Part shown: in pieces, positions 1-64,000 of the stretch | How positions within the stretch are numbered: the first letter of the stretch is position 1 | How the letters are laid out: each line of letters begins with the position of its first letter | NCBI GenBank assembly: GCA_951406725.2 | Contig: OX597820.1 | Coordinates: forward strand, 113,336,001 to 113,400,000 | Length of the DNA: 64,000 nucleotides | Source: Octopus vulgaris | Taxonomy: Eukaryota | Direction of reading: 5' to 3' | Position numbers and translations under genes: made by a program | The notes under the pieces: generated by a model | The model's input: only the letters and a program-made list of their open reading frames with translations | What the model was told of the DNA's origin: nothing | The model's database searches: none

Positions 1-454
1 TTTAGCCCTGGGTCAAACATGAGGAAGTAGATTAATGATCAAAGGTGTTTCACGTATTTTTGAACGTCACCCCTTTTTGTACTTCTGAAACTCCTTTAAA
101 TGCAAAGGGGTTCTTACTCTTCTAATTAAGTCTAAATTTTGCTATTTTTCTCGAGGTAAAGTTTGATTTCAGAGGAGATATGTTGGTAGTTCATTTTACG
201 TGGGCATGTACATGTTCTCTCGTTGGCTCTTTCTGGTGAATTTATCAGAAAACACTGGTGAAAAAGACCGCTGTCTCGATTTCAGATCGAAGCTTCTTTA
301 CGTCACTTAAACCTGTTAAGTTTATTGACAAAATAATGTCATAACTTCCTATCGGTGTCTCTAATAAAGTAGTGTCAGACTTAACAGAGTCTTATTTTTG
401 GATGTTCACACATTCTTATATTTAGATACACAGATGCAGCGTATATTGCAGGTC

Positions 455-610
455 CGGTTATGTAGTTAAGAAGTCATCTTTGCAACCATGTGATTTCGGG
501 TTCGGTCTCACTGGATGGCATATTGGATCAGTGTCTTCAACTATATCCCCGGACTGGCCAATACCTGTGAGTATAGACAGAAACTCAATGCAATCCCGCT
601 GAATGTGTGC

Positions 611-643
<33 letters not shown>

Positions 644-765
644 CGCCTGACAATCAGCATTGCATTTTTTTTACGTTCCCTAACTTAAAAGTACGTCACC
701 CTAATAAAACAGTTCGCTAAAATAAGCACTAGACTTAAGAATAAGTACCGGGATCGATTCATTCG
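455..765 (+). mobile_element. Degenerate SINE family A copy
   Basis: Diverged A/B-box head, GA tract and AATAAGTAC body motifs. Confidence 0.5.
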
Positions 766-1854
766 ATATGCATGTTCATACATGCATTTAGATTCACATA
801 AAAAGAGCGCATATATTTGTATGTTAATATATATAGACAGATACGCAAAGACAAAGCACAAAAGCATTCACACGCACAAGGATAACGATAAAAGCACTTC
901 GACGCATGCGCTGTTAGCTTTCTCTACAAGACTGCGATCTGCAGGGGGGGAGTAAATAATGTTCATTGAAGCCAGAGTAACGCAACAAATGACGCATATG
1001 AAGCTGGTGTTCTTTAGAATAGCAGTTAATTACTATTATGGTTACTCAGAATTGTTATTCGATACAATAGTTTCAATGTCCTTTCTTCTTCGTGGAAGGG
1101 TAGGTGGGGATAAAATAATGTACCAAAGCGATCTTTTCACTAAATTTGAGACCTTGGGGCTTTACAAGAAGTAGACCATTCTTTTAGAAAGTTCATCTTA
1201 GACAAATACAATACAAAGATATAAATATGCGTGTGTGTGTGTGTGTGTGTCTAGCTACTTATATATATAGGCGCAGGAGTGGGTGTGTGGTAAGTAGCTT
1301 GGTAACCTCTGAACTGTTCGGACGTGTTATTTTGCTGCTCCGGTTGCCACGTTGTTTCAACGTGAATTGTTGAACTTTCGACTCGACTGCAGGTAGGAAT
1401 TTTGTATTTTTGCGAGCGAAGTGAAGCTTTATTACTTGCATTAATGTATTTTAGCATTAAATATTTTTTAGCAGATAATAAGGCTCCATTTTGCTCCGGA
1501 TATAATTTTTCTGCCTGTTGTCGGGTGTGAAGAAAATTGTGTTTTTGAGGCGGCGTAGTCCGTCTACAAAAATTATTTTTGAAATTATCGTTGTGTTATC
1601 TACGGATTTACCAAGGATCATTTACCAAGGTGTCGTACCAACCATATACTTGGCCTGGAGTACAATTTTTGGCCTAAAAAGTGAAAAAATTCCTTTGTCT
1701 GAATTTGAACTCTCTTTCTCTGCCTATCATTCATTTGTAAAAAACTTTCTTTGAACTGCCATTTTAATTTTATTTCTTCCCTTCTGTTGCTTTTTTCATT
1801 CTCCTTTCTGTGTCTAATTTATTTTGTAACATTTTGAACTGTTTTTCTTAAGTT

Positions 1855-3063
1855 ATGGCAAGGAATTTTACAGTGTGGGAATTAACACCTCCCAAAAAAT
1901 ATTTGAACGAACTTAAGGAAAAGACAGTTGTGCTGAGGACATATTCGAAGTCTCTCGACACCATAATGGTCTTTCCGAAAGACACAATTATGAACGAGCT
2001 GGCAGACTATATGCCAGCCGTTAAACACATTCAACGGGGAGCCAAATACGCAACGATTTGGTTGCTGTTTGACTCTCCTAAAGCAGCTTGCGATTTCGCA
2101 AGTAAGCCCATTGAGGGCGACGAGATTCTGTTTCTCCCAAGCTATAAGGGGGAAAAATTGCTACGTTTATGGGTCTGCGGCCTGCCGCCCGGCTTTGAGC
2201 CCGAGTGGGTGGAAGATTCCATCCGCCGGGGTCTGAGTGGTGGTAGCGCCAAGATCCTGAACGTAAGAATGCAGCCTGCGGCTAACTGGGAAGGAGGAAA
2301 AGCTACTTTAACTCTGTGGACCCAGTCGGCCAAGAGTCTGGTTTTGCCGGACTTCCTAAAGATGGCCGGTTCCAAGTATCCGGTGATGCTAGAGGGACGC
2401 GCCCCCAAGTGTCACCTGTGCTCGGAGACCGGCCATATTAAGAAGAGCTGCCCCAGGAACCAGAGTAGGATCCTGGAGAAGTTAATATTAGAGCCTCTCC
2501 CTGCCTCACCAATGGAGGGAGAGAAACAAAGCGAGGAGGGGGAAAAACCCTCCGCCAAAAGAAAAAGAAGAGTGGGAAGCAATGGCGACTCACAAAAGGA
2601 CCCGAAAGCTCCGGGAGAGGAGAACCTGGTGCGCACAGCTCCGGAACCTCAGCCTCCCGTGGCCCAGGGCCAAAAGAAAAGAAAAAAGAAGAGAAACGGA
2701 GCCCCGCCGGCGGATTGCTACACGCAGACGGCGGTTCCCGAGTATCCCGGATCCTCTCAGGCGGGTGTGCTGCCTGAGGGACTATTTGTAGAAAATTTTG
2801 TGCTCCTCTTTTTCAAGGGAAAAAAGGTGGAAGACGCCGTAAGAAAAGTGCGAAAGAGAGGACATTGGGAGGTAATCCGGTCTTGTGTGGAAGGCCCCGA
2901 GTGGCCTTCGCAGTTAGCTGCGGGGGTCGTGGGAAGGGCTGATCTACACAGGATCGTGAGTTCCTGCCCGGCGGACTCTTTCCAGACTGTACCACTGGAC
3001 TCCGGCCTGACCAGCGAGTATTGCCTCAATGAGGCAAGAGCATTGGTCGGCCGGGTCACTTAG
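1855..3063 (+). CDS. 402-aa LINE ORF1/Gag-like nucleic-acid-binding protein (Tx1/L1-type ORF1-like)
   Basis: Intact GC-rich ORF. CX2CX4HX4C knuckle CHLCSETGHIKKSC preceded by EGRAPK and a WVCGLPP motif; basic NLS-like runs (KRKRR, KKRKKKR); colinear paralog at 4051-5268. Confidence 0.85.
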   Translation: MARNFTVWELTPPKKYLNELKEKTVVLRTYSKSLDTIMVFPKDTIMNELADYMPAVKHIQRGAKYATIWLLFDSPKAACDFASKPIEGDEILFLPSYKGEKLLRLWVCGLPPGFEPEWVEDSIRRGLSGGSAKILNVRMQPAANWEGGKATLTLWTQSAKSLVLPDFLKMAGSKYPVMLEGRAPKCHLCSETGHIKKSCPRNQSRILEKLILEPLPASPMEGEKQSEEGEKPSAKRKRRVGSNGDSQKDPKAPGEENLVRTAPEPQPPVAQGQKKRKKKRNGAPPADCYTQTAVPEYPGSSQAGVLPEGLFVENFVLLFFKGKKVEDAVRKVRKRGHWEVIRSCVEGPEWPSQLAAGVVGRADLHRIVSSCPADSFQTVPLDSGLTSEYCLNEARALVGRVT

Positions 3064-3199
3064 GCAATGTAACATCCCTGTAACATATGGAAGAGGAGGT
3101 TCATTGCCTCCTCTAAAACATGTAATGTGAACATTTTGTAATTTTTGGAAATTGTTTGAATTTTTTGAAATTTTTGAACTCTGTAAAACTATTGAAAAA

Positions 3200-3334
3200 A
3201 AAGAACATTGTTTTAGAGAAGCAAAAGTCGGCGGGCGCTTTCTGACTTCTCCCATCACCATCGTCATCCACCACCACCATCATCCATTAATGTCCTTGTC
3301 CAGCCCGCAGCTACTCTGTGCTGCCCTAGTGGCA
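3200..3334 (+). other. Conserved 3' RNA structure (stem-loop, pseudoknot, terminal hairpin) of copy A
   Basis: GAGAAG(3216-21)/CTTCTC(3246-51) stem; loop GCGGGC(3231-36) complementary to GCCCGC(3303-08); TGCC-N5-GGCA hairpin. The same motif recurs at 5404-5550. Confidence 0.65.
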
Positions 3335-4050
3335 AATTATATAAAATAAAGTAGCTTGGTAACCAGACATGCGCAGTTAGTCGGTTGCTTCTTGTTGAGC
3401 TAGAGTGGACGTGAGTCCAACTAAAGAAAAAAGACCAAAAACGGAAAGTTGTCGAGGTAAGTGATTTTGTTTATTGTGAGTTGGGCATAATTTATTGCGT
3501 GCCAATTATTATTTCAGTAGGTTGTGTCCAACTCTGAGACAATTTCGCCTGCGCTAGGCGGCTGCCGTTTTTGTGTTCATTGAAAAAAAAAAAAAAAAGA
3601 AAAAACAGTGGAGGGGCGTATACTCAGGATTCAATACAGTTACTGTTAAAATTACCGTTGGCAGTAACCAGTGCTGTGTTTGAGTTTGCTGAATTTATTC
3701 CCTTGTCAGAGTACTTCGCAAGAAAAGTATAAAAATAAGCCACTATTGGATTACCTTTCGGACCCATTTTTGTGGAGGTTGTGTTGCAGTTGCGGCGTTC
3801 CAGGTTCAACCCAAGCCGGGAGTACCGCAGAATATTTTTGCTGTGTTTTTTCTGTTTATTAACTTTCTTTTGAACTTCATTTACCCCCCCCCCCCTTTTG
3901 TTTTTTCTTTATTGCGACTTTCCGTTAATTTCTTCCCTTCTGTTGTGCTTTCTCCTATTTGTTTTTTCAAAAATCTATCAAATTTATTTAGACTTTGGAA
4001 CTTTTTTCTTCCTGCTTTTGAGTCTAATTTGAATATATTTTTTAAAAAAC

Positions 4051-5268
4051 ATGGCAATGAAAAATAACAAAGTTTTGGAGTGGGAAATCATACCACCCAA
4101 AAAGTGGTTGAAGGACCGTGAAGATAGGACGGTGGTGTTGAGAACCTACTCCAAGGCACTTGACACCATCGCCCTATTCGAAAAGACGGCAATTGAGGAG
4201 GAGTTGGAGGAGTATTTGCCAACAATTAAATTCATTTCCAGGGGTGTCAAATATGGAACGGTGTGGTTGCTGTTTGACACCCCTGAAGAGGCTTGCAAAT
4301 TTGCTAGCGAACCCTTGGAGGGTAAGGAAATCTTATTCCTGCCCACTTACAAAAAAAGAAATTAATGAAAGCTTGGATCTGCGGACTGCCACCCGACATA
4401 GAACCCGAGTGGATAGAGGAGACTATCCGCCGGGGTCTGGGTGACAGCGAAACTAAGCTCCTCAATGTAAAAGTTCTTCCTGCGGCTGCTTGGGTTGGCT
4501 CGAAAGCAGTTTTGACCCTGTGGACCCAATCAGCCAATCTGGTTTTTCCAGATTTTTTGAAAATGGCCGGGTGCAGGTACCCGGTGATGCTTGAGGGTCG
4601 CCCCCCTAAGTGTCATCGGTGCTTGGAGTCCGGCCACATAAAGAAGAACTGTCCTCGGGAACAAAATAGGATCCCGGAACAGTTAAGTAAAACCCCTCTA
4701 GAAGAGGGAACGATAACGGCCGAGAAAGCAGAGGACTCCTCAAGCAGAGGCCGAAAGAGGAAGGTGAGCAACAATGGATGCTCACCAAAGGATAATAGGG
4801 ATGAGGAGAGGAGGGCGAATCTTCCAGCCACGGAGGAGACGCACCCTCCCTCAGTTAAAAAGGGGAAAAAAAAGAAAAACGGGACGTGTGGCACCGGAAT
4901 GTCGCGGAACTACGTCGGTTGGGGTTGTGCCACCGACAAGAGAAGGAATACCGTTGGTGGAAACTGTGCCGCCAACGAAAGAACTGAATGTATTGGTCCT
5001 CTTCTATAGAGGAGGAGAAATTGAAAAAGTGATGGAAGAGCACTACAAGGGAGCACCTTTAGCCTTCACACAGGACCCCGAATGGCCTCCGCAGGTAGCT
5101 GTGGAGGCCGTGGCGTTCGACGTGACGCTAGGGCTAAAGGAGCTCAATGAAGACTATAACTTGGTCCCGGGCGACGCGAACTCGGAACTTGACTACGTTC
5201 TGAGGGAGGCGTGGTTGATGGTGGAGGGCGCGGGCACAAGCTATTTCGAGGACGATATGTATTATTAG
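4051..5268 (+). pseudogene. ORF1-like zinc-knuckle protein (~405 aa when repaired) with two compensating frameshifts in A-runs
   Basis: ORFs 4051-4365, 4365-5009 and 4774-5268 align successively to the 402-aa protein (TVVLRTYSK, LTLWTQSA, PDFLKMAG, CHRCLESGHIKKNC, PEWP). Shifts fall at A7 (4351-4357) and the A-rich run ~4857-4879. Confidence 0.8.
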
Positions 5269-5403
5269 TATGGACTTAAGTCCAAAAATTGAAAAATTGT
5301 AAGAGGATTAATACCTCGTTTTGTATTAATAATGGACTGCTAAGCCCAAAATTGGAAAAATTGTAAGAGGTTTAATACCTCGTTTTGTGTTAATCTTTTT
5401 TAA

Positions 5404-5550
5404 AAAGAACAATGTTTTAGAGAAGCAAAAGTCGGCGGGCGCTTTCTGTCTTCTCCCATCCTTATCATCTTTCTTTCATTATCATTCACCTCATTAATGT
5501 CCTCGTCCAGCCCGCAAAGCTAACTTAATCTGTGTACTGCCTTTATGGCA
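5404..5550 (+). other. Conserved 3' RNA structure of copy B
   Basis: 57-nt block with 2 differences from 3200-3256; GCGGGC(5435-40)/GCCCGC(5510-15); TGCC-TTTAT-GGCA hairpin. Confidence 0.65.
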
Positions 5551-5731
5551 AATGTTTTGAAATAAAGTAGCTTGGTAACCAACCACATGGTTCCAGGTTC
5601 AGTCCTACTACGTGGCACTTTGGGCAAATGTCTTCTTCTATAGCCTCGGACCGACCAAAGCCTTGTGAGTGGATTTGGTAGATGGAAACCGAAAGAAGCC
5701 CGTCGTATATATGTTGTATATGTATATATAA

Positions 5732-5773
<42 letters not shown>

Positions 5774-5980
5774 TTGTGTGTCTGTGTTTGTCTCCCAACA
5801 TCGCTTGATAACCGATGTTGGTGTGTTTACGTCCCCGTAACTTAGTGGTTCGGCAAAAGAGACCGATAGAATAAGTACTAGACTTACAAAGAATAAGTCC
5901 TAGGGTCCATTTGCTCGACTAAAGGCGTTGCTCCAGCATGGCTGCAGTGAAATGACTAAAACAAGTAAACGAGCAAAAGA

Positions 5981-6020
<40 letters not shown>

Positions 6021-6023
<3 letters not shown>

Positions 6024-6222
6024 GGAGTAAACACATAAATGTGAAACAAGGTGGAAAAAAGAGTACTCAAATACCAGAGGTAGAGTAATATGCTTTATTT
6101 AAAAGCAGCAGAAATTCAACAAAACCTGTTACTCGGAGTTTTATTAACAAAACTGCCCGACGAACGGGAACGTGAAACTCCGAGTAACAGGTTTTGTTGA
6201 ATTTCTGCTGCTTTTAAATAAA

Positions 6223-6225
<3 letters not shown>
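6021..6225. mobile_element. Penelope-like pLTR remnant: inverted repeat with minimal hammerhead
   Basis: Arms ~6090-6141/6175-6225; core CCGACGA-ACG..CGT-GAAAC-TCCGA-GTA; (TA)n on both sides. Confidence 0.6.
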
Positions 6226-6272
<47 letters not shown>

Positions 6273-6678
6273 CTATAGAGGTTATGAGAGGTGTCAATAA
6301 AACTCCTGTATATACAGGGGTGATAATTCATACAGATATATGTATATGCTTGTGTACATATACATAAGAGTACGTGTTGTATATGTAGGTGTTGATATGT
6401 ATAAATATCTATATACCTGTTTAATATATGCATGTATACATCTTCACATATATATTCTTCTACTACTAAGCACTGACCTGTCCTCTAACCAACCTGACCT
6501 ATATTTCCAAATTCTTCATTCCACCATTTTACTACCCCTATCCCCTCTCTCTGCTCCTCACTCAGACTCTATCACTACACATTTAATATCCCTACATATC
6601 TCACGTCTATTTTCATTCCTCCACTCTCTATTTCATATCTTATCTAGAATAACTATTGCATAACCATTTTCTCACACC

Positions 6679-6726
6679 GTCTCCGATGAAGGTATATATA
6701 AAATATCTCGGAAACATCTGTAAGAC
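6679..6726 (+). ncRNA. Minimal type I hammerhead ribozyme-like motif
   Basis: GTCT-CCGATGA...GAAAC-ATCT-GTA-AGAC; stem I GTCT/AGAC; lies in a (TA)n-bounded segment. Confidence 0.55.
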
Positions 6727-7012
6727 CTTCTATCTTTAAACGTTCTAAAATCTTTCACCTCCTTGGATTTTTATCTCATTCTGAAAATTTATATATATAT
6801 ATATATATATAGCTATATAAGTTAACAAACAAAGGGCTGTGTAGAACACCCAATTCACTGATACGCTGGTTGAATACCACTTAAATATAGGTATAATGTA
6901 AATTACAAACAATAAATCAAATAGAGAGATACAAAATACAATCCAATAATTTATTTATATTATAATATAACATAAAATACTAAGAATATAATATAATAGA
7001 TATTAAATTATA

Positions 7013-7411
7013 TCCTTTTGTACTCTAGGCACAAGGCCCGAAATTTTGGGGGAGGAGTCCAGTCGATTAGATCGATCCTGGGACGCAACTGGTACTTAAT
7101 TTATCGACCACGAAATGATGAAAGGGAAAGTCGACCTCGGCGGAATTTGAACTCAGAACATAAAGAGAGGCGAAATACCTATTTCTGTACTACCCACAAG
7201 GGGCTAAACACAGAGGGGACAAACAAGGACAGACAAACGGATTAAGTCGATTATATCGACCCCAGTGCGTAACTGATACTTAATTTATCGACCCCGAAAG
7301 GATGAAAGGCAAAGTCGACCTCGGCGGAATTTGAACTCAGAACGTAGCGGAAGACGAAATACCGCTCAGCATTTCGCCCGGTTTGCTAACGTCTCTGCCA
7401 GCTCGCCGCCT
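7013..7411 (-). mobile_element. SINE family B (GGCGGCGAGCTGGCAGA head), dimeric
   Basis: Reverse complement of 25332-25730; duplicated TTCAAATTCCGCCGAGGTCGACTTTGCCTTTCATCC unit. Confidence 0.85.
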
Positions 7412-8171
7412 TGGTTATATGTTATATTCATAATTATTGGATTGTCATTTGTATCTCTCTATTTATATATATATATATATAAAACTAAATTGTCCTTCAT
7501 ACTGCTAAGAAGGGATAAATATCTCTCTATGATTCATCCACTGATGCACCTGAGGAAATAAATTAATGATGATGATGGAACGGATGCCCACGGATAACAC
7601 GGACTATACTGTAATAATCCGAAGGATACTGGCTCTGATTCTAAAATCATGTGATTTGTGGAAACGCGTAGCTATGTATTAAATATTTATAAATTCCATT
7701 CTAGAATCATTATTTTTATTATATTTATTCTACATTATATCGGTATAACCATGATGCAACACCGAAAAAACTGACTTGCTAGTCCGTATCATTAGACGGT
7801 GGCCAGCATAATGAAGTGGGAGCTTTATTTACATACCCCTAACGTTACCATAAAGGAATTTAAAAGATATATATGTGTGTGTATGTGTGTGTGCGTGTGT
7901 GTGTATGAATGTATTTATATTTGCATATTTATGTACATGTAAAACTGAATCAAATATCTTCCTGAATCATAGGTTCATAAGCGGATGTTCGCGGATGTTC
8001 CGGATTCTAAGGCGTAAATGTCCTCCGATGGTTGGGACGCCGGTTCGTAGCAGGATGACTCAATGTAGCCAGCTGAGTGAACTGGAGCAAGATGAAATGG
8101 AGTGTTTTGCTCAAGAACACAAAACATTGCCCGGTCCCAGAGTTGATACCACAGTCTTGTGACCATCAGTG

Positions 8172-8208
<37 letters not shown>

Positions 8209-8211
<3 letters not shown>

Positions 8212-8985
8212 GGTACGGTGAATATATTGTCGTCTAAATTACGCAAAAATCATTTTAACAGATATATTTATCAAAATTGCATTAAAATATCTTGAAATAC
8301 TAAAGAATATCTTCATTCAATAAAATTGCCATTGGCTTCAGCCACGGCCTCTAGACGACTTCGGAATCTCCTGCAACTCTTTCGGTCGGTCTCATTGTTT
8401 AAATTGGTAAATGCTGCCATAATCCTTGCCTTCAGTTCATTTGTTGGTCTCTCACTCAAATGCGCACCACAAATAATAAGTGGGTTGCAGTCTGGATTCT
8501 CTTGCTTGTGTGGCATGGTGCAGTCCTGTTGCCAGACATAGGGCCTTCCATCAGTCACTCTTGAACCAGGGCAGTGCTGCCTCCTCCAGGCATTTGCTGT
8601 AGGCCTCCGTGTTGAGTCAGAGACCGTGTGGTGAGATGAATCGAGGTATAACGTCGCCATCACTAGTGATCATTCCAAACACCATGACATTGACTGGATG
8701 TTTGATTTTTATCACTCTCGTTTACATGTTTTGGTGGCACGGCAAGCCAAAGGTTGTTTGGTGTCTTCACCACCTGTTTGACTGGAGCTTCCGACGCGAA
8801 TGCCAAACAGAACAACGGCTTGTTTCCAAATTTCTGACAGAGGGAATTCCGTCATGGTGCAGTTTTTCTCATAAACGGTGTCCAACTGACCCTACTATAC
8901 TGTGTAGTCGACAAAATCAAAAACAAACAATGAGTATGCGCGAAATTAAAAATATAACATGGCGACAATTTACCCATCGCATCTG
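8209..8985 (-). mobile_element. Deleted Tc1/mariner-superfamily (maT/DD37D-like) transposon
   Basis: Imperfect TIRs CAG..ATTGTCG in (TA)n. Minus-strand remnants VMVFGMITSDG, RPYVWQQD, PDCNPL and RFRSRLEAVAEANGNFIE. Confidence 0.75.
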
Positions 8986-9499
8986 TATATATATATATAC
9001 GACGGTCTTCTTTCACACTCCATTTAGCAAACCCACTCACAAGGCTTTCATTATCCCGAAGCTATAGTAGAAACCAACTGTCCAATGTGCCACATGGTGG
9101 GGTTGAACTCATATATTTGGGAAGCAAACTTCTTTCCACACAGCACGCCAGCTGCTATATGCTCATATAGATGCATTATGTGTGTGCTCTTGTGAATGTG
9201 TGTATGTGTGCTTGAGTGAATGTGTGTGTGTGTGTAAAAAGATATGTACATAAATAACTAATAGGATACACATAAAATATTTACTGGTACAATGAGGTGT
9301 CTATTGACTCATAATATGTTCTCGCACCTTTGAACGTGGATCTCTGATCGCAGTTGTTTTGTTTCGTTTTTTTGGGGTTTTTTTGTCATCAGAGAACACC
9401 TTTCATTTTAGACGATATGTGTTTCGATCTCGTTATGTCACTCCTCAATCTGAGCTGCCCTGGCCCGATCGAATCGATACATTTACTCATACTCATTTA

Positions 9500-9905
9500 C
9501 TCATTTACTCATTTACTGGTTTCAGTCATTTGACTGCGGCCATGCTGGAGCACCGCCTTTGATCGAGCAAATCGACCCCGGGACTTATTCTTTTGTAAGC
9601 CCAGTACTTATTTTATCGGTCTCTTTTGCCGAACCGCTAAGTAACGGGGACATAAGCACACCAGCATCGGTTGTCAAGCAATGCTAGGGGGACAAATACA
9701 GACACACAAACACACACACGCATATATATATACATATATACGACAGGCTTCTTTCAGTTTCCGTCTACCAAATCCACTCACAAGGCTTTGGTCGGCCCGA
9801 GGCTATAGTAGAAGACACTTGCCCAAGGTGCCACGCAGTGGGACTGAACCCGGAACCATATGGTTGGTAAACAAGCTACTTACCACACAGCCACTCCTGC
9901 GCCTA
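9500..9905 (-). mobile_element. SINE family A, full length
   Basis: Reverse complement of GGCGCAGGAGTGGCTGTGTGGTAAGTAGC...CAGTCAAATGACTGAAAC with a GAGTAAAT tail. Confidence 0.9.
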
Positions 9906-10039
9906 TATTTGCAAATAAAACAACACAAATATGTATAAACATTTTTTCTAATTCTAATTATATGGCATTTTAAAATAAGTGTATTGTTTTCCCCTATTTC
10001 TACTATTTTTACGAATAATTTTGAACATTATTATTTTAA

Positions 10040-11800
10040 AACTAGTTTTCTTCTGCAGATATTGTAGCTGCATTAATCAATATTATCAACATTGATGTTC
10101 TTAGTTTCCTCACGTCCATTGATAAGTAAGCTTAAAGCCGACTGTAGTGCCTCACTGACGCTCGCGAATATAATTAGATCAATTTCAACTTACCGAAGGA
10201 CCGCCTTTCACAGCTGAAATTACAATGGTGTGAACATTATCAGAATAGCAAGTCTCAGTTTTGGAAAGACATGTTCACAACCATACTTAGAAATTTAAAT
10301 GCTTCGGCGACTTTTCGGAAGCTTCTTACAATCCATGATTTCTTCATAAAGTTTTAAATCCGTCTATAACAGTTATCGGCTGAAACAATATTTCTTATAG
10401 ATGTTTATGTTACCAATGTTATTACTTTCATTTTAGTCAAATGGTAATCCTCTAGTATCTATTAAAAATCCAAATTTTCAATCCACGTCATGAAAACGGA
10501 CAAATCTTTCTGCCATTTCATTATGAAGATGATCGATAGTTTTTTGTTACTATTCTCATCATTTCTTCTGTTGCGTTTAACCCTTAAATCATTATGTTTT
10601 TCGTGAACCATTTATTTCTTCTTTATGGGATTTTCTTCTACTTGTATGTCCCATTCATCATATACTTTCATCCAGACTTCAAGTGATTCACTCGTCAATC
10701 ATATTCAGCTGCTTAAAAAGTAACAACATTTAAATTGCAAACCACAACATGAAAAGTTCTCTATTCGTTTTTAAGCGCGAAAAATCCCAGTATAATTTTA
10801 TTCCAAAATCAAGAAGTTAAAAATTAAAATTTGATTTAGCAGCTGCCTTGCCTCGCCTCTTACATTAACACTTTGATTTTGTTCAATGCTTTACAAATGT
10901 TCTGCTATAATATCAGAGAATTCATAAACTGGTTTCCCAGAGTCTGTCCTGGAACGCCATCAAGTTTCAGATTCAGATTTGACGACTATTAAGGACGATA
11001 TGTTTCAACTTCTCCAAACAGAAATTATGCTAGGGTAGAAAGAATAAAGCGACTTCATTGTACCAAGAATAAAGTTGCTATCAATACACTATGAAACACC
11101 AACCAGGCTAATATGATTGCTGCTTAAGGTTTGCATGTTTTCATAAATTCTCGAGGCACATACATTTTATAACAGTGGAATTGTAATGGCCTTGATATCA
11201 GTAAGCTTCTAACGAAATTTCCTATATTCAGAAATTGTTCCAAATTTTTACAAATTGTTCAATACTGTTTCGTTGTTTCAATTTCTGAAATATCTATATA
11301 ACGTATCTTTTTCCTCTTAATACGTTCCGGGAGATTCGAACGTGAATAAATGACCGCTGGTGTATTTCGTTATCGAAGAACACTTGATTCCTTTAGACGA
11401 TGTGTGTTCATAGCAGACGTGATTCACCGGTGTAAGGGGAATTTAAGACACCGCAGAGTTTTGACCCAACTGTGTGTTTCCTTAGAGAAAGCTCCCTGCC
11501 GGACCGATCAATCTAACGAGAGTACGAGCTCTTGTTTATCGAAATCAGTAAACAGATTTCTTGCTGATCGAATCTGGCAGATCATATCGAGATTGAACAG
11601 ATAGGTTATTGTTTGGATTCTCACATTCTACCTGAGCCTCATAAATTATAATCAGTTTGACAAAGTTTGTATTAGCAAATAATTAGTTTACTGAATCTAA
11701 TAAGTAAAAGCTCGTATTCCTGTTAGACTCATTGGTCTGTTAAGATAGCTTGAAGAGACACATACTTAGATCAAAACACAGCTGCGTTTTAAAGTCGACT
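10040..11800 (-). pseudogene. Highly degraded hAT (Tip100/ZMYM1-like) transposase
   Basis: Hand translation of the minus strand gives KSESET*WRSRTD (TRWSSR-like, ~10945-10990), IDHLHNEMAERFVRFHDVD*KFGFL (~10465-10540) and FPKLRLAILIM...SFGKLKLI (dimerisation motif, ~10175-10270). Many stops and frameshifts; upstream limit uncertain. Confidence 0.65.
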
Positions 11801-12748
11801 TACACAGGGGAATCACGTGCGTTATTATCTAAAGAGAGGAGACGTTTTCCGGCGACGAAATACAACGGCGATCAGCAACATACCCGTAGGAATCTGCCAG
11901 AACATATTAATTAATACCAGGATTTTATTATATTAATATTAATATTTCTATTTAAATCAAATATATTGTACATACTTTTAAATCGCCAATTCATTAGGGA
12001 GTAGTTGTTAGAAATCCAACTTTTACTTCAGTAATCGAAGTCCGAAGAAAACTCAGCAAATTATATGAATAAGATATAATGATACTTTTGACGCAAGCCG
12101 CCATACTGAATTTCGTGATCGGTCTCCATTGACTCATAACACATTACGCCAGTTATAATATCACGGAATGCTTCTTGTGTCACAGTTCTACGATAAAAAA
12201 ATTCTAATTACGTCTTTCTTTAATTAGATTTCTTTCTAAAAGAAAAATGTCGTCTGTTTCGTGTTTTTATTCATTTTTTCACTTGAGAGAATTCATCTAA
12301 AAATATTCAAAGCGAAGATGACATTTCACGGATATTTCGTCATAGTCATTTAACACGTGATGTTGGAGTGCATTGTTCATTAAATTCACACAGTGCTATT
12401 GTACTTTGTAGGTGGCTACTACAGAAGTGCTAAAAATACGATAATGACATTTTGTCCTACAAAGGTAAATTCGAATCCTGAAGCCAGATAAATTGCATTT
12501 TTTTTCTAAAATGCTTTCATAAACATGGACTGTGTTACTTTTTCGGATTCCATACTTCTCAATTTTGCACATAAGTCACGAAGGAGAATTTACGGCACAA
12601 ATTGGCATCGATTGATTCACAAAATATTATCTACATCATAAATGTCTCAAGTATGTATAATTTCCTAATCAGGTATATACATATCAATATATATATATAT
12701 ATATATATATATATGGGTTTATGTATGTATACACACACACACATATTG

Positions 12749-12804
<56 letters not shown>

Positions 12805-12808
<4 letters not shown>

Positions 12809-12926
12809 GGTCTGCTCGCTTAGTCAGTGGGGTGGCGTCATTCGAAGGTTAAAACAATGCGAACGCATTGTGACCAGCGATGTGTAACAACAACTGATGA
12901 TCTGGTCGGTCACGTGATCACGTGAT
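12805..12926 (+). mobile_element. 3' fragment of SINE family C with RTE-like tail
   Basis: TGTGACCAGCGATGTGT...TGGTCGGTCACGTGAT resembles the RTE 3' end at 58010-58065. Confidence 0.6.
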
Positions 12927-13008
12927 ATATGTATGTACGTACGTATGTATGTATGTATGTATGTATGTATATATGTGTATATTCATGATAGATAGATAGA
13001 TAGATAGG

Positions 13009-13078
<70 letters not shown>

Positions 13079-13087
13079 TTATGATTT

Positions 13088-13292
13088 TGGTGAGTTGGCA
13101 GAAACGTTAACACGCCGGGCGAAAGGTTTAGTGGTATTTCGCCTGTCTTTACATTCTCAGTTCAAATTCCACGGAGGTCGACTTTCATCTTTTCGGGGTC
13201 GATAAATTAAGTACCAGTTGCGTGCTGGAGTCGATCTAATCGACTGGTCCTCTCCCTCAAAATTTCGGGCTTTGTGCCTAGATTAGAAAAGA
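13088..13292 (+). mobile_element. SINE family B
   Basis: GAGTTGGCAGAAACGTTA...TTCAAATTCCACGGAGGTCGACTTT...AAGTACCAG. Confidence 0.8.
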
Positions 13293-13639
13293 TTGTGATT
13301 GTAACAGGGCGTAGCGATGCTAATAATTAGTTGTTAGAATTTGATATATTTATGCTTTAAAGAAATACGCGAGGAGAATACAGTACGTAATAACAATTAC
13401 TGAATGACAAAAAAATAGGAGTTATGTTAAGGTCTTCAATAGTTTACTGTTGTTTTTGCAACAAAGAGCTGTGCGCTTTAATTTATTGGCTCCGGGGAAG
13501 ATGTAGGATGTTACACAAACTGAGTGCATTGTTTCTTAGAGCAGAAACAGCTGTAAGCTAATGAAGACGATTACGTAATTCCTATTCTTTTGTGATTCAT
13601 TAACATATATGTATATATTATATTAATGATATACGTATA

Positions 13640-18667
<5,028 letters not shown>

Positions 18668-18671
<4 letters not shown>

Positions 18672-19052
18672 CACAGGAGTGGATGTGTGGTAAGTAGCTT
18701 GCTAACCAACCACATGGTTCTGGGTTCAGTCCCACTGCGTGGCATCTTGGGCAAGTGTTTTCTGCTATAGCCCCGGGCTGACCAATGCCTTGTGAGTGGA
18801 TTTGGTAGACGGAAACTGAAAGAAGCCTGTCGTATATATGTATATATGTATGTGTGTATGTATGTGTGTTTGTGCGTGTGTGTGTTTGTCCCCCTAGCAT
18901 TCTTCAAACTTGTGTTTACGTCTTCCCTTACTTATTAAAGAGACCATTAGAATAAGTATTTACAAAGAATAAGTCCCGTTATTTGCTCGACTAAACGGTG
19001 CTCCAGATGGCCGCAGTCAAATGACTGAAACAAGTAAAAGAGTAAAAAGAGT
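18668..19052 (+). mobile_element. SINE family A
   Basis: Full head-to-tail match to the other copies; target-equivalent site reads CTTGCTAACC. Confidence 0.9.
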
Positions 19053-20089
19053 ATATATATATATGGTGGCTGCCCCCTCGTTATCGAGTATGGGCATTGC
19101 ACGAAGCTTAATCAATGTTGTTATCGAGCAATGCCTGTGCAAGAAGTTTTTTTTAAGTGAGGAAAGGCTGTGCACTCAGTCCGATTATTTCTATGTCTCC
19201 GCACATGATACAGCTTTAAGACATTTATTGGATGGCCGTTGACTCTCAAGAGTTCCTCTGCCCTTTGGCGGGTTTTGTTTTTCATCCCGCAGGGTGACCA
19301 ATAAACACCCTCCTCACCAAGCGAGCTTGTTGGGGTTGCCGGTTTAGTCGCCGACGACCCGACCATGCAACATGTACTGGATTACATGTTACCAGTAGCA
19401 CTCGAAAGTGACCTGACATAATATATATATATATATACATACATACATACATACATACATACATACAGACAGACATACATACAGGCAGTCAGACAGACAT
19501 CAACCAAATTATTGTCAACTGCGTGAGAATATCTTCCAAATATTATCTTCTCATGAGGTAGTGACCAGAACGGTCTCGAAGAGGATAAAAAAAGAGAAAA
19601 CACCCACTGATGAAGTTGACTATATTGTGACCGGTGGGTCAAAAGGCTGTTGGTGGGACCTAAAACTTAAAACAGCCACCAAATTAAAACACATGTTGCT
19701 ATGTGGTACCACAAAGATAGGATATGTTCTTTTCTACGGTCACCAGAGTAGTTAGAAAAATAGGGGTGGAGAAGATCTATGGACCATTCATAAGGGGTTT
19801 GTAAGTCCAGTACCCCAGATGCACTTTCAGCTTCATGCCACCTATTAGTGGAGCAACAGGATACATACCAACCCGACTGAAGCCAAGTATGACTGAACGT
19901 GGTTTCCTGCAGGAGGGAACGCAATTCCTTAATTCATATACTCATATACTACAAATGATAACGATTTCCGGGGCTATAAATCTGCAAGGCCTTTTTAAGA
20001 TTTAAAGAACGATGTGTAAAACGAGATGCTTTCCTTCACGAGTAGGTCGCCAGTCCAACATTGCTTTAAATTAAAAAGGGAAAGATAGG

Positions 20090-20370
20090 TATATACATGC
20101 ACACATACATACATACACATACATACATACATACATACATACATGCATACATACATACATACATACATACGTACATACATACATACATACATACATACAT
20201 ACATACATACATACATACATACATACATACATACATACATACATACATACATACATACATACATACATACATACATACATACATACATACACACATACAT
20301 ACATACATATATAAATACATAATATATACATACATACATGCATGCATACATACATACATACACATACATT
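20090..20370. repeat. (CATA)n microsatellite
   Basis: Direct inspection. Confidence 0.95.
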
Positions 20371-20449
20371 TTGGCAAAGCTAGAGATATCTGGCATTACT
20401 TAGATATATTGAAACAGTTGGTAGTTATGTATGTATAGGGATATATATA

Positions 20450-20485
<36 letters not shown>

Positions 20486-20724
20486 TGTATGTATGTGTAT
20501 GTATGTATGTATGTATTGTTGTGACTTCAATCATGAATGACCATGGGATTGCACCTAGAAAGTTACCTTCAGAGACACAAGTCTGGGCAAGGTTGTTTAT
20601 GGGAGACCGCAGTCGACCACGCAAACCAGCCTCCCCTCTCCACGCCACCAATGTTATCCAAGGGAAAGGCAAAGGCCGATAGAGCTTGGCACCAATGACG
20701 TTGCAGCTCATTTATTAACATGCT

Positions 20725-21027
20725 AGTAGCTGAGCACTCCACAGACATGGATACCCTTAACGTAGTTCTCAGGGAGATTCAGCATGACTCAGAGTGTGAC
20801 AAGGCTGGCCCTTTGAAATACAGGTACAACAGAAACAGGAATAAAGAGTGAGAGAAAGTTGTGGTGAAAGAGTACAGCAGGGTTCACCACTACCCACTGC
20901 CGGAGCCTTGTGGAGCTTTGGGTGTTTTCGCTCAATAAACATTCACAATGCTCGGTCTGGCAATCGAAACCGCAATCCTACGACCGCAAGTCCGCTGTCC
21001 TAACCACTGGGCCATTGCGCCTCCACA
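20725..21027 (-). mobile_element. SINE family C (tRNA head GGAGGCGCAATGGCCCAGTGGTTAGG)
   Basis: Matches 60138-60519. Confidence 0.8.
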
Positions 21028-21054
21028 TATGTATACACACACACACACACATAC

Positions 21055-21123
<69 letters not shown>

Positions 21124-21499
21124 TGTATGTATGTATGCATGCATATGTATATGTATGTATGTATGTATGTGTGTGTGTATGTATGTATGTATGTATGTAT
21201 CTATTTACATACATTCTTTCATGCATACATACTTGCATACATACATTCATGCATGCATACATACAGACATACACACACACACGCACACACACACGTACAC
21301 ACCCACACACGCGTACACATACACGCGCACACACACACGCACACACACATATATATATATATATATAAATATAAGAGGGAATTTTTAAACCACTATGTGA
21401 AAACCCTGCTAGAAGAAGATCCGCTATTATCAAATTAATATTCAACTTTTTCACCCTCATTTTGATTTTAATTTCATACATACATACATACACACACAT

Positions 21500-21631
<132 letters not shown>

Positions 21632-21712
21632 CATGTATGTATGCTATGTAAGTTATACATGTATGTATGTATGTTGTGTGGTCGAAACATATCTAAGTTT
21701 ATCTATGTTGTA

Positions 21713-21748
<36 letters not shown>

Positions 21749-21858
21749 TGTATGTATGTATGTGTGTGTGTATGTATGTATGTATGTATGTATGTATTTA
21801 GATTAGAAACTGGCTCTTTCTCTATTGGCAAGAAATCTTGAGATAAAACTGAATAATT

Positions 21859-22203
21859 ACGAGGCTGAGTCAAAAAGTAATGACATTTTGTTTAGGACAG
21901 TTGTTATAATTACCAACACAGGAACATGTATCATAGATCAAAATGAAGCTGGTCCTTTGTGGATCACATCCCTACTTCTCAACATAGTCACCGTTTCTCT
22001 CAATAGCAATGTTCCACCTTCGAATGAGAGCATGTATACCTGCCCCGAAAAATTCTGTTGACTGTTCTTTGAACCACTTCTTCACCACCTCCACACTCAC
22101 CAGAATTAGCGTCTTCAGGTTATCATCTCTTCACCTCCACGAAAGGGGGTTTGAGAAGCAAACATTATTCCAGTGACGAGGAAGTGAAAGCTGTAGTGAA
22201 GAT
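21859..22203. mobile_element. Mariner transposon end fragment, internally rearranged
   Basis: TA-CGAGGCTGAGTCAAAAAGTAATG TIR. Minus-strand WFKEQSTEFFGAGIHALIRRWNIAIERNGDYVEK*; plus-strand GLRSKHYSSDEEVKAVVK. Confidence 0.7.
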
Positions 22204-23189
22204 GTATGTATGTATGTATGTATGTAGGTAGGTAGGTATGTAGGTATGTATGTTATGTATATAACATACATACATACATACATACATACATCTCGATTCC
22301 CCCTCCACATCCTTCCCCTTGTCTTTCTTCTACTTCCTCTCCTCGTCAACCTTTTTCTTTTTCGTTCTCTACCATAGAAAATGGAAAGATGTAGTTGAAC
22401 AAAAAACACACAATAAAGATCACTGCGGCACAACTGTAACCCAAACTCAATAGTAAAGGTTGGATACACTGATGTGTAACTGGAGAGACGGGTACAAATG
22501 GTCAATTGAAGGGGAAACAAGTGTGAGCATGAGAAAGAAAGAAAGAAAGAAAGAAAGAACCGACTGCAGTACTTGGTTGGTATTTTATTCATCAACCCCC
22601 CAAAAGGGAGAAAGCTACATCGATCTAGGCGGGATCTGAACCAAGAATTCAGAGAGCAGGACGACTATCGCAGGGCATTCCATCGACGCTCAAATGACTC
22701 TCTGCTAATGTTAACAGATTGTTGAACATTTGTAGAGGCTCCCTCGTTGGCCAATGGTTATATAAGTGTATAATGATTGATGACTGGTAATGTATGTAGG
22801 ATGTATGATGTATGTATGTATATAATGTATGTATGTATGTATGTATGTATGTATGTATGTATGTATGTATGTATGTATGTATGTATGTATGTATGTATGT
22901 ATGTATGTAGCAATCTATCTATGTGTGCGAGCGTTGTGTATGTTTGTACGTCTGCATGCGTGTGCGCGTGCGTTGTGTGTATGTGCACGAGTATTTGAGT
23001 AAAATATTAAGCCGATTATTGATAATCTAAGTTACGTTTGCACCAGAACAGTCAGGCTCTAGCAAAGACAGAAGAAGCATTCAACCCACGAAACAATAAC
23101 AACAAAAGTAACGACAAAATAATGTAAAGACGGCAGTGAACATTGAAAAGAGAGAGAAAATAACGTTTCAAACGTATAGCAATGGTTGT

Positions 23190-23430
23190 TATATGTCTCA
23201 GTGAGAATGTTTGCAATAGGTTCCAGTGTATCTAGAATGTTTTCTATATGTCCCAATCTATCTAGAATGTTTGCTATATGTCACGGTGTATTTCGGATGA
23301 CATATGTTCCAGTAAATCTAGAATGTTTGATATATATCCTGGTGTGTTTGGAATGTCTGATACAAATCTCAGTGTATCTAGAGTGTTTGATAAATAACCC
23401 ATCATTGAATGTCCAAAATATATATCCTTG
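23190..23430. repeat. Degenerate ~30-bp minisatellite (~7-8 units)
   Basis: Unit approximately CTAGAATGTTTGCTATATGTCCCAGTGTAT. Confidence 0.7.
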
Positions 23431-24156
23431 CGTGTAAAGGTGCTTTATATTATTAATCTCAACGACTAAGCTAGCAGAACCCGTATTTCTTCCGGTCTTT
23501 TACGTTTCAAATCCCAGTTATCAACTTTGTCTTTCATTCTAACGGGGTCGCTAATATAAAGTACCAGTCAAGTACCGATGCTACTGGCTAATCTCTTCCC
23601 TTCAAAACTGATGGCCTTCTGCAAATTTTAAATGCACTTCAGTTTTCTCGCTCCATTCTTGAACAATTTGCTCATGCTCCATCATTACTTTTCACTTTAT
23701 TGTTTGCAGATGTGGGTTTTAGTGTAGGGAGACTTCATCCTTTAGAGGCGGGCTTTCAGTCATTCTTTCTCCCTTTCCTTCGGTCGGTTTAGGATGATAG
23801 AATCTTACTTGGCTTCGCCTTTCTTTGTGATATTTAAATCACCGCAGAACATCGTAATTTTCCGGATAACCTGCTTCGACGGGATAACACGAAATACCCT
23901 GGTATGCCTAGAATATCAGATATCCCTGTAAGACTAGAACCACCTGTTGAAAGTTCGACCGCTTGGTCATGGAAGGTTTGGGAACAACCCATAAAGCTGA
24001 TGATGCATACTTCAATTGGATTTTAGAAAGTAAATTTAGGAGTGTAAATTTGTAATGCAAATTTCTCATGCAAACAAACACCAGGTTTGCACGCGAAATA
24101 GGACGCAGAACAGAAGCAGCAGTAGTAGTATCAGTAAAAGCAACAGCAGCAGCAGC

Positions 24157-24188
<32 letters not shown>

Positions 24189-24412
24189 AAGTTGCTTAAT
24201 CACTGGCCAGCCCCGATTGAGCCTCTTAAAAAAAAAGACATTCCATCTATGGCCATCCATCCCAGGAATGCTACATGACCACATTATCGGATGTATCTTT
24301 CTCGTTTGAAAGCCATAGGGTGTGGACTGAAGACGATTTAGCTGCTGTTTCTAGAAGGCCGTGTGACCACCTACACTCCCTCTTTGATAAGTAGAAGTAG
24401 TAATAGTAGTAA

Positions 24413-24454
<42 letters not shown>

Positions 24455-24987
24455 CAGTAGTAGCAGCAGCAGCAGCAGCAATAGTAGCAGTGGAAGCAGC
24501 AACAAAAACAGTAGCAGTAAAGAAGTGGTGTGTCAAAGTAGCTCTACTTACTTGCACCAAATGCTAGAAATGGCAGCTAAATTTCGCACATATCACACGC
24601 AACAGCCATTAAATAAAATAAAACATGAAACTTTCGCCAATGTGGTTCAAAATATATCAATATGCAGGATGGTCACGGTCGGAACACTTTTGATCACATA
24701 TATGTACTAACAAGAATCCCCTGGGGAGCTAAACAATACCAGTAACAACATTACTGTTGATCAAAGGCTCTCCTGCGGTCATCATCCCACTATCATTTCT
24801 TGACAAAACGGCTGAAGCAATGTGTGTCCAGGACTAATATTATCCAACGTGTCGTTCCTTTTTCTTAGGATGGGAAGCACATGATTTGAGGAAGAACTGG
24901 CTGGTATTTCTAATACAACCAGCGACCAGTCAGCGGTCGGTTAGATACTATTAAGCATTAAAGTTGTGTGATATTAATGTTGAAGAT

Positions 24988-25190
24988 AAGGCGGCGAACT
25001 GGCAGAATCGTTAGCATGCCGGGAAAAAATGCTTAGCGGCATTTCGTCCGTCATTACTTTCTGAGTTCAAATTCCTCTGGGGTCGACTTTGCCTTTCATC
25101 GATGAATTAAATACTAGTGAAACACCGAGGTCGATGTAATCGACTATCCCCGCCCCAAAATTGCAGGCCTTGCGCATATAGTAGAAAGGA
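24988..25190 (+). mobile_element. SINE family B
   Basis: AAGGCGGCGAACTGGCAGAATCGTTAGCA head and shared body. Confidence 0.8.
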
Positions 25191-25331
25191 TATTAATGGT
25201 GGAGATGTCTAGCCCTAGGTCAGTGTCGATCAAAAATCCTATAAATCAAAGACGTTCGTGCACTGACGAATTTCTTCTTTTAGGCGGTGTATCAAGCAAC
25301 GTGAACCTAGAACTAATATTATTTACAACAT

Positions 25332-25730
25332 AAGGCGGCGAGCTGGCAGAAACGTTAGCACTCCGAGCGAAATGTGTAGCCGTATTTCGTCTGCCGTTGC
25401 GTTCTGAGTTTAAATTCCGCCGAGGTCGACTTTGCCTTTCATCCTTTCGGGGTCGATTAAATAAGTACCAATTACGCACTGGGATCGATATAATCGACTT
25501 AATCCGTTTGTCTGTCCTTGTTTGTCCTCTCTGTGTTTAGCCCCTTGTGGGTAGTAAAGAAATAGGCATTTCGTCTGCCGTTACGTTCTGAGTTCAAATT
25601 CCGCCGAGGTCGACTTTGCCTTTCATCCTTTCGGGGTCGATAAATTAAGTACCAGTTGAATACTGAGGTCGATGTAATCGACTGGACCCCTCCCCTTAAT
25701 TTCGGGCCCTGTGCTTTGATTAGAAAAGAA
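25332..25730 (+). mobile_element. SINE family B, dimeric
   Basis: Two tandem GTTCTGAGTTCAAATTCCGCCGAGGTCGAC units. Confidence 0.85.
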
Positions 25731-26276
25731 TATAATTTACAACATATCCTTCCTTTTGTCATGATGATAGTATGCGATTTGAGAGTAATCTGGCTGATAT
25801 TTCCAGCAAAACCAACGACCGGGAAAAAGCTGGTCAGCGTTAATGACGCAGACTTGATCAAATGCATGTCCCATTTCTTTTTGCTTTATTTGATTTATAT
25901 ATATTTTCTTTCAACGAAACTATATACTGTAATTTCAAGAGAGATTTGACTGCTATTTCTAGCGGATCGCGTGGAAACATAGTTGTGACCCCTCATTGGT
26001 TCATTTCTAGGTGAGCCGTCATTATGCATATCCTGTTGCACCCAGCCTGCTGATGGAGCGGACATATTTCTTTCTTTCTTACCTTCTTTTCTTTTCCTTT
26101 TTTCGCTTTTTTTTTAAACTTTTAAACAACTGCTCAATTCTTTTGTTTACAGCTGACTATGTTTACAGCAGCAGATATACTTACAGATGTATGTGTGCGC
26201 GTGTGTGTGTGTATTATACACGCACAAATACATATGCTAACAACTACATATGTGTGTATATATATATATATATATA

Positions 26277-27105
<829 letters not shown>

Positions 27106-27112
27106 TATATAC

Positions 27113-27146
<34 letters not shown>

Positions 27147-27151
27147 GCATG

Positions 27152-27182
<31 letters not shown>

Positions 27183-27939
27183 ACGTATATATATATATAT
27201 GTATGTATTTGTGTGTTTGTGTTTGTCCCCCCACCATCACTTGACAACCGTTGTTGGAGCGTTTTTACGTACCCCTAACTTACCGGTTCGGTAAAAGAGA
27301 CCGACAGAATAAGTACTAGGCTTACAAAGAATAAGTCATGAGATCGATTTGTTCGACTAAAGGCGATGCTCCTGCATGGCCGCAGTCAAAATGACTGAAA
27401 CACGTATATATAAGCAGACACACGTGCATGGACACACACACAAATGCTCCCACAAAGACACACACTCACGTCAGTGTGCATATGTATATATATCTTTCAT
27501 TATTCAGAAGGACCCTGCTTTCGGCCAAGTCCCCTCGAATCCCTGTTGCTCATATTACCATATGTTTCTCACAGAAGATAAACGAAAAGGAAAAGAGAAG
27601 AAAAGAGGCGATAAAGAGACGAGGTAAAAGGATGAAGGTCAGCAAAAGAAAGAAGCAGAAGAAGGAAAAGGAGGAAGAGATTTAGTGGAAAGCTGCTTAG
27701 CTAAGCGCATATAGATTGCAGTATCGGTTAAAATGGGAGGCAAGCAGACGACAGTGTCACATGCAAAGGAATTTGTCCAATCAGCTTAATTTGGACCAGA
27801 TATTGGAGGAGTAAGAGGTGGGGAATTGTGGTAGTAGGAGGGGTGCTGAAAAGAAAGTGGCGAGATGTAGAGTTGAGCGGTGAGTGGGAGCAAGGAGAGG
27901 GGAATGATTGAGAGTGAGACAGCACACACACACACACAC

Positions 27940-28210
<271 letters not shown>

Positions 28211-29173
28211 ACACACGCATACATACACACACACACACATTTAAAAAATACATGTTTACAATAACCGTCCAGAGTTAGCCGTCGTATGTGCCCCAACGTT
28301 TGTGTCCACATATGTGCCACAACGAATTTTATAACTTCCAGAAAAATTGATATTTTTTATTTAAAGTTTTTTTACAAATATGCTTCAGGTGTCGTAGATT
28401 CTAATTCTATCGGAATTTGTTGTGAAATAAATTGTGATATGTGTCAGTACGTATTTGTACTCTGCAGCTAATTTTTACTTCCATGTTAAATTCCGATATA
28501 TTCGCGATCTACACTAAAAGGTATTTGTCGAAATTTTCATTTAAAAATAACCACTTTTTCGATAGTTATGAGGAAACAAATCCGACTCGTATAAATTTTC
28601 TGAAACCCCTTCTCTCACTCCCACCAAATGTTCATGACGGGACTACAGATGTTTCGCATTGTGCAGATTTTGATAATATGAGAATTTGTTGTGAAAATAC
28701 TTTTACAAGGGTAATGAGAGGAGTTTCGGAAAATCACACGAGTCCCTATCATTTTTTTCTTTTTTTTTTTCACAACTACCAGAAAAATGGGTATTTTTTC
28801 ATAAAATTTACTGCAAATACCTCTCAGAGTAGATTACAGTTGCATCAGAATTTAATAAAAACAAAAAAAGAATTGGTGGGACATACTGATGCGCATAACA
28901 TATATCTACAGAGTAAAACTTGTTTCAGTGTATGTCTGCTAGCTCAACATTTTTCTTTTCACATAAAATTTCTCTATATTTACACGCTCTGAAAAGCATT
29001 TATAACAATAATAAATAAATAAAATTCAGTTAAAAGGACACATTTTCCCGAAGCGTATTCGTAAAAAAAAATTTCATTACAAATGTTTTCTTTTTCTGGA
29101 AGTTATGAGGAAACAAAATTGGTGGGACACATTCATTGCTTTAACATAAGTGATACTAAGATTACATTGTTAT

Positions 29174-29362
29174 AAGGCGGCGAAATTCGTAGCTGTATTT
29201 CGTCTGCCGTTACGTTCTGAGTTCAAATTCCGCCGAGGTCGACTTCGCTTTTCATCCTTTCGGGGGTCGATAAATTAAGTACCGGTTACGCACTGGGGTC
29301 GATGTAATCGACTTAATCCGTTTGTCCCCTCTGTTTTTAGCCCCTTGTGTGCAATAAAGAAA
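29174..29362 (+). mobile_element. SINE family B (internally deleted) with likely TSD
   Basis: Family B body; GATACTAAGATTACA occurs on both sides (~29152 and ~29365). Confidence 0.7.
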
Positions 29363-29524
29363 CAGATACTAAGATTACACTCCAGCTTGCTTCTCATCAC
29401 TTTCATCTTGTCTGCATCGATATATAATTAATTACATAACTGTCTATATATAAACAAGGAATATGTTTCTTTCGTTCAGTTTGTATCACAAGGGTGACAA
29501 TAATGTGAAAGAGACGGCCTCAAT

Positions 29525-29919
29525 TTTTACTCTTTTACTCTTTTACTTGTTTCAGTCATTTGACTGCGGCCATGCTGGAGCACCGCCTTTAGTCGAGCAA
29601 ATCGACCCCGGGACTTATACTTTGTAAGCCCAGTACTTATTCTATTGGTCTCTTTTGCTGAACCGCTAAATGACGGGGACATAAACACACCAGCATCGGT
29701 TGTCAAGCAATGCTAAGGGGACAAACACACACACATACACATATATACATATATACGACAGGCTTCTTTCAGTTTCCGTCTACCAAATCCACTCACAAGG
29801 CATTGGTCGGCCCGGGGCTATAGCAGAAGACACTTGCCCAAGATACCACACCGTGGGACTGAACCTGGAACCATGTGGTTGGTTAGCAAGCTACTTACCA
29901 CACAGCCACTCCTGCGCCT
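29525..29919 (-). mobile_element. SINE family A
   Basis: Full reverse-complement copy with a GAGTAAAA tail. Confidence 0.9.
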
Positions 29920-30014
29920 ATTGTTCACTACAAATAAATGTAAATAAGATAACGGTATTTATGATGTTGCGTTTAGTAACAAATATTAACTGTATTAAAA
30001 ATGCATCGTTGTGC

Positions 30015-30096
<82 letters not shown>

Positions 30097-30384
30097 TGTG
30101 TTTGTGTCTGAGTGAGTGAGTGTGCGTGTGTGTGAGAATATTAAAATTCATTGGCAGTATTTAGGTAGTAAATTTTCATGCCCGTTCTTTTTTTCATAAT
30201 TGCATTCATTTCATCTTATTGCTGTACTTTTCGCTTTCCATTATTGTTCGAGCTTCATTCATGTTTCATGTGTTGCTGCTCCGAAATGCACCATAAATAT
30301 CCGTTTATATTTAGATCTGACGATTATACGGACCAATCCAAACGGTCTACTTCACTTTTATGCTCTTCTTACCAAAGTTAAATA

Positions 30385-30960
30385 ACATGCATATTGGCGT
30401 ATTATCATCCTGGAAGATTGTGCTAGGATGGACTTGATCAGTCAAAATACTCAGATAATTTTTGGCGTTACTTCTGCTATTTAGAACAACCAGAGAACAT
30501 AGAGTATTCCATAATATGGCTGCCTGAATCATAACAGAGCCATGATTCATCAGAGAAGATAACACTGTTCTGATAGTCTAGACACCAATTTTTTCTCTTA
30601 TCAATGCTGATGGGGGGAAAGAGAGGTTAAGTAATTACAGCCCTGTCGTGTTATCCAGATTTGTAGAGTTTCCGATGAACAGTTTTCGTTGACACAGGGA
30701 CGGCAAGGTGGTGGCTCAAATCTACTGTCATAGTTCGACGGCTTTTAGACGTTTTACAATTCTGCAATCCTTCTCTGTGAGCATGTCTTCCGACCAGAAT
30801 CAAAGTTTCCTGAGCTGGTTTTACTTGGCTTTGTAATACCAAACTGATTCTTGAGACTATAACTCTTGAAACATTAAACAATTCAGCAGCGTTTGTGGCC
30901 GAAGCTCCAACCAGCTGCTCTCCAACAATCTGGCCTTTTCGAAAATCAGATAGGCAACAC
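30385..30960 (-). pseudogene. Tc1 transposase relic
   Basis: Minus-strand VPVSTKTVHRKLYKSG, GSVMIQAAI, NAKNYLSIL and IFQDDNTPI (QDDN catalytic motif). Confidence 0.7.
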
Positions 30961-30974
30961 GTTTTAACTCATCT

Positions 30975-31830
30975 AAGGCGCAGGAGTGACTGTGTGATAA
31001 GAAGTTTGCTTCCCAACTACACTGTTCCGGTTTCAGTCCCTGTGCGTGGCACCATGGATAAGAGTCTTCTACCATAACCTTTCCCGCCAATCAAACTTTG
31101 AGGGTTGATTTCGTAGACGGAAACTGAAAGATACCTTTCAACTATACACACACACACACACATACACAAAACGAGGAGTGGTTGCGTGGTAAGAAGCTTG
31201 TTTTCCAACAACATGGTTCCGGTTCAGTCCTACTGCGTGCACCTTGAACTAATGTCTTCTACTATAGCTTCGACCGACCAAAGCCTTTTGAGTGGATTTG
31301 GCAAGTGGAAACTGAAAGAAGCCTATCGGATAAATATACGCGTGTGTGTGTGTGTGTTTGTGTGTGTGCGTGTGTGTGCGTGTGTTGTATTGTGTCTGTG
31401 TTTGCCTCCCACCACCGCTCGACAACCGTAGTTGGTGTGCTTACGTTCCCGTAACTTATGGTTCAGCCAAAGGACCGATAGAATAAGTACTAGGCTTGAA
31501 AATAAGTCCTGGAGTCGATTTGTTCGACTAAAACCATTTAAGGTGGTGCCCCAGCATGGCCGCAGTCTAATGACTGAAACAAGTAAAAGATAAAAGATAA
31601 AATGTAGATGTACGTGTATCTATGTGTCTGTGTTTGTTCCCCCCCACACCATCGCTTAACAACCGGTGCTGGTATGTTTACGTCCTCATAACTTAGCGGT
31701 TCGGCAAAGAGACTGTTAGAATAAGTACCAGGCTAAAAAGAAACTATTGGGGTCGATTCATTCTGCTAAAATTCCTCATAGCGGTGCCCCAGAATGGCCA
31801 CAGTCCAATGATTGAAAGAAGTAGAAAATA
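30975..31830 (+). mobile_element. Cluster of diverged SINE family A copies and fragments
   Basis: Heads at ~30976 and ~31173; tails at ~31545-31600 and ~31780-31825. Confidence 0.75.
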
Positions 31831-32113
31831 AAACATAATGTCCGTAAAAATGAAAAGCTGTGTTGTATCATGAAGTACAAAGCATACAAAATGCTTATGA
31901 ACATATATATATATAGGGAGAGTTTACGAAAAAAACAAAAGACGAAGACAGGTGGTGTACAAAACAAACAGATGTATTAGTATAACGCTCAGGAATAGAA
32001 AAAGTTTTTTATGTTTCGAGCCTACGCTCTTCTACAGAAAGGGACACAGAAAAAAACAAGGAGAGAAAAAAGAGCAGTTGTATACTGTGAACTGCTCTAT
32101 CGTACCACCACTG

Positions 32114-32171
<58 letters not shown>

Positions 32172-32225
32172 TTCTTTCTTTCCCTCTCTCTCTCTCTTTC
32201 TTTCCCTCTCTCTCTCCGTATATAC

Positions 32226-32302
<77 letters not shown>

Positions 32303-32662
32303 TGTATGTATGTATGTATGTATGTATGTATACATGCTAGAAAAATTATAAATTTTTCATATTGCCAATAGAAAAAACCAAAATAGTTAAATAAATAAAA
32401 CGGTGTTTCCATTGTTTTGTCCAATCCCTGTATCTGTGCGTATGTATATGTATACATTTACATATATACATATGTGTCGATGTGTGTGTGTGTGAGTGTA
32501 ATTTTTGTGTCTATTTGCTTGTCTGTGTATCTGCATAGACACACACACACACAATCAATCAATCAATTATAAACACAAATTATCTTTATTAACATAACAA
32601 CTATGTATATGAAGTTAAATGGTACAATACGTTACGACTCTATAGATAAATGTTGAACAAAA

Positions 32663-33063
32663 TAGGCGCAGGAGTAGCTTGCTTACCAACCACATGCTTC
32701 CGGGTTCAGTCCCACTGCGTGGCATCTTGGGTAAGTGTCTTCTGCTATAGCCTCGGGCTAACCAATGCTTTGTGAGTGGATTTGGTAGACGGAAACTAAA
32801 AGAAGCCCGTCGTATATATGTATGTATATATGTATGTGTATGTATATGTTTGTGTGTCTGTGTTTGTTCCCCTAGCATTGCTTGACAACCGATGCTGGTG
32901 TGTTTACGTCCCCGTTACTTAGCGGTTCAGCAAAAGAGACCGATAGAATAAGTACTGGGCTTACAAAGAATAAGTCCCGGGGTCGATTTGCTCGACTAAA
33001 GGCGGTGCTCCTGCATGGCCGCAGTCAAATGACTGAAACAAGTAAAAGAGTAAAAGAGTAAAA
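32663..33063 (+). mobile_element. SINE family A
   Basis: Near-consensus copy with a small deletion in the head and a (GAGTAAAA)n tail. Confidence 0.9.
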
Positions 33064-33435
33064 TGAGATTACGTAATATTTCCTGTGTTTTCTTTGTCAG
33101 GGGCGGGGCACTCGCTGAATATTTCAATGAGTTTGTTGTTCGTTGGTTTTGTTCTCTGTCATCTTTTACTCGTTCCACTCATTGGACTACATCATCCAGG
33201 AGCATCGCTTTGAAGGGTTTAAGCAAACAAACGTACACCACAACTCACTTTTAAGTCTGGTGGTATTTATTTCCGGAATCTTTCGCCGACTCACAAAGTT
33301 AGGGGTGTAAACAAACCAACATCGGTTGTCAGGCGTTGGTGGGAGACAAAGACAAAGACACACATAAATAGATACATACATACCTGTATGTATGTGTGTG
33401 TAAACATGGATGTATATATAGATAGATACATACAT

Positions 33436-33925
33436 ACTAGTGGCGAGACCAGCTGTTCGGGCTTAGCCCGAGTATAAATTTAGTAAATTGAATGTGTAAT
33501 TTCTACGAACACTGACTTCAAGTCTGTGATTGCAGCCAATAAATCGGGCTCCTTTTATTGAGCCTGGACGCAATTCATTCATTTTTGTTAAGGCGACAGT
33601 CAGATCGCTGATGTTGTTCAGTCCGCTGTGGTTATTTGATTGCTCTTATTCTATGTGCGTGTGTAAAGATCAGTTGTGTTTTTGCAGGGTTACTTTATTT
33701 TTACCCATAACTTAGAAATGGAAAAAGATATAGTGCTAGATATAAAAAAAAAAATAAGCTAGAAATTTGGGGCTAGAAATAAAGTAGAAAAACGTGAAAT
33801 TCTTCGAGGAGGCATGTGTCCTATGCGAAACCTGAGATGAGCCCGAGTGACGCTGCTGACCTGGAGTTGCCTCTGACACATACATAAAAACATAGAAACA
33901 TACATACATCTTTTTATGCATATGT
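33436..33925 (+). mobile_element. Possible non-autonomous Helitron-like element
   Basis: Starts ACTAG, has a 5' hairpin (TCGGGCTTAGCCCGA) and a CATA microsatellite near the end. Pattern resemblance only. Confidence 0.3.
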
Positions 33926-33944
33926 ATATATATATATATATGTA

Positions 33945-34245
33945 TATCACCGTGATCACCGTGACCGACCAGGCTATCAGATGTTGCTACACATCGCTGG
34001 TCACAATGCGCTTCGCATTGTTTTAGCCTTCAAATGACGCCACCCCGCTGGCTAAGCGAGCAAGCCCACAGAAGAATGAGTGAGAGAAAGTTGTGGCGAA
34101 AGAGTACAGCAGGGATCGCCACCAACCCCTGCCGGAGCCTCATGGAGCTTCAGGTGTTTTCGCTCAATAAACACTCACAACGCCCCGGTCTGGGAATGGA
34201 AACCGCGAGTCCGCTACCCTAAGAACTGGGTCATTGCGCCCCCCC
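33945..34245 (-). mobile_element. SINE family C with RTE-derived tail
   Basis: tRNA head and body as in 60330-60519; tail TGTGACCAGCGATGTG...TGGTCGGTCACGGTGATCACGGTGAT. Confidence 0.75.
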
Positions 34246-36514
34246 CCACACACATATATATATATATATATATATGCGCGCGCGCGACAGTTTTCTCTTA
34301 GTTTCCATCTCCCAAGTCTACTCACAAGACTTTCGTCAGTCCAGGACTATAATAGAAGTCATTTACTCAAGGTAATGTGCTGGTCAACGTGGTTGAGAAG
34401 CAAACATGAATGATATAAAAAGAGAGGCAGAAACAGACTTTTGGCGGTGCATGACCTTCGCCGGAGTGTACACAGAATGGTGTATTGAAGTAAATGGTCA
34501 TCAGAAGCGTATCAAAAGTGAATAAACTGAACACGCTGTTTAGTAAAGATAAGACATGGATGAGGAAGATAATGCTGTGAATGATAGATGTAGGAATTAG
34601 GTGTGGGGTTTAAGGATGAAGGTCCAGCACGTTGCTTCAGTCTTTTCTCTCAAAAGATCTGCGTAAAAAGAGATCAGGTATTCCTGTTACCCGTACACTT
34701 ATTTCTCTGACCAAGCTGTAAGTACTACATATTGGAAGGGTTTACTGTAACCAAACACTTAACTGTCTAAAACCCAGTCGACCTAGCTGTAAATAGACGC
34801 CGGTGTAATATTGTCCATTGTACAGTAGCTATAGCCAAAACAGCTGCCAATAACTATGCTTACGTAACAATGAGTAGTTCCTTTTCAGTAGTATAGTTGT
34901 CTCTATTGTATTCATGGTCAAGGCATTTAGCACTCAACAGTCCAGCATTGAGGAATTAACAACTGCCGAGACTTTGATACGTATTCCGTTAGATGTTGTG
35001 GGTACAATATGTTGTGGGTGTAGAGTGGTTCAGAATTTCGCTTCGCAATGACGAGGCCCTACGTTCGATCCCAGCACATAGCATCTTGGGCAAATATCAT
35101 TTTCTATAGCCCTGAGTGAAATTGGATAGATGGAAACTGTATAGAAGCGAGTCGGGAGGATTGTACCTGTAAATTAAATGTATAATTATGTCGTACACCG
35201 TGTTGCTCAAATTCGGACTGAGTATTACATTAAGGGAACCCGTATCTTTGGAATGCTCAGATTTAAATTTAGGTGCAAGTAATTCAGGTGATCGAACAGC
35301 GAATAACAAAGATCCACCAGAATGTTAGACGTTATTAGACGTTATAAGTAGAAATTTTGTAAGAGAAAAGTCAAGCGTGTACTTGAGAAGGTGAATGAGT
35401 ACAGTCAAAATAATAAAAAAGAAGAATCTATCAACGGTCTTTCTCGAGTCAGTGTCTCCTAAACCCTGTTAGCCGGGTTCTGCCGAGTATGTATTCCCCA
35501 CTCACTGGACGGGATGCCGGTCCATCGCAGGATTAGTCACTTTTGCAGCAACGTGAAATAAACTGTTTTGCTCAAGAACATAATGCATCGTTCGGTCCAA
35601 GAAACGAAACTACAATCTTACGATCACGAGTGCAACCATTAAGTCACGTGCCTTCAGTCAAAATATAAGAAACAAACTGCAATTCTTAGTTCAGAAGAGG
35701 AAGAAAGATAGGCCTGCTGCAACGTAAACGATAATGCAGCTGCTCAACAAGCGATAGATGAGTGGTTCGAGTCATGTTAGCCGTCCTGTTCCTTTTACTT
35801 CAAACTGGGGTTTCTAATATCTGCCATCTTACTAATAACGAGCAACAGCCTCTTATTGTTTAACACCCACCTCGGCTGGCTGTGGTTAAACAGACCTATG
35901 ATCTAAGGCTTTCAAATCATGGTTCTCGCATTTATTTTTTGAAACAGCTTATCTAATACTAAGAAATGTACTCTTCTATTTTTAAGGCAACAAGCATTTG
36001 ATAGAAGAGAGATTTGACTACTTACTAACAGGTCGAAATACCACGTTGAGACACTTCTGTTTCCTTGTCAAGCTGCAAATTGTTGCTTTATTTTAACCAT
36101 AGGTCTGCCTTGATAGAGATGAACTGTGATCAACGACGTTCCAGCCATGACTATGCCATCATATTTTCAGACGCACTATGTCATCGAGGATTATATTATC
36201 AAGTATGTCATTCCTTGTTTAATATGGCAAAATAACAATTGCGGATATAAAGCTGCTATTTCTAGGAAGCCGATCGACCACTTTGCCACATCTTGATATA
36301 ATCTTTCTGCATTGTGTCTGCAGGGCACGACTATGGTAGAACAGTAGACAGAGGTTTGCTTTGCAATCACAGGGCTCCACGTTCGAAGAATTTGTGCGGA
36401 ATAGACAAATGTCTTTAAATACAGAAATCTTCTTACCTTATGCGTAATCTGTATATAAATGAATAATACATACATACATACATACATACATACATACATA
36501 CATACATACATACA

Positions 36515-36548
<34 letters not shown>

Positions 36549-38827
36549 CATATATACATGATTATTGCTTTATCTTGAAAGATGATAGCCGTCGTTATTA
36601 AGCTAAATTCTCAACTTCGTTTGTGTTACACTAAGACAGATCTTAAGACTAACAGTTGGCTCACAAAGCCTCAAACATATGCGGCAGATACATTTTTAAA
36701 ACCTATTCGACTGATTAAGTCTGGCACACCATCACACCTCCATCGCTACAGGACAGTAAGAGTATTTCTTTATTCACCATAAGTTTGAGAAAAAGAGGGG
36801 ACGATAAGACGACACAACAAACGTTGGGGTCAGGGTATCGAATGAGACGAAACGTATGAATAAACAAACAATTAAAATATATACAATTAAATGAGAATGA
36901 GTGATTAACAAAAAATGAAGTGGAGGACACGGTTGACCCCACAAACCACATCCTCACACTGAAGACTTTGTTTTCTCCTTTTTTATATTCTCGTTTAAAC
37001 AGGTTCTTTCGCTCGCAACATACTTGCTATAGACTTCCATCTTTTACGAAACACACTTTGCGACAGGCATTTCTTCTCCAGCCTTATTTTCCGTTTCATG
37101 TGGAAAACGAAAAAGTCGATTAGCTCGAGACTGGAGATGAACATGCCTGTTGCAATTCCTTTCACTCTCGTCTTCCATACTACCTCTTTTGCCACAGCAA
37201 TAGTAAGAAAGAGACAAGATGAACCAGATGAAACATCTGTATGTCATTGCATTAAACTGACGTGTGCTTGTACAACGTGTATCCCACTCTCTAAGCATCA
37301 ACCAACAGGAGGTTTGATTTCAGAGTGCCATCCCTTAAACTTTTCCTTTCAATGGATATCTTCATACATACATACTTACATACATGTATGCATGCATGTA
37401 TGCTTGCATCTCCATCCATCCATACATCCATCCATACATACATACATACATACATACATACATACATACATACATACATACATACATACGATTTCTGATA
37501 TACGTACATGACTAGCAAGTTTGAGAAATGGAAGTGTTAATGAAATACAAAGTTGATCTCGGCGAAACTTGAAACCAGAACGTAAAGAGCGCGAAGAAAT
37601 ACCGTATGATAGTATCGCTGATGTTCCAATGATTCTACAAGCTTGCCACCTTATATATGAAAACAAAGATGCTAGAGTCACTTCGACTTCCCAAAGTACT
37701 ACACAACCATTATCAAGGCCATAGACAATCTAACTCCGCCTTGGACCACCATTCAGCAGGAAGTGGTTAAGTGGTTCGGTTCGTAGTGATAGGATACAGT
37801 ATCTCAGCACTCCGTCGGTTACGACGATGAATGTTCCAGCTGATATGATGAATAGAACAGCCTGCTTGTGAAATTAACATGCAAGTGGCTGAGTACTCCA
37901 CAGACGCGCGCACTCTTAAAGTAGTTCTCAGTAAGATTCCGCATGATACAGAATGTGACAAGGCTGGCCCTTTGATAGACTAGTATAAGTATTTTTTGCC
38001 AGCTGAGTGAATTGCAGCAATGGGAAATTAAGTGTCTTGTTTACGGACATTGAATGTTGTTCAAGGATACCGAACTCACAACCTTACGATCATGAGCCGC
38101 ATGCCCTAACAACTAAGCTACGCACCTTCACTCAGTATCACAGAGATATATTTCAAAGAAACACTCGTTCTGTGATTCTGTTCATACGCTCTCCTTATTG
38201 TTGTTCTTGTTAGAGTTGCTGTGGCTATTTTCGTAGTTATTCGTATTTTTATCTCCTCAGTGTTTCACACCTCCACCTCTTTCCCTTCTATCATTTCAGT
38301 TCTGTCGTCCTTTCGAATTTCGAAACTTTTCTCCCATTAAAACCTAATCAAAAGAAAATTTTCTCACTCCGCTTCGTTGCGAAACGAGTTCTTCGAAGAA
38401 ATCAAAGACAAAAAACACACAAATGGGATTTCCATGATTTTCTGTTGTTGTTCTTCTTCTTCTTTGGAAGACATTATTCCTCGAAGAGTTTTCTACAATA
38501 TGTTTTTAGTAGTTTGGTTTTACTGTAGATTCTGTTGATGCAGTCGTTGATGTTGATGTTGATGTTCTTGTGCTGGTCTTATTGCATTTGACGCTGTTAT
38601 TTTTCTGTTACAGTTAAAGATGATATTTTTGTTGCTCTCCTTGTTGTTGTTGCTGCTGCCCTGATATTTTTCTGTTGCTGTTATTTAGCTTGTAGTTTCA
38701 GTTGTTGTTGTTGTTAAGTTGTCATTGATCTTACTAACAGCGATGTTTTCTTTCTTGCTTCTTTTTCCAGAGGAGCCAAAAAATGTGAGACAGTTGGTGC
38801 CACTCACATTTGGAGAACTGCGATCAT

Positions 38828-39139
<312 letters not shown>

Positions 39140-39911
39140 GCATCTTTTGTATTCCTCCGTGCGGAACTGGTCTCGAATTAAATGTATGTTTAATAAACTA
39201 AACAGATGAGTTTAATCTGCAACTGAATTTCTAAGTATTTCTTATAGCAGACACACAGATTAACTAATAACCTCCCCATGTTCTAACCTCACCACCAAAA
39301 TCCACAAATCTAGAATTTGGGGTTATCTTGTGAAATGAAATTTTGTAGAACGACGATGGAGTTTCGAATAAGGCTAAATTCTTCATTTATACATACGTTA
39401 ACTTTATCTTTCACCATATACTTGTTTCAGTCAAAGGATAGTGGCCATACTGGAGCATCGCCTTTGCAGGTTTTAACCAAACGAATCGATTCCAGGACAT
39501 ATTCTTGGAAGCCTGGTACTAAGTCTCTGGGTCGTTCAATTTTTCTCAACAGACAAATGGGACGATTGAGTAAATCTATCAATAATGAACCTATAATGAC
39601 TACTGGAAACAGCTGTAAGTCAAATTTACTACAATAATGAAAAGTATGTAATGACTATTATTGTCTTGTATAACACTTTATGTAAAAGCCAGTATAACTG
39701 GAGCACAACCACGGATTTACAATATGGAATGGTGATGAGCTGTAATCACTGACCGTGCTACAAGAATATGTGGAGTTCTTTACTAATCTAAACAATACAT
39801 GTTAGCCTTGTGTACTAACAGAGAGCTTATGAAGTATTTCGCCCAGTTTGAGAATCTCTTACTGATAATGCTGATATATATACATACATACATACATACA
39901 TACATGCATAC

Positions 39912-39972
<61 letters not shown>

Positions 39973-40004
39973 TATATACATATTATATATATATATATAT
40001 ATAC

Positions 40005-40090
<86 letters not shown>

Positions 40091-40157
40091 TACATATATA
40101 TATACACATATATATATATATACATATATATATACATATTATATATATATATATATA

Positions 40158-40830
40158 TATCACTTTGATCACCTTGACCGACCAGTCCGTCAGGCGTCCA
40201 TTTGACACCGCTGGTCACAGCACGCTGTCCACTCCTCTCTGGATCGTGCCTTTCTCATCCACGTGATCCCAATCGTCCTCCTGAAATCGTAACTCCACCG
40301 TCGTGAAGGTCTTCTGGGTGGTCGTTTCCGCTCGCGCGAGTACCACTCGACAACTGCGCGGGTCCACCGATTATCGGTAAGCCGAGCGACGTGTCCAGCC
40401 CATCTAAACTTGCTGCGTGTATACTCTGCGATGACATCCCTCACGCCGGACTTCTTTCTGATGATCTCGCTACTGATGTGCTCTCTCAACGAGATACCAA
40501 GCATTGACCTTTCCATGGCTCTTTGAGCCGTTACCAGTCTCTGCTCTTCTCTCTTGTGGTAGCCCATGTTTCACTACCATGTATCATTGCAGGTAGAACT
40601 GTACTGTTGATGAGGTTGGCGCGGGTGGTCCTTTCCAACCTTCCCTTGAACACATCCCTTATGCCATTAAACGCCTTCCATCCGGCCCTTACTCTCCGTG
40701 AGATCTCCTTTTCGATATCTCGGCACATATTCACTTCCTGTCCCAGGTAGACATATTCCTTTACTTCTTCTATTTCATCACTGCCGATCACCATTCGACC
40801 TGTTGGTATGTTGTCTGACCGCATGAACTC
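40158..40830 (-). mobile_element. 5'-truncated RTE-clade LINE (RT C-terminus plus 3' tail)
   Basis: EEVKEYVYLGQ, ISRRVRAGWKAF, VLPAMIHGSETW, KFRWAGHVARLTDNRW, RPPRRPSRRW; tail GGTCAAGGTGATCAAAGTGAT; lies in (TA)n. Confidence 0.9.
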
Positions 40831-40841
40831 CTGAACTCCTG

Positions 40842-40909
<68 letters not shown>

Positions 40910-41093
40910 GACGTGCTTCTTTCAGTTTTCGTCTACCAAATCCACTCACAAGGCTTTGGTCAACCCGAGGCTATAGTTGAAGACACTCGCCCACGTTGTC
41001 ACACAGAGGGACTGAACCCGGAATTATGTGTTTGAGAAGCAAACTTCTTACAACACAGCCACGCCTGCACCTCTACATACATACATACATACA

Positions 41094-41179
<86 letters not shown>

Positions 41180-41181
<2 letters not shown>

Positions 41182-41683
41182 AATAATTGAGTGAATTATC
41201 TTATTAAGGATAATTCGAAAGATAACCGATACCTGGGTAGCAAATTCACATCAGAAAGAACACGGTTGAAGCTACGTCACTAGGGCATAGACTACGTGTC
41301 TTCGTGCGGAAATTTGTATGTTTATTTTAAAATTATAAGTATATGAAAGAATGGAGTTGAACGACTAGTTAACAAATATCCTTTATTCTCGACATATGTT
41401 TCGAAGGCTGCATATTCCTAATTCCGAAGGAATAAGGAGTACATTATGCAGATTTCTCATCAGGAAAATCAAGGAACTTATGTCGACATCAAAATGCACC
41501 GGTCAGCTAAAAGATTTTGTGCATTTTGATGTCGACATAAGTTCCTTGATTTTCCTGATGAGAAATCTGCATAATGTACTCCTTATTCCTTCGGAATTAG
41601 GAATATGCAGCCTTCGAAACATATGTCGAGAACAAAGGATATTTGTTAACTAGTCGTTCAACTCCATTCTTTCATATACTTAT
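41180..41683. mobile_element. Penelope-like pLTR foldback with hammerheads on both strands
   Basis: Arms ~41335-41499/41519-41683; CTGATGA...CGAAAC-ATAT-GTC at 41550-41632; (TA)n flanks. Confidence 0.72.
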
Positions 41684-41916
41684 ATATATATATATATAGT
41701 TCAAATTTATAGGAAACAAAATACAGGTGAAGGAACAGCGAATGGGTGTATTAGGTTAACGCTTGGGAAGAATAGAAAAGTCTTTGAATTTCGAGTCTAC
41801 ACCCTTCGACAGAAAGGATTTAGAGGGACAAAAACGGAGAGACAAAAAAAAGAGTTTAGTGATTAACAGTTTAACATTATGAAATGGCCGGAAGAAAGAG
41901 GCTGAACGAAAGGAAG

Positions 41917-41971
<55 letters not shown>

Positions 41972-42494
41972 TAATAATAACGATGTATCGGAGGAATGGT
42001 GTCCCTTGTGTGTATGTGAGAATGGTGGGTGTGAGTGTGTATGTATGTTTGTAAATGTGTGTGTGTGTATGTGTGTGTGTGTGTGTGTGTATTTTATTTA
42101 CTATCAAACTGAAGTGAGACTGCTTGATCCGGGTCCTAGTAGTGCTGGCAAATAAGCTATATCTATTTGTATAGCTCAGTTTTCATTGCCATTGCTGTTG
42201 ACGCATTTTTTTTTCCTTATTCTGATCGATCCTGTCATTACTATTAGACATGCTGCACTTGTTTCCTGTTTCCTTGTTGTTGGTCTTCACAATGTTAACA
42301 TTTTGTTTTTTCGATTCGCCATTGCCATGCTTTCCATTTTGCTTTTGTTGGCGTTGTTTCTACTGTCCTTGATGTTTTTTGTCGATATTGTTGTTGTTGA
42401 TGTTGCTGCTGCTGCTGCTGCTGTTGTGTCTTTTGTTGTTTTTATTGGCGATATGTTCCCTCTCATTGCTGAGCTTCACCATATCATAACAGCG

Positions 42495-42700
42495 GTGTGT
42501 TGTCAAGAGTTAACAACTGCATAATAGGGAAAAATGGAGACCACCTCCCCCTGTGGGATGAAGTTAAAATAATAGACAGAGAAAAACCACTGGAAAATAC
42601 GAAAACTAAAAGAAGCAGCACATATGATAGGACACAACAACCTCCTAAGCAGACCGAGTGCAGATATGAGCAGCATTAAGGAAGGATAGAAAAATATTAG
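42495..42700 (+). pseudogene. Penelope-like GIY-YIG endonuclease C-terminal fragment
   Basis: GDHLPLWDEVKIIDRE..WKIRKLKEAAHM resembles PLE endonuclease C-termini. Confidence 0.55.
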
Positions 42701-42731
42701 ATTTATAAGCCCTAAAGTTCACTCCATAATT

Positions 42732-42816
42732 GCCTACGGGCGTAGTGGTTAAGAGCGCGGGCTACCAACCCCAAGATTCCGAGTTCGATTCCAAGAGGTG
42801 ACCTGAATAATAATAA

Positions 42817-42820
<4 letters not shown>
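42732..42820 (+). mobile_element. Short tRNA-like SINE head
   Basis: GGCGTAGTGGTTAAGAGCG (A box) and GAGTTCGATTCC (B box), followed by (AAT)n; no acceptor stem. Confidence 0.55.
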
Positions 42821-42847
<27 letters not shown>

Positions 42848-43239
42848 AAATTTCCCCCAAGACAGCCGAAGCGTTGTGTTAACAACAAACAAGAGGTCAA
42901 ATATGCGTTTATGTAAATAATGTACATAATTCCTCATCTCTTAAATTTAGAACTGTATTAACAATCACAAAAATAAGAAAAATAAGAATAGCAGCAACAA
43001 AATTTGTGGGAAGGAATTAAGTCGATTACATACACACACATACACACATATATATATAGAGAGGTAGGCGTCGCTGTGTTTACTTCCCAACCGCGTAGTT
43101 CTGAGTTCAGTCCCGCTACTTGACTTTTGGGCTGTGTTTTCTACAATAGCATCGAGCCGATCAAAGAATTGTCAGTGGGTTTGATAGACGAAAACTTAAA
43201 GAAGCCCGCCGTATATATATATGTGTGTGTGTATATATA

Positions 43240-43453
43240 TACGTTAGCACGTCGGGCGAAATGCTTAGCGGTATTTCGCCTCTCTATATGTTCTGAGTTC
43301 AAATTCCGCCGAGGTCGACTTTGCCTTTCATCCTTTCGGGGTCGATAAATTAAGTACCAGTTACGCACTGGGGTCGATGTATCCGACTTAAGCCCTTTGT
43401 CTGTCCTTGTTTGTCCCTCTGTGTTTAGCTCCCTGTGGGCAATAAAGAAATAA
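43240..43453 (+). mobile_element. SINE family B
   Basis: Consensus body. Confidence 0.8.
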
Positions 43454-44117
43454 GTATATATGTGTATGCGTATGTGTGTGAGTGTGATATGCGTGTGTGT
43501 GTGTGTGTGTGCTTCTATATATGCGTGCGTGTGTGTCTGTGTCTATGTCCTCTACCGCTTGACAACTGCGGTTCGGCCAAAAGGACCAACAGAATACGTT
43601 GCAGGTTTTGAAAATATAAGTACCGGAGTCAATTTGTTGGGCTAAAATTAGTGACGGCAGTGCCCTAGTATGGCCGTACATATAACAGCTGGTTTTGTTT
43701 TGGAGAGCAGAAGAAGAGTCTCTTGAATTTCAAATGTATGGTGATAAAACTGTTTGTGTCATACATATTGTATTTGTTGCCGATGTTGTTGATGAATATT
43801 TTATTTGTTTTTTTTTCTTGTTTTTTTTTTTTTGCTGCAATTGAATTTGTTATAATTATTATAGTATTTCCTGTTGTGACTACTTCAGTGGTTATTGCTC
43901 TTTATAAATTATATCATTTTTGATATTTGATAGCGATCGTGTGTGTGTGCATGTGTGCGTGCGTGCGTGTGTGTGTATGTATTTATATGTATGTGTGGTG
44001 TGTGTGTGTGTGTGTATGTGTGTGTGTGCGTGCGTGTGTGTGTATGTATTTATGTGCATTATCCTTATCATCATCCAGGGGAGTGGATTTGTAGAATCGT
44101 TAGAACATTCAACAATA

Positions 44118-44247
44118 CAGGGTGTCCACAAAGTCTGGGTACATGGAGTAAATAAAATCATAACATCAAGAATTAAATATAAGAAATAATAATAATTTCT
44201 TAAAGTATGTGTTAATCCCCATGTACCCAGACTTTGTGGACACCCTG
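44118..44247. mobile_element. 130-bp Tc1/mariner-type MITE
   Basis: Perfect 29-bp TIR CAGGGTGTCCACAAAGTCTGGGTACATGG with TA duplication. Confidence 0.9.
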
Positions 44248-45368
44248 TACATCTTGCGGTATTTCGTTACTCTTCATCCTTAGAGCGTCGATAAAATAAA
44301 GCACCAGTGAAGTACTTTGGTCGAAATAATTGACTGCTCCATTCCCCGATTTTGAGAGTTGAGTGTCTATGTAAGAGAATTATCATCAATAGTGAATCAT
44401 CAACAGCGTACTTCAATTTTAAGAAAGCATATACCTGCACGAGCAATTTGCTGCTTTTTGAATATTTATTTTCAGAACGAATCGCAATTCACAACCATTT
44501 GCAACACTAACAAAGATCAAACAATACACTTGTACGGAATACACAACTAATTTCCAAGCGAAATATAGATCGCGAAATATAGCATGAAAAGAAGAGGATA
44601 CTAACGCAAATTTCGTATTTGAGTTCTGAATTCTGATCCCTCCGAGGTCCACTTTGCATTTCATCCTTTCGAGGTCGATAAAATTAAGCACCAGTTGAGC
44701 TCTGGAGGTTGATGCAATCGACACCCATTTCCGCTGAACTTTCTGGCCTTGCGTCATAATTTGAAACTATTATTATTATGATTATTATTGTTGTTGTTGT
44801 TGTTGTTGTTATTGAGTGAGGGAGCAGCGCATGCCATCAAAGTGACATTGGGGTAAAATATACGAAGCCCAGTATACCCGTCTAATAAGGGTACACAGAC
44901 ATATGCATCACAACCATATGTGCGCGACATGGTGATCTTATATCAAGATAAAAAGCGCATGGCCTTACAGGTGGAACCTAGTTAGAATGTTCTTCATGTC
45001 AAGTAGCCCATCCCGCTCAACAGGTCCCTGAATAAGGTTTGTTTAAGGATGACGAACGAAATAGACATGTTTCCAGAGGTGAACTATTCAAACCCCAAAG
45101 ACTTCCTCTCATCACATGGCAATGATGCTCCCCCCCCCACTACTTCTGTTTGTTATCAGAGATGCACATATCGTCAGCCACTAAGGGACATGCTCAACTG
45201 GTTAAGGTCAAACAACTGACAAGCAAATCTGTGGTATTAAGCAGAATATTGACTGCAGCCCATCTGTTATGCCATGACAAAACAATGTACGTGGTAACAC
45301 TTCCAACCAGTTAAGATCAGAAGCCATGAGATCCACTACCTCGTATTGCATCAGGGCAATTATTATTA

Positions 45369-45419
<51 letters not shown>

Positions 45420-45420
<1 letters not shown>

Positions 45421-45541
45421 CGGCCGAGGTCGACTTTGCTTTTCATCCTATCGGGGTCGATAAATTAAGTATCAGTCAAGTGTTGGGGTTGACTTACCCC
45501 AAAAATTTCGAGCCTTTTACCTACAGTAGAAAGGATTATTA

Positions 45542-45583
<42 letters not shown>

Positions 45584-46355
45584 TTATTATCATCATTGCC
45601 TTTGCACAGCTTCTAACGCTGGAGATGTACTACGGTTTCAGCTGTTCACTACAATTGAACTAAGGTAACACCTCTTATTTTTCGAGCATCTTCCGCAGTA
45701 TTCGAGCGGTTCCAAGCAGTGCTATTTTCTGCAATGTATTACTCAACATTTTTACTCACTGTTCCCAGAGCTCCGACAATTATTGGTACTACCACTACCT
45801 TTTTCATCGACCACAACTACTTAACCTCACCAAATTCCGCCAAAATCGACTTTGCCTATCATTCTTTCGGGTCGATAAATTAAGTACCAGTGAATCACTG
45901 GGATCGATGTAATCGACTAATCTCCTCCCGCCAAATTTCGGGTCTAGTGCCTTTAGTAGGAAGGATTATTATTATCAAAGCTGTGAGCTTGTAAAATCGT
46001 TAGCATTCCGGACAAAATGCTTAGCGGCATTTCTTACGTCTTTAGGTTCTGAATTTAAATGCAACCGAAGTCGACTTAGCCTTTCATCATTTCGAAGTCG
46101 ATAAAATAAGTACCAGTTGAGTACTGGGGTCGAGAAAATTGACTTATCCCTCTAAAATTTCAGGTCTTATGCCTATAGTAGAAAGAATTCTTCTTATCAT
46201 ATCAACGAGTTGGCAAAATCGGTATTATGCTGGAGAAAATGCTTTCGGAGTCGATAAAATAAGTACCAGTTAAATACTGGGCTCGTTGTAACCGGATAGC
46301 GCCCCCCCCCCCAAAAAAAAAATTTCAGATCTTGCGCTTATAATAGAAGGAATTA
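45420..46355 (+). mobile_element. Tandem cluster of truncated SINE family B copies separated by (ATT)n
   Basis: Repeated GTCGATAAA(A)TAAGTACCAG...AGTAGAAAGGATTATT units at ~45420, 45840, 45980 and 46205. Confidence 0.7.
45590..45830 (-). mobile_element. 3' fragment of an RLE-type (R4/Dong-like) non-LTR retrotransposon
   Basis: LWSMKKVVVVPIIVGALGTV and LQKIALLGTARILRKMLEK*; 3' end abuts (AAT/AAC)n. Confidence 0.7.
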
Positions 46356-47914
46356 TTTTATCATCATCATTATAATAGATAGAATTATTATTTTTACTAT
46401 CATCGCCATCTTTACTATCATCGCCATCTTCTGTTATTATGACCATAATCAATATTAGTAGAAGTCACAACAATACCAACAGTAACCGCCGCCACCGCAG
46501 CAGCAGCAGTAGCAACAGCAGCAGCAGTAGTAGTAGTAGTAGTTTGTCTTTTAATGAATGACATGTTTGCCTAACGATATCACAGAGCGTGACGGTAACA
46601 AATGACGCGAAATAAAAGACTTTAGATGGCTATTTTCATTTCCATAGAGGATTAAAAGACAGGAAAGAAATAAAAAAATAAAGCCCTTTCCATTAAGAAC
46701 ACTGTTTTCACTCAGTCTCTTTCTCTTTCTCTCTTTCTTTTTTTTTCTCTTTCTCTTTCTCTCTCCCTCTCTCCTTTTTGTTCCAACTACTCCCACCAGC
46801 ACTTTCCGACGTATCTTATTTCAAGAGTTCTTCCTATTATTTATTTAGCATGCAATGCCGATGGCGAAACGGTAATGAATCATACGGCCATCGCCAGCTC
46901 GATACCAATGCTAAATGTATTCTTCTATATAATACATTTTTTACAGAAAACTTGAAAATTGATATATATCTTCTGTAGAAATATTCGCTTCCTGCTTTAC
47001 TTTTTTTCCGTTACCTTTTTGATATCGGATATTATTTTAATAAATATTTTGTTTAAATTTCGTTTTAAATTGTTTAAACGTTTCATTTCTTCAAATAAAA
47101 ATGAAAAACCCCGCATAATTGATTTCCCACGTTAGCAATTTACTCAAAAGACCTCAAACAAACATGTGACAGCTACAGAGGATCGCCTTCTTTGCGTGAC
47201 TAGTGCTTATTTTAATTGGATCGTCTTCATTGCATGATTAGTGCTTATTTTAGCCAACCATCCGCCCATCATTTAACCATAATCAGTTCTCAACAGGGAG
47301 GTGCAAGCAAGCAAACGGTTGCCCATCATCTGCCCATCGTCTGCTTAAAATATAGACACGTCCTTTTAATCACAGGCTACTCGTTAGTTTTTAAATTTTC
47401 TGTTATTTAACTAACATCCTACTGATTGCCCAATGATCACCGACACTTAGTTTTAACATCTTCGAACTCTTCAATGCAATTTGACCAAAATTGGTTGCTG
47501 CCGCACTTTTGCTGTTTCTTTGCGAGTAAGTATGCGTTGCTCATTCATTTTTAATCATTCTCAAAATATTCTTAAACAAACTACAGTTAAGAATTGAACA
47601 ACTGTGTAATTCATGTACTTAAACCTTGCCGCAATCACACATTTTATATTAAAACGTTTGTACAGATTTATATACTTATTAATATTTTTTCTAAAAGTGT
47701 CGATGCTACTTGCAACCTCTTAAATAGTCATTGACTCTTGAAGAGGTTGCAAGTAGCAACGAAAATTTTAGAATAAATAAATAAATAAGTGGAAATCGAA
47801 CTGGCGACTGTATAAATTAATAAGGCATTAAAATAGAATGACTCTCCCCAGACACAATAAACTATGCTTCAACACACGAATTCACATAAAGAATCTTGCA
47901 AATCCAATACAAAA

Positions 47915-47965
<51 letters not shown>

Positions 47966-48344
47966 CCGTCATTTAAGCTTGCTTCCCTGCCACATGATTC
48001 CGGGTTCCCTCCCATCGCATGGAAGCATGAGCAAGGATCTTTTTCTTTAGGCTCGCGCCGACGAAAGCCTTCTAAGTGGGTTTGGTAGGCAAAAACTGAA
48101 ACAAGCCCGTCGTGTGTGTGTTTGTATGTGTGTGTGTGCGCGCGCGCGTTCGTACGTGCGGGCATGCGTGTATGTGAGAGAGAGTGTGTTTGTGTGCGTG
48201 TGTGTGTGTTTGTCAGTGTTATTATGTCTGTGTTTGTCCACCACCACCGCTTGACTAATAATTCTTCAAGGCTATGCCCCAGCATGGCCGCAGTCGAATG
48301 ATTGAAACAAGCAAATATATATGTATGTGTATGTGAGTGTGTGT

Positions 48345-48850
48345 ATAAGAAAAATAAGAAAACAGATAAATCAATTAATAATTATTTATTAATTAAAATA
48401 ATAGACATAATCTCTGACAGCTGTTTCAATTCAAACTTTAGAAATTATAATAAATAAAACGTTACTAAGTTGAATCTCATCGGAGGTAGAAAAAATATAT
48501 ACCATTACATTTTTGTATTTTTATGTGGCAAGTGTACGGAGCGTAGCCACTAACTGAGTATTGTTTTATAGAAAGAACATGGTATAAACCTTATGAAGGG
48601 GAGAAAGGTAGCATGTTTAGAGAAGATAGTGTAAAAAATATTTAAAATTTTTCTATACTATCTTCTCTAAACATACTACCATTCCCCCTTTATAATGTTT
48701 ATACTATGTTCTTTCTATGAAACAATACTCAGTTAGTGGCTACGCTCAGTACACTTACCACATAAAAATACAAAAATGTAATGGTATATCTTTTTTCTAC
48801 CTCCGATGAGATTCAACTCTGTTTTCTTATTTTTCTTCAATAAATATACA
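48345..48850. mobile_element. Penelope-like pLTR foldback with hammerhead (minus strand 48411-48487)
   Basis: Arms ~48469-48641/48644-48818; minus strand CTC-CGATGA-G-ATTCAA..TTGAAT-TGAAAC-AGCT-GTC-AGAG. Confidence 0.62.
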
Positions 48851-49026
48851 TCTCGGTTTATCTAATTACCTTATTTTTGAATATGAAATATAGTATCCAA
48901 AATAAATCATAGATAACAAATACAATATTTGAAATAAATAATAAATAATAATGTTATCCCTTAATGCGGTGTTTAAACTTTAACTGAAATTATATATGTA
49001 TATATATATATGTATGTATATATATG

Positions 49027-49099
<73 letters not shown>

Positions 49100-49247
49100 G
49101 TATATATATATATGTATATATATATGTATATATGTATATATATATGTATATATATATGTATATATATATATGTATATATATATGTATATATATATATGTA
49201 TATATATATGTATATATATATGTGTATATATATATATATATATATGC

Positions 49248-49308
<61 letters not shown>

Positions 49309-49626
49309 TATATATATACATATATACATATACATATGAATTAAGAAATCAATTCAAACGATGTTATCAAATCATTTATACTTCCAACATATGTTTTGAA
49401 GATAGCATTGAGATTATTCCAGAGGGAATAAAAATGATGTAAAACAGTGCAATTATCTCGTCAGGGAAGAAAGAAACAAAACACATCAATAAACCATTTT
49501 AACCGAAAGTGATCACCGCGTATGTGATGAAGGGGAACGCTAGCAAGTTATTAAAAAAACCGCCATTGGATTTATTGTCAAAGGTAATTTAGAGAATGAG
49601 AAGGAGAAAGAAAGAAATTAACTGAA

Positions 49627-50022
49627 AGGAGTGGCTGTGTGGTAAGTAGCTTGTTTACCAACCACATGCTTCCGGGTTCAGTCCCACTGCGTGGCATCTT
49701 GGGCAAGTGTCTTCTACTATAGCCTCGGGCCGACCAAAGCTTTGTGAGTGGATTTGGTAGACGGAAACTGAAAGAAGCCCGTCGTATATATGTATATATA
49801 TATGCGTGTGTGTGTTTGTCCCCCTAGCATTGCTTGACAACCGATGCTGGTGTGTTTATGTCCCCGTTACTTAGCGGTTCGGCAAAAGAGACCGATAGAA
49901 TAAGTACTGGGCTTACAAAAGAATAAGTCCCGGGGTCGAGTTGCTCGAATGAATGCGGTGCTCCAGCATGGCCGCAGTCAAATGACTGAAACAAGTAAAA
50001 GAGTAAAAGAGTAAAAAGAGTA
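49627..50022 (+). mobile_element. SINE family A inserted in the left arm of the Penelope-like element
   Basis: Near-consensus copy, absent from the right arm. Confidence 0.9.
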
Positions 50023-50379
50023 GAAAGATATAGTGTGATAGATGAATGAGAATAAAGTTTAAAAGCGTGGAAATAGATATATGTAGCGGAAATGAAATGT
50101 AAGAAGACAGTTAAAGGTCGAATTTTATAGATTGCTTGAAATTACTTATAGGAACTAAAAGTATGTTTTTGCCAATGTTTACAACGATAAACGCGTTCTT
50201 TAAACGTGTTTACAACAGTATTCTCCAAGAAAAGGTTGATAAATTTCTCTTCGTTACAGAGCGGGCACAAATGATTTACCTTTTTCATATGGGAAAGATC
50301 TAGATAGAACTTTCCATTCCAAGACGAATTGTTTATAATGTTCCTTTAGAGACCAAATTAATTTACTAAACCCTGTATT

Positions 50380-51450
50380 GTTGCGTTTATTGATATGTCT
50401 AAATTAGAGTAATGGTTGGATATTCTTTTCGACAACTGAGACGATGAGCTACCTATATAAAAAAGACATCAGAACCGGAAGTAATTTTACATTGATAAAC
50501 AGAGTTTCTAGTCTTAGAATTACTGCTAAGGAAACGAATAGAATTCGAATTTATTTCAGAAATATTAATATTGTGGTTATTATTGTTCAAAGAATGGTTA
50601 GCGTTAATAGTGTCACTGTTATTATTTTCATTAAGTGGATTTGTATTTAACAACTTGTTATGCGAAGAAATGATTTGTGAAAGGTTTTTGGTGTTTAAAA
50701 AACCTATCCTAATTCGGTGTGAATTGATAACGGAAAGGTATCTGGAATCTTTTCAAAACTTCGTATCTATAGTTTCACGAAACTAGTGAGGTTGGATTTG
50801 ATCTGATTTTCATATGGAATGATCAGCCAAACTGTTTTACTAGGACACACATTGTTATTAGGGTAATTATCTTTAAAAGTCCTATACTTATCTTTATTAC
50901 ATATCAAAGGATATAAAGAACGGTTATCTCCCTTACACTGCAAATTTGCATTTTTCGATTTAGTGTTGTTATTCGAAATAAAATTTATATTGTTATTTCC
51001 GTTATGATGTGTTTTCACATAGAGGCAGAATTAATGTCAATAGGGTTAATATAGGTAATTGTTTTCTTTATGGCCTGCTTTAAGTAAGGCAGAGTTACAA
51101 AATTCGGCTTTATGGTTGAAGGTAACAACATTAGCAGATAATCTATCAATAGAAAGTCTAAATGAAATATTTCTAACTAAGTTCCTAGTAATAGCCTTCG
51201 GATGATTACTGAAAGAGCTAATATATTTTAAATTAGTTGAGAGTTTATGGTATGGGAAATATGAATCATTATATAAGTTAAGGGTAATATCCAAAAAGTT
51301 AGTTAAATCATCATCGAAAATAATGTTTAAGCCCATGTTTCGGAAAAATTTAACCAACCTATTTTTAACACTTTGTAATTATTGGTTAGAAACATTTTGA
51401 AGGTAGAGTAGACAATTATCACGATATAAATCTCCATTGATGTTTGGGAA
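50380..51450 (-). pseudogene. Disrupted Penelope RT/GIY-YIG ORF
   Basis: ORF pieces 51046-51357, 50767-51018 and 50453-50653, plus a YRDN motif at ~51415-51430. Confidence 0.75.
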
Positions 51451-52362
51451 TTGGCTGATTTGGTCGGTATATATATCCTGAGTTATCGAAAAGAATATCA
51501 AACCATTACTCTACATTTAGACATGTCAATAAACGCAACAATACAGAGTTTAGTAAATTAATTTGGTCTCTAAAGGATCATTATAAACAATTCGACTTGG
51601 AATGGAAAGTTCTATCTAGATCTTTCCCATATGAAAAAGGTAAATCATTTTGCCCGCTCTGTAACAAAGAGCAATTTCTCATCCTTTTCTTGGAGAATAC
51701 TGTTGTAAACACGTTTAAAGAACGCGTTTATTGTTGTAAACATTGGCAAAAACCATACTTTTAGTTCCTATAAGTAATTTCTACCAATCTATAAAATTCA
51801 ACCTTTGACTATCTTCTTACATTTCATTTCCGCAACATATATCTATTTCCACGCTTTTAAACTTTATTCTCATTCATCTATCACACTATATCTTTCTACT
51901 CATAATTTTCTGTTAATTTCTTTCTTTCTCCTTCTCATTCTCTAAATTACCTTTGACAATAAATCCAATGGCGGTTTTTTTAATAACTTGCTAGCGTTCC
52001 CCTTCATCATATACGCGGTGATCACTTTCGGTTAAAATGGTTTATTGATGTGTTTTGTTTCTTTCTTCCCTGACGAGATAATTGCATTGTTTTACATCAT
52101 TTTTATTCCCTCTGGAATAATCTCAATGCTATCTTCAAAACATATGTTGGAATTATAAATGATTTGAATAACACCTGCGTTTGACTCCATTTCTTAATTT
52201 ACTCATGTTATACACAAACAGTTCACTTAACTCTGGAATTCCTACCTTTGTAAGTAGGCTGAAATATCCTTGGCACCTATGTGAAGTTTTACTGCCCTGG
52301 TATCTATTTATTTTTTCCATATTTGTTCACGTTGAAAAAATACACATATATTTACACGTACT

Positions 52363-52420
<58 letters not shown>

Positions 52421-52482
52421 TTACGGAGATGTACTCGCATAGCAAGTAATTTTATCTGAGATCGTGTGCTGAAACGAAAACA

Positions 52483-52747
52483 ATTGCAGCGTGGAAGGTG
52501 TTTATAAGCCATTTAAGAAACACACAAAAGCCGTTCGATTCACTTCAACATTTAAGTTTAATTTGTCAAAATATTTTCGTCGCTAAAATCCGCGACCTGT
52601 TCACTGACAAAGTCCACGGACTTTGTCAGTGAACAGGTCGCGGATTTTAGCGACGAAAATATTTTGACAAATTAAACTTAAATGTTGAAGTGAATCGAAC
52701 GGCTTTTGTGTGTTTCTTAAATGGCTTATAAACACCTTCCACGCTGC

Positions 52748-52750
<3 letters not shown>
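52483..52750. repeat. Perfect 133-bp inverted repeat with a 2-nt loop and a variant hammerhead-like core
   Basis: 52483-52615 is the reverse complement of 52618-52750; (TA)n flanks. Confidence 0.9.
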
Positions 52751-52778
<28 letters not shown>

Positions 52779-52936
52779 GTATATGTATATGTATATATAT
52801 AGTTAATTGCTAACATTTATTCCATTGACTAGTACGATAGAATAACTTTGGCCCATCCAATTATTTCCTTCTGATATTCTTCATAAATTTTAATTGTATT
52901 AGTCGGGATAGTGATATAAATTCATGTTAACAGTTT

Positions 52937-52999
<63 letters not shown>

Positions 53000-55037
53000 T
53001 GAAAATCATGGTCCCAAAGAATCTGGCCAAATATCAGAAATTAAGTTCTACAGATTGATGTAGATATTAAAGGCATAAACCAATGTCGTTTGTCTTGTCC
53101 TCTTTTCTTTTTAATATTTTGCTAAGCTTTATTTTCAAATCTTCAAGCTGGCTGCTACATATTGTCTATCTCGATCGCAAATTTACATTAGTTTAATTTT
53201 GTTCTGAAATAGTTTTTTCTTACAATAATGTATCTATTCATTCTCCAAATGTTCAAGCACATTCGAACGTGAATGCCTAATTGCTCTTGGTTTTCATCGC
53301 CAAAGCACACCTCTTCTTTTTAGACAATGTATGTTCACATGTACCGTCTAAATACACACGATTCACCGGTGTTTCGACCTTGTTTTGTGTCACCTTAGTC
53401 AATGCTATCCTGCCAGACTAATTTATCTAACAATCGCTTGTTAACAGAAATTAACAAAATTTGATAATGCATGCTAATATCTACAAAACAGATAAACTAT
53501 GGGTGCACACAGCACCGCTAGAATCCAGACAATAACATATCTATTTATTATTAATACCTTCGGGCAAAATCGACCACACAATATCGTTGTTTCTGTTCGT
53601 CAACGGAGGACACCTACTCCCTTTAGATGTTGTGTGCTCGTAACAAATGATTCATTGGTATATATTTCATAAATGATTATCTTCTTCTAAATATGACGTA
53701 TTGCACGGTTCTCTTGTTTGGGTTGCTCTTTTTTGCCTTCTATTTAACAGCGAATTTTGATGATCTGGTTGTTTGAATGTCGTTTAGCTATTCTACGTTT
53801 AACCTGATCGAACAGATCTGTGATTTAAAGAATTCTGACCATACCTATCACGTCTTTGTACAGATATTATCTAAGATTAATATTATTTAAAGTTTTTTTC
53901 TTTCATTTTAAAATGGCGCGATACTTTTAACAGTATTTTTGCTTTGATCATTGATGCGTGAGTACGTTGTGATGGTGATGAGAAGATGATCAGGATAAAG
54001 TAAGAGATTATTCGCCTTGGGGCTACGTGTATAGAAGAGAAGGTGAGACTTGACGAAGGATATATATTGCTGTCGTATATGTGTATGAGTTGATATAGAT
54101 TTTTTGATGTAAAGGAGTGCTTCTATTGTGTCATCCCATGCGTTAAGTATATTGTTTGCGAATTAGTTTTATTGCTAGCAAGGAAGTAGCATCTATTGAT
54201 GTTGAATCTGTGCGATATGCAATCTGGCGAGCCAGGCTGTAATGTCGGTGGTATGTGTGTGTGTGTGTGAGAGAGAGAGAGACAGATAGTGTCTGTATGT
54301 GTCTTCCCGCGTGTGTGTGTGAGTGTGTATATAATACTTTGCTAAAAGATTTCGTGTTATTGAATTTTATGTATTTAGTAGCTGCATTTCAAGTGTGTTC
54401 TGGTGCTCTATTAGCTCAAAGAGTATTGTCTGTGATAGGTATGAGCTAGAAGAATGGTTTTATGTATGTATTACAAAGCATGGTCATGCTGTTTGTCTAA
54501 CTTTGTATGAGTGTTCTGCCTGTGTTGTAGCTGGTAGACTTAACGTGTCTCCTAATTTTACAGGAACACATCACGCTTCATCGATTATGTGTCAGTATTT
54601 TGAAGTATCAAATATTTTAGAAGTATCAAATATTGTTTCATATAGAGATGTCGCTCTTGGCGGTCATTGTCGTTATCGTCACTTACAGCAATTTTTTTTT
54701 AGCTGAACATATGGTGGACTTTTCCAAACATTGAGGCTGTGAACATTTCGCCTACAGAATCCATACATTCTGAAGCGATATCCATTGAGTTGCAAATTCT
54801 AGCAAATCTAGTGGTCGCTTAGAGACATCTTTGTTGCCTTACTTGCGCTGTGATAGCTACCTGTCTGTCTGTCTTCCTGTCTACATGTGTATCTATCTGT
54901 CTATATGCATATTAAGGTTTGATAACTACCATGTACGAATCTTTCAGCCTTTGACGCACTTTGTAACTTCTGCAGATTAAAAATATTAAATGACTATCTA
55001 TCTGTTTCTTAGTGTGTCTGTCTAGCTGGCAGTCTAA

Positions 55038-55081
<44 letters not shown>

Positions 55082-55749
55082 ATGTGTGTAGTGTATATAT
55101 ATATATATATATGTATATATTCCCTCACTCTCCTTCTCCCCTCTCTCTCCCCCTCTCTCCTACTTCCTCCCACCCAACTCTTCTCTCTTGCCCCGACTCC
55201 TACTTCTCTTCACCCCTACTCTCTTTCCCTCTTCTCTCTTACTCTCTTTCTCTCTTCTCTCTTACTCTCTTTCTTTCTTCCCTCCTCCTCTCTCTCCTCA
55301 CATACCCACCTTCCCCTCCCCCATAAGCCCACCCACCCCTAAGCATTCCTACTCCACCTTCCCTATCCTTCCCATACCCCCATCCTATCCCACACACCCT
55401 CTCCCACATACCCCGCCTCTGCCCCACCCTCTGCCTACCCATAAACCCCAACTCTACCCCAACCCTCAGCCGAACCCACACCCCACCGGTGCTTTCCTCA
55501 CTCTCGCTTCCCTCACCTCCCAACAACATCACACCACACCACACTACACCATACAACATTACACATCACATCACTACACACCACCCACACACCCATCCCC
55601 ACATTTTCACACCTACACATACATACACGCACATATCCAGACCACCAGCCCTCTTTCGCACGCACATACATACTCTCTTATACACACACGCACCTTCGTG
55701 TTATGGGTCATCTTTACTTTGTTATCTCCCCTACTTCTTCCCTCTCGTG

Positions 55750-55972
55750 AGTGACCCTTCTGTCTGGCAGTCGCCATGATAGATTGTTAGCCACTACACA
55801 CATTATTTTCTCTCCTTATTTCTCTCCTTGTTATTTTCTGTGTCCCTTTCTGTAGAAGGGCGTAGGCTCGAAACGTAAAAGACTTTTTCTATTCCTGAAC
55901 GTTATACTAATACATCTGTTTGTTTTATACACCACCTGTCTTCGTCTTTTGTTTTTTTCGTAAACTCTCCCT
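55750..55972. mobile_element. Repeat with hammerhead-like motif (related pieces at ~31915-32075 and ~41700-41850 in the opposite orientation)
   Basis: TAGAAG(G/A)GCGTAGGCTCGAAACGTAAAAGA plus the shared TATACTAATACATCTGTTTG...AAACTCTCCC end abutting (TA)n. Confidence 0.5.
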
Positions 55973-55992
55973 ATATATATATATATATATAT

Positions 55993-56878
55993 AATTAATG
56001 TAGGATAAAATTTTTTCGGGAAAAAATTTCATCAATGGCCAGCATATCAAAAAATACCTTTAAAGGTTAAATTTATAAATAAGTTACAATATAAGGGCAA
56101 AAGAAAAATTCTAATGCCAAATATGCCGAAAAAAATACAAAATTGTCAATTAACCATTATAATTTATGCGTCTCGAAACGAAACGATGGAAATTTCTAAA
56201 AAATTCGTTATTACCGCATTGGACTAATTTCGGAGTTAATTCATAAGAATTTTCTCCTCTTCAGCGGCAAATACGCGAGATATAAGTGAAATACTTACTC
56301 ATACCCATGGAAAAAGCAAACACCAAGTCCTGAGCAGGCCTAAGTACCCCAAATATATCCAAAATAGAAAATCTTCGGCACATCTCGAGACACATGTGAT
56401 TCGAACTAGAAACTTTCACAGAGTGATAGAATACGGAAATTGTCAATTAACCATTATAATTTATGCGTCTCGAAACGAAACGATAGAAATTTCTAATCCT
56501 ACATTAATTATGAATTGAATAGTGTTCACTTCCGGATTCTATCACTGTGAAAGTTTCTAGTTCGAATCACACGTCTCGAGACGTGGCGAAGATTTTCTAT
56601 TTTGGATATATTGGGGTACTTAGGTCTGCTCAGGACTTGGTGTTTGCTTTTTTCCATGGGTATGAGTAAGTATTTCACTTATATCTCGCGTATTTGCCGC
56701 TGAAGAGGAGAAAATTCTTATGAATTAACTCCGAAATTGGTCCAATGCGGTAATAACGAATTTTTTAGAAATGTCTATCGTTTCGTTTCGAGACGCATAA
56801 ATTATAATGGTTAATTGACAATTTTGTATTTTTTTCGGCATATTTGGCATTAGAATTTTTCTTTTGCCCTTATATTGT

Positions 56879-56881
<3 letters not shown>
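55993..56881. mobile_element. ~350-bp-arm foldback with hammerhead-like core and internal duplication
   Basis: Arms ~56085-56438/56533-56881; CCGC-TGAAGA-GGAG..CTCC-GAAA at 56697-56752; 56438-56495 duplicates 56140-56198. Confidence 0.65.
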
Positions 56882-56911
<30 letters not shown>

Positions 56912-56918
<7 letters not shown>

Positions 56919-57190
56919 AATATGTTACTTTACTCGGTAGTCAAGATAAAACTCTGAGTTTCAGATGCCGAAGTGGAAATCCACAACACCATCTCTTCGG
57001 TTATCTGGCTATTTGAAAACGCTATGAAAAAATACCGTTAAATAAAGAGATGGTGTTGTGGATTTCCACTTCGGCATCTGAAACTCAGAGTTTTATCTTG
57101 ACTACCGAGTAAAGTAACATATTATTGTATAAATAAATTTCCTCTATTTACATAATATTGAGGTCTCTTTCTTTTGTTATCTTACCGTTT
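56912..57190. mobile_element. Foldback with hammerhead (minus strand 56944-57006)
   Basis: Arms ~56912-56996/57046-57130; minus strand AGATAA-CCGAAGA-GATG..CATC-TGAAAC-TCAGA-GTT-TTATCT. Confidence 0.62.
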
Positions 57191-57192
57191 TA

Positions 57193-57234
<42 letters not shown>

Positions 57235-57237
<3 letters not shown>

Positions 57238-58065
57238 CGACCTTGCTACTCATGTGCTCTCTCAACGAGATACCAAGCATTGACCTTTCCATGGCTCTTT
57301 GAGCCGTTACCAGTCTCTGCTCTTCTCTCTTTGTGGTAGCACATGTTTCACTACCATATAACATTGCAGGTAGAACTGTGCTGTTGATGAGGTTGGCACG
57401 GGTGGTCCTTTCCAACCTTCCCTTGAGCACATCCCTTATGCCATTAAACGCCTTCCATCTGGCCCTTACTCTCCGTGAGATCTCCTTTTCGATATCTCGG
57501 CACATATTCACTTCCTGTCCCAGGTAGACACATTCCTTTACCTCCTCTATTTCATCACTGCCGATCACCATTCGACCTGTTTGTACGTTGTCTGACCGCA
57601 TGAACTGCGTTTTCATGCGGTTTATCTTGAGACCTACTGCAGAGCTTTTGATGTCGAGCTCCGTCAGCATGGTCTGAAGCTGATCCGTGGTTTCAGCGAA
57701 ACGGAGGTGGGTGAGGAGCTCGCCATTGATGTTGACACCGCCTTGCCAGTCGATGCCTCTGATGATCTGCTCCAGGTCATCAGAAAGAAGTCCGGCGTGA
57801 GGGATGTCATCGCAGAGTATACACGCAGCAAGTTTAGATGGGCTGGACACATCGCCCGATAATCGGTGGACCCGCGCAGTTGTTGAGTGGTACCCGCGCG
57901 AGCGGAAACGACCACTCGGAAGGCCTCCACGACGGTGGAGTTACGATTTCAGGAGGACGATTGGGATCACATGGATGAGAAAGGCGCGATCTAGAGAGGA
58001 GTGGACAGCGTGCTGTGACCAGCGGTGTCAAATGGACGCCCGACGGACTGGTCGGTCAAGGTGAT
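57235..58065. mobile_element. RTE-clade LINE, 5'-truncated and 5'-inverted
   Basis: 57235-57778 encodes RT on the minus strand (GVNINGELLTHLRFA, GLKINRMKTQFM). 57779-58065 continues on the plus strand to the 3' tail. Highly similar to 40158-40830. Confidence 0.9.
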
Positions 58066-59319
58066 ATATATATATATATATATATACATATACAATACAC
58101 TAACTGGTATACCCGGTAATTCCCGGGGATAAAGATGTTCTATTGAAACGCCTTATTAGTCTGATATAAGAAAGCAATTTCGTTATAACTGCCACAAAAG
58201 GTGTATTTTCCGTCACGAAACCGTACAAAAACTGCCAGCTGGAGAAGGGAGAGATTGTTGGAGGTTGGCGAGAGATGTTTTTGGAGGTTGGTGAAAAAGA
58301 TTGTCGGAGGTTGTCGGAGTTTGGCGAAGGAGGTTGTCGGAGGTTGGCGCGAGAGGTTGACGATTGGAGATGTTGAAAATATGTGTAATAATGCAATGTG
58401 TAAATTAATTCCAGCAATATATATATATAACTGTTTAGATATTGAATTAAAATAGACATTCATCAAAATGTCGTCTGAAGTGTAAATAAGCAAAAAATAT
58501 TATGATTTGTAAAATAAGTATAACTGATACAGGGTGTCATGAGTCAGTGTGGTGTGGAAGTTTGGTTCCATTTTTTAAGAATTTTAAGCATTAAAAGTAT
58601 GAGTTCATTGTACTGGGACAAACTTATGAAATATTTTGTGGAACGAAAAATGTATGTACTATCATGGTAAAATTTGAACCACTACAAATACGTTGTGGAA
58701 AAAAATATCTACTGCCATTGAGGAAGTGTAACAGTAAAAATGTAGAATTATCGGAGTAATGCGCATTCAAAAAAGTATGTGTGTATAGAAATGTATGAAT
58801 GATTCAAATTAAGGAAGTGCAATAATAATGTTTATCAGTTCAAAACTGTATCAGGCAGATTATATTCAGTGTTAGTACCGTCGAATAAGTATTACGTAGG
58901 TGGAGAGATATGTTCAATTCTTCCAGTGCCTTCGAATTTAATATTTTTTAATATTTAATATTGCTGGAGTCCCATGCTGATGAAGAAAATGGTTGGGTAA
59001 AGTATAATTCTATATTCTTTATACCGATCACATTCCGAAACGCGTACATGGGTGACCAGATATAGATTGATTTTCGTTATTTTTCCTCTCTGCCTGCGCG
59101 GATTGTTTTCAAGTATTTTGGTTTTTCTGGGAGTCCCTTTTTAAAGTAGAAGAAATAGCTAAAGTTTTTTGGCTGCTATTTCTAAACTTCGGTATGTGGT
59201 GCTCAAAATGCCGATAATTGTCTATACACATGTACATACATACACTCATAGACAGGCAAAAAGATAGCTAGCTTAATAGCTATCTATCTATCTATCTATC
59301 TTAGACAGAAAGATATCTT

Positions 59320-59367
<48 letters not shown>

Positions 59368-59470
59368 AAGAGAGAGGATAGTGTGATATGTTATCCACAA
59401 TACATCGTGAATCAGAAGTAAAATTAAATGTTATAAACATTGCTTTGGGTGAAATAAGAACAATGTAAAA

Positions 59471-60671
59471 CAGGGGTGGGCGAACTTTTTTGATCGCGGG
59501 CCGCACAGTGCGTCTTTGGAACCTTGGCGGGCCTCATTTATAAAAATCAAGTGAAAATATTTTTAAAGGCGGTTATAGACCTATAAACAAAATTGATTGA
59601 AAGGAAATTTTGTGAAATATTCCTGGTTTAAGTGATTTAATTTATTTTTTAGAGTATCGGGTTCATGTTTTTCGGTTATTTGCTCCTATAGTTGAAATTA
59701 TTACAGGAACCTCGGTTATTTTGGACAGCCTGTTATTGCTTACAAATTGCCAGGAACGGAATTTTCCTAGTAAAATCTGCACTAATTGTGGACAACCACC
59801 TCTTAATATTATGGACAACCATGATGAATATTATACTTAAATTCTAGGATACCCAAAATAAAAGATTTTAAAGAGAAATAACAGTTTATTAATATGAATT
59901 GATATCTGAAATTAGAAACGTCACCTGAAACATTTATTTGAAAAACAAAGCGGCTCTGTAAATAACAATGTCAATAAGAATGATGCAGCTGTCTACTGTC
60001 ATTTACCAGTTTGTCAAAATTAGGTGTCAAGTTGCTTGTGCTGATTCTTAATACTGACTGAAGATTTGAGTCTGTGAGAAGTGATCGATTCTTCCCCTTG
60101 TTAATTTTCATGATGGAGAAAGTCTGCTCACATATGTGGAAGCACTCCGTCGGTTACGACGACGAGGGTTCCGGTTGATCCGATCAACGGAACAGCCTGC
60201 TTGTGAAATTAACGTGTAAGTGGCTGAGCATTCCACAGACACGTGTACCTTTAACGTAGTTCTCGGGGATATTCAGCATGACACAGAGAGTGACAAGGCC
60301 GGCCCTTTTGAAATACAGGTACAACAGAAATAGGAAGTAAGAGTGAGAGAAAATTGTGGTGAAAGAGTACAGCAGGAATCACCACCATCCCTGCCGGAGC
60401 CTCGTGGAGCTTTAGGTGTTTTCGCTCAATAAACACTCACAACGACCGGTCTGGGAATCGAAACCGCGATCCTACGACCGCAAGTCCGCTGCCCTAACCA
60501 CTGGGCCATTGCGCCTCCACTCACATATGTAAGTTGATGCAAACAACACAAACATCTTTCTTGCAAATTTTTTTAGATTTTGGTATTGGGATTCATAAAG
60601 CTCTCGGCGGGCCGCATGAATACCTATGGCGGGCCGCATGCGGCCCGCGGGCCGTAGTTTGCCCACCCCTG
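59471..60671 (-). mobile_element. Non-autonomous hAT (Charlie/SPIN-like) transposon with nested SINE
   Basis: TIRs CAGGGGTGGGCGAACT / AGTTTGCCCACCCCTG; 8-bp TSD ATGTAAAA (59463-70, 60672-79). Minus-strand FASTYICE|QTFSIMKINK...SLLTDSNLQSVLRIS...HHSY* dimerisation domain. Confidence 0.92.
60138..60519 (-). mobile_element. SINE family C, full length, with 11-bp TSD
   Basis: TSD CTCACATATGT at 60127-60137 and 60520-60530; tRNA-like head with A/B boxes. Confidence 0.9.
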
Positions 60672-60696
60672 ATGTAAAAGCATTCCTTGTACATAC

Positions 60697-60745
<49 letters not shown>

Positions 60746-61971
60746 TCCATACATACATCCGTACATACATACGTACATACATACACACATACATACACAC
60801 ACACACACATATACGTATGCATGCACAAATATGTATGTACATATGCATGTATGTATGCGTATATAAATATATGTATGTGTGTGTGTGTGTGCACGTATAT
60901 ATGTGTGTGCGCGCACACACACACACACATACAGGTTAGAAACAGTTATGGACTGGATGAGATGAACATCCCCCACCGTATGAAGTCTCCCTAAGATCGA
61001 CACTACCACCCAAACAGTGAGCTATTGAGACGACGTAAGTATTCCAATTACTTCAACTTGATCTTCGCATTTAAAAGTAATTACGTTTAAATTAAATGAT
61101 AGTCTACCAAGAAGCTTTCAAAAGGCTCTTGAAAATCATTTTATCGCGCCTCTACGAAACGAATACCGAATTACTAGAACGAAACTCACCCTATCTTATG
61201 GAATGGTTTAATTCATACCGCTCTCTTTTGTAACTGTATTTTTGTTTATTTTCAAGTTTTGAAAATAATGAAAAATTTAGCAATTAATTGTCATTATTAA
61301 ACTATTGTTCGGGACATAAATTAACATAAAATTTTGATGGAAGATCTAAATTTATCCGCTTTAAAACAGAAATTTTGTATCATCAAGCCAGGGAGGTTTC
61401 GAGCGGATTTATTCATTCCTGCTACTATCAGTCGCCAACATTCTTATAATGAACCTCTACGAAGTCGTTCTACCTTCTAAATACCATATTCCACTGTTTT
61501 TGAAAAGAAGAAACTGGTTAATGAGGTCTTAGATTTTCTATCAGGAAAAGACAGAATGGTCACGAGTGGAATGCCTTTGATGCTGTGATTCGCAAGTGTC
61601 TAAGACACTTCATTCAGTTTATCGATTTAGACGGGCTTGTGGAGGTCATGTTTAGTGTTCCTTCCTCCAGACCAATAAACATAAATAATTGTTAGTGTTT
61701 CATAATAGAAGATGCTTTTAGAACTGATAAAATAAGTATTAAGAATAGATTTGGTACAATTGCTTAATACTTATCTCCTTTAAAATAAATAAACTTGTGA
61801 CTCATTAATAAAATCAATGTGTATAAATAACTTGCATTTTTAGTGGCTTAAAACACGCCTTATACATTATATATATTGATGTTCATTGATAACGAATATA
61901 ATGAATATTTGACACTGAACAAAAAACAAAGATTTGTTTTTAATTTTTGAGTCTTAAACATAACACGCACC

Positions 61972-62325
61972 CGTGGCTGTGTGGTAAGAAGCTTGCTTCC
62001 CAACTACATGATTCCGGCTTCAATCTCACTGTGTGTCACATTGGGCAAATGTCTTCTACTATAGCCAAGGAACAATCAAAAACTTGAGTGGATTTGGTAG
62101 ATGGAAACTGAAAGAAACCCGTCATGTGTGTTTGTGTGTGTGTGAGAGAGAGAGAGAGAGAAACCGATGTTGGTGTATTTACGTCCCTGTAACTTAGTGA
62201 TTCGGCAAAAGAGACCGATAGAATAAGTACTAGGTTTAACAAAAAACAAACAAATAAGTATGGGACCGATTCATTCGACTAAAAATTCAAGGTAATGTCC
62301 CATAACTGAAACAAGTAAAAGATAG
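61972..62325 (+). mobile_element. Diverged SINE family A
   Basis: GTGGCTGTGTGGTAAGAAGCTTGCTTCCC head and ACTGAAACAAGTAAAAG tail. Confidence 0.8.
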
Positions 62326-62562
62326 AAGAAAAGCTTTACTAAATACGTAAATAGTATTCACTCTTCATAAGAATTATTTATTACTTCCCAATTAAGAAAG
62401 AAACTATTATAGAACGGAAGTTTTTAATTGTAAATATACGACACAAGATAGATGGTCCCTAAACAGACTTCAAATGTTAATGGTGTAACAAGAAATATGC
62501 TGTGATCGTCTTATACAAATATATAAGTTAATGAACATGTTGTGGGACAATGACCCTTCTTC

Positions 62563-62640
<78 letters not shown>

Positions 62641-64000
62641 GCCCAACAATTACAAACTGATTAACATATATATAGGATGCCTAAACACTGGGACAAGGAA
62701 ATCAAGAAGTCTTCTTGAAATAGAAAATAATGTCCATAGTCTTATGTAAATTAAATTAACTGATGCTGGTCATTCGTGAAATTGTGAGATTATCATATTA
62801 ACTTTAATCACATGACTGTTTCATCTCATATTGTTCAAAACGGAATTTCTGTTTGTTCTGTTTGAAGTCATTTAAAATGAATTTCATGCAAAGGATTTAT
62901 AACTCGAAGTTTTAATTTGAAGGAAAAGGAAAGAAAAATTGCGTGTGAGAAAAAAATTTGTACTCTTGATTCAGTTTTAAACATCCTTAAATGAAGACCT
63001 TTGTTGAGGCTTAAATCTTATACTAACAACATTCATTGTTGGTTGCATGGTTAATACTACCTTATATGAAATTGCTCTTGGTATAAAAAAATGCTTTATT
63101 TCTAACTGTGGATGTTATCTTTCGTATGACGAGGAGTCTTGGGAATATATTTTTGCTTGTGATGAAGGCAAGCAATCCGAAACTTCGAAGTCACTACCAA
63201 ACTTTTTCCCTCTAAAAGTTTAATAAATATTTATTCGCCTAAAATATTGAGTTATCTTTCAGTTTCATGTTAAATTGTTTTCTATATACAACTTGATATA
63301 AAACCAAACATTTAGATAAATGGAGACGTGTGTGGATGGTGCGTAAAAGTGTGCGTATGAAAGGAGAGAAAATATATGTAAAAGACAGTCTATCTGCTCT
63401 CTAACCTTTCTCTGTTTCTCCTCTCCTTATAGTCTTTAGTTCTCTCTGGCAAACGACTTCTCCCTCGTTGCCGAACAGTCATTGTGTATTGCAAGAAGTT
63501 TTATTTGTACAGTTCTGGATGTTAAATTTTAGAACGAAGTGTTGCTTTCTAAGTCTTCCTTTCATTTCCCCGTCTTCCGGTATGTCCATTACGACGAATG
63601 TAACTTAGACCTTCGATAAATACGGAACGAGAAAATAAATACCAAACTAAATTAAGCACCGTTGTCAAATGATCGACTAAAACGTTTGGAAGTGATGCTC
63701 CAGTATTGCTGTAACCCTCCCCCTTTCTCTCTCTCTCTCTCTTCCTCTCTCTACATAACGCCAATAATACACTTGCTCCATTTTTATATATAAGCATTCA
63801 AACAGAAAGCAAATGCAATGTCACGCCCGTTTTCATCCAAGATACAAATAAATACATGGCATACATACAATATACAAACATGATCATCAAAGATAAAAAA
63901 ATAAAAACTTTACAAAATACCATTTATAAAATCCACACTTGGAACGATATTTAGTTTCTCCGTCACAAACGAACCACAACATACAGAAATACCCAAAATA

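What the first reader, a model, noticed from the sequence alone, without database searches (positions are those of the whole stretch)
1269..5605. Two diverged ORF1-only retroelements inserted in tandem at exactly the same site of a SINE: candidate sequence-specific, SINE-targeting 'half-LINE' system
Seen: removing 1308-5580 restores an intact family A SINE. The 16-mer AAGTAGCTTGGTAACC occurs three times (1292-1307, 3349-3364, 5565-5580), bounding two ~2.0-2.2 kb units. Each unit has a 5' UTR, one ~400-aa CCHC protein, a structured 3' UTR and AATAAA fused to the target repeat. The proteins are clearly homologous but well diverged (many substitutions, weakly alignable C-termini), so this is not a recent tandem duplication. 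Known: TSDs of this size indicate target-primed reverse transcription; Tx1-clade L1 elements are often specific for small-RNA genes or repeats; ORF1-only L1 derivatives (HAL1) exist. Inference: two separate insertions at the same nucleotide imply a site-specific endonuclease supplied in trans. That would make this a protein-coding non-autonomous family using an abundant Pol III SINE, between its A and B boxes, as a safe harbour. I do not recall such a family being described in cephalopods.
Basis: partly seen in the sequence, partly recalled or inferred. Interest (0 to 1): 0.9.

Follow-up and report, generated by a model that had tools for sequence, protein, structure and literature searches.

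The report
SINE-targeting half retrotransposons in octopus
Two 2-kb jumping elements that encode only an RNA-binding protein sit head to tail at one exact spot of a common octopus repeat; the same spot is used by their relatives across the genome and by a complete retrotransposon with the same tail, which likely supplies the cutting and copying enzymes.

Summary
Both units belong to a multicopy family of ORF1-only retroelements (predicted RRM-RRM-CCHC protein, dN/dS about 0.18) in an octopus genome. 69 of 70 ORF-selected loci and 30 of 30 tail-selected loci abut the same SINE site; a tail-plus-target pattern occurs 1,382 times (control 5). I found the likely autonomous partner: an L1/Tx1-type family (ORF1 + APE-RT ORF2) with the same tail, on target in 17 of 20 copies. 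A second ORF1-only lineage and another SINE use the same site, arrays reach nine or more mixed units, and a sister family targets the other SINE. The second half of the 5' '16-bp TSD' often travels with the element, which points to a target-derived RNA leader as in some R2 elements. The parts are known (Tx1 elements targeting other transposons; HAL1-like elements); I found no paper on this combination, but Repbase and Dfam could not be checked.

The parts
1269..1307 (+). 5' part (positions 1-39) of the host tRNA-type SINE ('SINE A'), with the A-box-like motif; ends with the first 16-mer
   Evidence: blastn to other window copies, 92-95% over 39 nt
1292..1307 (+). target 16-mer, copy 1
   Evidence: all three copies share a G variant seen in 0 of 48 empty SINE sites
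1308..3348 (+). unit 1: ORF1-only retroelement, lineage H1, 2041 nt; 96.9% identical to a unit on contig C23
1308..1854 (+). unit 1 5' UTR
1855..3063 (+). unbroken 402-aa ORF1-type protein: predicted RRM (about 14-99), RRM (about 100-180), one CCHC knuckle (185-200), disordered basic linker, C-terminal alpha/beta domain (about 310-401)
3064..3348 (+). unit 1 3' UTR, ending in the GCC-n5-GGC..AATA tail shared with family C
3349..3364 (+). target 16-mer, copy 2
3365..5564 (+). unit 2: ORF1-only retroelement, another H1 subfamily, 2200 nt; 98.2% identical to a unit on contig C5
4051..5268 (+). unit 2 ORF, broken into three frames (4051-4365, 4365-5009, 4774-5268)
5269..5564 (+). unit 2 3' UTR with an internal ~64-nt tandem repeat and the shared tail
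5565..5580 (+). target 16-mer, copy 3 (the SINE's own)
5565..5980 (+). 3' part of the host SINE from position 24, with B-box-like motif, microsatellite middle and tail
   Evidence: 75-82% to full-length window copies

Best explanation
The two units are non-autonomous, ORF1-only derivatives of L1/Tx1-type retrotransposons that sit at one fixed position of an abundant octopus SINE, likely inserted one after the other by the endonuclease/reverse transcriptase of an autonomous family ('family C') that has the same 3' tail and the same target. Shown: the family, its target fidelity, the partner's structure, tail and target, purifying selection on the ORF, mixed tandem arrays. Inferred: ORF2p binds the shared tail, nicks the bottom strand between SINE positions 23 and 24 and primes reverse transcription there; the top strand is cut up to about 16 nt downstream; the RNA begins with a short target-derived leader whose cDNA copy anneals to the upstream DNA end, giving uniform 5' junctions whose second half is either the local sequence (as in this window) or the leader's; the 5' junction remains a target, so arrays grow mainly in front of an existing unit (unit 2 first, then unit 1). 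The element's own ORF1p likely coats its RNA and helps it compete for ORF2p.
For: 106 ORF matches in G000, many unbroken (103 of 13,310 candidates scored). 69 of 70 ORF-selected loci have a junction on the site (5' 62, 3' 60) and none has ORF2 behind its ORF. 30 of 30 loci chosen by tail alone are followed directly by AAGTAGCT (one is the window's own). Tail+target pattern 1,382 vs control 5. Family C: 1133-aa ORF2 with APE, RT, zf-RVT, best solved relative human L1 ORF2p, E 8e-66, 151 matches, 3' junction on target in 17 of 20 and 5' in 16 of 20; tails of H1, H2 and C align, other families have a different tail; first 37 nt 97% identical between a C copy and an H1 copy; C copies lie inside H1 arrays. 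None of 39 copies of other autonomous families examined has its junction on this site. dN/dS median 0.18 (0.11-0.26) over residues 8-200, 88 of 91 pairs of 14 unbroken ORFs. Leader: in 39 solo insertions the two 16-mers differ at 0-1 loci per position over positions 1-8 but at 4-16 over 9-16; variants TTTCTCACC, TTCTTACC, TCGCTAAC occur at 9, 8, 6 of 98 occupied 5' junctions and 0 of 48 empty sites; two H2 copies show a full repeat followed by an extra AGCTTGCTTCCG from the older SINE variant. Junction variants run in locus-specific blocks while the 3'-most copy is the SINE's own.
Against: No biochemical or RNA-end data. The H1 ORF1 is only about 25% identical to family C's ORF1 and not its sister, so the pairing rests on tail, head and target. 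One family-A chimera and SINE B copies with the other tail type also sit on this site, so the tail is not the sole determinant. Only 10 of 39 solo insertions have identical 16-mers. Pairing of leader with the element's head is barely above shuffles (10.2 vs 8.7 pairs, 78 junctions). Three of 20 family C loci and 6 of 20 H2-search loci showed no junction in the DNA fetched. Near-identical units in some arrays (99-99.6%) could also come from DNA-level duplication or template jumping.
Confidence: 0.86

Rival explanations
1. The elements are site-specific and non-autonomous, but another, unsampled autonomous family (present or extinct) is or was their main mobiliser; family C only shares the site.
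For: H1 ORF1 forms its own long-stemmed group (100/100, stem 1.64) apart from family C; older H1 copies (48-60% identity) sit in the AAGAAGCTTGCTTCCC SINE variant, while sampled C copies sit in AAGTAGC variants; only the best 140-150 of about 9,000 endonuclease candidates were scored.
Against: Family C is the only sampled autonomous family with this tail and this target, shares a 37-nt head with an H1 subfamily and co-occurs in arrays.
Confidence: 0.07
2. The true, conserved target is a tRNA gene (or its motif) from which the SINE head derives; SINE copies are hit because they mimic it.
For: The site lies between A-box-like and B-box-like motifs of a tRNA-type head (sequence); Tx1-clade elements are reported to target small-RNA genes (PMC4494074, PMC8869645 passages).
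Against: Every terminal 3' junction read continues into SINE-specific sequence; target variants follow SINE variants; at least 82,683 exact empty SINE sites exist. tRNA genes of G000 were not searched.
Confidence: 0.04
3. The window's pair arose by DNA-level tandem duplication or gene conversion of one insertion, or the ORF1-only units are dead internal deletions of family C.
For: All three 16-mers share a rare G; some arrays hold 99% identical units.
Against: The two units are only 71% alike in part of the ORF, while each has a 97-98% relative on another contig; the ORF is under purifying selection and is not derived from family C ORF1.
Confidence: 0.02
4. The ORFs are a host gene family (domesticated ORF1, ZCCHC3-like) that happens to lie in SINEs.
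For: Purifying selection; Atlas look-alikes include ZCCHC3 RNA-binding domains at score 0.90; an Octopus sinensis gene model exists.
Against: Over 100 dispersed copies, many broken, each bounded by the same target repeat, with 5'-truncated copies on the same site.
Confidence: 0.01

Closest known systems
Tx1-Mar and SINEU-3 of crocodilians (Kojima 2015, PMC4494074; passages and section 15 read)
   Same: Tx1-type elements and their non-autonomous passengers share one site in another abundant transposon; 16-nt TSD; tandem insertions sandwiching a TSD.
   Different: Target there is a Mariner DNA transposon and the passenger a non-coding snRNA-derived SINE; here the target is a tRNA-type SINE head and the main passengers encode ORF1p; fidelity here is higher in my samples (30 of 30) than the 13-90% reported for SINEU families.
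ORF1-only non-autonomous LINEs HAL1 (L1), HeT-A (Jockey), Ag-Sponge (CR1) (as summarised in PMC5786205, passages read; Bao and Jurka 2010 not held)
   Same: 5' UTR + ORF1 + LINE tail, no ORF2; ORF kept under selection.
   Different: ORF1 is of RRM-RRM-CCHC type with an extra C-terminal domain; insertion is sequence-specific inside a SINE. That HAL1 inserts without such a target and that HeT-A adds to chromosome ends is recalled, not read here.
Tx1L, Keno, Kibi, Koshi and other target-specific Tx1-clade elements (via passages of PMC4494074; primary papers not held or not read)
   Same: APE-type L1-group ORF2, fixed site in a multicopy sequence.
   Different: Targets listed there are Tx1D, U2/U5 snRNA, 5S rRNA, microsatellites, satellites, DNA and LTR transposons; the passages read name no SINE target.
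R2 elements with upstream 28S leader (Eickbush et al. 2013, PMC3774820; abstract read)
   Same: Target-derived bases at the RNA 5' end are proposed to anneal to the target and give uniform 5' junctions.
   Different: R2 has a restriction-like endonuclease and an HDV-like ribozyme; no ribozyme was detected here (Rfam), and how the leader arises is unknown.
Octopus SINEs OK/OR1/OR2 (Ohshima and Okada 1994, seen only as cited in PMC4824008 and PMC4758252) and the L1-Tx1 families counted in PMC13282606
   Same: tRNA-derived octopus SINEs; 80 L1-Tx1 consensus families, 13 recently active, are listed for O. vulgaris.
   Different: Which named SINE is the target was not determined (a CORE-like motif is recalled only); that paper's text parts 1-2 and its supplement file mention no target preference or ORF1-only family; its Zenodo library was not seen.

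Membership tests
ORF1-only non-autonomous LINE (HAL1-like) | Single ORF homologous to a LINE ORF1 | tested here: met
   27% over 199 aa, E 2e-28, to an autonomous ORF1; alignment A1
ORF1-only non-autonomous LINE (HAL1-like) | No ORF2 in the element | tested here: met
   No ORF2 behind the ORF in 70 loci; the two ORF2-like hits (L208, L212) lie elsewhere in the flank
ORF1-only non-autonomous LINE (HAL1-like) | Multicopy with TSDs and a LINE-type 3' tail | tested here: met
ORF1-only non-autonomous LINE (HAL1-like) | ORF under purifying selection | tested here: met
   dN/dS median 0.18 on residues 8-200; only unbroken ORFs used
HAL1 in the strict sense | Sequence relationship to named HAL1 families | not testable with these tools
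   No Repbase/Dfam; paper not held. No Transposase_22 match among 30 ORF1s in Pfam
L1 group (partner, family C) | ORF2 with N-terminal APE, RT and C-terminal zinc-binding region, closest to L1 | tested here: met
   Pfam PF03372, PF00078, PF13966; human L1 ORF2p E 8e-66 vs R2 8e-22
Tx1 clade (partner, family C) | RT groups with named Tx1 references in a tree | not tested
Tx1 clade (partner, family C) | Type I ORF1p (RRM plus CCHC knuckle) | tested here: met
   Model matches tandem RRMs (Foldseek E about 1e-5; single RRM Z 8.4-8.6, rmsd 2.4-2.7, 76-82 aligned); zf-CCHC in 25 of 30 ORF1s; type defined in PMC5203782 passages
Tx1 clade (partner, family C) | Sequence-specific insertion | tested here: met
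   17 of 20 3' and 16 of 20 5' junctions on the site
R2-like leader mechanism | Target-derived bases carried at the RNA 5' end | tested here: inconclusive
   Genomic signature present; RNA ends could not be seen in contigs
R2-like leader mechanism | HDV-like ribozyme at the 5' end | tested here: inconclusive
   No Rfam ribozyme hit to E 5; no custom descriptor search or assay
LTR retrotransposon / endogenous retrovirus | LTRs, 4-6 bp TSD, protease/integrase | tested here: not met
   No terminal repeats beyond the target 16-mer; only one CCHC knuckle in Pfam

The most novel reading that the evidence does not exclude
Octopus hosts a guild of L1/Tx1 retroelements that has turned the heads of its two commonest SINEs into fixed landing sites: the RNAs carry a piece of the target as a 5' leader that templates precise joining (R2-like, but with an APE endonuclease), at least two independent ORF1-only parasites ride one enzyme, one using an ORF1p with a C-terminal domain of no recognised fold to capture it, and already occupied sites are preferred, building mixed arrays of nine or more units. 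Sister enzymes about 50% identical in the endonuclease have switched targets, giving a natural series for reading target specificity.
Probability: 0.35. Interest if true: 0.82.

Novelty: new variant of a known kind. Interest (0 to 1): 0.64.

Why it matters
It joins two things known apart, ORF1-only LINE parasites and target-specific Tx1 elements, and gives them a target (a SINE head) that I did not find described. With the passenger, the likely enzyme and tens of thousands of empty sites in one genome, three open questions become testable: why ORF1-only elements keep their ORF1p; how 5' junctions form in APE-type elements (leader annealing versus true duplication); and which residues set target choice among closely related endonucleases (SINE A, SINE B, another element's ORF1, or little preference). 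Site-specific retrotransposons are also of interest as gene-insertion tools. For annotation, these ORFs are transposon products, not octopus-specific genes.

Tried and rejected
Intron in the 5' UTR (GT donors near 1392 and 3457, pyrimidine tract before the ATG): not supported; contigs cross the putative acceptor unspliced and no such joint is among the 15 of 58 joints shown. Expression: no RNA holder listed on record; runs guessed to be RNA cover 27-29 of 30 bins, no evidence either way. First partner candidate (family A, in the C7 array): rejected as the main partner, its other copies lie elsewhere; that copy has an H1 5' UTR. Pattern for a family-A-type tail on target gave SINE B copies (30 of 30 read) or only the chimera. 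Stable 3' structure: not above shuffles. Leader-head hairpin: seen for unit 1 (z -2.07) but weak over 78 junctions. Rfam: nothing at gathering level; ARAGORN: no tRNA in the window. C-terminal domain: no match at E 0.001 in Foldseek, best Z 4.4 (rmsd 3.4, 75 aligned), no Atlas hit, no hit to autonomous ORF1s; this does not show a new fold. One search made two false 3' calls (L224, L225), corrected. Literature searches without a description of this system. Earlier scan notes: nothing relevant. No complex prediction was run.
Full report
1. Observation. The window is G000:C7:113336001-113400000. Named homologs are from Octopus and Argonauta, so I take it as an octopus genome. The 16-mer is present three times exactly; five further matches in the window belong to other copies of the same SINE; chance expectation 0.39. 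1269-1307 aligns to positions 1-39 of intact SINE copies and 5565-5980 to the same copies from position 24, so two units interrupt one SINE. Unit 1 has an unbroken 402-aa ORF; unit 2's ORF is in three frames, with a one-base shortfall in an A-run near 4358 and about 26 bases missing near 4874-4888 relative to three relatives. The tails end in AATA joined directly to the target, without poly(A), and their last 80 nt do not fold better than shuffles.

2. A family, not a local accident. The unit 1 protein gives 106 matches in G000 (103 of 13,310 candidates scored, a lower bound). I read 70 of them: the best 30 and 40 picked by hand from lower ranks (about 48-87% identity). 62 have the 5' junction and 60 the 3' junction on the same SINE site, 69 of 70 at least one; no ORF2 follows the ORF. 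Thirty loci found with the last 151 nt alone (best 30 of 40 listed) are all followed directly by AAGTAGCT: 19 by the rest of the SINE, 11 by another element (these overlap the first set and include the window's own copy). Genome-wide, tail plus target occurs 1,382 times against 5 for the reversed pattern, and one exact form of the empty site 82,683 times. Older copies sit in the AAGAAGCTTGCTTCCC variant of the SINE, younger ones in AAGTAGC variants. Unit 1 is 96.9% identical to a unit on C23 and unit 2 98.2% to one on C5, while they are 71% alike to each other over part of the ORF: two insertions from two young subfamilies.

3. The protein. AlphaFold on a 30-row alignment (mean pLDDT 70, pTM 0.38) gives two RRM-like domains, a CCHC knuckle (Pfam E 0.009, below the curated cut-off), a disordered basic linker and a C-terminal alpha/beta domain (pLDDT 82 alone) with no clear structural match and no profile hit among autonomous ORF1s. 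It is homologous to ORF1 of L1/Tx1-type elements; RRM plus CCHC is the Type I ORF1p associated with Tx1 (PMC5203782, passages). Among 14 unbroken copies dN/dS is 0.18 in residues 8-200, 0.38 in the linker and 0.49 in the C-terminal domain, and the copies are mosaics (window vs L002: dS 0.81 N-terminal, 0.13 C-terminal). In a tree of 43 rows the ORF1-only proteins and O. sinensis P0001 form one side of a 100/100 branch with a long stem, apart from all autonomous ORF1s (midpoint root, long-branch caveat); of 150 library hits only P0001 is closer to them than to autonomous ORF1s.

4. The partner. Arrays led to full elements. The first (family A) proved a chimera: of 39 copies of family A and related families whose junctions were read (40 fetched, L107 skipped), none is on this site. 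Family C appears inside arrays at L088, L090, L091: ORF1 plus a 1133-aa ORF2 with APE, RT and zf-RVT, closest in the PDB to human L1 ORF2p. It has 151 matches, most at 80% or more. Of 20 copies picked by hand down that list, 17 have the 3' and 16 the 5' junction on the site; three older ones show none. H1, H2 and C share the tail GCC-n5-GGC..AATA; the other families and SINE B have GCCCC-TTGT-GGG AATAAAGAAAT. A C copy and an H1 copy share 36 of their first 37 nt. No named Tx1 reference was available, so 'Tx1 clade' rests on architecture and behaviour, not on a tree.

5. Other users of the site. A second ORF1-only lineage (H2, about 1.47 kb, unrelated branch; 134 matches including distant relatives) is on target in 12 of 20 loci read, two more have the SINE head upstream, none has an ORF2 hit within the 2.2 kb fetched. 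The other Tx1-tail pattern joined to the target occurs 389 times (control 0); 30 of 30 read are SINE B copies, 26 continuing into SINE A. A sister family sits at a fixed site in SINE B (5 of 5; 47 exact junctions) and another in the ORF1 of a related element (6 loci). Endonucleases of families A, D, E, F are 49-54% and RTs 66-71% identical to family C (the SINE-B family dropped out of that script).

6. Junction mechanics. In 39 solo insertions only 10 have identical 16-mers; mismatches are almost absent at positions 1-8 and common at 9-16. Three variants recur at 23 of 98 occupied 5' junctions and 0 of 48 empty sites and go with particular element heads. L240 and L244 carry a complete repeat followed by 12 bases of the older SINE variant. 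Truncated copies and SINE B insertions have repeats of about 8-16 nt. I infer that full-length RNAs start with a target-derived leader that anneals to the upstream end, as proposed for R2 elements whose RNA starts in 28S sequence (PMC3774820, abstract). In the window all three copies share a G not seen in 48 empty sites, so here the local DNA was copied twice. In arrays on C5 and C1, units 98-99.6% alike carry a locus-specific variant at every inner junction while the 3'-most copy is the SINE's own, which fits growth at the 5' side. 15 of 70 loci have a tandem neighbour (some share an array) against roughly 1.6% occupancy (both lower bounds), so arrays are over-represented; preference for occupied sites, read-through RNAs, template jumping and unequal crossing-over are not told apart.

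7. What is known. Tx1-clade elements that target other transposons, with non-coding passengers, 16-nt TSDs and tandem copies, are described in crocodilians (PMC4494074: find passages and section 15). ORF1-only LINEs are known from L1, Jockey and CR1 (PMC5786205: passages). A 2026 O. vulgaris repeat annotation lists L1-Tx1 families without targets (PMC13282606: parts 1-2 of 3 and a search of its one supplement file). Also seen as passages: PMC4758252, PMC4824008, PMC8869645, PMC9004415, PMC3747384. Nine topic searches found no account of a SINE-specific Tx1 family or an ORF1-only Tx1 passenger. Subscription papers, Repbase Reports, Dfam, the Zenodo library and the supplements of PMC4494074 were not seen and could hold it.

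8. Verdict. A real, genome-wide system: ORF1-only L1/Tx1 derivatives with strict specificity for one SINE site and an identifiable likely partner. New variant of a known kind; interest 0.64.

Noticed in passing
L114-L118; pattern hits: An autonomous L1/Tx1-type family inserts at a fixed site of the second octopus SINE (SINE B, e.g. window 43230-43480) with 12-16 nt repeats; 47 exact junctions. SINE B itself forms tandem runs at about that site (L135, L148) and has the Tx1-type tail.
   Followed up: partly
L081:2371-3827 (minus), L079, L228-L244: Second, independent ORF1-only lineage (H2, about 1.47 kb, about 304-aa ORF) using the same SINE site.
   Followed up: partly
L120, L128, L129, L131-L133: Young autonomous family inserted at one motif (ACATGGAGGAAAG-like) inside the ORF1 of related elements, and in tandem.
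   Followed up: no
L061:1-4114 with L081:8442-10000 (minus): Chimera: H1 5' UTR fused to a family A body, bounded by the H1-type 16-mer on both sides, inside an array of at least nine units.
   Followed up: partly
L062:8497-9997 (minus): A further ORF1-only-looking unit with the family-A-type tail just upstream of the SINE; and a full element nested in an H1 ORF at L062:1430-6850.
   Followed up: no
L101 and L103: Two family A copies share one non-SINE target (GTGTGTTTCTTAAATGGC).
   Followed up: no
G000:C30:10432056-10448717, C27:32960199-32971613, C22:14226158-14242644: Runs of near-identical full elements with about 5.2-5.3 kb period and unbroken 1132-aa frames: recently active families in tandem.
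   Followed up: no
window 14029-17365: Very long AT dinucleotide arrays (hundreds of bases).
   Followed up: no
window 6116-6199: Short inverted repeat (about 84 nt) next to AT microsatellites downstream of the SINE.
   Followed up: no
arrays: Unit-2-type elements are the 3'-most unit in the four complete arrays read that contain them (window, C5, C1, C2).
   Followed up: partly

What the first reader, a model, noticed from the sequence alone, without database searches (positions are those of the whole stretch)
3200..5550. Near-invariant 3' RNA pseudoknot plus terminal hairpin shared by the two elements
Seen: the UTRs are otherwise divergent, yet a 57-nt block (3200-3256 vs 5404-5460, 2 differences) and a 25-nt block (3285-3309 vs 5492-5516, 1 difference) are conserved. 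The spacer between them varies in sequence but stays C/A/T-rich. Block 1 folds as GAGAAG/CTTCTC plus AAAG/CTTT and exposes GCGGGC, which is complementary to GCCCGC in block 2 (an H-type pseudoknot). A TGCC-N5-GGCA hairpin with a variable loop precedes AATAAA. Inference: this is the cis-signal recognised by the trans-acting RT, or a 3'-end processing/stabilising RNA element.
Basis: partly seen in the sequence, partly recalled or inferred. Interest (0 to 1): 0.72.

Follow-up and report, generated by a model that had tools for sequence, protein, structure and literature searches.

The report
Passenger-only RNA fold in octopus retroelements
Two half-size octopus jumping genes end in a short hairpin that they share with a full-length partner, likely the handle for its copying enzyme, and just before it carry a separate hairpin with a predicted knot that the sampled partners lack and at whose edge shortened copies tend to begin.

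Summary
The two elements are ORF1-only (HAL1-like) passengers of a Tx1-like LINE. Both types insert at one site of a tRNA-type SINE; the scan has reported this system before on other DNA. The 3' end has two modules. (T) The last ~40 nt hold an anti-target motif, a 4-bp hairpin with compensatory changes and AAATA. A profile of its last part scores 42 of 45 LINE tails, so T is the likely ORF2p signal. (P) Blocks 1 and 2 score in 0 of 45 LINE tails; an exact loop-plus-block-2 pattern occurs 1,157 times in the genome. The P hairpin covaries (4 of 5 inner pairs change on both sides). The pseudoknot stays a prediction: 0 of 6 pairs change on both sides. Of 31 short 5'-truncated copies, 11 begin within 6 nt of the hairpin's 5' foot (null maximum 9 in any 7-nt window), so the hairpin probably forms during retrotransposition. 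P is most likely a protein-bound or nuclease-resistant fold that helps passengers use the LINE's enzyme. Rfam has no significant match, and function is untested.

The parts
1270..1291 (+). 5' part of the interrupted tRNA-type SINE (target, A-box-like side; box label recalled)
   Evidence: empty-site joints 1300/1301 to 5578-5581 in public contigs
1292..1307 (+). 16-bp target duplication, copy 1
   Evidence: (D20)
1308..3348 (+). ORF1-only element 1
1855..3063 (+). Intact ORF1, 402 aa, ZCCHC3-like RNA-binding region plus CCHC knuckle
   Evidence: (zf-CCHC below curated cut-off)
3200..3256 (+). Block 1: irregular hairpin; outer stem 3216-3221/3246-3251, inner stem 3224-3228/3237-3241, loop 3229-3236
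3257..3284 (+). Nearly G-free, CAT/CAC-rich linker (predicted unstructured)
3285..3309 (+). Block 2; GTCCAGCCCG at 3298-3307; 3303-3308 is the predicted pseudoknot partner of 3231-3236
3309..3315 (+). Anti-target motif AGCTACT, complementary to the start of the target duplication
3322..3334 (+). Terminal 4-bp hairpin shared with the autonomous LINE
3349..3364 (+). 16-bp target duplication, copy 2 (overlaps AATAAA 3345-3350)
3365..5564 (+). ORF1-only element 2 (another subfamily); ORF1 4051-5268 lies in three frames
5404..5460 (+). Block 1 of element 2; loop 5433-5440
5492..5516 (+). Block 2 of element 2; GTCCAGCCCG at 5505-5514
5517..5526 (+). Anti-target motif variant AAGCTAACTT
   Evidence: sequence
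5538..5550 (+). Terminal hairpin of element 2
5565..5580 (+). 16-bp target duplication, copy 3
5581..5710 (+). Resumed 3' part of the SINE (continues beyond); GCCCGTCG at 5698-5705 is complementary to the loop

Best explanation
The 3' end of these ORF1-only elements has two modules: a terminal ~40-nt module shared with the autonomous LINE, likely the site that the LINE's ORF2 protein recognises, and an upstream hairpin with a predicted pseudoknot, absent from every LINE tail sampled, which likely forms a compact protein-bound fold that helps the passenger RNA obtain and hold that enzyme in trans. Shown: both element types sit at one SINE position with no poly(A) at the junction; the terminal hairpin and the block-1 hairpin covary; the anti-target motif changes with the target; short truncated copies start at the hairpin's 5' foot. 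Inferred: transcripts read through into the duplicated target, whose bases anneal to the nicked DNA to prime reverse transcription, while the anti-target motif pairs with those bases (in the RNA, or on the displaced DNA strand). Also inferred: module P is the passengers' own acquisition, and RNA eroded from the 5' side down to the edge of this fold is still copied, which produces the hotspot.
For: Partner LINEs (APE, RT, zf-RVT) lie in the same arrays at the same site; 30 of 30 passenger and 30 of 30 LINE ends are joined directly to the target with no A8 run. Census of 70 ends: 37 of 38 with ORF1-only upstream carry loop and/or block 2, against 0 of 13 with ORF2 upstream. Profiles: module P scores >=10 bits in 165 of 165 passenger tails (a set picked by block 2) and 0 of 45 LINE tails; the terminal segment scores in 42 of 45 LINE tails. 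Pair counts on 34 copies: 93.9% of cells paired against 37-54% for slid controls; inner stem 4 of 5 pairs change on both sides, terminal hairpin 2 of 4. Over 13 inner-stem types seen at least twice, 64 of 65 pairs are kept. Divergent families rebuild the stem from other sequence around the same loop. Truncation hotspot: 11 of 31 within -4..+1; 12 of 13 matches of an independent pattern start there too (overlapping set). Anti-target motif against target base: 159 A/T, 6 T/A, 1 A/A, 0 T/T among 166 scorable of 201 copies. Passenger ORF1s form one clade (100/100) apart from LINE-type ORF1s.
Against: No binding or activity was measured. The pseudoknot has 0 of 6 pairs changing on both sides; 11 cells are wobble-retained and 11 broken, and neighbouring unpaired bases are just as invariant, so sequence-specific binding without a knot also fits. 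The hotspot could come from a hairpin in the cDNA, and microhomology opportunity is highest at that spot (4.5 per 7 nt against 0.8-3.6 upstream). The terminal profile includes the junction bases used to pick ends, so 42 of 45 is partly circular. The six T/A copies are probably related and five were hand-picked loci. Only about 45 LINE tails were examined, so an unsampled LINE with module P is not excluded.
Confidence: 0.5

Rival explanations
1. Module P is an exoribonuclease-resistant pseudoknot: it stops 5'-to-3' decay without a protein and leaves a stable ~135-nt 3' RNA that the LINE enzyme still copies.
For: Hotspot at the 5' foot of the hairpin. Loop-to-downstream pairing of -13.3 kcal/mol, with the short first loop and zero second loop expected of H-type knots (recalled). 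Knotted ribozyme folds give cap-like protection in R2 templates (PMC13708176 passage).
Against: The linker is much longer than in viral xrRNAs (recalled). Protecting only the last ~135 nt gives no obvious benefit to a full-length element. No Rfam match.
Confidence: 0.17
2. Module P is a self-cleaving or processing RNA that cuts just 5' of the hairpin.
For: Near-invariant loop and block 2; truncated copies start at the 5' foot, as HDV-like ribozyme products start at their first helix (recalled).
Against: Strand order differs from HDV-like ribozymes (sequence against recalled topology). No Rfam family above its threshold. A cut there would separate ORF1 from the RT signal. Starts spread over about 6 nt, with 4 more at +5/+6.
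Confidence: 0.1
3. The whole pseudoknot is the RT-recognition signal inherited from a LINE.
For: Terminal position; structured 3' UTRs mediate template recognition in R2 (PMC13708176 passage) and in stringent LINEs (PMC3747384 passages).
Against: Absent from all 45 LINE tails held, which come from several subfamilies (ORF2 about 55-92% alike to L042) that use the same site.
Confidence: 0.1
4. The loop pairs not with block 2 but with GCCYGTCG in the SINE (read-through RNA, SINE RNA in trans, or target DNA).
For: An 8-bp duplex (-15.5 against -13.3 kcal/mol) that also uses the two invariant loop bases left unpaired in the knot; both common SINE variants are compatible; the loop variant CGACGGG matches the SINE perfectly.
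Against: Post hoc and short (a few percent by chance, my estimate). It leaves the invariance of block 2 unexplained. Wider antisense homology to the SINE was not significant.
Confidence: 0.06
5. The blocks carry no function and look alike through recent tail exchange.
For: 3' ends and ORF1 types are partly decoupled among copies.
Against: Stems are rebuilt from different sequence while pairing is kept.
Confidence: 0.04

Closest known systems
HAL1 (half-L1), Ag-Sponge, HeT-A: ORF1-present non-autonomous LINEs (PMC5753468 and PMC5786205, passages)
   Same: Encode only ORF1, keep a LINE-like 3' end and depend on an autonomous partner.
   Different: Here they are site-specific, stack in arrays inside a SINE, have ORF1 only about 25-31% identical to the partner's, and carry a structured module that the partner lacks. 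The passages read describe no such module.
Tx1-Mar LINEs with SINEU, and Tx1L in Tx1D (PMC4494074, passages)
   Same: Tx1-type LINE and passengers target another transposon and form tandem insertions around a TSD.
   Different: SINEU are non-coding and end in poly(A); these passengers code for ORF1, have no poly(A) at the junction, and target a tRNA-type SINE.
Stringent-type LINE/SINE 3' stem-loops (eel UnaL2, monocot L1, SART1; PMC3747384 and PMC7265360, passages)
   Same: Shared terminal hairpin with compensatory changes; target-like sequence in the 3' UTR (SART1).
   Different: The motif here is antisense to the target's top strand and covaries with it; SART1's motifs are sense and SART1 needs poly(A).
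R2 (PMC13708176, review passages)
   Same: Target-derived bases at the RNA's ends that help junction formation; structured 3' UTR.
   Different: R2 is autonomous with an RLE endonuclease, and its knotted ribozyme lies at the 5' end.
Viral exoribonuclease-resistant RNAs (recalled; only a search listing seen)
   Same: Hairpin loop paired to a downstream strand, with copies starting at its 5' edge.
   Different: No Rfam match, a long linker, and a cellular retroelement host.

Membership tests
ORF1-present non-autonomous LINE (HAL1-like) | ORF1 only, no ORF2 | tested here: met
ORF1-present non-autonomous LINE (HAL1-like) | Multi-copy, moved by TPRT (TSD, 5' truncations) | tested here: met
ORF1-present non-autonomous LINE (HAL1-like) | ORF1 under purifying selection | tested here: met
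   dN/dS about 0.13-0.17 in 3 of 3 pairs
ORF1-present non-autonomous LINE (HAL1-like) | Mobilised in trans by the partner | not testable with these tools
   Inferred from shared site and tail
Tx1 clade (partner LINE) | Two ORFs; ORF2 with APE endonuclease, RT and zinc finger; L1-group similarity | tested here: met
Tx1 clade (partner LINE) | Target-specific insertion | tested here: met
   30 of 30 ends
Tx1 clade (partner LINE) | RT groups with named Tx1 elements in a tree | not tested
   The homologue search gave 5 unnamed proteins; no named reference was held
Stringent-type 3' stem-loop (module T) | Shared by LINE and passenger, with compensatory changes | tested here: met
Stringent-type 3' stem-loop (module T) | Required for retrotransposition or bound by ORF2p | not testable with these tools
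   Needs an assay
LINE-derived RT signal (module P) | Present at the 3' end of the autonomous LINE | tested here: not met
   0 of 13; 0 of 45
H-type pseudoknot | Stem 1 supported by covariation | tested here: met
H-type pseudoknot | Loop-to-downstream stem supported by covariation | tested here: inconclusive
   0 of 6 pairs change on both sides, 4 of 6 on one side; 94.6% of cells paired
HDV-like or other known self-cleaving ribozyme | Match to an Rfam model or to the family's strand order | tested here: not met
   no match in either 3' region at E<=5; strand order compared with recalled topology
HDV-like or other known self-cleaving ribozyme | Self-cleavage | not testable with these tools
   Needs an in vitro test
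xrRNA | Blocks Xrn1 without protein | not testable with these tools
   Only the genomic truncation hotspot

The most novel reading that the evidence does not exclude
ORF1-only passengers evolved their own knotted RNA fold, absent from the LINE they parasitise, that blocks 5'-to-3' decay or cuts itself at its 5' foot. This would be an xrRNA-like or new ribozyme-like fold in an animal retroelement. It works beside an anti-target motif that tracks the insertion site by base pairing.
Probability: 0.22. Interest if true: 0.8.

Novelty: new variant of a known kind. Interest (0 to 1): 0.5.

Why it matters
How a non-autonomous element wins an enzyme that normally prefers its own RNA is well studied only for Alu and L1 (recalled). 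Here a site-specific LINE and over a thousand passenger copies separate a shared recognition tail from a passenger-only fold, which makes the question testable in a defined system. The anti-target motif that changes with the target hints at RNA-assisted site choice, relevant to targeted insertion tools built on non-LTR retrotransposons.

Tried and rejected
Rfam: nothing significant. ARAGORN: no tRNA gene in the window. Idea that the 3' region is an inverted copy of the SINE: rejected, scores were near shuffles for most of 34 copies (best 3 of 100 shuffles as high). Covariation of the SINE's own CGGGC and GCCYG: not significant (p 0.13). Truncation control in the LINE: only 1 true copy among 2 matches, uninformative. 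Public runs: no RNA holder listed; all laid runs are contigs, which cannot show RNA ends. In one search, contigs of four runs (three coded organisms) covered both blocks and listed no other letter at 5435-5440 or 5505-5515, a weak sign only. Resemblances to twister, hammerhead, HDV and the 7SL Alu domain were considered from memory and dropped. YCAY enrichment in the linker (217 against 178 in dinucleotide shuffles, maximum 194) may only reflect CAT repeats. The last part of script 91 crashed; the terminal-hairpin tally comes. The HAL1 paper (PMC2923044) was not held. Paper searches listed nothing on this RNA module; Repbase is not searched, and the supplement and deposited library of PMC13282606 were not seen and may hold these families.

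Full report
Observation. The two blocks, all named motifs and their coordinates are as stated. Two elements, 1308-3348 and 3365-5564, sit head to tail between three copies of a 16-bp duplication inside a tRNA-type SINE (the tRNA origin is my reading of box-like motifs, and ARAGORN found no tRNA). Element 1 has one intact 402-aa ORF with a CCHC knuckle and a ZCCHC3-like RNA-binding region. Element 2's ORF lies in three frames. The only protein homologue found is named from Octopus sinensis, so the host is an octopus.

The system. The 3' region is multi-copy; an exact loop-plus-block-2 pattern occurs 1,157 times against 1 for the reversed control. Autonomous LINEs with APE, RT and zf-RVT domains lie in the same arrays at the same site, nearest to L1 ORF2p among solved structures. 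I call them Tx1-like from architecture and targeting; no tree with named Tx1 was made. In two sets whose queries ended at the junction, 30 of 30 passenger and 30 of 30 LINE ends join the target directly with no A8 run. Of the first 30 pattern sites, 29 were scored as at the target and the other appears to sit at a decayed variant of it; 25 have ORF1 and none ORF2 upstream. Passenger ORF1s form one clade apart from LINE-type ORF1s (19 of 61 rows kept after thinning) and are under purifying selection. Earlier notes of this scan describe the same system.

Two modules. In a census of 70 ends picked only by the junction pattern (70 of 565 matches), 38 had ORF1-only sequence upstream and 37 of those carry loop and/or block 2; 13 had ORF2 upstream and none does; 19 had no ORF hit. 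A profile of blocks 1-2 gives no hit in 45 LINE tails, while a profile of the terminal segment scores 42 of 45; that is partly circular, because it includes junction bases. The full covariance model gives 163-200 bits on complete, undeleted passenger ends and 28-54 on LINE ends. So the terminal hairpin is shared and blocks 1-2 are not.

Structure. On 34 copies chosen for diversity, RNAalifold recovers the block-1 hairpin with 7 of 13 pairs showing double changes. For the named structure, 93.9% of cells pair against 37-54% for slid controls. Double changes: inner stem 4 of 5 pairs, outer stem 1 of 6, terminal hairpin 2 of 4, pseudoknot 0 of 6. These controls do not remove relatedness. Over 13 inner-stem types seen at least twice, 64 of 65 pairs hold, and divergent families rebuild the stem from unrelated sequence around the same loop (those were found by a pattern that demands the loop). 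The terminal hairpin occurs as TGCC/GGCA, TGTC/GACA and, in LINEs, CGCC/GGCG. The commonest knot variants are wobbles fixed in whole families (38 and 19 of 158 copies), but unpaired neighbours are equally invariant, so the knot remains a prediction. Single copies do not fold better than shuffles.

Truncation hotspot. Three patterns covering about 185 nt gave 4, 21 and 7 short copies joined to the target's 5' half; one is an intact SINE and was dropped. The script placed 13 of 31 starts at -5..+1 of the outer stem. Two of these (L223, L229) are mis-mapped, because their alignments began about 70 nt into the copy, which leaves 11 of 31 within -4..+1. In 20,000 uniform simulations no 7-nt window held more than 9. 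Microhomology opportunity is highest there (4.5 per 7 nt against 0.8-3.6 upstream), which may contribute but looks too small to explain the peak. Reverse transcriptase stalling should leave starts at the 3' side of a stem (recalled), so the peak points to an RNA 5' end at the hairpin foot or to a hairpin in the cDNA. A LINE control was uninformative.

Target pairing. An antisense copy of the duplication's first bases lies 36-43 nt before passenger ends and about 75 nt before LINE ends. It reads AGCTAC where the target has GTAGC and AGCTTC/AGCTTT where it has GAAGC/GAGGC: 159, 6, with 1 discordant, among 166 scorable of 201 copies (the six are probably related). At 5' junctions, variants of the duplication travel with the element rather than the locus: one 5' end carries the same variant at 8 of 8 junctions, and 15 of 25 paired 5' and 3' junctions differ. 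The RNA therefore probably carries target-derived bases at its 5' end, as described for R2 (PMC13708176 passages).

Mechanism. Shown: shared site, shared tail, covarying hairpins, passenger-only module, hotspot. Inferred: read-through RNA anneals to the nicked target and primes copying without poly(A); ORF2p binds the terminal module; module P is a compact, probably protein-bound fold that helps passengers use the enzyme in trans (0.5). Rivals: protein-free nuclease block (0.17), self-cleavage (0.1), signal from an unsampled LINE (0.1), pairing with the SINE (0.06).

Prior knowledge. ORF1-only LINE derivatives (PMC5753468, PMC5786205), transposon-targeting Tx1 with passengers (PMC4494074) and shared stringent stem-loops (PMC3747384, PMC7265360) are known; I read passages of each. 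PMC13282606 (parts 1-2 of 3 read, supplement not seen) lists 13 recently active L1-Tx1 families in an octopus without describing targets or RNA structure. Nine searches and Rfam showed nothing on module P, nor did the scan notes listed (8 shown of 290 and 8 of 63). Verdict: a real, structured, passenger-specific RNA module in a known kind of element; a new variant, with function untested.

Noticed in passing
window 1292-1307, 3349-3364; L037, L056, L183, L207, L040, L050: Variants of the 5' target duplication travel with the element's 5' end, not the locus, suggesting the RNA begins in target-derived bases; in the window all three copies instead share the local variant.
   Followed up: partly
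L247, L253, L254, L256, L181: Several truncated copies have a fold-back copy of the upstream target at their 5' junction, which fits a top-strand nick right after CTTACC.
   Followed up: no
window 3257-3290 and 5456-5497: The linker is rich in YCAY motifs (217 against 178 in dinucleotide shuffles over 34 copies); a KH-domain protein site is a recalled possibility.
   Followed up: partly
L041:5285-5300, L081, L144, L167; window 3455 and 1391: A strong 5' splice-site-like sequence overlaps the LINE ORF2 stop codon, and similar donors lie early in both passengers' 5' UTRs, with pyrimidine tracts before the ATG.
   Followed up: no
L211:5434-5700 (minus): A further LINE family (ORF2 about 60% alike) uses the same site with a different tail; it has a terminal hairpin but no clear anti-target motif.
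   Followed up: partly
L048:420-5600 (minus): A LINE of another family appears nested inside a passenger's ORF1.
   Followed up: no
window 5646-5705: The SINE itself carries CGGGC and GCCYG about 45 nt apart (most copies); covariation is not significant.
   Followed up: yes
G000:C1:223694819-223715190: At least seven near-identical passenger units spaced about 2 kb apart, plus one inverted.
   Followed up: no
window 14000-19000: Several kilobases of nearly pure AT repeat (GC 0 over 15001-17000).
   Followed up: no
window 6088-6228: 54-nt arms, 98% complementary, 33 nt apart.
   Followed up: no
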